This document shows, in pieces, positions 1-64,000 of a stretch of DNA of 64,000 nucleotides. Position 1 is the stretch's first letter, and the number at the start of each line of letters is the position of its first letter. The notes below the pieces were generated by a model. The model saw nothing but the letters and a program-made list of their open reading frames with translations. It was not told where the DNA came from and made no database searches. The DNA is from an uncultured Actinomycetota bacterium (GTDB taxonomy: Bacteria > Actinomycetota > Actinomycetes > JAHEKZ01). A program made the position numbers and the translations under genes. The DNA lies in the NCBI GenBank assembly GCA_963743915.1, contig CAVURN010000003.1:480001-544000 (forward strand), in the 5' to 3' direction.

Positions 1-203
1 AGGTGAACCGCTCCTCCGACACGTGGTGGCTCGAGGTCGATGATGTCGTCGACCGCGCGATGGAGGACCTGCGGCGCGGCAAGGTGATCTCGGTGACGGG
101 ACGCGCCTACCGCGCGATGGTGGCGGGCACCCATCTGGTGCCGCGGGACGCGCTGCGGCGGATGGAGCGGCTGCGCCGCTCCCGCATCGCGGACCGCCTC
201 TGA
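1..203 (+). CDS. C-terminal part of a probable short-chain dehydrogenase/reductase (runs off the window edge)
   Basis: Tail WLEVDDVVDRAMEDLRRGKVISVTG resembles the C-terminus of actinobacterial SDRs; no catalytic motifs visible in the window. Confidence 0.5.
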   Translation, partial: VNRSSDTWWLEVDDVVDRAMEDLRRGKVISVTGRAYRAMVAGTHLVPRDALRRMERLRRSRIADRL

Positions 204-205
204 CC

Positions 206-922
206 TCAGAGCTCGGCGATGAGCGCTGTGATCTCCTTGGCGAGCTCGGTCGGATGCGTCATCGCCCAGAAGTGGTGCGCGTCCACCCGTCGGACGGACC
301 ACCCACGAAGTTCGGCTGCGTGGGCGGCACCGTCGTACGGCGACGACAGCCTCAGGTAGCCACAGGGGGCGTCGGGCCAGTCCTCCGGGATGGGGAGCGG
401 CTCGGTGAAGAAGTCCAGGCCACGGGGTCGGAGCCCGGCGAGCAGCAGCGCGCGGTCGCCCGGATCGGCGACCATCTCGGCGAGGTCGAGGTCGGTCCAC
501 TCAGGGAACCGGCCACCGTCGGAGAGGTGCTGGGCGAGCTGTGCGGTGAACACCGGATCGTCGAGCTCGAGCAGGTCCATGCGCGTGGCGGCGCGCATGG
601 TCCGGGGCAGCATCGCGTCCAGGAACACGTAGCCGGTCACCGGCGTCCCGGACGACTGTCGGGCGAACGCGATCTGTGGCAGCAGGGGACCGGCGCCGCT
701 GTGACCCACGAGCAGGAGCGGCTCTCCGGGGGCGTCGAGCTGAAGCTGCTGGCTGGCACGGGCGATGAAGTGGGACGCGTAGGGCGGTTCGTCGTCGTCG
801 ACCACTTCGGGGACTGCCACCGTGTGGCCGAGCCCGCGCAGGACGTCGGGCAGGACCCCCCAGGCCGCAGCCGACGTCAGGGGCGAGTGGATGAGGGCGA
901 GCGTCGTGGCCATGCCCGCCAT
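206..922 (-). CDS. Alpha/beta fold hydrolase
   Basis: LVGHSGAG nucleophile elbow, N-terminal LIHSPL, C-terminal His. Confidence 0.8.
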   Translation of the reverse strand: MAGMATTLALIHSPLTSAAAWGVLPDVLRGLGHTVAVPEVVDDDEPPYASHFIARASQQLQLDAPGEPLLLVGHSGAGPLLPQIAFARQSSGTPVTGYVFLDAMLPRTMRAATRMDLLELDDPVFTAQLAQHLSDGGRFPEWTDLDLAEMVADPGDRALLLAGLRPRGLDFFTEPLPIPEDWPDAPCGYLRLSSPYDGAAHAAELRGWSVRRVDAHHFWAMTHPTELAKEITALIAEL

Positions 923-925
923 TCT

Positions 926-983
926 CTACGCCAGACCGCCACAGTCACGTCGTAGGACGGGGCATCGTGGCGCCCTGGCGTAG
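926..983. repeat. 58-bp palindromic repeat family 1, copy A
   Basis: CTACGCCAGACCGCCAC...GTGGCGCCCTGGCGTAG; matches copies at 6450, 7506, 7941, 24565, 38608. Confidence 0.9.
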
Positions 984-995
984 GAGCTGCGGTCG

Positions 996-2014
996 TCAGC
1001 TGACGTCACGCCGTGTGAAGGACCACGCGGCGGGCAGGCTGAGCAGTGCGGTGTAGACCATCAGGGTCACGAACGACCGGAGGTTGGTCAGGTCGACGCT
1101 CGTCGGCTCCTGGTAGGGGCCCTTCACCGCGCCCGGAACCTCCAGGCCTCCGGGGAACAGGAACGCGACGGCGTTGGTGCTGAGCATGAAGGGTTCGCTG
1201 CCGTGGCGCATGAAGGCGAACCTGATGCCGTTCTCGAGGACGACGAAGTACACGAAGGCGACACCCAGGGACGCCCCCGTGTTGCGCACGAGCATGGCTA
1301 TCGCGTAGCCGATGGTCGCCGCTGCGGCGACCAGCACGAGGCCGCGAACACCCATGAGGAGCATGGTCTGAGTCAGGGTGTCGCGCAGCTCGTCGACCGG
1401 CGCGAACTGCTGGTCCCACGTGCCGCGCAGGTTGGCGGTGACGACGCCGAATCCGACCGCGATCGCCATGGCAAGGGTGGCCAGCAGAGCGGTCGAGAGC
1501 ATGAGGCCCAGCCACTTGATGGTCAGCAGACGCAACCGCCGGGGCTCGAAGAGCAGCTGCAGGGTCATCGACCGCGACGACCACTCGGCGCCGCCGCTGC
1601 TCGCACCGATGAGGAAGGCGACACCCGCGGAGGCGATGGCCGCCCCGATCAGAGCAACGGGCAGCGCCTCGTACGCCTTGTAGCGGTCGTCCTGTCCCCA
1701 ATCGAACCGCCCCAGCGGCTGGGTTGCGGGTTCGCGCCCACAGAACTGCTCCACGTTGTCCGGGTCAGCCGCTCCGTCGGCGCACTCGAGCCAGTAGCGC
1801 TGTTGCTCCGCCCGGTTCGCCTCGAGCCGCTCCGGGGTGCTGCCGACCTGCTTGCTGTGCGAAAGAAGACGAAGGTGCTGATCACCGCGATGCCGCCGAG
1901 CAGGATCAGTGCCATGACCCGGGCGAAGCGACGGTGGGTCAGCCGGGAGATCTCCGAGCGGAGCAGCGGGAGGGCGTGGTGGGTGGGGCGACGCTCGAGG
2001 ACAGGGATGCTCAT
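996..2014 (-). CDS. ABC-2 type transporter permease (frameshifted in this sequence)
   Basis: N-terminus LLRSEISRL in ORF 1649..2086; TM-rich C-terminus ending FTRRDVS in ORF 996..1754; start overlaps the ATPase stop. Confidence 0.8.
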
Positions 2015-2933
2015 GACTCCTCCGTCTCGTCGGCCGTGATCGCCAGGAACGCCTGTTCCAGGTCGACCTGCTGCGGCATCAGCCACGAGGGGTACAGCTG
2101 TGCCTCGGCGAGCGCTCGGGCCACGACCGCACCGTCCTCGACCCGGTCCACCAGGATGCGGCCGTCCTGGAGGTGAGCCGAGAAGCCGGCCGCGGCGAGC
2201 ACCTCGAGCGCGCGCGGGGCGTCCGTGATCCCGACGGCGAGCGCGCCGGTCGACTGTGACTGCAGCACCTCGTCGACGGGTCCCGCCGTGACGACCCGCC
2301 CGTGGTTGATGATCGTGACGGTGTCGCAGATCTGCTGCACCTCCCCGAGCAGGTGGGAGGAGAGCAGCACCGTCACCCCGGAGTCGCCGAGAGTTCGGAG
2401 CAGCTGCCGCACCTCACGCATGCCGGCTGGGTCGAGGCCGTTGCTCGGTTCGTCGAGGATCAGCACCGAAGGCTGCTTGAGCAGCGCCGCGGCGATGCCG
2501 AGCCGCTGTCGCATGCCGAGGGAGTAGCCCTTCACACGTTCGTCGGCAGCGTCGGTGAGCTGCACGACGTCGAGGACGGCGTTGACCTGGGTGACGTGGG
2601 GATCTCCGCCGCGGTCGCGAGCAGCTGCAGGTTGAGGCGTCCGGTGAAGGGTGGGAAGAACGCCGGGCTCTCGAGCAGCACACCGATGTCACCGACGACG
2701 TCCGGAAGCGACGACGGGACCGGCTGTCCCAGCACCTGCATGTCGCCCGCGTCGGCGCGCGCGAGCCCGAGCAGGCAGCGCAGCATCGTGGTCTTGCCCG
2801 AGCCGTTGGGCCCGAGGAAGCCGTGCACCCCGCCCTCGGTGACCACCAGGTCGAGCCCGTCGAGTGCGGCCTTGGGGGGCTTGCCTCGTCGACGGTAGGT
2901 CTTGCGCACGTCGGTGGCTTCGATGACTGGCAT
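2011..2933 (-). CDS. ABC transporter ATP-binding protein (frameshift near 2590)
   Basis: Walker A GPNGSGKT in ORF 2532..2933; signature YSLGMRQR and Walker B LILDEP in ORF 2011..2565. Confidence 0.88.
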
Positions 2934-3102
2934 GGCGGTCTGTCTACACCAGTGATCGGCCCCCAGAGCCCCGTGAAACAGAAGTTCAGGGACGGATCAG
3001 GGACCTTTCGGGGTCTTGCGTTGACGGCTTCGCGGCGGGAACATACCCAGCACGGATATTGTTTTAACATTCAAGTAATTGTGCCGCTCCTCAGGAGAAC
3101 CG

Positions 3103-3876
3103 ATGTCTGCCGCCATGCCCGCCCTGTACCTCTCGCACGGTGCTCCCCCGCTGCTCGAGCACGAGACGTGGGGTCAGCAGCTCGCCGGATGGTCTGCGGC
3201 CCTGCCGCGGCCCTCGGCGATCCTCATCCTGTCCGCGCACTGGGAGGCCGCACCGATCGGGCTGTCCGCGGTCGAGCCCACCGAGCTCGTCTACGACTTC
3301 TACGGGTTCCCCCTCGAGTACTACCGCCTCGAGTACCAGGCACCGGGTGCCCCGGAGCTCGGCGCACGCGTGCAGGCCATGCTCACTGGGCACGAGGTCG
3401 TGCAGTCCACCCGCCGCGGACTCGACCACGGGGCGTACATCCCGTTGATGCGCATGTACCCCGAGGCCGACGTCCCGGTGTTGCAGATGTCGCTCCCGAC
3501 GCAGGACCCGGAGCGTCTGGTCGAGATCGGACGCCGACTTGCGCCGCTTCGCGACGAGGGGGTGCTCATCATCGGCTCCGGGTTCATGACGCACGGTCTG
3601 CCGTACATCTCGATGGCGGACACCGAAGCCGCGCCGCCGGAGTGGTCGGTGGAGTTCGACGCCTGGGCGGACGAGTCGGTGCGCGACGGTGCCCTCGACC
3701 GCCTGCTCGACTTCCGGAGTCAGGCTCCGGCCGTGCGCTACGCGCACCCCACCGTCGACCACTTCACCCCGCTCTTCGTCGCCATCGGCGCCGCGGGTGG
3801 TCTCGACGGTTCGGTCGAGAGCACCATCGACGGCTACTGGTACGGACTGAGCAAGCGCAGCTACACCTTCAACTGA
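3103..3876 (+). CDS. DODA-type/LigB-family extradiol ring-cleavage dioxygenase
   Basis: YLSHGAP, SAHW, RGLDHG, GSGFMTH and HPTVDHF motifs; AGGAG RBS before ATG 3103. Confidence 0.88.
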   Translation: MSAAMPALYLSHGAPPLLEHETWGQQLAGWSAALPRPSAILILSAHWEAAPIGLSAVEPTELVYDFYGFPLEYYRLEYQAPGAPELGARVQAMLTGHEVVQSTRRGLDHGAYIPLMRMYPEADVPVLQMSLPTQDPERLVEIGRRLAPLRDEGVLIIGSGFMTHGLPYISMADTEAAPPEWSVEFDAWADESVRDGALDRLLDFRSQAPAVRYAHPTVDHFTPLFVAIGAAGGLDGSVESTIDGYWYGLSKRSYTFN

Positions 3877-3904
3877 GCACACTCGGACTTTGTAGGGTGG
3901 CGGC

Positions 3905-4441
3905 GTGACCGCGCGCGACGAGCTGCTGACCCAGATCAAGGACAAGGCCGTTGTGCACGGCCGCGTCACCCTGTCGTCGGGCCGTGAGGCTGACTACTAC
4001 GTCGACCTGCGCCGTGTGACGCTCGACGGGCAGGCGTCCCCGCTGGTCGGCTCGGTGCTGCTCGACCTCACTGCCGACCTCGACTACGACGCGGTCGGCG
4101 GGCTGACGTTGGGCGCAGACCCGGTCGCCACGGCCATGCTGCACGCGGCCGCCGCCAGGGGACGCCGGCTTGATGCGTTCGTCGTCCGCAAGTCCGAGAA
4201 GCAGCATGGTCTGCAACGCCGGATCGAGGGCCCGGACGTCGCGGGACGCCGCGTGCTCGCCGTCGAGGACACCTCCACCACCGGCGGCTCCGTCATGACG
4301 GCGGTCGACGCGCTGCGCGACGCCGGCGCAGAGGTGGTTGCGTGCGTGGTGATCGTCGACCGCGGCGCACGCGCTGCCGTCGAGGCTGCGGGCCTCCCGT
4401 ACCTGGCTGCCTACGAGATGTCCGACCTCGGGTTGGAGTAA
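3905..4441 (+). CDS. pyrE: Orotate phosphoribosyltransferase
   Basis: TLSSG...YYVDLR, VRKSEKQHG and PRPP-binding VEDTSTTGGS. Confidence 0.95.
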   Translation: MTARDELLTQIKDKAVVHGRVTLSSGREADYYVDLRRVTLDGQASPLVGSVLLDLTADLDYDAVGGLTLGADPVATAMLHAAAARGRRLDAFVVRKSEKQHGLQRRIEGPDVAGRRVLAVEDTSTTGGSVMTAVDALRDAGAEVVACVVIVDRGARAAVEAAGLPYLAAYEMSDLGLE

Positions 4442-4528
4442 CGGGTGTTCGCCCCGCAACGGGCTGCGGGGCTACGATCACGGCGACAGGGGTAGTCGTC
4501 ACCCTTCTCGACGCTGGGAGCGTTCACC

Positions 4529-5086
4529 ATGTGGGTCTGGATCGTGCTCATCGTGCTCGTGGTCCTGGTGGGCCTGTGGGCCGTGGCGCAGTACAACGGC
4601 TTCGTCAAGCTGCGCAACATCGTCGAGGAGTCCTGGAAGCAGATCGACGTCGAGCTGCACCGTCGCTACGACCTGATCCCCAACTTGGTCGAGACGGTCA
4701 AGGGATACGCGGCCCACGAGCGTCAGACCTTCGAGAACGTCACGGCCGCGCGGGCAGCCGCCGTGTCCCCGGGTGCCGGGCCCGCCGAGCAGGCGGTGCA
4801 GGAGAACATGCTGACCGCCGCGCTCCGTCAGCTGCTGGCGGTCGCGGAGGCGTACCCCGACCTGAAGGCGAACACCAACTTCCTCGAGCTGCAGAACCAG
4901 CTGACCCAGACCGAGGACCGCATCGCGGCCGGTCGCCGCTTCTACAACGCCAACGTCCGGAACTTCAACACCAAGGTCCAGACGTTCCCGCCGAACCTCA
5001 TCGCCCGGATGTTCGGCTTCACCGAGAAGGAGTACTTCGAGGCCGAGGACCCGACGGTCCGCGCGGCTCCTGAGGTGCGCTTCTAG
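4529..5086 (+). CDS. lemA: LemA family protein
   Basis: N-terminal TM, RRYDLIPNLVETVKGYA, EAYPDLKAN, RRFYNANV. Confidence 0.93.
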   Translation: MWVWIVLIVLVVLVGLWAVAQYNGFVKLRNIVEESWKQIDVELHRRYDLIPNLVETVKGYAAHERQTFENVTAARAAAVSPGAGPAEQAVQENMLTAALRQLLAVAEAYPDLKANTNFLELQNQLTQTEDRIAAGRRFYNANVRNFNTKVQTFPPNLIARMFGFTEKEYFEAEDPTVRAAPEVRF

Positions 5087-5095
5087 AGGGACAGG

Positions 5096-5794
5096 TCAGC
5101 CGACGTCAGGTGCGGGGTCGGCGGCGTCCGCCTGACCGGTCCGGCGCTTGTGCCGGAAGAGCTCGAAGAAGATCGGCACGATCGACAGCACCACCACCGC
5201 GATCAGGATCACCTCGATGTTGTTGGCGACGAACTCGACATTGCCGAGGAAGTAGCCGAGCAAGGTGACGCCGGTGGCCCAGATGATTCCGCCGATCGTG
5301 CTGTAGATGACGTAGGTGCGGTAGTCCATGCGCCCGACCCCGGCCATCACCGTGATGAAGGTGCGCACGATGGGAAGGAACCGTGCCAGGACGATGGCGC
5401 GGGGGCCGTAGTGGTCGAAGAAGTGCTGAGTGCGGTCGACATACTCCTGGCGGAAGAGCCGGGAGTCCGGCCGTCGGAAGATGGTGGGCCCGGCCTTGTA
5501 GCCGATCCAGTAGCCGACGATGTTCCCGACGACCGCGGCGATGGTGAACAGCAGGCAGACCAGGGCGATGGGTGTGTCGATGAAGCCGCTGGCCACGAGC
5601 AGCCCGGCGACGAAGAGCAGCGAGTCGCCCGGCAGGAAGAACCCGATGAGCAGTCCGCACTCGGCGAAGATGATGGCGATCACGCCGACGAGCGCCCACG
5701 ATCCGAGCGACTCGATGATCTTCTCGGGGTCGAGCCAGTCCGGGCCGAGCAGCAGGGCGGCCAGCAGACCGGGGAAGTGACTCACAGCGGACAA
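5096..5794 (-). CDS. DedA/VTT family membrane protein
   Basis: FAECGLLIGFFLPGDSLL and ARFLPIVRTF motifs. Confidence 0.92.
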   Translation of the reverse strand: MSAVSHFPGLLAALLLGPDWLDPEKIIESLGSWALVGVIAIIFAECGLLIGFFLPGDSLLFVAGLLVASGFIDTPIALVCLLFTIAAVVGNIVGYWIGYKAGPTIFRRPDSRLFRQEYVDRTQHFFDHYGPRAIVLARFLPIVRTFITVMAGVGRMDYRTYVIYSTIGGIIWATGVTLLGYFLGNVEFVANNIEVILIAVVVLSIVPIFFELFRHKRRTGQADAADPAPDVG

Positions 5795-5823
5795 GGGTAA
5801 CGAGGCGTCTAGGCTCCCGCGGC

Positions 5824-6435
5824 ATGGACGTCGTCGGCGTGGGGCCTCATCCGCATCCGTGGCCGGACGACGCGCGCCTGGATCCTGAGCTGCTCGCGTC
5901 CGGTGACCGACGCAATGTGGTGGACCGCTACCGGTACTGGCGCCGGGAGGCGATCATTGCGGACCTCGACCAGCGGCGACACGGATTCCACGTCGCGATC
6001 GAGAACTGGGAGCACGACTTCAACATCGGCAGCGTGGTGCGAACCGCCAATGCGTTTCTGGCTGCCGAGGTGCACATCGTCGGACGCCGGCGGTGGAACC
6101 GACGCGGTGCGATGGTGACCGACCGCTACCAGCACGTCCGCCACCACGACGACGTCGAGTCGCTGGTCGGCTGGGCGTCCGAGGAAGGGGTGCCGTTGCT
6201 CGGCATCGACAACCTGCCGGGCTCGGTCCCGCTGGAGACCTACCGGCTGCCCGAGCGTTGCGTGCTCGTGTTCGGCCAGGAAGGCCCGGGGCTGTCCGAG
6301 GCCGCGCGTGCGGCGTCCGAGGCGACGTTGTCGATCGCTCAGTACGGGTCGACCCGGTCGATCAACGCGGGAGCGGCCGCGGCCATCGCGATGCACGCCT
6401 GGATCCGCCAGCACGCGGACCCGCCGGCCCCCTGA
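5824..6435 (+). CDS. TrmH/SpoU family RNA methyltransferase
   Basis: HDFNIGSVVRTANAF, FGQEGPGLS, STRSINAGAA SPOUT motifs. Confidence 0.9.
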   Translation: MDVVGVGPHPHPWPDDARLDPELLASGDRRNVVDRYRYWRREAIIADLDQRRHGFHVAIENWEHDFNIGSVVRTANAFLAAEVHIVGRRRWNRRGAMVTDRYQHVRHHDDVESLVGWASEEGVPLLGIDNLPGSVPLETYRLPERCVLVFGQEGPGLSEAARAASEATLSIAQYGSTRSINAGAAAAIAMHAWIRQHADPPAP

Positions 6436-6449
6436 CGTCGCACCATTTT

Positions 6450-6507
6450 CTACGCCAGACCGCCATGGTCACGCCGCAGGACGGGTAATCGTGGCGCCCT
6501 GGCGTTG
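6450..6507. repeat. 58-bp palindromic repeat family 1, copy B (4 bp beyond the AbiEi/DUF559 stop)
   Basis: CTACGCCAGACCGCCATGGTCACGCCGCAGGACGGGTAATCGTGGCGCCCTGGCGTTG. Confidence 0.92.
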
Positions 6508-6511
6508 GGAT

Positions 6512-7453
6512 CTAGGCTGGACGGCGCCGCCTCGCGCGGTCGAAGGCAGCCGCCAGGCGGTTGGCAAGGTTCTGACGGTCGCGCACGAGATCGGTCCAGA
6601 CGATGCGGACCACCTCGAAGCCGAGATCTCGCAGCCGGTCCTCGCGCTTCTTCTCCTCGAAGACCGTCGTGCCCTTCCCGTACTTGACCTCGCCGTCGAA
6701 CTCAGCAATCACACCGAGCTCGACCCACACGAAGTCGACACGTCCGATGAAGCCGCGGTCGTCGAAGAAGTCTTGCTGCTGGCCAGGATCGGGTAGACCG
6801 AGCTCGGCGAAGACGACCCGGCTCAGCGACTCACCAGGACTCTCTGACTTTGCCGTCGAGAAGTGGAGGACTCGTTCCACTCGGCGTCTCTGGCGTCGCG
6901 GCAGCACCGCGAAGGCGTCCCACAGATCCGTCTCGTCGACCAGCCGCTGGGAGAGCGCCGACTCGCACGTCACGACGGCGTCGGGGAAGTCGAGGGTGGC
7001 GGCGCAGTCGACCACGGTGCGGGCGGGTGCGGTCACCGCCAGTGCACCGTCGAAGGTTCGGAATCGAGCAGGCAGCGGCAGCTCGTGCACGCGCAACCCG
7101 CGGTAGTGACGCGGTGGACCCTCAGGGCGGGTGGTGTGGACCACCCCGCCCGGCGAGGTGAGCAACGCGATGCCCTGCAGCGCCGCAGCGCTCGGGTGGC
7201 TGATGAAGGCTCCGGGTTCGAGGGCGAGGATGCCCGCAGCCGCAAGCAGGCAATGGAAGGTGACGGCGTCGGTGCGGGCCGTGGCAACCGTCTCGGCCTC
7301 GGCGTAGACACCGCGTCGGAGGGACCTCCAACGACCGGCCCGAACCTGAGCGCGCACCTCGTCGTCGCTGTAGCCGGCGTCCTGTGCCTGGCGCGCGGTG
7401 AAAACCCCGAGCTGAACGGACGCGGTGGCGTCCAGGTGTGGATTCATCGGCAC
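6512..7453 (-). CDS. AbiEi-type winged-helix domain protein with C-terminal DUF559/Vsr-like PD-(D/E)xK nuclease fold
   Basis: N-terminal QLGVFTARQA...GRWRSLRRGVY; central SHPSAAALQG and TAPARTVVDCA; C-terminal ESPGES...GRVDF...EFDG...REDRLRDLGFEVVR. Confidence 0.8.
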   Translation of the reverse strand: MPMNPHLDATASVQLGVFTARQAQDAGYSDDEVRAQVRAGRWRSLRRGVYAEAETVATARTDAVTFHCLLAAAGILALEPGAFISHPSAAALQGIALLTSPGGVVHTTRPEGPPRHYRGLRVHELPLPARFRTFDGALAVTAPARTVVDCAATLDFPDAVVTCESALSQRLVDETDLWDAFAVLPRRQRRRVERVLHFSTAKSESPGESLSRVVFAELGLPDPGQQQDFFDDRGFIGRVDFVWVELGVIAEFDGEVKYGKGTTVFEEKKREDRLRDLGFEVVRIVWTDLVRDRQNLANRLAAAFDRARRRRPA

Positions 7454-7485
7454 AGGGTGGCGCAGTCGTGCGACGCGTGCCGGAC

Positions 7486-7494
7486 TTGTCCACA
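7486..7494 (+). promoter_or_regulatory. Perfect actinobacterial DnaA-box sequence upstream of the AbiEi/DUF559 gene
   Basis: TTGTCCACA between the gene start (7453) and repeat copy C (7506); function is inferred. Confidence 0.45.
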
Positions 7495-7505
7495 GCCCCC
7501 GAATT

Positions 7506-7563
7506 CAACGCCAGAGCGCCACGATTACCCGTCCTGCGGCGAGACCATGGCGCCCTGGCGTAG
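7506..7563. repeat. 58-bp palindromic repeat family 1, copy C (inverted relative to A and B)
   Basis: CAACGCCAGAGCGCCACGATTACCCGTCCTGCGGCGAGACCATGGCGCCCTGGCGTAG is a near reverse complement of copy B. Confidence 0.92.
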
Positions 7564-7569
7564 AAACGG

Positions 7570-7875
7570 TCATGGTGCGGTTCCCCAGCCGGGCCACGAC
7601 CAGGGCTCGAGCTCGGTGAAGTCGAAGGTCTCGGTGGCGGTGAAGACGTAACGCCGTACGGGTGCCGCGGTGTCCTCGGTGAGATAGGGGCTGCTGCCGT
7701 CATCCGGCATGTCGTGCGTCGTGCTGCCGCCGCCAGCACGCTTGATCGTCACCGAGAGGTCCAGGACCGGAAGCTTGAGCTCGGGCTCGTTCACGAATGA
7801 TCGCGCAATGAGCAGGTTCCCCTGCACGTCGTCGCTCCTGCTTCCCGTGACGGGAGCAGGGCACCCCGCCCCCAC
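7570..7875 (-). CDS. Hypothetical ORF or gene fragment between repeat copies C and D
   Basis: 101-aa ORF with no recognisable motif and uncertain start. Confidence 0.3.
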   Translation of the reverse strand: MGAGCPAPVTGSRSDDVQGNLLIARSFVNEPELKLPVLDLSVTIKRAGGGSTTHDMPDDGSSPYLTEDTAAPVRRYVFTATETFDFTELEPWSWPGWGTAP

Positions 7876-7940
7876 GAAGCCAAGAGCCGCGACATCTGCG
7901 CCAGGCGACCCGGAAAAGGTTGCCCCAGCTCCCCCATCTT

Positions 7941-7998
7941 CTACGCCAGAGCGCCACGATTACCTGTCCTGCGGCGCGACCGTGGCGGTCTGGCGTAG
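7941..7998. repeat. 58-bp palindromic repeat family 1, copy D
   Basis: CTACGCCAGAGCGCCACGATTACCTGTCCTGCGGCGCGACCGTGGCGGTCTGGCGTAG; same orientation as C. Confidence 0.92.
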
Positions 7999-8007
7999 AA
8001 AGGGGGC

Positions 8008-8430
8008 GTGACTGCGAACCTGCCCCCGAACCTGCTGGGCGAACCGCCCGCGACCCTGCTGCCCGAGAACGAGGTCGCCCGCGCCGCACTGGACGCCGGC
8101 ACCTCACCCCGCGAGGTGGCGGCCGCGCACCCCGACTACGCGCTGGCGTGGGCACTGCTCGCCGAGGGCGCACTCGCCGACGGCGAGGCGGTCGCCGCCT
8201 ACGCCTACGCGCGCACGGGTTACCACCGGAGCCTGGACCAGCTGCGACGCAACGGCTGGAAGGGTCACGGTCCCGTGCCGTGGGAGCACGAAGCCAACCG
8301 AGGCTTCCTGCGCAGCCTCAACGCGCTGGGGAAGGCGGCCGCCATCATCGGTGAGGACGACGAGGCGGACCGCTGTGCGCAGTTCCTGCGCGACTCCAGT
8401 CCCACCGCCGCCGAGGCGCTCGCCTCATGA
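8008..8430 (+). CDS. DUF3151 family protein
   Basis: AYAYARTGYHRSLDQLRRNGWKGHGPVPWEHEANRGFLR motif typical of this actinobacterial family. Confidence 0.88.
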   Translation: MTANLPPNLLGEPPATLLPENEVARAALDAGTSPREVAAAHPDYALAWALLAEGALADGEAVAAYAYARTGYHRSLDQLRRNGWKGHGPVPWEHEANRGFLRSLNALGKAAAIIGEDDEADRCAQFLRDSSPTAAEALAS

Positions 8431-9590
8431 GCGACACCTCCGGCGCCGATCGGTTGCGACGACGCCTCGAGGCGCTGCTCGGCATCCCGATGACCGAAGG
8501 CAACGCGGTGGACGTCTACCGCAACGGTGACGAGATCTTCCCGGCCATGCTGGACGCCATCCGGAGCGCCGAGCGAACCGTCGACCTGACGACCTACGTG
8601 TACTGGAGCGGGGACATCGCGCGTGAGTTCGCCGATGCGCTGGCCGAGACTGCAGCCCGCGGTGTTCGGGTACGCGTGCTGATCGATGCTGTCGGCGGCT
8701 TCAAGATCGAGGACGGCCTGGTCGACCGCATGACCCGGGGCGGCGTCCACCTGCAGTGGTTCCGCAAGCCCTGGGCGAAGTCTCCGTTCAAGCAGAACCA
8801 CCGGTGCCACCGCAAGGTGCTCGTGGTGGATGAAGCGGTCGCCTTCACCGGAGGCGTCGGGATCGCCGAGGAGTGGACCGGCAACGCCCGCAATGCGGAC
8901 GAATGGAGGGACACTCACGTGCGCGTCAGAGGCCCTGCCGTGGACGGCGTGGCCGCGGGGTTCTCCCAGAACTGGGCCGAGGGCGACGAGCCGATGTACG
9001 ACGACGCCGACCAGTTCCCCGAGCACGAGCAGTGTGGCGCGGCCACCATCCAGGTGGTCCGCGGGTCGGCGTCCATCGGCTGGGACGACATGCAGACGCT
9101 CTTCCATGTCGTCCTGTCCTCCGCCCAGGAACGGATCCGGCTCACCACCGCGTACTTCGCCCCGAGCCAGGACTTCATCGACCTGCTGATCGGCCAGGCG
9201 AAGAACGGCGTCCAGGTGCAGGTGATGCTGCCCGGACCCGGCGCGGACAAACGGGTGTGCCAGCTCGCGTCCGAGTCGACCTACGCCGAACTCGTCGACG
9301 GCGGCATCGAGGTGTGGAACTTCCAACCGTCGATGCTCCACGCCAAGATCATGACGATCGACGAGGAGCTCAGCGTCATCGGATCGTCCAACTTCAACCG
9401 GCGCAGCATGGACCACGACGAGGAGATCGCTCTCGCCATCCTCGACCGGGACGTGACCGCGACGCTCGACCTGCACTTCGACGACGACCTCAAGCGCAGC
9501 CGACCGATCGACCTGGAGCGCTGGCGGGCCCGCGGTCCTGCGCAACGCACGCTCGAGTCGGCGGTGCAGCCGATCCGGCGCTGGCTGTGA
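8427..9590 (+). CDS. Phospholipase D / cardiolipin synthase-like protein
   Basis: Two HKD motifs, HRKVLVVD and HAKIMTID, plus GSSNF. Confidence 0.9.
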   Translation: MSDTSGADRLRRRLEALLGIPMTEGNAVDVYRNGDEIFPAMLDAIRSAERTVDLTTYVYWSGDIAREFADALAETAARGVRVRVLIDAVGGFKIEDGLVDRMTRGGVHLQWFRKPWAKSPFKQNHRCHRKVLVVDEAVAFTGGVGIAEEWTGNARNADEWRDTHVRVRGPAVDGVAAGFSQNWAEGDEPMYDDADQFPEHEQCGAATIQVVRGSASIGWDDMQTLFHVVLSSAQERIRLTTAYFAPSQDFIDLLIGQAKNGVQVQVMLPGPGADKRVCQLASESTYAELVDGGIEVWNFQPSMLHAKIMTIDEELSVIGSSNFNRRSMDHDEEIALAILDRDVTATLDLHFDDDLKRSRPIDLERWRARGPAQRTLESAVQPIRRWL

Positions 9591-10562
9591 GTGCGTCCCT
9601 GCTGGACGGGGACGCGGCAGAGCACCTCGTCATCGGCGGTGGGATCAGCGGGATCACCTGCGCCGCGGTGCTGCGGGACGCCGGACGTCCCGTCGTCGTC
9701 CGGGACCGCGGGCACCGGCTCGGTGGGCGGATGGCGGTGCGCACCGTCGAGGGCCGCCCCATCGACATCGGGGCTGCCTACTTCACGGTCACCCATCCGC
9801 TGTTCCGCGAGGTCGTCGAGCGATGGGCCGACCTGGAGCTGGTGCGCCCGTGGACGGACACGTTCCATGTCGGTGCACCGGACGGTCTGATCGGGACGCG
9901 GACGGGACCGATGCGCTACGCGGCGACGCTCGGACTGCGTTCGCTCGTCGAGGAGCTCGCCCTCGGGACTGCCCGTGACACTGCACGACGAGGTGCACGA
10001 CGTCGGGCCGGGCCCGGTGGTCGATGGTGTTCCGTACACGTCGGTCGCGCTGGCGGTTCCGGGTCCGCAGGCACTGGACCTGCTCGCGGAGTCACTGGTC
10101 GCCGAGCGTGTCGCGTCCGACGGTTTGTGGGAGCCGTGCATCGCCGTCGTCGCCACTTTCGCCGATCGCTCGTGGCCCGAGCTCGACGGCGTCTTCGTCA
10201 ACGACTCGCCGGTGCTGACGTTCATCGCCGACGACGGACGCCGGCGCGGTGACGACGCGCCCGTGCTCGTCGCGCATGTGCACCCGCTGCTGTCCGCAGC
10301 CCATCTCGACGATCCCGATGCCGTGGTGGCACCCGCGCTGGAGGAGCTGTCGTCGGTGCTCAGCGTGCCGCTGCACCCGTCGTCGGTGTTCGCCAAGCGA
10401 TGGTCGCTGGCCAAGCCGCTGAACCCGCGACCGGAACCCTTCTGGCTCGGTTCCGAGCGGATCGGCCTCTGCGGCGACCGCTGGCACGGCCCGTCCCGGA
10501 TCGAGTCGGCCTATCTGTCGGGCAGGGCGCTCGGACGCGCCCTGGCCCAGCTGGGCACCTGA
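9587..10562 (+). CDS. FAD-dependent oxidoreductase, renalase-like (frameshift near 9970)
   Basis: VIGGGISG, GGRMA, DIGAAYFT in the first frame; CGD...RIESAYLSG in ORF 9975..10562. Confidence 0.82.
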
Positions 10563-10568
10563 CGCAGG

Positions 10569-11450
10569 TCAGGGCGCGAGCAGCTGCCAGGCTGCGCGCA
10601 CCGCTGTCCACTCCCAGTGAGCTCGCGGCTCGCTGATCTCGCCGTCGACGTTGGCGCGCACCGGTTCTCCGTCGACCACGACTCTCACTCCGCGACGGGT
10701 GTCGACGTCGGACAGCTCGACATGTCGTCCCTCGCGCAGGCGGTAGGCGAAGCTCAGGCGACGCAGCGGGCCGGTGGTGGAGGCCACCGTCACGTCGACG
10801 AGCCCGTCGGTCGGGTCAGCGTCGGGGGCGAGCTCGGCACCTCCACCGATCGTGCGACCGACGGAGAGGCCGACCATCAGCACCCGCCCGCGCGCGGGCA
10901 TCCGGCGCCCGTCCACGTCCACGACGAGCGGCCAGCCGGGATAGCGGACCCCTGCCAGCACGGCGCCCACCGCGAAGCCGGGGGCACCGAGCCTCGCCTT
11001 GGCGCGGGCTCCGAGGCGGACCGCTTCGGCTCCGATGCCCAGGTGCACCGCGTTGACGGCGACCTGTCCGCCCGGTCCGACGAGCAGATCGTGCTGCTGC
11101 GGCTGGGCATCGAGCACGAGCGACGCCGCGGCGTGCACGTCGGACGGGATGCGGGTGGTGCGGGCCAGGTCGTTGCCGGTGCCCAGCGGCACGAGTCCGA
11201 CCGTGGTGGACGCCGCGACGCCGGCGCGGTGGAGGGCGTTGACGGCGGCGTGCAACGATCCGTCGCCACCGGCGACGACGAGCGTGCGCGCGCCGAGGGT
11301 GGCGACCACTGCGTCCAGCTCATCGGGGGAGCCCGTCTCCCGAACCTCGACGGGTCCGGCCGTCGCCAGCACCTCCCGCACCGTCGTCACGGCGTCGCGG
11401 TCGCTGCTGCCTGCGCCGCGGTTGGCGACGACGACGAAGGAGCGGGCCAT
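10569..11450 (-). CDS. Diacylglycerol/lipid kinase family protein
   Basis: VVANRGAG, AGGDGS, PLGTGNDLAR, NVDGE; start MARSFVVV at 11450. Confidence 0.88.
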   Translation of the reverse strand: MARSFVVVANRGAGSSDRDAVTTVREVLATAGPVEVRETGSPDELDAVVATLGARTLVVAGGDGSLHAAVNALHRAGVAASTTVGLVPLGTGNDLARTTRIPSDVHAAASLVLDAQPQQHDLLVGPGGQVAVNAVHLGIGAEAVRLGARAKARLGAPGFAVGAVLAGVRYPGWPLVVDVDGRRMPARGRVLMVGLSVGRTIGGGAELAPDADPTDGLVDVTVASTTGPLRRLSFAYRLREGRHVELSDVDTRRGVRVVVDGEPVRANVDGEISEPRAHWEWTAVRAAWQLLAP

Positions 11451-11495
11451 TCGCCCACTGTCGCACGACGACAGCCGGGCCCGAGGATCCGCTAG

Positions 11496-12833
<1,338 letters not shown>

Positions 12834-12838
12834 GGCAC

Positions 12839-12864
12839 TTGACTTTTTAGTTAAGTCTATTAAC
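12839..12864 (+). promoter_or_regulatory. Putative promoter with GTTAA-N5-TTAAC operator, probably for the downstream TetR regulator
   Basis: TTGACT at 12839 and AT-rich inverted repeat GTTAAgtctaTTAAC at 12850-12864 upstream of the hydrolase-TetR pair. Confidence 0.55.
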
Positions 12865-12886
12865 ATCAGCTCCGAGAGGAGTTCTG

Positions 12887-13705
12887 ATGACGATGACCGT
12901 TTCCGTTCCCCAGACCCGCTACCTCGACCGTCCCGGCGGCCGCCTCGGCTACGACGTGCAGGGAGAGGGTCCGCTGGTGCTGGCCGTCCCCGGCATGGGC
13001 GACCTCCGCAGCAGCTACCGCTTCCTGGCGCCGCAGCTCGTCGCGTCCGGCTACCGGGTCGCCACCGTCGACCTGCGGGGTCACGGCGAGAGCAGCACCA
13101 CGTTCTCGACGTACGACGACGTCGCGGCGGCGTCCGACATCGTCGCGCTGGTCGAGCACCTCGGCGGCCCGGCGATCCTGATCGGCAACTCGATGGGTGC
13201 GGGAGCGGCGGTCATCGCGACCGCTGATCGCCCCGACCTGGTCAGCCGGGTGGTGCTGCTCGGACCGTTCGTGCGCGAGGTGCCGATGCCGCCTGGCGTC
13301 GGGCTGGCGCTGCGGCTGGCGCTGTTGCGTCCTTGGGGGCCACGCTTCTGGCGGTTCTGGCACCGCAGGCTCTTCCCGAGCGCGGTTCCCGCCGACTACG
13401 ACGCCTACCAGCGCGAGCTGCACGCGTCTCTCAGGCGCCCGGGCGCCTGGCGTGCGCTGCAGCGGACCGCGCGCACGTCACACCAGCCCGCCGACGACCG
13501 GCTCGACAGTGTGAAGGCACCCACCCTGGTGGTGATGGGGGGCGCTGACCCGGACTTCCCCGATCCCGCAGCGGAGGCGCAGCTCATCGCCGACCGGGTG
13601 AGTGGCGAGGTGGTCGTCGTCCCGGATGTCGGTCACTACCCCCAGGCTGAGGCTCCCGACGTCACGGGACGCGCGGTCCTCGAGTTCCTCGGGACCCATG
13701 GCTAG
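12887..13705 (+). CDS. Alpha/beta fold hydrolase
   Basis: DLRGHGES, GNSMG, GHYPQAE. Confidence 0.9.
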   Translation: MTMTVSVPQTRYLDRPGGRLGYDVQGEGPLVLAVPGMGDLRSSYRFLAPQLVASGYRVATVDLRGHGESSTTFSTYDDVAAASDIVALVEHLGGPAILIGNSMGAGAAVIATADRPDLVSRVVLLGPFVREVPMPPGVGLALRLALLRPWGPRFWRFWHRRLFPSAVPADYDAYQRELHASLRRPGAWRALQRTARTSHQPADDRLDSVKAPTLVVMGGADPDFPDPAAEAQLIADRVSGEVVVVPDVGHYPQAEAPDVTGRAVLEFLGTHG

Positions 13706-14285
13706 AGCCGGTGTCACGCCGGCGCGCGTCACCGACGTCGCGGCATCGGTGGCCGACCGAGACGGTCTGGACGCGCTGACCTTGGCCGCGGTCGCCGGCG
13801 AGCTCGGCGTCTCGGTGCCGAGCCTGTACAAGCACGTCGACGGCCTCGACGGCATGCACCGGCTTCTGACCGTGCGGGCGGTCGACGAGCTGGCAGCGGA
13901 CATCACCGCGGCGGTCGTCGGGCGCGCCGGCGCCGATGCGCTACCACCGCTGTGTCATGCGTACCGGAAGTTCGCGCGACAGCACCCCGGCCGGTACCAG
14001 GCGACGGTACGAGCTCCCGCGGCGGACGACTCGGAGCACCAGGAGGCCGCCCGCCGCGTCCTGACACCTGTCGTCGCGGTGGTCGCCGGGTACGGCGTGC
14101 CGGAGTCGGAGCAGGTCCACGCCGCGCGGGTGCTGCGCAGTGCGCTGCACGGGTTCGTGGTGCTCGAGCTCGGTGGGGGCTTCGGACTGCCCGAGGATGT
14201 CGACGTGAGCTTCGATCGGCTCGTCGCGTCCGCCGGATCGCGCGCTGACGTCCTGGCCGCAGCACTGAGCGTTCGCTACTCCTAG
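13698..14285 (+). CDS. TetR/AcrR family regulator (WHG-type C-terminal domain)
   Basis: HTH LTLAAVAGELGVSVPSLYKHV; C-terminal RSALHGFVVLE. Confidence 0.88.
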   Translation: MARAGVTPARVTDVAASVADRDGLDALTLAAVAGELGVSVPSLYKHVDGLDGMHRLLTVRAVDELAADITAAVVGRAGADALPPLCHAYRKFARQHPGRYQATVRAPAADDSEHQEAARRVLTPVVAVVAGYGVPESEQVHAARVLRSALHGFVVLELGGGFGLPEDVDVSFDRLVASAGSRADVLAAALSVRYS

Positions 14286-14295
14286 GGTGTGGGCG

Positions 14296-15372
14296 ATGTC
14301 CTCGACGGTGCGCACGGCCCGCCCGGACGACCACGCGCGCGTCGCCGCCGCGGTCGACCGTGGTGGGGCGGGCGTCAGCTGTCGTCCCTGCTGCAACCGC
14401 TCTTCCTCGAGCACTTCAGCGGCACCAGCCTGGTGGCCGAGTCGAGTGCCGGTGACCTGGTGGGCTTCCTGGTCGGCTTCGTGTCGCGGGACGACCCGCG
14501 CATCGGGTACGTCCACTTCGCCGGTGTCTCACCCGCACAGCCGAGGAACCGGACTCGGTCGCGAGCTCTATCAGCGGTTCGCCGATCGCATGGCGGCACG
14601 CGGTGTTCGGCGACTGCGGTGCGTGACGTCGGTCGTCAACATCGACTCGGTCGCGTTCCACGAGGCGATCGGGTTCCGGTCGCCGGTCACAAGGCCGATG
14701 CGGGCGTCGACGGCGGGGAGTATGTGCAGCTGGAACGCGAGCTGCCGGTTGCCCCGAGCCCGCCGCGCGGCCGGCGACCTGGCCACCCGCGCGCGACACC
14801 GTCCTGGTCGGTGACGTCGTCGAGGTGCGTCCCACCGTCCCGGATGACGCCGACGGCCTCTTCACTGCACTGGACCACGCCTGGTGTGGGAACACCTGAC
14901 GGTCGAGCGGCCGCGCATGGCCTTGGAGATGCGCGAGCACGTCGAGCGCGCGCAGCAGTCGATGCATCCGTGGACGGTGCGCCTGCGTTCGCCGCTGCGC
15001 GATCTGCCGGCGGGCGCCGTCGTCGGGTGGTCGTCCTACCTCGAGGTGTCCGCCCCCGATGCTCGTCTCGAGATCGGGTCGACCGCGTACGCACCGGCGG
15101 TCTGGGCGTCCAGGGTCAACCCCGAGACCAAGCTGCTGCTGCTCGGGCACGCCTTCGACACGCTCGGCTTCGGGCGCGTGCAGCTCAAGACCGACGTGCG
15201 CAACACGCGGTCACAGGACGCGATCGCCCGACTCGGAGCCGTGCGCGAGGGACTCCTGCGTCGCTATCAGCGCAGGCGCGACGGATCGGTGCGCGACACC
15301 GTGCTCTTCTCGATCACTGACGACGAGTGGCCCGCGGTGCGCGACAAGCTCGAGTCGCGCCTGCAGGGCTAA
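14296..15372 (+). CDS. GNAT acetyltransferase(s), apparently two tandem GNAT domains (several frameshifts)
   Basis: First domain YVHFAGV..RGTGLGRELY..SVAFHEAIGF across frames; second RimJ/L-like domain LEIGST...RVQLKTDVRNTRSQDAIARLGA. Confidence 0.7.
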
Positions 15373-15731
15373 CCGGGCAGCGCGTAGTTCGAGAAGCCGG
15401 CCCAGTCGACCATGATCACCGTGTCGTCCCCTACCACCCAGGCGTCATGGCCAGGGGGTATCAGGCTGACGTCACCGGCTCCCACCTCGAACTCCGTGCC
15501 GTCCGCCATCTTGACGTGCAGCGTTCCCTGGAGCTGGTACCCGGCGTGGGGAACGAGGCACTGGTCGGTCTTTGCGATCGGTTTGATGTCGTTCGACCAG
15601 CGCCAGCCCGGCTCGAAGTACGCCCGACCGATCTCGCCTTCCTCGGTGCGGACGAGCTCGAGGCGTCCGTTGGGGAAGTTGCGGACCTCGTCGGGCTTCT
15701 CGAAGGTGTGGTGGTGTGCCTGCTTGGCCAT
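15369..15731 (-). CDS. Cupin domain protein
   Basis: FEPGWRWS, CLVPHAGY, IPPGHDAWVVG; GGAGG RBS. Confidence 0.85.
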   Translation of the reverse strand: MAKQAHHHTFEKPDEVRNFPNGRLELVRTEEGEIGRAYFEPGWRWSNDIKPIAKTDQCLVPHAGYQLQGTLHVKMADGTEFEVGAGDVSLIPPGHDAWVVGDDTVIMVDWAGFSNYALPG

Positions 15732-16066
15732 GGACTCCTCCTTCAGGAGTAGGAGCCCACTCAACGCCCGACGTCGGACGAGGACAAGACACCAACGGGT
15801 GGTTCTCGGGTCAGTGCCCGACTCCCGACATCACGGTCGCGATTCGGGATTCCGATCTCTGGTTTCGCTGACACCGATCCGTTCATCCCGTGGCCGACGT
15901 GGCGCAGGCCGTGGAGGAGAGCATCAGGGTGCGGTCGTTGCCTCCCCCACACGGCAGGGCAGCAAGCCTGTGCCGGGGTAGGGCTGAAGGTCTTGCCCGC
16001 TGTCGACGGGCGGCGCGCGGGGCCTACCCTGGAGCCGTTCGCGCACGTCACGGCCTAGGAGTCCCC

Positions 16067-17432
16067 ATGAACGCTCCCACCCCCGACCCCGCCCGCGGTG
16101 AAGAGGTCGTCGCTCTCGACCGCAAGCACGTCTTCCACTCGTGGTCGGCGCAGGGCGCGTTGAACCCCTTGCCGATCGCGGCGGCTGAGGGCTCCTACTT
16201 CTGGGACTACGCGGGGACGCGCTACCTCGACTTCTCGTCGCAGCTGGTGAACACCAACATCGGGCACCAGCACCCCAAGGTCGTCGCCGCGATCCAGGAG
16301 CAGGCCGGACGACTCGTCGACCATCGCTCCGCAGCACGCGAACGACGTCCGCAGCGAGGCGGCCCGTCTCATCAGCGAGCTGGCGCCGCCGAACCACAAC
16401 AAGGTCTTCTTCACCAACGGCGGGGCCGACGCCAACGAGAACGCTGTCCGCATGGCACGGCTGCACACCGGACGCCACAAGGTGCTGTCCGCGTACCGCA
16501 GCTACCACGGCAACACGGCGACGGCCGTCACGCTGACCGGCGACCCGCGGCGTTGGCCGAACGAGAACGGCATCGCCGGCATCGTGCACTTCTTCGGCCC
16601 GTACCCGTACCGCTCGCCGTTCTGGGCCGAGAGCGACGAGCAGGAGGCCGAGCGCGCGCTGCAGCACCTCGAGGCGGTCATCGAGTTCGAGGGCCCGCAG
16701 ACGATCGCGGCGCTCGTGCTCGAGACTGTCGTCGGGACGGCGGGCGTCCTGATCCCACCGGCGCACTACCTGCAGGGTGTGCGCGAGCTGTGCACCAAGT
16801 ACGGCATCGTCTACATCGCCGACGAGGTCATGGCCGGCTTCGGCCGCACCGGTGACTGGTTCGCGTACGAGCACTTCGGCGTCGAGCCCGACCTCATCAC
16901 CTTCGCCAAGGGCGTGAACTCCGGGTACGTGCCCGGTCGGCGGCGTGATCATCAGCGACGAGATCGCCGCCACGTTCGACGACCGGGTCTTCCCGGGTGG
17001 CCTGACCTACTCCGGGCCACCCGCTGGCGGCCGCGTCCATCGTCGGCACGATCAACGCGATGCGCGACGAGGGCATCGTCGAGAACGCCCGAGCGATCGG
17101 TGAGAACGTCCTCGGGCCCGGGTCTGCGCGAGCTCGCCGAGCGTCACCCCGTGATCGGCGAGGTGCGAGGGCTCGGTGTCTTCTGGGCGCTCGACCTGGT
17201 CAAGAGCCGCGAGACGCGCGAGATGCTCGTGCCCTACAACGCCGCGGGCGCCGCCAACGCGCCGATGGTCGAGCTGGTCGGCGCCTGCAAGAGCCGTGGC
17301 CTGATGCCGTTCACCAACTACAACCGGCTGCACGTCGTGCCGCCGTGCACCGTCTCGGAGACCGAGGCCAAGGAAGGCCTGGCGATCCTGGACGAGGCCT
17401 TCGGCGACATCGCCGAGCACTACCAGGGCTGA
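16067..17432 (+). CDS. Class III PLP-dependent aminotransferase (several frameshifts)
   Basis: YLDFSSQLV, SYHGNT, IADEVMAGFGRTG, PDLITFAKG. Confidence 0.88.
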
Positions 17433-17470
17433 CCGGACGTCGTCGTTCGGGGGTGGGTAGGGTCGCCCGC

Positions 17471-18746
17471 GTGGACGTCCTCGTCGTCGGAGCCGGTGCC
17501 CGCGAGCACGCCCTGTGCCGGGCCCTGAGCCTCGACGAAGAGGTGGGCGCGCTGTACTGCGCGCCCGGCAACGCGGGCACCGCACAGGTGGCGACCAACA
17601 CTCCCGTGGACGCCGCCAGCCCTGACGCGATCGCCGAGCTCGCCGCGTCCATCGGCGTCGACCTCGTCGTGATCGGTCCCGAGGCGCCGCTGGTCGCCGG
17701 TGCTGCGGACGCGGTACGGGCCCGCGGCATTGCCTGCTTCGGGCCGTCGGCTGAGGCGGCAGAGCTCGAAGGCTCCAAGGCGTTCGCCAAGCAGGTGATG
17801 GCGGCGGCGAGCGTCCCCACGGCCATGGCCCACATCTGCGAGACGGCGGAAGAGGCAGCGAACGCCCTGGACGCCTTCGGCCCGCCGTACGTGGTCAAGG
17901 ACGACGGTCTCGCTGCCGGCAAGGGCGTCGTCGTCACCGACGACCGCGACGTCGCACTCGCGCACGCCGCGGCGTGCGGACGCGTCGTCGTCGAGGAGTA
18001 CCTCGACGGACCCGAGGTCTCGCTGTTCTGCATCACCGACGGCAGCCACGGTGGTGCCGCTCGTCCCGGCGCAGGACTTCAAGCGTGCGGGAGACGGAGA
18101 CGCCGGACCGAACACCGGCGGCATGGGTGCGTACTCGCCGCTCCCGTGGGCGCCGGAGTCATTGGTCGACGACGTCGTGCGCACGGTGGTGCAGCCCACC
18201 GTCGACGAGATGGCCCGCCGCGGCACACCCTTCAGCGGTCTGCTCTACACGGGTCTCGCGATGACGTCGCGCGGCATGCGCGTCGTCGAGTTCAACGCAC
18301 GTTTCGGCGACCCGGAGACGCAGGTCGTCCTCGCCCGGCTGCTGACGCCGCTCGGTGCCGTGCTGCGGGCTGCCGCGCTCGGGCATCTCGCCGATCTGCC
18401 AGACCTGCGATGGACGCCGAATGCGGCGGTCACCGTCGTGGTCGCAGCGGAGAACTACCCGGACACACCTCGTACCGGAGACCCGATCGAGGGGCTGGAC
18501 GCCGCCAACGCAGTTCCCGACGCCTATGTGCTGCACGCGGGGACTCGGCTCGAGGGGGACCAGGTGGTGAGTGCCGGTGGCCGGGTGCTCTCGGTCGTCG
18601 GGACCGGACCCGACCTGGCCGCCGCGCGGGCGGCTGCCTACACGGCGGTCGACCGCATCTCGCTGGCGGGCTCGCACCACCGGTCCGACATCGCGGAGGC
18701 CGCGTGCGGAGCGCATGCAGTAGACATGCAGAGTGCATGCAATTAG
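17471..18746 (+). CDS. purD: Phosphoribosylamine-glycine ligase (frameshift near 18048)
   Basis: [32 protein letters not shown]; then [23 protein letters not shown] in the next frame. Confidence 0.95.
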
Positions 18747-18759
18747 CATGCATGCATGC
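18713..18759. promoter_or_regulatory. Clustered GCATGC/CATGCA palindromes, putative vapBC autoregulatory operator
   Basis: GCATGCAGTAGACATGCAGAGTGCATGCAATTAGCATGCATGCATGC, ending across the antitoxin ATG. Confidence 0.55.
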
Positions 18760-19379
18760 CCAAGACACTCCAGGTCCGCAACGTCCCCGACGAGGTCCAC
18801 GCTGCCCTCCGCCGCCGAGCCGATGAGTCAGGTGTGTCGCTGTCGGAGTACGTGCTGCGCGAGATCCTTGCGAACGCGACCAAGCCATCGAACGCCGACA
18901 TCTTTGCCCGGCTGGCGCCGCTCAGGGGTGACTTCTCGACGTCGGAGATCCTCGACGCCATCCACGCCGATCGACCGATGATCGTCGTCGATGCGTCAGT
19001 GGTGGTCGCCGCCTTGACGGCACAGCGCGCGGTTGGCCCCGCGGCCCGCGAGGTTCTGCAGAGTGCGGGCCGGCCGCTGGCTGCCCCCGCCCTGATCGAC
19101 CTCGAGGTTGCGTCGGCCCTCAGGCGGCTCGAGGGAAGCCTCCATGCTCCTTCCGGCATGGCCGAGACGGCGCTGGCCGAGCTGTCGTCGCTGCGACTGG
19201 AACGGTGGCCGCACGAAGGCCTCCTCCCTCGGGTGTGGCAGCTGCGTCACAACCTCACCCCGTACGACGCCGCCTACGTCGCGCTCGCGGAACGTCTGGG
19301 CGCAACGTTGGTGACCGCGGACGGTGCGCATCTTGCAGCGCCCGGGATCAAGTGCGACATCAGGATTCTCAGCGGATGA
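18756..19379 (+). CDS. FitA-like RHH antitoxin plus VapC (PIN) toxin, read as one ORF here
   Basis: TLQVRNVPDEVHAALRRRA...SLSEY (RHH); MIVVDAS...EVASAL...YDAAYVALAE...LVTAD (PIN) starting at 18978. Confidence 0.85.
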   Translation: MPKTLQVRNVPDEVHAALRRRADESGVSLSEYVLREILANATKPSNADIFARLAPLRGDFSTSEILDAIHADRPMIVVDASVVVAALTAQRAVGPAAREVLQSAGRPLAAPALIDLEVASALRRLEGSLHAPSGMAETALAELSSLRLERWPHEGLLPRVWQLRHNLTPYDAAYVALAERLGATLVTADGAHLAAPGIKCDIRILSG

Positions 19380-19460
19380 GCCGCCGCCCTGGAGCGGGCG
19401 CGGTATCGCGCGACAGAGCAGGGATTTCGGCTCCTCTGATCAACCTGGGAGAATGACGCG

Positions 19461-20891
19461 GTGACGAAGCCGCAGATCCCCGACGTGCTCGCCTCGCGCT
19501 ACGCCTCCGACGCCATGGCCAGGATCTGGTCGCCCGAGCACAAGGTGGTGCTCGAGCGGCAGCTGTGGCTGGCGGTGCTCGAGTCGCAGCGAGCGCTCGG
19601 TCTCGACGTCCCGCAGCAGGTGGTCGACGACTACCGCGCTGTGATCGACCAGGTCGACCTCGACTCCATAGCGGCCCGGGAGCGCGTGACGCGGCACGAC
19701 GTCAAGGCCCGGATCGAGGAGTTCTGCGCACTCGCCGGTCACGAGCAGATCCACAAGGGTATGACGTCACGCGACCTGACCGAGAACGTCGAGCAGCTGC
19801 AGGTGCGCTCGTCCCTCGAGCTCGTCCGCGCCAAGACGGTGGCCACCCTCGGTCGTCTGGCCACCTTGGCGTCCGAGCACGCAACCCTGGTCATGGCCGG
19901 TCGTTCCCACAACGTCGCGGCGCAGGCGACGACGATGGGCAAGCGGTTCGCGACCGCGGCCGACGAGATGCTGGTCGCCTACGACCGACTCGACGCCCTG
20001 ATCGCCCGCTACCCGCTGCGGGGCATCAAGGGTCCGGTGGGCACCAGCCAGGACATGCTCGACCTTTTCGATGGCGACAGCAGCAAGGTGGCCGAGCTCG
20101 AGATCGAGATCTCTCGGCATCTGGGCTTCGAGCGGGTCCTCGACAGCGTCGGTCAGGTGTACCCGCGATCGCTCGACTACGACGTCGTCACGTCCCTGGT
20201 GCAGCTCGCGGCGGCCCCGTCCTCGCTGGCCAAGACCATCCGGCTCATGGCGGGCAACGAGCTCGTCACCGAGGGGTTCAAGCCCGGGCAGGTCGGTTCG
20301 TCGGCGATGCCGCACAAGATGAACACGCGATCGTGTGAGCGCGTCAACGGGTTCGCCGTGATTTTGCGCGGCTACGCGTCCATGGTGGGTGAGCTCGCCG
20401 GCGACCAGTGGAACGAGGGTGACGTCTCGTGCTCGGTGGTGCGGCGGGTGGCTCTGGCCGATGCCTTCTTCGCTGTCGACGGACTGTTCGAGACCTTCCT
20501 CACCGTGCTCGACGAGTTCGGTGTCTTCCCCGCGGTCGTGCAGCGTGAGCTCGAGCGGTACCTGCCGTTCCTGGCCACCACCAAGGTGCTCATGGCGGCG
20601 GTCAGAGCCGGGGTGGGACGTGAGACCGCGCACGAGGTCATCAAGGAGCACGCAGTCGCGGTGGCACTGGAGATGCGCGAGAAAGGTGTCGAGGGCAACG
20701 ACCTGCTGGCGCGGCTGGCGTCCGATGAGCGCCTGGGCCTGACGCAGGCCGACCTTGACGGTCTGGTCGCCGAGCCTTTGTCGTTCACGGGCACGGCCAC
20801 CGATCAGATCGGTGCCGTCGCGCTCCGCGTGGCCGAGGTCGTCAGCAGCTACCCCGATGATGCGAAGTACCGCCCCGGAGACATCCTGTGA
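19461..20891 (+). CDS. purB: Adenylosuccinate lyase
   Basis: [25 protein letters not shown] signature. Confidence 0.96.
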
Positions 20892-21781
20892 CGGCGATGG
20901 CCAACGTGCCGCCGGCGCCCGCGCTGCCCGGGGTCACCCACGTCTACAGCGGCAAGGTGCGCGATCTCTACGAGTATCCCGACGGACGGATGCTCTTCGT
21001 CGCCAGTGACCGCATGTCTGCCTATGACTGGGTGCTCCCGACGACGATCCCGGACAAGGGTCGTGTCCTCACCGCCCTGACGGTGTGGTGGTTCGAGCAG
21101 CTGGCCGAGATCGTGCCGAACCACCTGCTGTCGATGGACGTCCCCGACGCCGTCGCCGGACGCGCGATGGTCACGCAACGCCTGGAGATGTTCCCGGTGG
21201 AGTGCGTGGCGCGTGGGTACCTGGCCGGCTCAGGCCTGTCGGACTACGACGCCACCGGGTCGGTCTGCGGCAACCCGCTGCCCGCTGGTCTCGTCGACGG
21301 GTCCCGCCTGCCGACCGCGATCTTCACACCTGCGACGAAGGCCGAGCTCGGTGAGCACGACGAGAACGTCGACTTCGAGACCGTCGTGAAGACGGTCGGC
21401 GCTGACGACGCCGAGGCGCTCCGTGCGCTGACGCTGCGGGTGTACGCGCGCGCCGAGGAGATCGCGCGCGAACGGGGGATCGTCGTGGCCGACACCAAGT
21501 TCGAGTTCGGACGCCATGCGGCGTCCGGGAAGATCGTGCTCGCCGACGAGGTGCTCACCCCCGACTCTTCCCGGTTCTGGCCCGCCGACCAGTGGGAGCC
21601 CGGACACCCGCAGCCGTCCTTCGACAAGCAGTTCGTGCGTGACTGGCTCACCTCACCCGCGTCCGGCTGGGACCGCCACTCGGGTGAGGCTCCGCCTCCG
21701 CTGCCCGAGGACGTCGTGGAGCAGACCCGGGCGAAGTACGTCGAGGCCTACGAGCGTCTCACCGGCCGTCACTGGTCCTGA
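20888..21781 (+). CDS. purC: SAICAR synthetase
   Basis: [47 protein letters not shown]. Confidence 0.97.
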
Positions 21782-21869
21782 GAAGGACATCCCGAGGGCT
21801 ACGCCGACCTCCTTCAAGCTGCGAACACTCCTCGTTGCGCTTGCGGTCAGACGGTCCTGGACACACGCA

Positions 21870-22733
21870 TCACGGGGTGGCGAGAAATGTGCGTAGTCTG
21901 GCGATCGTGTCGCCGCGGAAGCTGAGCATGAAGCCGTGCCCCGCACCCTCCAGGATCTCCAACTCGGCCGTGGGGTTCTGCTCGGCGTGGTAGCGAGCGT
22001 GGTCGACGGGCACGGTCGTGTCCTCGCTGCCGTGCATGATCAACGCCGAGACGTCGACACTGGCGTCGGGACCCTCGTGCAGCAACGCCTGGAGTTGGCG
22101 CATGTCATTGCGCACGCCCTCGAGCGCGATAGGGGCAACGAGGTGGTCGCCGAGGTAGCTGCGGATGTCCGCCCGCAGGGATGGGTCCGCGTTGTACCGG
22201 TCCATCTCAGTTGGACTCAGTAGCTCCGGGAGGATCGTGCGTGCGAACTTCTCGTCGGCATGGGCTCGACCGTAAGCGGTGAGCTCAGTCGCAGCCTCCT
22301 GCTCCAGCGTCGCCGGATCGAACTCCGACTCCGCCTCGATCCCGTGCGAGGGCAGTCCTCGAGCGACGGCGCACCACAGGACGAGCCGGCGGCACCGGCT
22401 TGAGTGGTCGCGGGCGGCGAGCAAGGCGATGGGTCCGCTGGCGGACATGCCGATGACGGTGCAGTCCGCCACGCCGATCGCATCGAGCAGGCCGACGTAC
22501 ATCGACGCTTGCTCGTGGAACGTCGCCGCCGTCGCCAGCGGTGTTTGCCCGTACCCAGGACGTGACACCGAGATCACTTGGTGGGACGGAAGCGCCGCGG
22601 CCAGCCACGTGTTGAGGCGATAGCTCCCCCCGGGACCGCAACCGTGCGCGACCAAGACGGTCGGGCCCTCACCAGAACGCCAGATCTCGAGCGGTCCGCC
22701 AGGGAGCTCGAGCATCACGTGGGTCATGCACAC
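21870..22733 (-). CDS. Alpha/beta fold hydrolase
   Basis: HGCGPGG, SRPGYG, GMSASG, HGSEDTTVP, GAGH. Confidence 0.8.
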   Translation of the reverse strand: MCMTHVMLELPGGPLEIWRSGEGPTVLVAHGCGPGGSYRLNTWLAAALPSHQVISVSRPGYGQTPLATAATFHEQASMYVGLLDAIGVADCTVIGMSASGPIALLAARDHSSRCRRLVLWCAVARGLPSHGIEAESEFDPATLEQEAATELTAYGRAHADEKFARTILPELLSPTEMDRYNADPSLRADIRSYLGDHLVAPIALEGVRNDMRQLQALLHEGPDASVDVSALIMHGSEDTTVPVDHARYHAEQNPTAELEILEGAGHGFMLSFRGDTIARLRTFLATP

Positions 22734-22898
22734 GCGTTCCTGGGCTCATCTGATCTCGGCGCGACTGGGAGGCCAGGTCTGTTCGATGAGATCCTCGCCC
22801 CGCGGCTTCATGTCCGCCATCATGACGGATCGGGCTGCACCGGGCTAGACGTTGCGGGCGATGCCGATGATGCTGTACCCGCCCCGTACCCTGGACGC

Positions 22899-23867
22899 AT
22901 GACATGGATGGTCACCGGCGGTGCCGGCTACATCGGGGCGCACATCGTCAAGTCGTTGCAGGAGTCCGGGTACGGCGTGGTCGCCTTTGACGACCTGTCC
23001 ACCGGTGAGGCCCGCAAGATCCCCGCAGACGTGCCGCTCGTCGAAGCGTCCGTGCTGGACGCGGCTGCCGTCGAGAAGGCGCTCCGCGAGCACGAGGTCA
23101 CCGGCGTCGTGCACATGGCCGCCAAGAAGGCGGTGGGTGAGTCCGTCGAGCGACCGCTGTACTACTACCGCGAGAACGTCGACGGTCTGCTCAGCCTGCT
23201 CGAGGCCATGGACACGGCGGGCGTCAAGAAGATGGTCTACAGCTCGTCAGCCGCCACCTTCGGCATGCCCGACAGCGACGATCCGCTCACCGAGGACTAC
23301 CTCTGCCGCCCGATCAACCCGTACGGCGAGACCAAGCTGATCGGCGAGTGGCTGATGCGCGACGTCGCGGCCTCGCTCGGTCTGGACTGGGTGTCGTTGC
23401 GCTACTTCAACGTCGCAGGCGCGGGCGCCCCCGAGCTCGGTGACACCGGTGTCTTCAACCTGATCCCGATGGTGTTCCGTGCGCTGTCCACCGGCAAGAA
23501 CCCGCAGGTCTTCGGCTCCGACTACCCGACGCCCGACGGTTCCTGCATCCGCGACTACATCCACGTCACCGACCTCGCCGACGCCCATGTCGCGTCGGTC
23601 AAGCGCCTCGAGCAGGGGCCGGCGGCGGAGGTCTACAACGTCGGACGCGGCGAGGGCGTCTCGGTGATCGAGGTGATGGACGCCGTGCGTGCGGCCACCG
23701 GTATCGACTTCACCCACGACCTGGTCGACCGCAGGCCGGGCGACCCGGCGCGCCTCGTGGCGTCCGCCGACCGGATCCGCAGCGATCTCGGCTGGACGGC
23801 ACGGTACGACCTGCCGGCGATGGTGAGCAGCGCCTGGGAGGCATGGCAGGCCCACCCGCCCGCCTGA
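22899..23867 (+). CDS. galE: UDP-glucose 4-epimerase
   Basis: TGGAGYIG, SSSAA, NPYGETK, LRYFNVAGA, DGSCIRDYIHV. Confidence 0.93.
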   Translation: MTWMVTGGAGYIGAHIVKSLQESGYGVVAFDDLSTGEARKIPADVPLVEASVLDAAAVEKALREHEVTGVVHMAAKKAVGESVERPLYYYRENVDGLLSLLEAMDTAGVKKMVYSSSAATFGMPDSDDPLTEDYLCRPINPYGETKLIGEWLMRDVAASLGLDWVSLRYFNVAGAGAPELGDTGVFNLIPMVFRALSTGKNPQVFGSDYPTPDGSCIRDYIHVTDLADAHVASVKRLEQGPAAEVYNVGRGEGVSVIEVMDAVRAATGIDFTHDLVDRRPGDPARLVASADRIRSDLGWTARYDLPAMVSSAWEAWQAHPPA

Positions 23868-23886
23868 TTCGCTGCCGGCGTGCGGC

Positions 23887-24531
23887 TCAGCGACGCTGCA
23901 GCATGAAGTGCACGGCGGCCGATGAGCTGGTCACCAGGTCGATGGTGAATGCGTCCTCCAGCTCGGTGAGGTCTTCGAAGAGCCGCTCGCCGCGTCCGAG
24001 CAGCACGGGGGCGACAGCGAGGTGCATCTCGTCGACGAGTCCGGCCTGTAGGTACTGGCGCACGGTGGATGCGCCACCGCCGATCCGGACCGCCTGCCCG
24101 CCGGACGCCGAAACCGCCCGTTCGAGTGCCGCCTCGGTTCCGTCGGTGACGAAGTGAAAGGTGGTGCCACCCTGCATCTCGAGCGACTCCCGTGGGTGAT
24201 GCGTGAGGACGAACACGGGGTGATGGTAGGGCGGCTCCTCACCCCACCAGCCGGTCCAGCTCTCGTCACCCCAGTCACCGCGGATGGGTCCGAACATGTT
24301 CCGCCCGATGATGTGCGCCCCGACTCCGTCGACGCCGCGCGCGACCAGATCGTCCTCCGGCCCGGTCACGCCGCCCTCCATGCCGTGCACCTGGCGGAAC
24401 GTGCGGGTGGCGAAGACCCAGTCGTGGAGGCGTTCGCCGCCGATGCCCAGCGGATGCTCCTCGCACTGGCACGGCCCAGCGGCGAAGCCGTCCAGGGACA
24501 CCGAGAGACTGTTGACCAGGACCTTGGACAT
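23887..24531 (-). CDS. Dihydrofolate reductase family / RibD C-terminal domain protein
   Basis: SVSLDGF, GRNMF, IGGGAS, APVLLGRGERLF. Confidence 0.88.
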   Translation of the reverse strand: MSKVLVNSLSVSLDGFAAGPCQCEEHPLGIGGERLHDWVFATRTFRQVHGMEGGVTGPEDDLVARGVDGVGAHIIGRNMFGPIRGDWGDESWTGWWGEEPPYHHPVFVLTHHPRESLEMQGGTTFHFVTDGTEAALERAVSASGGQAVRIGGGASTVRQYLQAGLVDEMHLAVAPVLLGRGERLFEDLTELEDAFTIDLVTSSSAAVHFMLQRR

Positions 24532-24564
24532 GAGCGCTCCTTCGCAGCGAACCGTCCCCCCTTT

Positions 24565-24622
24565 CTACGCCAGACCGCCACGATGCCCCGTCCTGCGGCG
24601 TGACCGCGGCGGTCTGGCGTAG
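24565..24622. repeat. 58-bp palindromic repeat family 1, copy E
   Basis: CTACGCCAGACCGCCACGATGCCCCGTCCTGCGGCGTGACCGCGGCGGTCTGGCGTAG flanked by TTT/AAA, between divergent genes. Confidence 0.92.
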
Positions 24623-24711
24623 AAATCGAGGGGGTCTGCCGGGTTCGGACGCCGCCCGTCCCGCCGATAGACTGAGGGCCTCATCCCGCCCCCGAGCAGC
24701 CGGAGAAGCCC

Positions 24712-24951
24712 GTGGCTCGCGTCGTCGTCGACGTCATGCTCAAGCCGGAGATCCTCGACCCGCAAGGTCAGGCTGTCCTGGGGGCGCTCAGCCGCCTCGG
24801 GCACTCCGACATCGCCAGCGTCCGTCAGGGAAAGCGCTTCGAGCTCGAGCTCACCGCTGCCCCCGACGCCGCCACTCTCGACGAGATCGCCAGCACCCTG
24901 CTGGCGAACACGGTCATCGAGGACTACGCGATCCACGTCGAGGAGTCCTGA
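24712..24951 (+). CDS. purS: FGAM synthase subunit PurS
   Basis: [34 protein letters not shown]. Confidence 0.96.
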
Positions 24952-25624
24952 TGACGGCCCGGATCGGCGTCGTCACGTTCCCGGGCTCCCTCGACGACCA
25001 GGACGCGGCACGTGCGGTGCGCATCGCCGGCGCCGAGTCGGTCTCCCTCTGGCACGGGGACGCCGACCTCAGGGGCGTCGACGCCGTCATCCTGCCCGGC
25101 GGATTCTCCTACGGCGACTACCTGCGCTGCGGTGCGATCGCCCGGTTCGCCCCGGTGATGCAGAACGTCATCGACGCCGCGCGCGGCGGGCTCCCGGTGC
25201 TCGGCATCTGCAACGGATTCCAGGTGCTGTGCGAGTCGCACCTGCTGCCCGGTGCACTGATCCGCAACGACGTCCGCAAGTTCGTCTGCCGTGACCAGTG
25301 GCTGCGCGTCGAGAACGCGAACACCTCGTGGACGTCGGAGTACGACGAGGGTCAGGAGATCCTGGTACCCCTCAAGAACGGTGAGGGAGGTTTCGTCGCC
25401 GACCAGCGCACCCTCGACGAGCTCGAGGGAGAGGGTCGCGTCGTGTTCCGCTACCTGCACGACAATCCCAACGGCTCCTACCGGGACATCGCCGGCATCA
25501 CCAACGACCGCGGCAACGTGGTCGGCCTGATGCCACATCCGGAGCACGCTGTCGAGAGTCTGACCGGCCCGTCCCTGGACGGTCTCGGCTTCTTCGCCTC
25601 CGTCATCAACCAGCTGGTGGACGC

Positions 25625-25628
<4 letters not shown>
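24951..25628 (+). CDS. purQ: FGAM synthase glutaminase subunit PurQ
   Basis: [32 protein letters not shown]. Confidence 0.96.
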
Positions 25629-27898
<2,270 letters not shown>

Positions 27899-27899
<1 letters not shown>

Positions 27900-28660
27900 T
27901 GGCGGGCATCGACGCCGCCAAGGTGGCTGCGGCCTACCTCGACCAGTGGGCGTCGACGCGTGAGTGGTGCGACACGGTCGACGACTGGTCGGCACCAAGT
28001 GCCGTGGACGGCTGGTCTGTGCGGGACCTCGTCGCACATCTCGGGCTGGTCGCCGACTCCATCAGGGCGGCGGCGGACGTCATCAGCGACGAACCGCCGC
28101 TGCGACTCGGCGACTACCTCGCGACGTATGTCGAAGGTGCGGCGTCCATCGACGAGCGTACGAGAGCCGAGGGCGCGCGTGAGGGCGTCCTGTTCACGGT
28201 GGACGCGACCGCCGTGCAGGCCGAGGCTGCCATCGCCGGCGTCCAGGGAAACCCGGTCGTGGCTGCGCGCCGTGGACCCATTCGATGGGTCGACTTCCTG
28301 CGGACGCGGTGCATCGAGCTGACCGTGCACACCGACGACCTCGCGCGGTCGGTCGTCGGCGAGGGGCCGCCCCAGTCGCGACCGTGCCTGCAGGTGTCGA
28401 CGCGTGCACTCGCCGATGTCCTCGGCTGGCGGGCCCGCGGCAACAGCGTCGAGGTGCGGGTGCCGCCGTTCGCCGCCGTGCAGTGCGTCCCTGGACCGCG
28501 ACACACCCGAGGGACGCCACCCGCTGTCGTCGAGATGGACCCGCTGACGTTCTGTCGGCTGGCGGCGGGCCGGATGAGCTGGGACGTCGCCGCGGCGTCC
28601 GGCGCCCTGACGACCTCAGGGCTGCGCACCGATCTGACGCCCTACCTCCCCCTCCTCTGA
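27899..28660 (+). CDS. MDMPI-like (mycothiol-dependent maleylpyruvate isomerase N-terminal) plus sterol-carrier-like domain protein
   Basis: GWSVRDLVAHL, ELTVHTDDL, VEVRVPPFAAVQCVPGPRHTRGTPP. Confidence 0.78.
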
Positions 28661-28742
28661 GAACGACGCATTCACCCGCTCGGGTGGATCAGGATCCACG
28701 TTCATCCCGTGGACGAAGCCCCGCACGTGCCACGCTGCTCGC

Positions 28743-29394
28743 ATGACGTCGGGCACGGCAGCCTCGGCAACACCTGGGCACGTCGGTGGGGCAGCGTGCT
28801 CGACCGGTGATATCGATCATCGGGACGATCCTGGCGGTCGCTGCTCGGTCTTCCTCCTGGCGGCGCACGGCCTCGCTCGCCGAGACTCGGGGGTGAGGAG
28901 TCGACCGGGTGGTACTGGCTGGTCGCGCTCGGGATTCGCGGCGGCTGGGATGCGGCGGGGCTGGTCCTCACCGTCGAGGGTGCCCTCAGTTGCCGTACCT
29001 GCCTACGGCTGGTGGCACTGTTGCCGATGCTCGCCGTTGGGGTTGCGTCAGTCCGTGGCTGCATGGCTCCCGCTGTGGTCGTGGCGGCGGCGGACGTGTC
29101 GCTGATGATGAGTCACTGGGCATGGTCGCGCCGGGTGCGGCTTCGTGCGCTGGCGGCGTCGCGATGGCCGCGCTGTCCTGGCGATCGTCATCATGCCGCT
29201 GGACAAGGAGCTCAGCTGCGAGAACCCCGGCGACCCGCCTGAGACGTGCGACGTCACGTACGCGAACGTGCTGGGGTGGGGCTACTACGAGGAGCGACGA
29301 CCGCGACCTGGTCGGCTGGATCCTGGTGGCGCTGCTCGGAGGTCTGCTCGTGGCACTGCCGGTAGCGCGGGACGAGGAGGACGCGCTGGTCTGA
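28743..29394 (+). CDS. Hypothetical membrane protein (heavily frameshifted)
   Basis: Hydrophobic segments spread over several overlapping frames ending LVGWILVALLGGLLVALPVARDEEDALV. Confidence 0.35.
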
Positions 29395-29599
29395 GCGATG
29401 GGGACGGCGATCCCTGCAATCAACGGGAGCGGTGTCACAGGGCACCCGAGGGGGCACCCAAAGAGGGGGTACGGGGAGTAGCCCACCTGTGGCTCACCGT
29501 GACGGAGTGATAACAATTCGTGGTCGAAGTGTCTGGCCGCGTGCTCCCCCTCGCGCAGGGCAATAGTGTGCGACCACCCTTCGTTGGAGATCGATAACC

Positions 29600-30678
29600 A
29601 TGCCGGAAACCACCGAGGTTTCCCGCGGCTCTGAGACGCCCGCGGCCACTGCCGCCGTCACGCTTCGCGGCCTGCACAAGGCGTTCGGTGACGTCATCGC
29701 CGTGGACGGCGTCGACCTCGACATCTACGACGGCGAGTTCCTCACCCTGCTCGGCCCCTCGGGTTCCGGCAAGACCACGGTGCTGCGGATGATCGCCGGC
29801 TTCGAGCTGCCGACGGCCGGCACCATCGAGCTCTCCGGTGCCGACGTCACCAGCCGCGCACCCTTCGAGCGGGACGTCAACACCGTGTTCCAGGACTACG
29901 CGCTGTTCCCGCACATGTCGGTGCTGCAGAACGTCGAGTACGGCCTGCGGGTCAAGAAGGTGGCCAAGGACGACCGACGCCGTCGCGCGCTCGAGGCCCT
30001 CGCCAGCGTGCAGCTCGCCGGCTTCGAGGACCGCAAGCCGGCTCAGATGTCCGGCGGCCAGCGGCAGCGGGTCGCGCTGGCCCGGGCACTGGTCAACCGC
30101 CCCCGCGTGCTGCTGCTCGACGAGCCGCTCGGTGCCCTCGACCTCAAGCTGCGCGAGCAGATGCAGGTCGAGCTGAAGCAGCTGCAGCGCCAGGTCGGCA
30201 TCACCTTCGTCTTCGTCACGCACGACCAGGAAGAGGCGCTGACGATGTCGGACCGCATCGCGGTCTTCAACTCCGGGCGCATCGAGCAGGTGGGTACCCC
30301 AGCCGAGGTCTACGAGCGCCCGGCGACGCCGTTCGTCGCGGGGTTCGTCGGCACCTCGAACCTGCTGCAGGGGGCCGCCGCCGAGCAGGTCCTCGGCAAC
30401 GCGGGCACCTGTCAGCGTGCGTCCCGAGAAGATCCGGATCGCCAGCGCACTGGAGCGCGCTGGTGAAGGTGAGCACTCGGCGGCCGGCGACGTGCGTGAG
30501 GTCGTCTACGTCGGCGCGGCGACGCGGTTCGTCGTCGACCTGGAGGTCGGTGGGCTACCTCGTCGCGCTGCAGCAGAACTTGCAGACCTCCTCGATGGAG
30601 GTCATGGGGATGCGAGGGCGACACGTTCGTCTCGTGTGGTCGCGAGATCATGAGTTTCGCGTGGCCGACGCCACGTGA
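29600..30678 (+). CDS. potA: Polyamine-type ABC transporter ATPase (frameshifts near the 3' end)
   Basis: [41 protein letters not shown]; TOBE-like tail in shifted frames. Confidence 0.85.
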
Positions 30679-30703
30679 TCACCAGGATGATTGGGAGGCT
30701 GGG

Positions 30704-31906
30704 ATGCAGCGGAACCGTCTGCTGAGAACTGTCGCCATGCTCGGTGTCGCGGGGCTGCTGGTGGCAGCGTGCGGCGACGACTCGGGCGGGGACGGGACGG
30801 ACACGAGCGGGTCGAATGTGCCTGACGTTCCGATGGCGTCAGAGCTGGGTGAGGGTGAGGGTCAGATCAACATCCTCGCGTGGCCCGGATACGCCGAGGA
30901 CGGCACAACCTACAAGAAGGTCGACTGGGTGACGCCGTTCGAGGAAGCCACTGGATGCCAGGCCAACGTCCAGGTCGCGAACACGTCCGACGAGATGTTC
31001 GAGAAGATGGGGACGGGCCAGTTCGACGTGGTTTCGGCCTCGGGAGACTCGTCGCTCCGCATGATCTACGCCGGCAAGGTGGCGCCGGTGAACACCGAGC
31101 TGCTCACGAACTACGCCGACATCGCCGACTTCCAGAAGGACCAGGCGTGGAACTCGGTCGACGGGCAGATGTACGGGATTCCCCACGGCTGGGGGGCCAA
31201 CATGCTGCAGTGGCGCACCGACAAGGTGAAGCCGGCGCCTGACTCGTGGAGCGTGGTGTGGGAGGCCAACTCGCCCTACAAGGGCAAGATCGGGGCGTAC
31301 GACTCCCCGACCTACATCGCGGATGCGGCGGTGTACCTCATGGCGACCGAGCCTGACCTCGGGATCACCAACCCGTACGCGCTGGACCAGGAGCAGTTCG
31401 ACGCCGCGATCGCACTGCTGGAGCAGCAGAAGCCGAACCTCGGTGGCTACTGGGCCAGCTACGTCGACAACCAGCAGAACTTCGAGAGCGGCACGTGGGT
31501 GCTCGGTACCTCGTGGCAGATCATCACCAACCTCGCTCAGGCGAATGGCGCCCCGGTCGACGCCGTCCTTCCGACCGAAGGGTCGACCGGCTGGGCGGAC
31601 ACCTGGATGATCGACTCGGAGTCTCCCAACCCCAACTGCGCCTACGAGTGGCTGAACTGGATCACGAACCCCGACATCCAGGCTCAGGTCGCTGAGTGGT
31701 TCGGTGAGGCTCCTGCCAACCTCGCGGCGTGCGACGAGACGGCAGTCAAGAACCACTGCGACGTGTTCCACGCTGCCGACGAGGCGTACTTCGACCAGAT
31801 CTGGTTCTGGACGACGCCTCAGACCGACTGCCTCGACGGACGTGGCGACGAGTGCCTGGGGTATGCCGACTGGGTACAGGGCTGGAACTCGCTGAAGAAC
31901 AGCTGA
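30704..31906 (+). CDS. Polyamine ABC transporter substrate-binding lipoprotein (PotD/PotF-like)
   Basis: Lipobox LVAAC, AWPGYAE, EGSTGWADTW. Confidence 0.85.
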   Translation: MQRNRLLRTVAMLGVAGLLVAACGDDSGGDGTDTSGSNVPDVPMASELGEGEGQINILAWPGYAEDGTTYKKVDWVTPFEEATGCQANVQVANTSDEMFEKMGTGQFDVVSASGDSSLRMIYAGKVAPVNTELLTNYADIADFQKDQAWNSVDGQMYGIPHGWGANMLQWRTDKVKPAPDSWSVVWEANSPYKGKIGAYDSPTYIADAAVYLMATEPDLGITNPYALDQEQFDAAIALLEQQKPNLGGYWASYVDNQQNFESGTWVLGTSWQIITNLAQANGAPVDAVLPTEGSTGWADTWMIDSESPNPNCAYEWLNWITNPDIQAQVAEWFGEAPANLAACDETAVKNHCDVFHAADEAYFDQIWFWTTPQTDCLDGRGDECLGYADWVQGWNSLKNS

Positions 31907-31911
31907 TCGCT

Positions 31912-31956
31912 GCTGTCGATGGGGTGGGCGGACAACCCGCCCACCCCATCGACAGC
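31912..31956. terminator. Perfect 20-bp stem-loop after the substrate-binding gene (mRNA stabiliser or terminator)
   Basis: GCTGTCGATGGGGTGGGCGG-acaac-CCGCCCACCCCATCGACAGC. Confidence 0.7.
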
Positions 31957-31985
31957 GCAGCCCACGCAGGAGAGGGGACCAGACG

Positions 31986-32885
31986 GTGACGGCGACGACA
32001 GCGCAGGGGGCCGCCGTTCATGCGCGCGCCAACCCGCTGTCCGTCTGGCTGTACCGCCGACCCAAGGCACGGTTGCTGGCCCTGCTCGCGGCTCCCGTCG
32101 TCTGGCTGACACTGGCCTACTTTGCAGCGCTCTTTTTGCTGCTGATGACGTCGTTCTACACCGTTGACGACTTCACGAGCGAACCCGTCCGGGCGTTCAG
32201 TCTCGAGAACTACCAGGACATCTTCTCCAACTCGGCCTACCTCAAGGTCATCGGCCGCACCGTCGGAATTGCCGCCGGGGTCACCGCGCTCGCTGTCATC
32301 TTCGGTGTTCCCATGGCGTTCTTCATCGCCAAGGTCGTGCCTCGCCGGTGGCGCGGGCTGCTGGTCGCCCTCGTGGTGACGCCGCTGTGGGCTTCCTACC
32401 TGGTCAAGGTCTACGCATGGAAGACCATGCTCCAGCCCGAGACCGGCGTCGTGGCCTGGATGCTCGACCCGTTCGGGCTGTCCGGTCCTGGGTACGGTGT
32501 GGTCGCGGTGATCATCACGCTGACATATCTGTGGCTGCCGTACATGATCCTGCCGGTCTATGCCGGCCTGGAACGTCTCCCCGACTCGATGCTCGATGCC
32601 TCTGCCGATCTCGGCGGCCGGGCCGGCCGCACCCTTCGCTCGGTGGTGCTTCCGCTCGCCTACCCGTCGATCGTGGCCGGGTCTGTCTTCACCTTCTCGC
32701 TGAGTCTCGGCGACTACATCACCGTGCAGATCGTGGGCAGCAAGACGCAGATGCTGGGGAGTGTCGTCTACAACAGCTACACCACGGACCTGCCCTTTGC
32801 CGCGGCCATGGCCACCGTACCGATCGTGATCATGGTCGTGTACCTGGCTGTGGTCCGTCGCACCGGTGCCTTGGACAGCCTGTGA
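31986..32885 (+). CDS. Polyamine ABC transporter permease (PotB-like)
   Basis: PLWASYLVKVYAW, EAA-like loop DASADLG, TM helices. Confidence 0.85.
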   Translation: MTATTAQGAAVHARANPLSVWLYRRPKARLLALLAAPVVWLTLAYFAALFLLLMTSFYTVDDFTSEPVRAFSLENYQDIFSNSAYLKVIGRTVGIAAGVTALAVIFGVPMAFFIAKVVPRRWRGLLVALVVTPLWASYLVKVYAWKTMLQPETGVVAWMLDPFGLSGPGYGVVAVIITLTYLWLPYMILPVYAGLERLPDSMLDASADLGGRAGRTLRSVVLPLAYPSIVAGSVFTFSLSLGDYITVQIVGSKTQMLGSVVYNSYTTDLPFAAAMATVPIVIMVVYLAVVRRTGALDSL

Positions 32886-32895
32886 GCGTGCGCAC

Positions 32896-33723
32896 ATGAC
32901 TCTCTCGCGTCCGGCCAAGTGGGCCTTCGGGGTGATGGCTGCGATATGTCTGGCCTTCATCTACGTGCCGCTGGTCGTGGTCGTCATCAACTCCTTCAAT
33001 GCGTCCCGGGTGTTCGCGTGGCCCCCCCAGAGCTACACGACTGACTGGTGGCACGCTGCACTCACCAACCCGGGGGCTCGCGAGGCGGCTCTGACGTCGG
33101 TGCTCGTCGGCATCGCCGCGACGTTGTTCGCGCTCGTCCTCGGCACTCTGATCGCGTTCGCGTTGGGTCGATACTCCTTCTTCGGTCGCCATACGATCTC
33201 CTTGCTGATCGTGCTTCCCCTGGCGCTTCCGGGAATCGTGACTGCACTCGCCTTGCGCACCGCGTTCAAGCCATGGCTCGGGACGTCGTGGGAGTGGCTC
33301 GGTGTCGCGATCGGCCCGACAGTGGTCGCGGCTCATGCGACTTTCTGCATCGTCGTCGTCTACAACAACGTGATCGCACGGCTGCGACGTATGGGGACGA
33401 ACCCGGAAGAGGCATCGATGGATCTGGGCGCGGGTGTGTTCACCACCTTCCGCCTCGTGACCTTCCCCCTGATCCGTCCTGCACTCGTCGCTGGTGCCGT
33501 CCTGGCCTTCGGGCTGTCCTTCGATGAGATCGTGGTGACGCTGTTCACCGCTCCGGCCGATGTCACCACCCTGCCCATCTGGATCTTCCAGAGCCTGTTC
33601 CGACCCAACCAGGGACCGATCGTGAACGCGGTGGCAGCCATTCTGGTGCTGCTGTCCATCATCCCGGTCTACCTGAGCCAGCGCCTGTCCGGTGATCCGG
33701 GGCACGCCGGCGGACGGATGTAG
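32896..33723 (+). CDS. Polyamine ABC transporter permease (PotC-like)
   Basis: EEASMDLGA, LSFDEIVVT, TLPIWIF. Confidence 0.85.
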   Translation: MTLSRPAKWAFGVMAAICLAFIYVPLVVVVINSFNASRVFAWPPQSYTTDWWHAALTNPGAREAALTSVLVGIAATLFALVLGTLIAFALGRYSFFGRHTISLLIVLPLALPGIVTALALRTAFKPWLGTSWEWLGVAIGPTVVAAHATFCIVVVYNNVIARLRRMGTNPEEASMDLGAGVFTTFRLVTFPLIRPALVAGAVLAFGLSFDEIVVTLFTAPADVTTLPIWIFQSLFRPNQGPIVNAVAAILVLLSIIPVYLSQRLSGDPGHAGGRM

Positions 33724-33731
33724 CGGACTGC

Positions 33732-34985
33732 ATGACGGACCTGACCCGCGCATGGGCTGAGCAGCAGGACGCCGCTGACGAGCTCGCCTCCTTTCGCCAC
33801 CGCTTCCACCGCGCGGACCCCAACCTGCTGTACCTCGACGGCAACAGTCTCGGCATGCTGCCTCTGGCCACACGGGAGCGGTTGAGTCGCTTCGTCGAAG
33901 ACGAGTGGGGGCGTGACCTGGTGCGCGGGTGGCCGCGGTGGGACCCGCTGCCACTCGAGGTGGGCGACACGGTCGGTGAGCTGATCGGCGCAGCCGCAGG
34001 GCAGGTGGTGGTGTGCGACTCGATCTCGGTGAACCTGTACAAGCTCGCCGTCGCGGCGTTGGAGGCGCAGCCGGGACGCAAGGTGCTGGTCACGGACGCG
34101 CGCAACTTCCCGTCCGACCGATACGTCCTGCAAGGCGCCGCCGAGCGACGCAAGGGCCAGCTTCGCCAGGTGCCGGTCGACCCCGTCGCGGGGATCACGA
34201 GCGATGCGCTGCACACCTACCTCGCCGACGACGTCGCCATGGTCGCGTTCTCCCACGTCGACTACCGGTCGTCCACGATCGCGCAGGTGGCCGAGCTGAC
34301 CGAGCAGGCGCACCGTGCCGGCGCCCTCGTGCTCTGGGACCTCGCCCACTCGGTCGGCGCCGTGCCGATCGAGCTGGACGCCCTGGGCGTCGACCTGGCC
34401 GTCGGCTGCACGTACAAGTACCTCAACGCCGGCCCCGGCTCACCGGCGTTCCTCTACGTGCGCCGCGACCTGCAGCCGCGCCTGCACAACCCGATCCAGG
34501 GCTGGTGGAGCGTCGCCGACCCGTTCGACATGGATGCCCCTTACACACCCGCCGACGGCATCGCCCGCTGGCAGACCGGAACACCGCCGATCCCGGGCGT
34601 GATCGCCGTCCAGGAGGGCGCCGCCCTGCTCGCCGACGCGGGCATCGGACGCCTGCGCGCCAAGTCGGTCGCTCTCACCGAGTACCTGATCGCGCTCGCG
34701 GACGCCTGGCTCGCGCCGCTCGGCTTCACGGTCGTCTCCACGCGGGACGCGGAGCGACGCGGCGGACACGTGATCCTCGCCCACGACGACGCCTACCGGA
34801 TCGGGCAGGCGTGCTCCGCCGCGGGCGTGGTCGGTGACACGCGACCGCCGAACCTGTTCCGCCTGGCGCCGGCGCCGGTGTCGACCTCGTTCGCCGACGT
34901 GTGGGAGGCGATGGGTCGCATCCGCGACCTCGTGGCGTCCGGGGCCCACCTCGCGCTGCCGACCGAGCGCCCACGCGTCACGTGA
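33732..34985 (+). CDS. kynU: Kynureninase
   Basis: YLDGNSLG, NFPSDRY, WDLAHSVG, GCTYKYLNAGPG. Confidence 0.92.
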   Translation: MTDLTRAWAEQQDAADELASFRHRFHRADPNLLYLDGNSLGMLPLATRERLSRFVEDEWGRDLVRGWPRWDPLPLEVGDTVGELIGAAAGQVVVCDSISVNLYKLAVAALEAQPGRKVLVTDARNFPSDRYVLQGAAERRKGQLRQVPVDPVAGITSDALHTYLADDVAMVAFSHVDYRSSTIAQVAELTEQAHRAGALVLWDLAHSVGAVPIELDALGVDLAVGCTYKYLNAGPGSPAFLYVRRDLQPRLHNPIQGWWSVADPFDMDAPYTPADGIARWQTGTPPIPGVIAVQEGAALLADAGIGRLRAKSVALTEYLIALADAWLAPLGFTVVSTRDAERRGGHVILAHDDAYRIGQACSAAGVVGDTRPPNLFRLAPAPVSTSFADVWEAMGRIRDLVASGAHLALPTERPRVT

Positions 34986-34993
34986 GGGCTGCC

Positions 34994-35783
34994 ATGGTCA
35001 CGTCCGAGGACCGCTCCATCCTCACCCCCGGTGCCCTCGCGCCCGATGTCGTCGTGAGCTATGGCGACCACGAGGACCAGGTCGCCGAGGTCTGGCCCGT
35101 CGACGCCGAGCTCACCCCTGGTCGTCGTGCTGCACGGAGGGTTCTGGCAGCAGTCGTACGACCGCGCCCACTGCCGACCGCTCGCCGCGGCACTCGCCCA
35201 GCAGGGTGCGACCGTGATGCTGCTCGAGTACCGCAGGGTCGGGGGCGCAGGCGGATGGCCGCACACCTTCGACGACGTGCGGGTCGGCCTGCGGCGTCTG
35301 GTGCAGCACCACCCGCAGGCATCCCGGCGCGTGGTGGTCGGCCACAGCGCCGGGGGGCATCTGGCGCTCTGGGTGGCGGCGACCGAGCCAACGCCGGTGG
35401 TGGACGCCGTCGTCGCGCTGGCGCCGGTCGCCGACCTCGGTGCGATGGCGGCGCACTTCGGGTCGGGGGAGAACCCGGTGCGTCGACCTGCTCGGCGGCG
35501 ACCCGGACGCGCGGCCGGACCGCTACGACCTGGCCGACCCCGTACGCCTGCCGTCGCCGCGCGCGGAGGTGCAGCTGGTGCACGGCCGTGCGCGACACGC
35601 TGGTGCCGGTGGAGCAGAGCCGCCGCTACCTCCAGGCACATCCCACGGTCAGCGCTCACCGAGCTCGACTGCGCGCACTTCGAGCTGATCGACCCGCGCA
35701 GCACCGCTTTCGCCACGGTGCGAGCGGCCGTGGACGAGGCGACGGACGCCGGCGCGGCCGGCGTCCGCACCCGCCCCTGGTGA
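34994..35783 (+). CDS. Alpha/beta hydrolase, possibly kynurenine formamidase-like (frameshifted)
   Basis: YGDHEDQ, HGGFW, EYRRVG, GHSAGG, HFELIDP across frames; adjacent to kynU. Confidence 0.72.
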
Positions 35784-35799
35784 GCGCGGCGCCGCCCCC

Positions 35800-35879
35800 G
35801 CCGGTGATCGGAGCGTTTCAGTCACTTCAGGGCCGTCGACGGCAGCCGAGAAACTGACGAGGATGCTCCGATCACCGGC
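35800..35879. repeat. Palindromic repeat family 2, copy G
   Basis: 15-bp perfect IR GCCGGTGATCGGAGC...GCTCCGATCACCGGC; homologous to 49712-49781 in inverted orientation. Confidence 0.82.
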
Positions 35880-35937
35880 AGGTGGCGCGCGCCGTGTGAC
35901 TTTGGGGCTCCGGTGGACGACCCCCTAGACTGGGTGG

Positions 35938-37508
35938 GTGAAGCGCGGCGATGGTCAGCTCACCCACGAGCTCCTCCCCGGAGAACGTGGTCCCCAGGAC
36001 GCCTGCGGCGTCTTCGGCGTCTGGGCCCCCGGCGAAGAGGTCGCCAAGCTCGCCTACTTCGGGCTGTACGCCCTGCAGCACCGCGGCCAGGAGTCCGCCG
36101 GGATCGCGGTCAGCGACGGCGACGGCATCGTGGTCTACAAGGACATGGGTCTCGTCGCGCAGGTGTTCGACGAGAGCCATCTGGCCACCCTGACCGGGCA
36201 CCTGGCCGTCGGCCACACCCGCTACTCCACCACCGGCTCCAGCAACTGGGAGAACGCCCAGCCCACCTTCCGGCACACCGGCGACGGTGGCGTCGCGCTC
36301 GGGCACAACGGCAACCTGATCAACACCGGCGAGCTCGCCCGGCTGGCTGCGGAGTCCGAGGTGGCGCGCGGCGACGTCCTGCTCCCCGGGTTCGCCACCC
36401 CCAACGCCACCAGCGACACCGACCTGGTGACCACGCTTCTGGCCAACCACCCCACCCGCTCGCTGGAGAAGGCGGCGCTGGAGATCCTGCCGCTGCTGCG
36501 GGGCGCCTTCAGCCTGGTGTTCATGGACGAGTCCACGCTCTACGCCGCCCGCGACGCGCAGGGCATCCGCCCGCTGGTCCTCGGACGCCTCGAGCGCGGC
36601 TGGGTCGTGGCGTCCGAGACCGCGGCGCTCGACATCGTCGGCGCGCTCGTACGTGCGCGAGGTCGAGCCCGGCGAGATGGTCGCCGTCGACGAGCACGGC
36701 CTCCGCACCCAGCACTTCGCCCAGGCCGACCCCAAGGGCTGCATCTTCGAGTACGTCTACCTGGCCCGCCCCGACACCAGCATCGCCGGCCGCAGCGTGC
36801 ACGAGGCGCGCGTCGACGTCGGACGCCGCCTCGCGCGGCAGCAGCCGGTCGAGGCCGACCTGGTGATCCCCGTTCCCGAGTCCGGCACGCCGGCCGCGAT
36901 CGGCTACGCGCAGGAGTCCGGCATCCCCTACGCGCAGGGGCTCGTCAAGAACGCGTACGTCGGGCGCACCTTCATCCAGCCGTCGCAGACCATCCGTCAG
37001 CTCGGCATCCGGCTCAAGCTCAACCCGCTCCGCGAGGTGATCGCCGGCAAGCGGCTCGTCGTGGTGGACGACTCCATCGTGCGCGGCAACACCCAGCGCG
37101 CACTGGTGCGCATGCTCCGCGAGGCCGGGCGCGGCCGAGGTGCACGTGCGGATCTCCAGCCCGCCGGTGAAGTGGCCGTGCTTCTACGGCATCGACTTCG
37201 CCACCCGCGCCGAGCTGATCGCCAACGGCCTCGCGGTCGACGAGATCCGCCAGTCGGTCGGCGCGGACTCCTTGACCTACATCTCGCTCGACGAGCTCGT
37301 CGAGGCCACGATGGTCCCGCGTGACCGTCTGTGCACCGCCTGTTTCACCGGTGAGTACCCGATCGAGCTGCCGGAGCCGGAAGCGCTCGGCAAGCACCTG
37401 CTCGAGGGCCTCGAACGCGGCAGCACCGCGGACGCGACCACCGACGTCGACGGGCTCGCCTCGGTCACCGCCGGTACCGGCGCGGCCGACGCCCTTGGGC
37501 GACCGTGA
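35938..37508 (+). CDS. purF: Amidophosphoribosyltransferase (frameshifts near 36648 and 37130)
   Basis: Propeptide-CGVFG, LQHRGQESAG, GHNGNL, CIFEYVY, VDDSIVRGNT, CFYGID. Confidence 0.96.
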
Positions 37509-38659
37509 CCATGGACGGGTCTGAGGGAGCCCAGAAGGTCACCTACGCCGACGCCGGCGTCCGCATCGCCGAGGGGAACCGCGCCGTCGAGCTGATGAAG
37601 TCGAGCATCGCGCGCGCGTCCCGGCCGGAGGTCGTGGGCGGCATCGGCGGCTTCTCCGGACTCTTCGACCTGACCCCGTTCACGCGGCTGCGTCGGCCGC
37701 TGCTCGCGTCCTCCACGGACGGCGTCGGCACCAAGGTCGACGTCGCGCGCCGGATGGACGTCCACGACACGATCGGCATCGACCTGGTCGCGATGGTGCT
37801 CGACGACCTCGTCGTCTGCGGCGCCGAGCCGCTCTTCATGACCGACTACATCGCGGTCGGCAAGGTCGTTCCCGAGCACATCGCGTCCATCGTCTCCGGC
37901 ATCGCGGAGGGCTGCCGCGTCGCGGGTGCCGCGCTGATCGGTGGCGAGACCGCTGAGCACCCCGGCCTGCTCGACCCTGACGAGTACGACGTCGCCGGCG
38001 CGGGTACCGGGATCGTCGACGCCGAGCACGTGCTCGGCGCCGAGCGCGTCCGGGCCGGGGACGTCCTCGTCGCCCTGGGCAGCAGCGGGCTCCACTCCAA
38101 CGGCTACTCGCTGGCGCGTCACGTCTTCTTCGCGCTCGCGCAGTGGAGCCTGGACCGTCAGGTGGACGAGCTGGGTCGCACGCTCGGGGAAGAGCTGCTC
38201 GAGCCCACGCGCATCTACAGCCTCGACTGTCTGGCGCTGGCGTCCGCGCAGCGCGAGCACCTGCACGCGTTCTCGCACATCACCGGCGGCGGCATCGGCG
38301 AGAACCTCGGGCGGGTGATCCCCGCCGGGCTCACCGCGACGGTCGACCGCGGCACCTGGACGCCGGCGCCGATCTTCGGCCTCGTCGGCGACGTCGGGAG
38401 CGTGGCGCGCGAGGACCTCGAGCGCACCTTCAACCAGGGCATCGGGATGGTCGCGGTGGTGGCCCCCGAGGCGGCGGACGCCACGGTGCGGCTGCTCACG
38501 GACCGGGGAGTGCCCGCGTGGGTGTGCGGTCAGGTGGCTGCGTCTGACAGCTCGGAGCGGGCCCGCCTGGTCGGCGACCACCCGCCTGAGCCTGCTGCCT
38601 TCGATCCCTACGCCAGGGCGCCACGATACCCGTCCTGCGGCGCGACTGTGGCGGTCTGA
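37505..38659 (+). CDS. purM: AIR synthetase
   Basis: TYADAGV, TDGVGTK, GGETAEHP, SSGLHSNGYSL, HITGGG, TFNQGIGM; the true stop may be near 38589. Confidence 0.96.
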   Translation: MTMDGSEGAQKVTYADAGVRIAEGNRAVELMKSSIARASRPEVVGGIGGFSGLFDLTPFTRLRRPLLASSTDGVGTKVDVARRMDVHDTIGIDLVAMVLDDLVVCGAEPLFMTDYIAVGKVVPEHIASIVSGIAEGCRVAGAALIGGETAEHPGLLDPDEYDVAGAGTGIVDAEHVLGAERVRAGDVLVALGSSGLHSNGYSLARHVFFALAQWSLDRQVDELGRTLGEELLEPTRIYSLDCLALASAQREHLHAFSHITGGGIGENLGRVIPAGLTATVDRGTWTPAPIFGLVGDVGSVAREDLERTFNQGIGMVAVVAPEAADATVRLLTDRGVPAWVCGQVAASDSSERARLVGDHPPEPAAFDPYARAPRYPSCGATVAV

Positions 38660-38664
38660 CGTGT
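38608..38664. repeat. Repeat family 1, copy F (57 bp, degenerate right end)
   Basis: CTACGCCAGGGCGCCACGATACCCGTCCTGCGGCGCGACTGTGGCGGTCTGACGTGT between convergent purM and DUF3073. Confidence 0.85.
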
Positions 38665-38861
38665 CAGCGGCCTGAGTCGGCGTCGCCGTAGGCCTGCGCG
38701 TAGGGGTCGTAGGGGTCGTCCTCGACGGTGTCGCTGTGGTCGAGGTGCGCGTCAGCGGCACCGAGCTCGACCGAGAGCTTGTCCACGTCGAGCTCGGAGC
38801 TGGAGTACTTCAGTTGCCGAGCGACCTTCGTCTGCTTGGCCTTGGCCCTCCCGCGACCCAT
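38664..38861 (-). CDS. DUF3073 family protein
   Basis: [19 protein letters not shown] signature; GAGGGGG RBS. Confidence 0.92.
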
Positions 38862-39005
38862 GGGCTGACCCCCTCGTTGGGGCCGGGCCCCAGTAGGCGT
38901 GTCTGGCGGTCTGTGCAGCAGTGGCGCGACCAGCGCCACCGCCCTCCAGGGTAGACGATCCTCCGCCCGGAGGTGCACCCAGGCGCACCCGACCAGCCGT
39001 TCGGC

Positions 39006-40071
39006 TCAGACCGGCGTCGCCCGCCCGGCGGCCATCCGGGCCTCGGCCAGCCGGTCGGCGGCCTGGGCAGGGGGCACCCCCTCCGACGTCGCCAGCGCCA
39101 GGACCTCCAGGGTCGTGTCGAAGATGCCCAGCGCGCGGGTGCGGGCCCGGTCGGCGTCGAACCCGTGCAGCTCGTCGGCCACCTGGATGACCCCGCCGGC
39201 GTTGACGAGGTAGTCGGGCGCGTAGGTGACGCCTCGGGCGGCCAGCTGCTGCTCGACGCCGGGGTGCGCCAGCTGGTTGTTGGCGCCGCCGCACACCACC
39301 TGGGCGGTGAGGTGTTCGACGGTGCTGTCGTCCAGCGCGCCGCCCAGGGCGTTGGGGGAGTAGATGTCGACGCCGGGCCAGGCCACGAGCTCGGCCTCGG
39401 TCGCCGCCACCTCGACGTCGGGGTGGGCGGCCCGCACCCGGCCGACCGCCTCGGCGTCCACGTCGTGCACGACGACGGACGCCCCCGCTTCGGTCGCGTG
39501 GTCCACCAGCCGGTGTCCCACCTTGCCCACCCCCGAAGATCGCGATCCGGCGTCCGGTCAGGTCGTCGGTGCCCCACAGGTGCTGGGCGCAGGCCCGCAT
39601 GCCGCAGAAGACGCCGAGCGCGGTGAGGATCGACGAGTCGCCGCTGCCCCCGTTCTCGGGGCTGCGACCGGTGACGAACCGGCTGGTGCGGGCGACCACG
39701 TCCATGTCGGCGACGTAGGTGCCCACGTCGCACGCGGTGACGTACCGACCCCCCAGCGACTCGACCACGCGTCCGTACGCCTCGAGCAGCGCCTCGGTCT
39801 TGTCGGTGCGCGGATCACCGATGATGACCGCCTTGCCGCCGCCGAGGTCGAGGCCGGCCAGGGCGTTCTTGTAGCTCATCGCTCGGGAGAGGCGCAGCAC
39901 GTCGTCGAGCGCGGCGGCGTCATCGACGTAGCGGTGGAAGCGGGTGCCGCCGAGGGCGGGGCCGAGAGCGGTGGAGTGGATGCCGACCAGGGCCCGGAGC
40001 CCGGTGGCGGTGTCGGAGGCGAGGACCACCTGCTCGTGTCCGGCGAACCGGTCGAAGAGGTGCACCGCCAC
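39006..40071 (-). CDS. Glu/Leu/Phe/Val dehydrogenase (valine/leucine dehydrogenase; frameshift near 39533)
   Basis: [33 protein letters not shown]; [21 protein letters not shown]. Confidence 0.9.
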
Positions 40072-40269
40072 GGTCCGACCCTACCGGTGGGGCCGATGCC
40101 CCGAACGGGTTAGTCCGGGCACGAGGTGTGAGATGGTCCATTGGAGGGATATCTGGACAAGCTGGACAACCGTCACTCTTTGCATTAGTACGCTTGCGCA
40201 GAGCAATCAGGCGGGACGCCGTGCGCCGCACCGCGCCGCCCGACCCACGACGGGACCGAGGGGGGACCG

Positions 40270-40545
40270 ATGGGACCAGGAGCACCCGAGCCGGAGACCC
40301 TGCTGACGCCTGCGGAGGTCGCCGCCCTCTTCCGGGTCGACCCCAAGACGGTCACCCGATGGGCCAAGGCGGGCAAGCTCAGTGCGATCCGCACGCTCGG
40401 CGGCCATCGCCGCTACCGGGCGGCCGAGGTCTACGCCCTGCTCGAGGGCCTGCAGGTCGAGCCCCCGGAGGCCTCCCCGGACACCCAGGGGCCGCTCGGA
40501 CCCACTGGCGTGAGCCCCACGGAGAACAACACTCCGCATCGCTGA
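40270..40545 (+). CDS. bldC: BldC family MerR-like transcriptional regulator
   Basis: LLTPAEVAALFRVDPKTVTRWAKAGKLSAIRTLGGHRRY. Confidence 0.93.
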   Translation: MGPGAPEPETLLTPAEVAALFRVDPKTVTRWAKAGKLSAIRTLGGHRRYRAAEVYALLEGLQVEPPEASPDTQGPLGPTGVSPTENNTPHR

Positions 40546-40689
40546 CGCGACACCTGCGGCTGGATTACGCCAAACGAGTGACGCGAATGGTGTGACATGA
40601 GTCACACCAGCCCGTCCTGGCTTGCGTCCCCACGCGAGGGCCGTCGATACCATCTCGTGACTTCGCCGCCCGGCGGAGCAGCGCCGGGC

Positions 40690-40861
40690 ACGCCGAATCC
40701 TGCCCAGCCCGGCGACTACGCACCGAACCACGTGGGCAGGAGCGGGGGACCCAAGGTTAGTGACCGGCTTCATGCCGGTCTTGGGGTTAAGTCGTGCCAG
40801 CCACTGGCTGGGCGACCGGGCACTCTTCGGCCCGCACCCGACAGCTGACCTCGCAGGCGTC
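40690..40861 (+). ncRNA. c-di-AMP (ydaO-yuaA) riboswitch
   Basis: CGCCGAATCCTGC...GCAGGAGCGGGGGACCCA...GGGGTTAAGTC...CCCGACAGCTGACCTCGCAGGCG, actinobacterial pattern, directly upstream of a cell-wall hydrolase. Confidence 0.88.
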
Positions 40862-40872
40862 GGAGAGGAAAC

Positions 40873-41565
40873 ATGTCGCGTCTTTTCGCGCGTCGACGTC
40901 TGCTTGCCGTCGGCCTGTCCCTGGCCCTTGCCATCCCGATCCTCGGGAGCACCTCCGCCACCGCGTCCGACCGAGATTTCGAGATGCTGCGGCTCCGAGA
41001 CTCCGGCCCGCGGGTGCTGCTCGCGCAGCGTGTGCTCGATGTCGATCCTCGGACCGGCTTCTACAACAAGCGCACCAAGCAGGCGGTGAAGCGCTTCCAG
41101 GACAACCGCAACTACGAGGCGACCGGCCTGGTCAACGAGCGCACCTGGCACGCACTGGAGCGTCGTTGGGACGCCATCCAGGACGCCAGGCGCCGGATCA
41201 ACACCAAGTACCACCGCATCATGAAGATCGCCAAGAACCAGAAGGGCGACCCTTACGTCTACGGCGCGGCTGGCCCCGGCGCCTTCGACTGCTCAGGCCT
41301 CACGATGTACGTCTACCGCCAGGCGGCCGGCGTCTCGATGCAGCACACCGCCACGGGACAGTTCCGCAAGGGCGACCGCATCACCCGCAAGCAGGCGCGT
41401 CCCGGCGATCTGGTGTTCATGCACTCCGGCGGGAACATCTACCACGCAGGCATCTACGCCGGTAAGGGCAGGATCCTGCACGCCTCGCGTCCGGGCACCA
41501 ACGTCAAGGTCGACCCGATCTGGACCAGCAGCACCTACTACGTGCGCATCCTGCCGAACCGCTAG
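40873..41565 (+). CDS. Secreted NlpC/P60 (C40) peptidase with peptidoglycan-binding domain
   Basis: Signal peptide, TKQAVKRFQ...TGLVNERTW (PG-binding), PYVYGA, FDCSGL, YHAGIY. Confidence 0.92.
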   Translation: MSRLFARRRLLAVGLSLALAIPILGSTSATASDRDFEMLRLRDSGPRVLLAQRVLDVDPRTGFYNKRTKQAVKRFQDNRNYEATGLVNERTWHALERRWDAIQDARRRINTKYHRIMKIAKNQKGDPYVYGAAGPGAFDCSGLTMYVYRQAAGVSMQHTATGQFRKGDRITRKQARPGDLVFMHSGGNIYHAGIYAGKGRILHASRPGTNVKVDPIWTSSTYYVRILPNR

Positions 41566-41571
41566 GAACAG

Positions 41572-41620
41572 CGTGACGTGAGGAAGGGCCCCGCCATGGC
41601 GGGGCCCTTCTCACGTCACG
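41572..41620. terminator. Long stem-loop between convergent genes (likely bidirectional terminator)
   Basis: CGTGACGTGAGGAAGGGCCCCGCC-at-GGCGGGGCCCTTCTCACGTCACG. Confidence 0.78.
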
Positions 41621-41870
41621 AGCCGGTGCCGGCTGACGTCTTCGCCGGGGAGCTGGTCGACGACGTGCCACTGTCCGGCGAGGTCAGGTCGATGCCGCCG
41701 GGCAGCCGCTGCGTGAGCGAGGGCAGCTTCTCGGCGACCTTCTGCTCGACGGCCTTCGCGCGAGGTGACTGCCAGGCGTCCTTGGCGGTCGTCCAGACCT
41801 TCTGCCGGGCGCTCTCGTTGGCGGCGAGATAGCCCACGGCCATGCCGACCGCGGTACCGAGCTTGAACAT
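41616..41870 (-). CDS. Small YtxH-like membrane-anchored protein
   Basis: MFKLGTAVGMAVGYLAA...AKDAWQSP; GGAGGAA RBS. Confidence 0.6.
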   Translation of the reverse strand: MFKLGTAVGMAVGYLAANESARQKVWTTAKDAWQSPRAKAVEQKVAEKLPSLTQRLPGGIDLTSPDSGTSSTSSPAKTSAGTGS

Positions 41871-41966
41871 CGTTCCTCCCTGGGGCTGGCGCACCGCGGG
41901 GATCTGCGGCGTCCACTCAGCGGTACCCGAGGAGCGCGGGCGGCCGAAACCCCGGCCTGGCGGCGC

Positions 41967-42116
41967 TCAGCGGCAGGAGGCGGCGCTGGCCGGAGGCTCG
42001 TCGCACGCCTGGGGGAAGAGCTCGGTGGAGTAGCGCCCTGCGGCGTAGCCGAGCAGTCCGACCAGCATGAGCGCCGCCAGCACCGTCGCCACGACGACTC
42101 CCCGTGCCTCGACCAC
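41967..42116 (-). CDS. 49-aa single-TM small protein (not in the ORF track)
   Basis: Manual translation [49 protein letters not shown]; GGAGAGGGG upstream. Confidence 0.5.
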   Translation of the reverse strand: MVEARGVVVATVLAALMLVGLLGYAAGRYSTELFPQACDEPPASAASCR

Positions 42117-42222
42117 CGCGCCACCCCTCTCCCAGGACGTCTGTCCGCGCCCCTTGGGGGTATCGGCAGGTCAGCACCGCGAGGTGAGCCGCGGGCGAGG
42201 GGCTCATCGACCTACGGCGAAT

Positions 42223-42287
42223 TACCCCCGGGGGGTACTTGACAGGAATGGATCGGAGAGGAACGATGCTAGTACCCCATAGGGGTA
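42223..42287 (+). promoter_or_regulatory. Two CsoR/RicR-type operators around the copper ATPase promoter
   Basis: TACCCCCGGGGGGTA (42223-42237) and TACCCCATAGGGGTA (42273-42287), with TTGACA at 42239. Confidence 0.75.
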
Positions 42288-42306
42288 TAGGGCATCTGGA
42301 GGAATC

Positions 42307-44509
42307 GTGACCACCACCACATCGCGGCCAGCCGCACACCACGACGCGCACCACGGACACCACGGACACCACGCACCGGTCGGGCACGGGAACCACGAGG
42401 GCGCTGCGTCCCTGACCGGGGTCGGCAGCGTTCATGGGACCCCTGAGGGCCGCGCGAGCGCCCACGGGGCCAACAGCGGCCACCAGGGCCATGCCCCGCA
42501 GGACGTGATGGGCCACGGCGGGCACCACGGGTCGATGTCGATGGCCGAGATGGCGGCTGACATGCGGCGCCGCTTCCTGATCGCAGCCGTGCTCTCGGTG
42601 CCGATCCTGCTCTACTCACCGATCGGCCGCGACGTGCTCGGGTTCACCGCTCCTGCGCCGTTCGGCCTGCGGGACGACGTCTTCGCGCTGCTGCTGAGCC
42701 TGCCCGTCGTCTTCTACGCCGGGTGGATCTTCTTCGACGGAGCCGTGCGGGCGCTGCGCGCGCGGACGCTGGACATGATGGTGCTGGTCGCCGTCGCGAT
42801 CGGCGCCGGGTGGACCTACAGCCTGGTGATCACCCTCAGCGGTGGTGGCGAGGTCTTCTACGAGGCGGCCTCCGTCCTGACGGCGTTCGTGCTGCTCGGC
42901 CACTGGTTCGAGATGCGCGCCCGCGGCGGAGCCAACGACGCGATCCGGACCCTGCTCGAGCTGGCGCCGGCGAAGGCATTGCTCGTGCGCGGCGACGACG
43001 TCGTCGAGGTGGACACCGCAGATGTCGTCATCGACGACATCGTGCTCGTGCGACCGGGTGCGAAGGTCCCGGTCGACGGCATCGTCGAGTCGGGGACCTC
43101 CGAGGTCGACGAGTCGATGGTCACCGGGGAGAGCCTGCCGGTCGCGAAGACAGCGGGCTCAGAGGTCATCGGTGCGTCGGTGAACACCACCGGCACCCTC
43201 CGCGTCCGCGCCACCAAGGTCGGGTCGGAGACCGCGCTGTCCCAGATCGTCGCGCTCGTGCAGGAGGCGCAGAGCAGCAAGGCGCCGGGTCAGCGGCTCG
43301 CCGACCGGGCCGCGTTCTGGCTGGTGCTCGTGGCGCTCATCGGTGGAGCGGCCACCTTCTTCGCATGGATCGCGCTCGGCAGGGACGCGTCCGAGGCGAT
43401 GCTCTTCGCGATCACCGTCGTCGTCATCACCTGCCCCGACGCGCTCGGGCTCGCGACGCCGACCGCCGTGATGGTCGGTACCGGGCGGGGAGCCCAGCAC
43501 GGCGTCCTCTTCAAGAACGCATCGGCTCTCGAGACGTCGGCGTCCATCGACACCGTCGTGATGGACAAGACGGGGACCCTCACCAAGGGCGAGCCGGCCG
43601 TCACTGACGTGGTCGCAGTGTCGGACACCGAGGTGGATCGCGCGCTGGCGCTGGCGGCTGCCGTCGAACGCGAGTCCGAGCACCCCCTGGCGGCTGCCGT
43701 GGTGCGGCACGCCGACGCGCTCGGCGTCGAGCGGCTGACCGTCGACGGGTTCCGCAGCATTCCCGGACGCGGTGCGTCCGGCCGTGTCCAGGGGCACCTG
43801 GTCGCGGTGGGATCGCCCACCCTGCTGCAGGAGCTCGGGATCGACGTGAGTGAGCACGCTGCGCGTCGGCGTGAGGAGCTGGCCGGTGAGGGGCGAACCG
43901 CCGTGCTGCTCGGTGTCGACACCGAGACGGTGGCGGTCATCGCCCTCGCCGACGAGGCGCGGGAGACCGCGGTCGAGGCCGTCGCAGCGCTGCACGGGCT
44001 GGGGAGCCCGCGTGGTCATGCTCACCGGCGACAACGAGGCAACCGCGCGGCGCATCGCGTCCGACCTCGGGATCGACGATGTCATCGCTGGCGTGCTGCC
44101 GGAGGGGAAGGCGGCCCAGATCCAGCAGCTGCAGGCGCAGGGTGCTCGGGTCGCGATGGTCGGTGACGGTGTCAACGACGCACCGGCACTGGCGAGGGCC
44201 GATCTCGGGATCGCGATCGGTGCGGGAACGGACGTGGCGATCGAGACCGCCGACGTGGTGCTCATGCGTTCCGATCCGCTCGACGTGGCACTCGCGCTGC
44301 GGCTCGGACGCGGCACGGTGCGCAAGATGCGCCAGAACCTCGGCTGGGCGATCGGCTACAACAGCATCGCGCTGCCGATCGCTGCAGGCGTCTTCGAGCC
44401 GAGCCTCGGCTTGATGCTGCGCCCGGAGATCGCTGCTCTGTCGATGTCGGGTTCGTCGGTGATCGTCGCGATGAACGCGATGCTGCTCAAGCGCCTGCGT
44501 CTTCGGTGA
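42307..44509 (+). CDS. Copper-translocating P1B-type ATPase with His-rich N-terminus (frameshift near 44005)
   Basis: [36 protein letters not shown] and MSGSS. Confidence 0.9.
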
Positions 44510-46134
44510 CGGCGCCGGCATCCACCCGGAGTCGACGCGTGACATGGACTGCGTCGAGCAGGCGCCGGTCGTGCGACACGAGCAGCAAGGTGCCGTCGTA
44601 CGAGTCGAGCGCCTGCTCGAGCTGTTCGATCGCGGGCAGGTCGAGATGGTTGGTGGGCTCGTCCAGCACGAGCAGGTTGACGCCCCGCGCCTGAAGCAGC
44701 GCGAGTGCCGCTCGCGTGCGCTCCCCGGGCGAGAGCTGGGCGGCAGGACGGAGGACGTGCTGGCTCCCGAGGCCGAACTTCGCGAGCAGCGTGCGCACCT
44801 CGGCGTCCGACCAGGTGGGCACCTGGTCGGCGAAGGAGCGGAACAGCGTCTCGTCGTGGGTGAACAGGTCGCGCGCCTGGTCGACCTCGCCGACGGCGAC
44901 GCCGCTGCCGAGGGTTGCCTCGCCCTCCACCGGTGGCAGCCGTCCGAGCAGCAGCCCGATGAGCGTCGACTTGCCCGCGCCGTTGGGTCCGCTGACACCG
45001 ATCCGATCGCCACGGGTGAGCTGCAGGTCGACCGGCCCGAGTCGGAACCCGCCGCGCTCGACGACGGCGCCGCGCAGCACCGCGACCACCTCGCCCGACG
45101 GCGGTGCGCCGGCAACGGACATCTGCAGCTGCCACTCCTTGCGCGGCTCGTCCACCGGGTCGAGGCGCTCGAGCAGGCGTTCGGTCTGCCGCGCCTTCGC
45201 TGCCTGCTGCTCGGTCTGCTCGACCCGCGCCTTGCGTCCGATCTTGTCGTTGTCACGCTGCTTGCGCACCGCGTCCCGGACGCCACGCTCGGCCCAGGTG
45301 CGCTGCGTACGGGCGCGCTCGGTCAACGTCGCGACCCGCTGCGGCGTACTCGTCGTACGTCTCGCGGGCCTGGCGTCGCGCGGCTTCGCGCTCGCGCAGG
45401 TACGCGTCGTAGCCGCCGTTGACGACGAGCACCCGCTGCTGGGCCAGGTCGAGCTCGACGACGCGGGTGACCGAGCGGGCGAGGAACTCGCGGTCGTGGC
45501 TGACGAGCACGACCGGGACGCGCAGGCCGCGGACGAACTGCTCGAGCCGCTGCAGGCCGTCGAGGTCGAGGTCGTTGGTCGGTTCGTCCAGCAGCAGCAC
45601 GTCGTAGCGGCTGAGCAGCAGAGCGGCGAGCGAGAGGCGCGCCGCCTGGCCACCGGACAGCGCAGTCGTGGGGCGGTCGAGGTCCACGGCGAGACCGAGC
45701 TCGGCGACGACCTGGTGGGCGCGCTCGTCGAGATCGGCGCCGCCGAGGGCCAGCCAGCGGTCGAGGGCGGCACCGTAGTCGTCGTCCGACCCCGGAGCCC
45801 CGGCGGCGAGCGCGTGCGCTGCGGCGTCCAGCGCGGCGTGCGCGGCCGCGACGCCTGTGCGGCGACCCAGGTACTCGCGCACGGTCTCACCGGTGCGCCG
45901 ATCGGGTTCCTGGGGCAGGTACCCGACGGACGCCGTGGCCGGGTGCACCTCGACCGTCCCGGTCTCCGGGGCGATCAGCCCGGCCAGCACCTGCAGCAGG
46001 GTGGACTTGCCCGCCCCGTTGGCGCCGACCAGGCCGACCACGTCACCGGCGGCGACGACCAGCTCGAGGTGGGAGAACAGGGTGCGGTCGCCGTGGCCGG
46101 CGGACAGGTCGCGGGCGACGACGGATGCGGACAC
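44487..46134 (-). CDS. ABC-F family ATP-binding protein (frameshift near 45340)
   Basis: Two ABC domains: GANGAGKS/LSGGQ/LLDEPTNDLD and GPNGAGKS/LSPGE/LDEPTNHLD; no TM. Confidence 0.88.
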
Positions 46135-46157
46135 AGCAGATGACGGTAGAGCAGCCG

Positions 46158-48874
46158 TCAAGCGGGTTGGACGCGGCGTCGTGACCCACTTGCTGATCTC
46201 GATCACCAGGGGAAGGAGAAGAGCCAGGCCAAGGGCGGCCAGCCACTGCGCACCGGTCAGAGGTGTGGTCATGAGGAATCCCTGCGGGCGAGGCAGCTCG
46301 GTGGCCAGCAGGATCATGCCGCAGGGGATCAGCGAGATCGCCGCCGCGCGCAGGATCGGGGGCGCGAGTCCGCTGGTGGGGTCACGCCGGTTCGTCAGTG
46401 CGTTGAACACGGTGCCGAGCCCCATGACCACGAACGTCATCGTCATCGCGGCGGTGGGATGCTCGACGCTCGGTTCATCCGGCCCCACGACCAACGGGGT
46501 CAGAGCGGCGAGGAAGAGCACTCCTCCGTACAGCAGCCACTGGCGGATCGCGCCGCGGTTGGTGATGGGAAGCTTCGGGTCGCGGGGTGGACGGCTCATC
46601 ACGTCCGGGTCGCCCGGATCGACGGCGATCACCACGACGCCGGCCGAGGTCACGAAGAAGAGCAGGAAGAGCACCATCGACGGCGTCAGAGCGACACCTT
46701 CGTTGATGTTGAAAGCCGTCGCGGCGACGAAGAGCATGACCAGCGACAACAGCTGGGTCATCTGGTAACGGATGTATGCGACGACCTTGTCGTAGACGCG
46801 ACGACCGAGCTCGACAGCATGAACGAGCGTGCCGAAGTTGTCGTCGGTCAGGATCATCCGGCCGGCTTGCTTGGTGACTTCACTGCCGCTCCCCATGGCG
46901 ACACCGATGTCAGCCTGCTTGAGTGCAGCTGCGTCGTTGACCGCGTCGCCGGTCATCGCGACGACCATTCCCTCCTCCTGCATCACGCGCGCGAGGCGCA
47001 GCTTGTCCTCCGGCGTGACGCGCCCGAAGACGTGCAGCTCGGGAAGTCTGAGCTTCAGCTCGTCGTCGGTCAGGCCCTGCAGCTCGCGACCACTGATGGC
47101 ACCGGGCCCGAGGCCCAGCGTCTCGCCGATCGCCCGAGCAGTGACGGCGTGGTCGCCGGTGATCATCCTGACGTCGATCCCGGCCGCAAGAGCGGTCGTC
47201 ACCGCGACCTTCGACTCGGGACGCAACGGATCGATGATGCCCACCAGGCCGACGAACGCCAGGTCCTCGACGTAGCTCATGGGATCGCTCTGCAGGGCGG
47301 GAAGGTCGTCCTCGTCGAGGACGCGGGCGGCGAAGGCGAGCACCCGCAGACCCTTCTCGCCCATGCGGGCGTTCGCGGCGTCGATTCCTGCGCGCGCCTC
47401 GTCGATGGGGACCTGCGAGCCACTCAGTGGACCTCCGGCCTGCGCGCACCGCGCCAGCACCACGTCCGGACCGCCCTTGACCAGCTCGACCAAGTGGTCG
47501 ACCCCGTCGACCTGGATCCGGTGGAAGGTCGCCATGAACTTGTACTCGGAGTCGAAGGGCACCTCGGCGAGACGCGGATAGGCGCGCCGCGTCTCCTCGG
47601 CGTCCACCCCGAGCTTGGCGGCCAGCACCACGAGAGCCGCCTCGGTGGGGTCGCCCACGACAGTGCCGTCGTCGGCGACCGTTGCGTCGCTGTCGAGAGC
47701 GAGCCCGTATGCCAGCCGGGTGAAGTCGGGTACCGCGCTGCCGGCCACCGACAGGATGGCGCCGGACTTGCGGTAGCCCTCGCCTTCGACGGAGAACCAG
47801 GAACCTGCCGTGTACAGCGTGGACACCATCATCTGGTTCAGCGTCAGCGTCCCGGTCTTGTCCGAGTTGATGACGCTGGTCGCGCCAAGGGTCTCGACAT
47901 CGGTGAGGTTCTTCACCACCGCCTTGGCCTCGGCGAGCTGCTTGGCACCCATGGACAGAAGTCCGGACACGAACGCGGGAAGACCGGTGGGGATCGCTGA
48001 GATCGCCATGGCCGTGCCGAGCAGGAGCAGCTCGTCCACCGGCATGCCGCGCGCAGCGCCGATGACCACGATGAAGGCGACCGCTGACCAGGCGATGATC
48101 CCGAGGACCTTCGTCAGGGCGTCCAGCTCCTGCTGAAGGGGTGAGCGCGTGCGGGTGACCGAGGTCAGCATCGTGGCGATCTGGCCCATCTGGGTGGCCA
48201 TGCCCGTCGCCGTCACGACCATCGCCGCGGTGCCCCGGGTCACCGACGTGTTCTGGAAGAGCATGTTCGTGCGGTCGCCCAGAGCCACGTCGCCCTCGGG
48301 GAGGGGCGCGCTGTCCTTGGCGACGGGGGCGCTCTCACCGGTGAGCGCTGCCTCCTGCACCTCGAGGGTCGCTGAGCGGACGATCCGGCCGTCGGCCGGC
48401 ACGAGGTCGCCGGCCTCCACCTGCACGAGATCGCCCGGCACGACCTCGGTCGCCGGGACGAGCTGCAGCGAACCGTCGCGGACCACCTTGGCCTGAGGCA
48501 CCTGCAGGCTCGACAAGGCGTCGACGCTGGCCCTTGCCTTGAGCTCCTGTCGCGACCCGAGGACCACGTTGAGCACGATGAGCAGCCCGACGACGATGCC
48601 CGTCGAGACCTCGCCGATGAGGAAGCTGACGACGGTCACCGCGACGAGCATCAGGTTCATCGGGTCACGGAGCTGCTGCAGCGCCACCGCCCACACCGAC
48701 GGGGGTTGCTCGGGGGTGATCAGGTTCGGCCCGTAGGACGTCAGACGCGCCGCGGCTTCTGCCGCGGTGACGCCGGACGTCGGCGTCGGTTCCGAGCGCG
48801 CGGACGAGGTCGTCGGCCGGCGTGAGGTGAGGAGGGGGGTCGAGCTCGAGCGACGGTGGACTGGTCGGGACCAT
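46158..48874 (-). CDS. Type II-like cation-translocating P-type ATPase (frameshifts near both ends)
   Basis: [38 protein letters not shown]; probable stop at 46158. Confidence 0.88.
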
Positions 48875-48958
48875 GTCGTCTTCCCTCTGCCGTGGACGCG
48901 GACGGCGCCAATCTATGGCAGCGACGCCGCAGCGGGCGTGGGGGACCGTGGACGGAGG

Positions 48959-49035
48959 TGGTGGGCAGGGGCGGGGTCGAACCGCCGACCTTCCGCTTTT
49001 CAGGCGGACGCTCGTACCAACTGAGCTACCTGCCC
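48959..49035 (-). tRNA. tRNA-Phe(GAA)
   Basis: Cloverleaf GGGCAGG...TCCGC-CTGAAAA-GCGGA...GGTTCGAC...CCTGCCCACCA with encoded CCA. Confidence 0.96.
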
Positions 49036-49061
49036 CAGACGACTCTGACGAGCCGACCGAG

Positions 49062-49136
49062 CGGTCCCGACGGGATTTGAACCCGCGACCTTCGCCTTGA
49101 CAGGGCGACGAGCACTCCGAACTGCTCCACGGGACC
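49062..49136 (-). tRNA. tRNA-Asp(GTC)
   Basis: GGTCCCG...TCGCC-CTGTCAA-GGCGA...GGTTCAAATCC...CGGGACCG. Confidence 0.96.
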
Positions 49137-49165
49137 TCAACATGAGGCCTTGCCACCTGGCGGAG

Positions 49166-49241
49166 TGGCACCCCCAGCGGGATTCGAACCCGCGCTACCG
49201 CCGTGAAAGGGCGGCGTCCTAGGCCGCTAGACGATGAGGGC
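49166..49241 (-). tRNA. tRNA-Glu(TTC)
   Basis: GCCCTCA...CCGCC-CTTTCAC-GGCGG...GGTTCGAATCC...TGGGGGTGCCA. Confidence 0.96.
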
Positions 49242-49330
49242 TAGCTCCGCCGGAAGCCCGCTCAGCATAGGGGATGCCCGCGCCAGCCTCCAAAGCCGGG
49301 GCTGCGGCGTCCGGCCCGTACGCTGGCGCC

Positions 49331-49681
49331 GTGCTGGAGATGGACGCCGAGACGTTCGAGCGGCTCGTGGCCGAGGCTCTCGACGGCGTCCCCACCGACC
49401 TGATGGCGTTGCTGCAGAACGTCGTCGTGCTCACCGCGGATGAGCCACCGCCCGACGAACCGGACCTTCTGGGGCTCTACGAGGGCATTCCGCTCACCGA
49501 ACGCGACGGCTGGTACAGCGGCGTCCTGCCCGACCGCATCACGATCTTCCGCGGTCCGACGCTGCGCCACGCCCGCACCTGGGACGAGGCGGTGAGCGAG
49601 GTGCGCATCACCGTCGTGCACGAGATCGCGCACCACTTCGGCATCGACGACGACCGTCTGCACGAGCTCGGCTACGGCTGA
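49331..49681 (+). CDS. Zinicin-like metallopeptidase (DUF1025)
   Basis: LLGLYEGIPLTER, PDRITIFR, HEIAHHFGIDD. Confidence 0.9.
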   Translation: MLEMDAETFERLVAEALDGVPTDLMALLQNVVVLTADEPPPDEPDLLGLYEGIPLTERDGWYSGVLPDRITIFRGPTLRHARTWDEAVSEVRITVVHEIAHHFGIDDDRLHELGYG

Positions 49682-49711
49682 CGGCGTCTGCGTGGCCGCG
49701 GCGCGTCCGGT

Positions 49712-49781
49712 GTGATCGGAGCGGATCAGTCGTCTCTGGGGCCGCGCACGAGAGCTGAAGTGACTGGAATGCTCCGATCAC
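49712..49781. repeat. Palindromic repeat family 2, copy H
   Basis: GTGATCGGAGC...CTGAAGTGACTGGAATGCTCCGATCAC; reverse complement matches copy G at 24 of the first 26 core nt. Confidence 0.82.
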
Positions 49782-49798
49782 GGATCACCTGTCACCGG

Positions 49799-50727
49799 TC
49801 AGTCGACGAGGAGGACCGCTTTGCCGTCGACGCGGCGGTCCAGCAGGTCCTGCACCAGTGGCATCGGGTCGCTCCACGACCCGACACGGGTCACCTGCGG
49901 GTCGAGCAGTCCGTCGGCGATGAGCCGCAGCATGCGCTCGAGCTGTGCGGTGCCGGATCGCCGCCGGGCCACCTCGGTGAAGACCAGCAGCCCCTCGACG
50001 CGGGCGCCGGAGTGGTCGCCGAACCAGTAGGGGTCGAGCGCGCTGTCCTCACCTGACGAGCGTCCGTAGGTCACCAGGACGCCCTCGGGCGCCAGGATCG
50101 TCGAGGCCCGGCGGAACGACGAGCCGCCCACCGACTCGAGGATCAGGTCGAAGGGACCGGTGGCGGCGTCGATGCCGACGACGACCTCGGACGCGCCGAG
50201 CCCCACCAGGCCGGCGCGACGCTCGGGGCGTCCCACGACCGCGGTGACGTGGGCACCCGCCCGGTGTGCCAGCTGGACCGCGAGGCGTCCGACGCCACCG
50301 GCCGCACCGGTCACCAGCACCCGCGCGCCGAGCAGCATCCCGCCGAGCTCGAGGGCCCGCCACGCGGTCAGGCCGGCGATGGGCAGGACGGCTGCGGCCT
50401 CGTCCGTGACGGCGTCCGGGACCGCGGCGAGGGCGTGGGTGGGGACGGCGACCTGCTCGGCCCAGCCGGCGTCGTCGACGAGACCGACGACGCGTGTTCC
50501 GGCTGGCGGGTCCGGAGCCGTCGCCGGCGGCCTGGACGACGGTGCCGACGACGTCCCAGCCGAGCCGGGTGCCGGGCTCCTCCTCGGCGAGATGGCGTAC
50601 CTCGCCCCGGTTGAGCGACGTGGCCGCTCAACCTCACGAGGGCCTGGTCGGAGGCGGGTACGGGCTCAGGGACGTCGGCGAGGGCCAGGCCCGGTCCGTC
50701 CGGTCCGGTCGTGACGAGGGCCTTCAC
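49799..50727 (-). CDS. Zinc-binding dehydrogenase / NADPH:quinone reductase (MDR family; frameshifted)
   Basis: MKALVTTG N-terminus; VTGAAGGVG, ILESVGG, GKAVL. Confidence 0.82.
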
Positions 50728-50745
50728 GCCACCTCCGGAAGTGGT

Positions 50746-51708
50746 CTACAGGTATCGACCGCAGTGCGGCCAGGGCGAGCTGCCCGCGCGCTGGTACAGC
50801 TTCCAGGCGCGCTTGGTCTGCTCCCAGTAACCGTAGTCGGTCGGGAGCCCGGTCCCGCCGACTGCCCGCCAGGTGGACAGCGAGAACTGGTAGAGGCCGT
50901 AGAAGCCCGCAGGGTTGTACGCGTTGGGGTTGCCGCCGGACTCGCAGCGGGCGAGGCCGGTCCAGTTCGGGCCGGTGCCGACGCGGACCACGCGCCGCTC
51001 GTCGTCCTTGACGATCCGCGACTTGACGATCCGCTTGCCGGCGAGGTCGCCGTCGACGAAGCGCTTGCGGAACACGACCTTCTTGACGCCGTGCCGGCCG
51101 GCGTCCCACACCTTGGTCGAGCCCTGCCGCACGAGCTTGCTGCGGTCGCGCACGACCTCAGGCTTGAAACGGACGCGTCCGTCGGCGTACGCCAGGCGCA
51201 CGCGGTGGACGACGGCGAGGCTGTCCTCGACGACGCGGTCATCGCCGGCCAGCGGTCGACCGTTGGGCGAGTAGAGGCGGCCGACCTCGAACGAGGTGGC
51301 CTGCATGCGGGTGTAGGTCGCCTCGACGCCGGTGGGCAGCTCGAGCTCGGTGACGACGCCCTGCGCGCGAGTGGCGGTGACGCGGTGGGCGGTGCGGTCC
51401 GCGCCGTCCTTCACGACGACGCGGATGGCCGGCGTCCACGAGACGGCCATGCCCCACTTGAGGGGCGTGCTGCCGACAGGGCTGATCAGGTCGGTCTTGT
51501 CGAACGGCACGGCGCGCTCGTTGAGCAGCTGGCGCACGGTGTCGGCGCTGGTCTGCACCTTGCTCGTGACCCCGTTGACGGTGAGCGTCACCGTGGTGGT
51601 GCCCGCCGCCGATGCCGCGGGTGCTGTGGTGACCAGGCTGGTCGCGAGGACCGCTGTTCCGGCGATGGCACCGCCGAGGGCGCGAAGCGTGAGACGCGAG
51701 CCGAGCAT
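50746..51708 (-). CDS. RpfB-like resuscitation-promoting factor (DUF348-like, G5 and transglycosylase domains)
   Basis: Signal peptide; TSADTVRQLL; G5-like segment ending VVRVGT; WTGLARCESGGN...GLYQF...WPHC. Confidence 0.9.
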   Translation of the reverse strand: MLGSRLTLRALGGAIAGTAVLATSLVTTAPAASAAGTTTVTLTVNGVTSKVQTSADTVRQLLNERAVPFDKTDLISPVGSTPLKWGMAVSWTPAIRVVVKDGADRTAHRVTATRAQGVVTELELPTGVEATYTRMQATSFEVGRLYSPNGRPLAGDDRVVEDSLAVVHRVRLAYADGRVRFKPEVVRDRSKLVRQGSTKVWDAGRHGVKKVVFRKRFVDGDLAGKRIVKSRIVKDDERRVVRVGTGPNWTGLARCESGGNPNAYNPAGFYGLYQFSLSTWRAVGGTGLPTDYGYWEQTKRAWKLYQRAGSSPWPHCGRYL

Positions 51709-51770
51709 GCAACTCCAGACCTTGCACGTCCGGGCAGGAGCACAGCAATGCGCCAGGCGCACTGGTTAGG

Positions 51771-51854
51771 CGGGCTCCACCCCGGCTGTCAGCACCGGCG
51801 GGGAATCCCGGTGCAGTGGTCCCCGTGGGGACCGCGTCTCGTCGGACGCAACAG
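51771..51854 (-). ncRNA. Candidate structured 5' leader (four-way junction plus hairpin) of the rpfB-like gene
   Basis: Closing helix CUGUU/GACAG encloses three abutting hairpins; TAGGGT -10-like hexamer just upstream; no family assigned. Confidence 0.5.
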
Positions 51855-52057
51855 TCAGGGACCCTAGTCACGGGTTTCGCGCAAAGGCCAACGCTGCAGC
51901 GACACTTCCCCAGGGACGAGTCCGGCAAAACGGACACCGTCCTGGGCCTTCGTGATCCAAATGAGATATGAGTCACATCGCGCGCGGGGCTTGTGGACGC
52001 GGACTTGTTACCCGTCGGTAGTCGGGCACCTACGGACGGTGCCGAAGGTCCGGGGCC

Positions 52058-52507
52058 TCAGGGCCGCCGGTACTCCGCGATGACGACCGGGTAGGCGCCG
52101 TGCGGCGGGTACACGTGGTCCATCACCAGGCGGAGGGCGTCGGGGTGCTCGGCCTCGACCCGGATGTTCCAGCCGGCCCCGGGCCCGTACGTGCCCTCGA
52201 GCTGCAGCGTGTGCGGAGCGCTCAGGCGTCCTGTCGACGCCAGCCAGTGCGGCTGCTGGTGCCACGACTCGGTCCACGTCGACTGGAAGGCGCCGTCCTC
52301 GGGAGCGGCGCCGACCACGAGGAGCCCGTCGTGCTCCTCGCCCTCGATCACCCAGGTGTGCTCGACGAGCGCGACGTGGCCGTGTGCCTTGAAGGAGACG
52401 TGCGCGCGTGACGGGGACTCCGCGTACTCCTCGTCCGGCAGGAACCGGAACCGGTTGGTGCCCGTCCAGTCTCCGGTGTGGTCGGCGAGCCAGTCGAGTG
52501 CCGTCAT
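52058..52507 (-). CDS. DUF1579-like protein
   Basis: GDWTGTN, WTESWHQ, GWNI pattern; GAGGAG RBS. Confidence 0.6.
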   Translation of the reverse strand: MTALDWLADHTGDWTGTNRFRFLPDEEYAESPSRAHVSFKAHGHVALVEHTWVIEGEEHDGLLVVGAAPEDGAFQSTWTESWHQQPHWLASTGRLSAPHTLQLEGTYGPGAGWNIRVEAEHPDALRLVMDHVYPPHGAYPVVIAEYRRP

Positions 52508-52576
52508 CGGTCGTCTCCTCGTCGTCTCTCGCGGTCCGTCGGGGCGCACCCTCGTGACCGGTAGTTTGGGCCCCTC

Positions 52577-52649
52577 GGGCCGCTAGCTCAATTGGCAGAG
52601 CTGCGGACTTTTAATCCGTAGGTTCAGGGTTCGAGTCCCTGGCGGCCCA
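52577..52649 (+). tRNA. tRNA-Lys(TTT)
   Basis: GGGCCGC...GCGGA-CTTTTAA-TCCGT...GGTTCGAGTCC...GCGGCCCA. Confidence 0.96.
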
Positions 52650-52657
52650 CCGTGCCT

Positions 52658-52940
52658 TGTGTTGTCTCGGTTGAGTGGTGACGTTTCCTGCTCGCCTGAG
52701 ACTTGACGGTGTCTCGGCTGATGGTTGACACCGTCTCGGTTGATTCTTGACACCTCCGTTCGGGCTGATGCGTGACGTTCTGGCTCCGGCTGTCGGGTGA
52801 CATGGCTTCGGCTGATGGGTTACAGCTGTTTCGGTTGATGGGTGACACTCCTGACCATGTTGGTGGAGTTGAGCGTCGTGGAGCGGCGGTAGCAAGCGGT
52901 TCTGGCGGTGATCGCCGAGGGTGTGCCGGTGGTGGCTGCA
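52658..52940 (+). mobile_element. IS481-family-like left end and transposase N-terminal remnant
   Basis: Starts TGT; eight 21-bp units approx. TGTYTCGGYTGATNNGTGACA (52663-52847); then ATG 52857 MLVELSVVERR*QAVLAVIAEGVPVV resembling actinobacterial IS481 transposase N-termini. Confidence 0.7.
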
Positions 52941-52996
52941 TCCAAGTCCCGACCTGGCATCCTGACGTCAAGATCACCGACGAGGGGAGCCACAAA

Positions 52997-53668
52997 GTGT
53001 CGGCACCGGCAGGCTGGTACGACGACCCACAGAGCCCGGGGCAGCAGCGGTACTGGGACGGCCAGCAGTGGACCGAGCAGCGCCAGCCCGCCGCGAGTGT
53101 GCCCCCGCCTCCCCCGACCGCCCCGGTCACGCATACCGCTGCGGCGCCGGAGAAGAGGAGTCACACGACCCGCAACGTCATCCTGGCCGTGATCGGCGTG
53201 CTCGTCTTGCTCATGGGCGGGTGCACCATCGCGCTTGTCGCCGTCGGCGGCAACACCGTCAACGAGGCGATCGAGAAGACGAATGACGAGTTGGCCGACC
53301 CCGGCGATACCCCTGCGCCCAACGCGTCAGGCAAAGACGATCCGGAGCCGACGCAAGAACTGACAGTCAGCCAGCAGAACGCGCTGGAGTCAGCGGAGTC
53401 CTACTTGTCCTTCTCTGCCTTCAGCGAGGCCGGTCTGATCGATCAGCTGTCCTCGAAGGCCGGCGAGGGATTCCCGAAGGCGGACGCGGTTTGGGCGGTC
53501 AAGCACGTCGAGGTGGACTGGAACAAGGAGGCTGTCGAGGCCGCTAGGTCATACCTCGACTTCACGTCCTTCAGTCGCAGCGGGTTGATTCAGCAGCTAT
53601 CGTCCCCCGCCGGCGACCAGTTCACGAAGGCTCAGGCTACCTACGCGGCGAACAAGGTTGGGCTGTAA
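52997..53668 (+). CDS. DUF2510 + TM + Ltp-family (two HTH-like repeats) surface protein
   Basis: PAGWYDDP...RYWDGQQWT; TM; NALESAESYL...FSEAGLIDQL and EAVEAARSYL...FSRSGLIQQL; GAGGGGAG RBS before GTG 52997. Confidence 0.82.
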   Translation: MSAPAGWYDDPQSPGQQRYWDGQQWTEQRQPAASVPPPPPTAPVTHTAAAPEKRSHTTRNVILAVIGVLVLLMGGCTIALVAVGGNTVNEAIEKTNDELADPGDTPAPNASGKDDPEPTQELTVSQQNALESAESYLSFSAFSEAGLIDQLSSKAGEGFPKADAVWAVKHVEVDWNKEAVEAARSYLDFTSFSRSGLIQQLSSPAGDQFTKAQATYAANKVGL

Positions 53669-53744
53669 GGGTCTTCCGTTCGTGCCGGGGGTGCCTGCCG
53701 TGGTGCAGACCCAGCCCGGCGCACGCGAATGGGTGTCTGGTTCC

Positions 53745-53830
53745 GGCTGATGCGTGACGTCTTGGCTCCGGCTGTCGGGTGACATGGCTTCGCCTGATGG
53801 GTTACAGCTGTTTCGGTTGATGGGTGACAC
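53745..53830 (+). repeat. 86-bp direct repeat of 52763-52848 (IS481-like end units 5-8)
   Basis: 83 of 86 positions identical by manual alignment. Confidence 0.92.
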
Positions 53831-53872
53831 ACCCTGGACGAGGGAGCCAGTCCGCCGGCTGGACGCCTGGCG

Positions 53873-56047
53873 TCATCCGACGACGCCGGCGGGAACGGGT
53901 TCCAGCGACTGGGGGTGCTCCCTCCGACCCTCGATGTCGAAGGTCGGAAGCACCCGGCCCATCCAGTCGGGCAGCCACCAGTTGGCGTCGCCCAGCAGCT
54001 TCATGGTCGCCGGCACGAGGACGAGGCGCACCACCGTGGCGTCGAGGAAGATCGCGGTGGCCAGGCCCAGTCCCATCATCTTGATTCCCGGGTCATCGCC
54101 GAGCATGAAGGCGAAGAAGACCGCGATCATGATGAGCGCAGCGCTCGTGATCACTCGGCCGGTACGCGCGATGGCTTGGACGACCGATGCCTCGTTGTCC
54201 CCCGTCAGCTGGTACTCCTCCCGGACCCTGCTGAGCAGGAAGACCTCGTAGTCCATCGAGAGTCCGAACAGGATCGCGAACATCAGCATCGGGATGAACG
54301 CGATGACCGGAACGGTCTCCTGCAGTCCGATGAGGTCCTTGCCCCACCCCCACTGGAAGACCATGACGAGGACGCCGTAGGCAGCGCCGATGCTGAGCAG
54401 GTTCATGAGCGCCGCCTTGAGCGGCACCAGCACCGAGCGGAAGACGACCGTGAGCAGCAGGAAGGAGAGCAGCACGACGGCGGCGATGAACCACGGAAGC
54501 CGGTCACCGACCCGACCGCCCAGGTCACCCCAGGTCGCGGTCTGCCCACCGACATGCGCGGAGGCTGTGCTGTCGGCCAGCACCTCCGGGAAGACCTCGG
54601 TGCGGAGCCGCTCGACGGTTTCCATGGTCGCTGCATCCTGCGGAGGGGTGGACGGAAGGGCGACGAGGGTGGCCACCTGCCCATCTCCGCTCAGCTCGGC
54701 CGGTGCCACCGAGGCGACTCCGGGGTCAGCGGCGACAGCTGCGGCCAAGGGCTCGAGGACGCCGGGGTCGGACGAGACGTCGACGGCGATGACCAACGGC
54801 CCGTTGACCCCGGCACCGAAGCCGTCGGCGAGCAGGTCGTAGGCCTGACGCTCGGTACGACTCTCGGGCAGCGCTCCCTCATCCGGAAACCCCAGACGCA
54901 GCGACAGCGCGGGGGCGGCGAGGGCGACGAGCAGTGCTGTCCCGCCGACCGCGTAGACCCAGGCGTGCCCCGACACATGACGACCCCACCGTTGCCACGT
55001 CCGGTCGGCGACGTGAGCCCCCTGACGTTGCCGGCGCCCGGACCGCAGGCCGTTGATCCGGTGGCCGGCCAGCCCCAACAGAGCGGGGAGCAGGGTGACG
55101 GCGGCCACCACCATCGTGCCGACGACGACCGAGACCGCGATGCCGGTCGCCGTCATGAACGGGATGCCCGAGACCGCCAGGCCGAGGATCGCGATGACCA
55201 CCACGCCGCCGGCGAAGATCACCGACTGACCGGCGGTCGCCACGGCCCGTCCAGCAGCCTCCGGCACGTCGAGACCCTCGGCGAGGTACTCCCGATGGCG
55301 GGTGACCACGAAGAGCGCGTAGTCGATCCCGACGCCCAGGCCGACCATCGCTCCCACCACGGGGGCGAAGCTCGGGATGTCGACCAGGTAGGTGATGAGG
55401 GACAGACCGCTGACGCTCACGGTCAGCCCCACGAGGGCGATGCCGATCGGCAGGCCCATGGCCAGCACCGACCCGAAGGCGACCAGCAGGATGACGACCG
55501 CAGCCAGCAGACCGATCGCCTCACCCACGCCCGTCGGCGCCTCCTCGAAGGCGAAGAACAGGTCACCACTCGCCTCCACCTGCAGCAGCGAGCCGGCGGG
55601 GCTGTCGGTCACCAGCTCTTTCAGGTTCTCCAGATCCACCGGGTCCAGCTGCTCCACGACGGGGTACTGCACCCGGATCAGCGCGACCCGGCCGTCAGGA
55701 GACACCGTCCGAGTCGTCCCGAGCACCTGCGGCAGGTCCGCCAGCTCTGCCTCGAGCTCATCGGTCGCTGAGCGTCCGGCGGACGCCACGTCCAGCCGGG
55801 TGTCGTCATCTCGAGGGGTGACGACGACCTGGGCGGTCAGCCCGGCCCGATCGGACTCGGCGGCCACCTGAAGATCCACCGCCTGCTGGGAGTCAAGGCC
55901 CGGCACCACGAACGAGTCCTCGAGCTCTCGACCGAAGCCGGTCGACCCGGCCAGTACGGCAACGACCACGACCAGCCAGACCGCGATCACCCGCCACGGA
56001 CGCATCGCCGCCACTCGACCCCACCGGTACAACAGACCTGACATCAC
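53873..56047 (-). CDS. MMPL family (RND) transporter
   Basis: GLGVGIDYALF, FGLSMDYEVFL, RVITSAALIM; two TM bundles. Confidence 0.93.
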   Translation of the reverse strand: MMSGLLYRWGRVAAMRPWRVIAVWLVVVVAVLAGSTGFGRELEDSFVVPGLDSQQAVDLQVAAESDRAGLTAQVVVTPRDDDTRLDVASAGRSATDELEAELADLPQVLGTTRTVSPDGRVALIRVQYPVVEQLDPVDLENLKELVTDSPAGSLLQVEASGDLFFAFEEAPTGVGEAIGLLAAVVILLVAFGSVLAMGLPIGIALVGLTVSVSGLSLITYLVDIPSFAPVVGAMVGLGVGIDYALFVVTRHREYLAEGLDVPEAAGRAVATAGQSVIFAGGVVVIAILGLAVSGIPFMTATGIAVSVVVGTMVVAAVTLLPALLGLAGHRINGLRSGRRQRQGAHVADRTWQRWGRHVSGHAWVYAVGGTALLVALAAPALSLRLGFPDEGALPESRTERQAYDLLADGFGAGVNGPLVIAVDVSSDPGVLEPLAAAVAADPGVASVAPAELSGDGQVATLVALPSTPPQDAATMETVERLRTEVFPEVLADSTASAHVGGQTATWGDLGGRVGDRLPWFIAAVVLLSFLLLTVVFRSVLVPLKAALMNLLSIGAAYGVLVMVFQWGWGKDLIGLQETVPVIAFIPMLMFAILFGLSMDYEVFLLSRVREEYQLTGDNEASVVQAIARTGRVITSAALIMIAVFFAFMLGDDPGIKMMGLGLATAIFLDATVVRLVLVPATMKLLGDANWWLPDWMGRVLPTFDIEGRREHPQSLEPVPAGVVG

Positions 56048-64000: not shown

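What the first reader, a model, noticed from the sequence alone, without database searches (positions are those of the whole stretch)
6450..7563. Solo AbiEi-wHTH/DUF559 nuclease gene bracketed by inverted repeat copies: candidate repeat-mobilising system
Seen: copy B ends 4 bp from the stop and copy C lies 52 bp upstream of the start. They are inverted with respect to each other, and only these two copies carry the variant end CTGGCGTTG, both facing the gene. No AbiEii nucleotidyltransferase toxin is adjacent. Known: RAYT (HUH) transposase genes are flanked by their cognate REPs, which also occur dispersed in the genome, and DUF559/Vsr is a PD-(D/E)xK nuclease fold. Inference: this protein, usually labelled a type IV antitoxin, may instead bind and nick the 58-bp element and spread or maintain it, a REP/RAYT analogue using a different nuclease. 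This is the strongest candidate for an undescribed system in the window.
Basis: partly seen in the sequence, partly recalled or inferred. Interest (0 to 1): 0.88.

Follow-up and report, generated by a model that had tools for sequence, protein, structure and literature searches.

The report
Nuclease gene with its own dispersed repeats
A single-copy gene for a DNA-binding nuclease, usually labelled an antitoxin, sits between two inverted copies of a hairpin repeat that is scattered through the genome, and its relatives across actinobacteria each do the same with their own repeat, which points to an undescribed repeat-spreading system.

Summary
The 311-aa gene (window 6512-7447, minus strand) lies between two inverted copies of a 63-nt imperfect palindrome, which has 27 copies in the 2.9-Mb genome.

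One detail is wrong. The "variant end" occurs in about 12 of the 27 copies, not only in these two.

- Flanking inverted repeats stronger than every permuted control occur in 43 of 77 homologous loci from many actinobacterial genera.
- In a blind scan of 1,740 genes of this genome, 6 of the 9 best repeat-flanked genes belong to this family. Eight of its 11 paralogs exceed the 99th percentile, each with a different repeat.
- The arm of all nine repeat families searched recurs elsewhere in its own genome (16-69 BLAST matches in the eight outside G000).
- Arm sequence is shared only where the proteins are at least about 55-70% identical.
- Eleven of 11 congeners lack one solo copy at its orthologous site.
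- Metagenome contigs join across the whole cassette.

The protein models as an AbiEi-like winged-helix module plus a Vsr-like nuclease with four invariant acidic residues. The genome has no AbiEii toxin and no HUH transposase.

Best reading: a REP/RAYT-like system built on an unrelated enzyme. Binding, cutting and mobilisation are inferred, not shown. Three congeners carry a repeat family without its gene.

The parts
6438..7587 (.). Whole cassette (both arms plus gene) that behaves as one insertion/deletion unit
   Evidence: Contigs of three metagenome runs join 6437 directly to 7588, with 47-49 nt fitting on the shorter side. In 8 of 13 congener loci the SpoU and DUF3151 genes are adjacent without it.
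6439..6507 (-). Downstream arm: repeat copy B (6447-6507) plus an 8-nt outer extension (6439-6446) that is also inverted at the other arm
   Evidence: It folds as a DNA hairpin of -16.4 kcal/mol, z -2.2.
6512..7447 (-). Gene for a 311-aa protein. Residues 1-198 are AbiEi-like (winged helix plus AbiEi C-terminal-like domain). Residues about 200-307 are a Vsr-like PD-(D/E)xK nuclease. E206, D238, E249 and D251 are invariant.
7504..7579 (+). Upstream arm: repeat copy C (7504-7566) plus the outer extension (7572-7579). It overlaps the last codons of the neighbouring 101-aa ORF.
   Evidence: Hairpin of -17.5 kcal/mol, z -4.2.
7939..8001 (+). Third copy (D) of the same repeat, between the 101-aa ORF and DUF3151
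   Evidence: Hairpin of -24.4 kcal/mol, z -6.4.
924..985 (-). Solo copy of the repeat, absent from the orthologous spacer of 11 of 11 congeners
24562..24624 (+). Solo copy of the repeat
38607..38662 (+). Solo copy of the repeat (slightly shortened)

Best explanation
This is a gene-plus-repeat system that works like REP/RAYT (REPIN-RAYT) but uses an unrelated enzyme.

Proposed mechanism:
- A single-copy gene encodes an AbiEi-type winged-helix DNA-binding module fused to a Vsr-like PD-(D/E)xK nuclease.
- The gene is bracketed by two inverted copies of a hairpin-forming repeat.
- The binding module recognises that family-specific repeat.
- The nuclease nicks or cuts at the element.
- The short element is thereby copied or moved to other intergenic sites, mostly just downstream of stop codons.
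- The gene itself stays put. It is inherited vertically and is sometimes lost cleanly together with both arms.

Shown here: the architecture, its recurrence across the family, dispersal of the cognate repeats, co-variation of repeat and protein, insertion polymorphism of a solo copy and of the cassette, conservation of the nuclease residues, and the absence of an AbiEii partner and of an HUH transposase.

Inferred: DNA binding, cleavage, and that this protein is what spreads or maintains the repeats.
For: Association in this genome:
- A blind scan of 1,740 genes of 150-600 aa for flanking inverted repeats has mean score 25.1 and 99th percentile 37.6.
- A paralog ranks first (139), the focal gene second (105), and further paralogs score 85, 60, 60 and 50. 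Two IS481 transposases (50, 48) serve as a positive control.
- 8 of 11 family members exceed the 99th percentile, each with a different repeat.

Association elsewhere:
- 43 of 77 loci from named Actinomycetota exceed the maximum of 231 permuted controls, and 51 of 77 exceed the 99th percentile.
- The geometry is constant: arm median 82 nt, 102 nt from the upstream arm to the start of the protein match, 8 nt from the stop to the downstream arm, 1,229 nt overall.

Dispersal:
- The focal repeat has 27 loci.
- The arms of homologs give 30/29/14/13/5 matches in five congeners.
- Other arms give 17, 37 and 49 matches in G016, G035 and G037.
- Named genomes give 69, 55, 20 and 16 matches in a Nocardioides, a Jiangella, a Geodermatophilus and a Rhodococcus.

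Co-variation (903 pairs):
- Arm similarity above 40 occurs in 0 of 826 pairs below 45% protein identity.
- It occurs in 4 of 5 pairs at 70-85% identity and in 3 of 3 above 85% (two of these three are the same loci fetched twice).

Mobility:
- The solo copy at window 924-985 is missing from the 21-37-nt orthologous spacer in 11 of 11 congeners that have both flanks.
- Cassette-less joints appear in three metagenome runs.

Single copy and vertical descent:
- There is one gene per repeat family in G000.
- The cassette sits at the same SpoU/DUF3151 position in another genus, G016.
- 8 of 12 homolog pairs share orthologous flanks.

Enzyme:
- The AlphaFold model has pLDDT 96.1.
- Residues 1-198 match AbiEi (6y8q, Z 11.8).
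- Residues 201-307 match NGO0050 (Z 11.8), I-Bth0305I (Z 11.3) and Vsr (Z 10.1).
- E206, D238, E249 and D251 are invariant in 83 sequences.

No Y1 transposase and no AbiEii were found in G000.
Against: - No biochemical or genetic evidence exists that the protein binds or cuts the repeat. Everything here is comparative.
- G006 (97% complete, 3 contigs), G007 and G008 hold 5, 14 and 29 matches to the G013-type repeat, but no ortholog of its gene was found at E <= 1e-20. So repeats can exist without the gene, or the gene is unassembled there.
- 34 of 77 homolog loci and 3 of 11 paralogs show no strong flanking repeat.
- In G000, three flanking repeat families have only 1-4 sites.
- No two focal copies were shown to be identical, and the listed copies are 84-93% identical to copy C. 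Recent activity is therefore not shown.
- The same intergenic site holds the focal repeat in G000 and a different family in five congeners. Site permissiveness or targeting therefore shapes the pattern independently of any one enzyme.
- The 77 loci include close relatives and three loci already seen through the genome search, so the counts are not independent events.
- Gene calls in G000 are my own crude GC3-based calls.
Confidence: 0.6

Rival explanations
1. The cassette is an autonomous IS-like transposon with long terminal inverted repeats. The gene is its transposase, and the solo copies are MITE-like or solo-end derivatives.
For: - Gene plus both arms behave as one indel unit, with boundaries just outside the arms.
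- Distribution within the genus is patchy.
- A conserved motif sits at the outer ends of arms that are otherwise unrelated, in roughly 25 of 43 loci (counted by eye). Its log-likelihood is 217 against at most 48 in 5 shuffles.
- The IS481 elements of the same genome score similarly in the scan.
Against: - Each cassette is single copy in G000. The nearest paralog is about 30% identical and has a different repeat.
- Cassettes lie at orthologous positions between genera in 8 of 12 pairs.
- No target-site duplication is visible at the one solo insertion resolved.
- Solo copies are whole arms, not pairs of short ends.
Confidence: 0.15
2. It is a homing-endonuclease-like selfish gene. The nuclease cuts a repeat copy and the break is repaired from the cassette, so the gene persists by gene conversion. 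Repeat dispersal has another cause.
For: - The C-terminal domain matches the catalytic domain of the Vsr-family homing endonuclease I-Bth0305I (Z 11.3; Foldseek probability 1.0).
- The cassette is present or absent as a unit.
Against: - The gene is intergenic. It is not in an intron, an intein or a conserved host gene.
- It is flanked by two complete elements, not by the two halves of one split target.
- It is single copy although 25 other potential targets exist.
Confidence: 0.1
3. The repeats are spread by some other, unidentified machinery, or simply accumulate in permissive spacers downstream of genes. They gather beside these genes without any functional link.
For: - 19 of 27 copies sit within 20 nt after a stop codon whatever the gene.
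- An amidase gene and an AlaX-like gene are also bracketed by two copies.
- Two different repeat families occupy the same intergenic site in different species.
- Orphan repeats exist in G006-G008.
Against: - It cannot explain why 8 of 11 paralogs each have a different repeat on both sides, inverted and with constant geometry.
- It cannot explain why 43 of 77 homologs across many genera do the same.
- It cannot explain why repeat sequence tracks protein identity.
- No Y1/HUH transposase was found in G000.
Confidence: 0.08
4. The protein is an autoregulated transcription factor or defence component. The arms are its operators, and the dispersed copies form a regulon of binding sites.
For: - The N-terminal 198 residues have the AbiEi fold.
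- The upstream arm lies a constant ~100 nt before the start.
Against: - There is a second arm downstream of the stop.
- Solo copies sit after stop codons (19 of 27), not at promoters (6 of 27 near a start).
- The acidic residues of the nuclease domain are invariant.
- Copies are insertions relative to congeners.
- No AbiEii partner exists anywhere in the genome.
Confidence: 0.07

Closest known systems
REP/RAYT (REPIN-RAYT) systems of Proteobacteria
   Same: - A single-copy gene is flanked by inverted copies of a palindromic repeat that is also dispersed in tens of copies.
- Several gene/repeat pairs can coexist in one genome.
- Inheritance looks mostly vertical, with losses.
- Elements are extragenic and often lie at gene 3' ends.

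The REPIN/RAYT properties come from the abstracts shown in the listing (bioRxiv 10.1101/2022.05.22.493013, PMC3337134, PMC3116915). I did not read the full texts.
   Different: - The enzyme is not an HUH/Y1 transposase. It is an AbiEi-like module plus a Vsr-like PD-(D/E)xK nuclease.
- No Y1_Tnp gene exists in the genome.
- The host phylum is Actinomycetota.
- Copy numbers are lower (4-40 sites, not hundreds).
- Arms are longer (55-173 nt).
AbiEi antitoxins of type IV AbiE systems (S. agalactiae AbiEi 6y8q; M. tuberculosis Rv2827c 1zel)
   Same: - Residues 1-198 share the fold: Z 11.8 over 178 residues, and Z 9.6 over 184 residues. Foldseek gives E 1.6e-5 and 1.9e-5.
- Pfam AbiEi_4 is above its cut-off.
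- Public records use this label for the family.
   Different: - No AbiEii nucleotidyltransferase lies next to the gene or anywhere in G000, despite 11 family members.
- A nuclease domain is fused at the C-terminus.
- The gene is bracketed by dispersed repeats.
Vsr / DUF559 / MTES_1575 endonucleases, including the homing endonuclease I-Bth0305I and NGO0050
   Same: - Residues 201-307 share the Vsr-like fold: 3hrl Z 11.8 at rmsd 2.6, 3r3p Z 11.3, 1cw0 Z 10.1.
- The acidic residues are invariant.
- PMC3424549 (passages read) places VSR, DUF559 and DUF2726 in one PD-(D/E)xK clade that includes an intron homing endonuclease.
   Different: - Pfam scores for the focal protein are below the curated cut-offs: DUF559 18.3 against 20.6, MTES_1575 20.7 against 38.2.
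- There is no link to a cytosine methyltransferase, an intron or a helicase fusion.
- The nuclease is fused to an AbiEi-like module.
IS elements with MITE derivatives; TnsA of Tn7 as a PD-(D/E)xK transposition nuclease
   Same: - The gene lies between inverted repeats.
- Short non-coding derivatives are dispersed.
- The cassette behaves as an indel unit.
- TnsA appears among the fold matches at Z 6.6.
   Different: - The cassette is single copy and syntenic between genera.
- No target duplication was seen.
- There is no known transposase domain, whereas the IS481 elements of the same genome have rve domains.
- The TnsA match is weak and, on the tool's own guidance, within the range of a common fold.

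Membership tests
REP/RAYT | The enzyme is a Y1 HUH transposase (Pfam Y1_Tnp, PF01797) | tested here: not met
   Pfam gives AbiEi_4 only. The fold is AbiEi plus Vsr-like. PF01797 has no match in G000, while the control genomes ring.
REP/RAYT | Single-copy gene flanked by inverted copies of its repeat | tested here: met
REP/RAYT | The same repeat is dispersed through the genome at extragenic sites | tested here: met
   27 loci. 19 of 27 lie within 20 nt after a stop codon.
REP/RAYT | The enzyme binds and cleaves its repeat | not testable with these tools
   Needs EMSA and cleavage assays.
Type IV toxin-antitoxin AbiE (AbiEi antitoxin) | AbiEi winged-helix N-terminal domain and AbiEi C-terminal domain | tested here: met
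   Pfam AbiEi_4 at E 1.3e-6. 6y8q Z 11.8 and 1zel Z 9.6 over residues 1-198.
Type IV toxin-antitoxin AbiE (AbiEi antitoxin) | Adjacent AbiEii nucleotidyltransferase toxin gene (PF08843) | tested here: not met
   The neighbours are SpoU, an ORF without a family, and DUF3151. PF08843 has no match anywhere in G000 (the genome is 90% complete).
Vsr / DUF559 endonuclease superfamily | Vsr-like PD-(D/E)xK fold | tested here: met
   3hrl Z 11.8, 3r3p Z 11.3, 1cw0 Z 10.1 over residues 201-307.
Vsr / DUF559 endonuclease superfamily | Conserved catalytic acidic residues | tested here: inconclusive
   E206, D238, E249 and D251 are invariant in 83 sequences. I did not superpose them residue by residue on the catalytic residues of Vsr.
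Vsr / DUF559 endonuclease superfamily | Pfam score above the curated cut-off | tested here: not met
   DUF559 18.3 against 20.6 bits; MTES_1575 20.7 against 38.2 bits. Some homologs carry precomputed PF04480.
Insertion sequence with MITEs | Autonomous element present in several copies, with a known transposase family | tested here: not met
   There is one copy per repeat family and no transposase domain.
Insertion sequence with MITEs | Target-site duplication at insertions | tested here: inconclusive
   None is visible at the one resolved solo insertion. Only one site was resolved, and only against diverged congeners.
Homing endonuclease gene | Resides in an intron, an intein or a conserved host gene whose intact form is its target | tested here: not met
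   The gene is intergenic and lies between two complete repeat elements.

The most novel reading that the evidence does not exclude
The 'solo AbiEi antitoxin / DUF559' proteins of Actinomycetota are a large, unrecognised superfamily of repeat-associated nucleases. They comprise 10,954 clusters at 50% identity at E <= 1e-30. On this reading each member recognises, cuts and propagates its own hairpin repeat family. The family would then be a second, independent origin of the REPIN-RAYT type of long-lived gene/repeat partnership. It would also be the first in which a Vsr-like PD-(D/E)xK nuclease, rather than an HUH enzyme, drives a bacterial interspersed repeat.
Probability: 0.5. Interest if true: 0.93.

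Novelty: new variant of a known kind. Interest (0 to 1): 0.88.

Why it matters
Only one enzyme class, the HUH-type RAYTs, is known to me to be tied to bacterial interspersed palindromic repeats. That statement rests on recall and on the abstracts listed.

If this association is functional, three things follow:
- A very large protein family now annotated as type IV antitoxins, viral-defence regulators or Vsr endonucleases would need a new functional label.
- Actinobacterial intergenic hairpin repeats would gain a candidate origin.
- The question of how such repeats spread and persist could be tested in a second, unrelated system with a simple two-part anatomy: one about 1.2-kb cassette and one 60-130-nt element.

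A sequence-programmable pair of DNA-binding nuclease and cognate hairpin could also interest tool builders.

The finding also warns against counting these genes as toxin-antitoxin or defence loci in genome surveys.

Tried and rejected
- Rfam: only two sub-threshold microRNA-model hits in 5800-8500. The repeat is not a described RNA family.
- BLAST of the 63-nt repeat against 40 relatives found nothing. This first looked like evidence against a conserved system. It turned out that each lineage has its own repeat sequence.
- PDB sequence search with the family profile gave only 3hrl at E 0.13. Fold comparison was needed.
- The metagenome-contig scan returned only homologs of 32-38% identity.
- The idea that the gene sits inside one split palindrome, as a homing model would predict, was rejected. 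Both arms are complete elements, and in G035 the solo doublets are centred on the outer hairpin of the arm.
- The hairpins lack a T-run after the stem, so they are not canonical intrinsic terminators. A role as a terminator or mRNA stabiliser cannot be excluded and was not tested.
- The joint 6505->7939 in run X2 has only 28 nt on its shorter side and lies between two repeat copies. I treat it as a possible assembly collapse.
- Depth figures were not used to rank anything.
- Literature: no paper in the held library contains both 'AbiEi' and 'DUF559'. Searches listed nothing that describes repeats flanking these genes. Passages read in PMC3424549 and PMC3710099 mention DUF559/Vsr and MTES_1575 only as nuclease folds. 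Subscription journals and supplementary files are outside what I could see, so a prior description cannot be excluded.
- The 34 of 77 loci without strong arms were not examined further.
Full report
WHAT IS THERE

The window is G000:C3:480001-544000 of a 2.92-Mb genome in 5 contigs with 70% G+C. On the minus strand an ORF runs from 7453 (GTG) or, more likely, 7447 (ATG) to the stop codon at 6512-6514. Homologs begin M-x-P-x-L, which favours the ATG and a 311-aa product.

Pfam reports AbiEi_4 at residues 13-52 (E 1.3e-6, above cut-off). It also reports sub-threshold MTES_1575 and DUF559 matches at residues about 239-303.

The gene is bracketed by two copies of a 63-nt element:
- B, at 6447-6507, lies 4 nt beyond the stop.
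- C, at 7504-7566, lies 52 nt before the GTG.

The two copies form 61-nt arms that are 93% complementary. A third copy, D (7939-8001), lies one small ORF further on.

Each copy is an imperfect palindrome and folds as single-stranded DNA into a long hairpin (-16 to -24 kcal/mol, z -2.2 to -6.4). Its two halves and its core are not identical, so orientation can be read. B and C are inverted, with the same end facing the gene. An extra 8 nt outside each arm is also inverted.

The repeat is real. It has 6 matches in the window against none in 100 shuffles. An iterated nhmmer search finds 27 loci in the genome (54 hits on both strands, merged). Rfam has no family for it.

- The "variant end" is not private to B and C. 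By eye, about 12 of the 27 copies have it at one end.
- Sitting a few bases beyond a stop codon is the general habit of the element. 19 of 27 copies lie within 20 nt downstream of a stop, using my own crude GC3-based gene calls. Random placement in intergenic gaps gives 1.5 +/- 1.2, with a maximum of 6 in 1,000 trials.
- Copy C is 3 nt from the stop of the neighbouring 101-aa ORF.
- An amidase gene elsewhere (C5:527563-528996) is also bracketed by two copies.

On this window alone, the bracket could have been coincidence.

Within G000:
- The family has 11 members in G000 (profile search of six-frame ORFs, E < 1e-3). It is present in 40 of the 41 genomes searched, G000 included.
- The 63-nt repeat itself gave no BLAST match in any of 40 relatives.
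- I scored every G000 gene of 150-600 aa (n = 1,740) for the best local alignment between its 450-nt upstream flank and the reverse complement of its downstream flank. The mean is 25.1, the sd 5.6 and the 99th percentile 37.6.
- The top of the list reads: a paralog (139), the focal gene (105), an AlaX-like gene flanked by copies of another paralog's repeat (97), three paralogs (85, 60, 60), an unknown ORF (52), RsmI (51) and a paralog (50). Two IS481-family transposases follow (50, 48) and act as a positive control.
- Scored directly, the 11 members give 139, 105, 85, 60, 60, 50, 42, 39, 36, 30 and 25. Eight exceed the 99th percentile.
- Each has a different repeat. Site counts in G000 are 25 (focal), 15 and 9 (the one shared family, counted from two different query arms), 7, 4, 4 and 1.

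Outside G000:
- Five of the 11 closest loci from relatives score above 57 (L016, L019, L020, L023, L026), and L017 scores 50.
- A scan of one genome per species returned 80 loci from named Actinomycetota. They include Geodermatophilus, Blastococcus, Modestobacter, Jiangella, Pseudonocardia, Nocardioides, Rhodococcus, Cellulomonas and Microlunatus.
- Three loci had flanks too short to test. Of the other 77, 43 exceed the maximum (57) of 231 permuted upstream/downstream pairs, and 51 exceed the 99th percentile.
- Three of the 77 are the same loci as L016, L019 and L023, and several are close relatives. These are therefore not 43 independent events.
- In the 43 loci the geometry is constant: arm median 82 nt (55-173), 102 nt from the upstream arm to the start of the protein match (IQR 85-116), 8 nt from the stop to the downstream arm (IQR -2 to 23), and an outer span of 1,229 nt.

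THE FLANKING REPEATS ARE DISPERSED AND TRACK THE PROTEIN

I searched the arm of eight further repeat families in their own genomes:
- The G013 arm gives 30 matches in G013, 29 in G008, 14 in G007, 13 in G005, 5 in G006 and none in G000.
- The G016 arm gives 17 matches, the G035 arm 37 and the G037 arm 49.
- Nocardioides sp. CCNWLW239 gives 69, Jiangella endophytica 55, Geodermatophilus amargosae 20 and Rhodococcus sp. Leaf278 16.

Matches on both strands of one site are counted separately, so the number of sites is roughly half to two thirds of these figures.

Across 43 loci (903 pairs), arms are recognisably similar (score above 40) in the following bands of protein identity:
- 0 of 826 pairs below 45% identity
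- 1 of 53 pairs at 45-55%
- 3 of 16 pairs at 55-70%
- 4 of 5 pairs at 70-85%
- 3 of 3 pairs above 85% (two of these three are the same loci fetched twice)

The focal arm and the arm of its 56%-identical relative in G016 share only their terminal words.

An expectation-maximisation search found a 16-nt motif at the outer end of both arms in roughly 25 of the 43 loci (counted by eye), in arms that are otherwise unrelated. Its log-likelihood is 217, against 35-48 in five shuffles. The focal arm matches it only weakly. Left and right arms, and related loci, are not independent in that figure.

MOBILITY AND INHERITANCE

Solo copies:
- The solo copy at window 924-985 is an insertion. All 11 congeners that have both flanks show a 21-37-nt spacer there, against about 80 nt in G000. 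No target duplication is visible.
- At a second site (C1:214627), two congeners are empty. Five carry the G013-type element at the same spot where G000 carries its own.

The cassette as a whole:
- In 8 of 13 congener loci SpoU and DUF3151 are adjacent. G013 has only a relative of the 101-aa ORF between them.
- Contigs of three metagenome runs from three studies join 6437 to 7588, skipping both arms and the gene. The shorter side fits over 47-49 nt at 90% or better. These contigs may come from a close relative rather than the same strain.
- The cassette is nevertheless not a jumping gene on short time scales. In G016, a different genus of the same family, the 56%-identical gene sits in the same place: SpoU, two repeats, gene, repeat, DUF3151.
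- 8 of 12 homolog pairs of 53-86% identity share orthologous flanks. One such pair is Blastococcus jejuensis and a Geodermatophilus.

The simplest history is vertical descent with clean losses.

THE PROTEIN

An AlphaFold2 model built on 83 sequences has mean pLDDT 96.1 and pTM 0.92.

- Residues 1-198 align with AbiEi of Streptococcus agalactiae (6y8q, Z 11.8, 178 residues) and with Rv2827c (1zel, Z 9.6).
- Residues 201-307 align with NGO0050 (3hrl, Z 11.8, rmsd 2.6), the catalytic domain of the homing endonuclease I-Bth0305I (3r3p, Z 11.3) and Vsr bound to DNA (1cw0, Z 10.1) (Foldseek agrees).
- E206, D238, E249 and D251 are invariant in all 83 sequences, including paralogs of 23-29% identity. 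R210, Q224, G252, K255 and Y256 are nearly invariant.
- The nuclease domain is somewhat more conserved than the winged-helix part (mean majority fraction 0.58 against 0.48).
- G000 has no match to AbiEii (PF08843) and none to the Y1 transposase family of RAYTs and IS200 (PF01797). Both searches rang in control genomes, and G000 is 90% complete.
- The profile finds 10,954 clusters at 50% identity at E <= 1e-30 and 36,455 at E <= 1e-10.
- Sources name these proteins AbiEi-family antitoxin domain proteins, regulators of a viral defence system, Vsr endonucleases or hypothetical proteins.

HOW IT MOST LIKELY WORKS

The pattern is that of REP/RAYT, as summarised in the abstracts listed. It has a single-copy gene between inverted copies of its own palindromic repeat, dispersed non-coding copies, several gene/repeat pairs in one genome, vertical inheritance, and co-divergence of gene and repeat.

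I therefore propose that the AbiEi-like module reads the family-specific hairpin or duplex. The Vsr-like domain nicks it, and the short element is copied or moved into spacers just downstream of genes. The gene itself stays in place.

The steps from binding onwards are inference. My confidence is about 0.6.

EVIDENCE AGAINST

- G006, G007 and G008 hold the G013-type repeat (5, 14 and 29 matches), but no ortholog of its gene was found at E <= 1e-20. None of their other family members lies next to such a copy (by comparing the coordinates listed).
- Because five species share one copy at an orthologous site, these may be old relics that outlived the gene.
- 34 of 77 loci and 3 of 11 paralogs lack strong arms.
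- Some flanking families have only 1-4 sites.
- Recent activity is not shown.

RIVALS

- An IS-like transposon with MITEs (0.15).
- A homing-type selfish nuclease (0.10).
- Repeats spread by something else that merely collect beside these genes (0.08).
- An autoregulator with a regulon of operators (0.07).

Evidence for and against each is given in the Rival explanations section.

KNOWN OR NEW

It is not a member of REP/RAYT, because the enzyme is different. It is not an AbiE toxin-antitoxin pair, because there is no toxin. It is not a typical IS, being single copy with no transposase domain. It is not a classical homing endonuclease gene.

Seven full-text searches and two papers read in passages gave no description of repeats flanking these genes. 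Supplements and subscription journals were not visible to me.

I rate it a new variant of a known kind: the REP/RAYT logic with unrelated parts. Interest is high, because the family is very large, is mis-labelled, and is easy to test.

Noticed in passing
window 7570-7875 (minus strand): A 101-aa ORF without a Pfam family lies between repeat copies C and D. Relatives of it occupy the same SpoU/DUF3151 interval in G013 (in two pieces) and G003, but not in 8 other congeners. Its last five codons and stop lie inside the segment skipped by the cassette-less contigs.
   Followed up: partly
G000:C5:527490-529053 (locus L122): An amidase gene (477 aa, PF01425) is bracketed by two copies of the focal repeat, so bracketing by this repeat is not exclusive to the nuclease gene.
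   Followed up: partly
G000:C5:20763-21980 (locus L107): The strongest repeat-flanked gene of the genome is a paralog. Its arms are three tandem units of about 35 nt each, a different arm design from the focal hairpin. The arm has 7 sites in the genome.
   Followed up: partly
G000:C1:214627-214688 and loci L139, L140, L143, L146, L147: The same intergenic spot, just after a stop codon, holds the focal-type element in G000 and the unrelated G013-type element in five congeners. Two congeners are empty, and G010 may hold a decayed right half. This suggests a preferred or permissive target.
   Followed up: partly
loci L036, L038, L041, L045, L050, L057, L063, L070, L071, L076, L089, L090 and others: A shared 16-nt motif sits at the outer end of arms whose remaining sequence is unrelated. 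It is a candidate conserved cleavage or recognition site of the family. The focal arm matches it only weakly.
   Followed up: partly
G035 and G041: Many dispersed copies in these genomes are overlapping plus/minus doublets centred on the outer hairpin of the arm. They are symmetric composites reminiscent of REPIN doublets.
   Followed up: no
G000:C3:229804-231027 and C5:423337-424215 (loci L115, L116): Two IS481-family transposase genes (rve domains) with their own terminal inverted repeats. They are ordinary insertion sequences and served as a positive control of the scan.
   Followed up: yes
G000:C5:569654-570580 (locus L108): An AlaX-like gene (tRNA_SAD) is flanked by two copies of the repeat family that brackets the paralog at C1:646303-647403.
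   Followed up: partly
G044 (Rhodococcus sp. Leaf278) C1:147616-148800: Two further copies of the arm lie about 1.1 kb apart on another contig. This could be a second bracketed gene with the same repeat.
   Followed up: no
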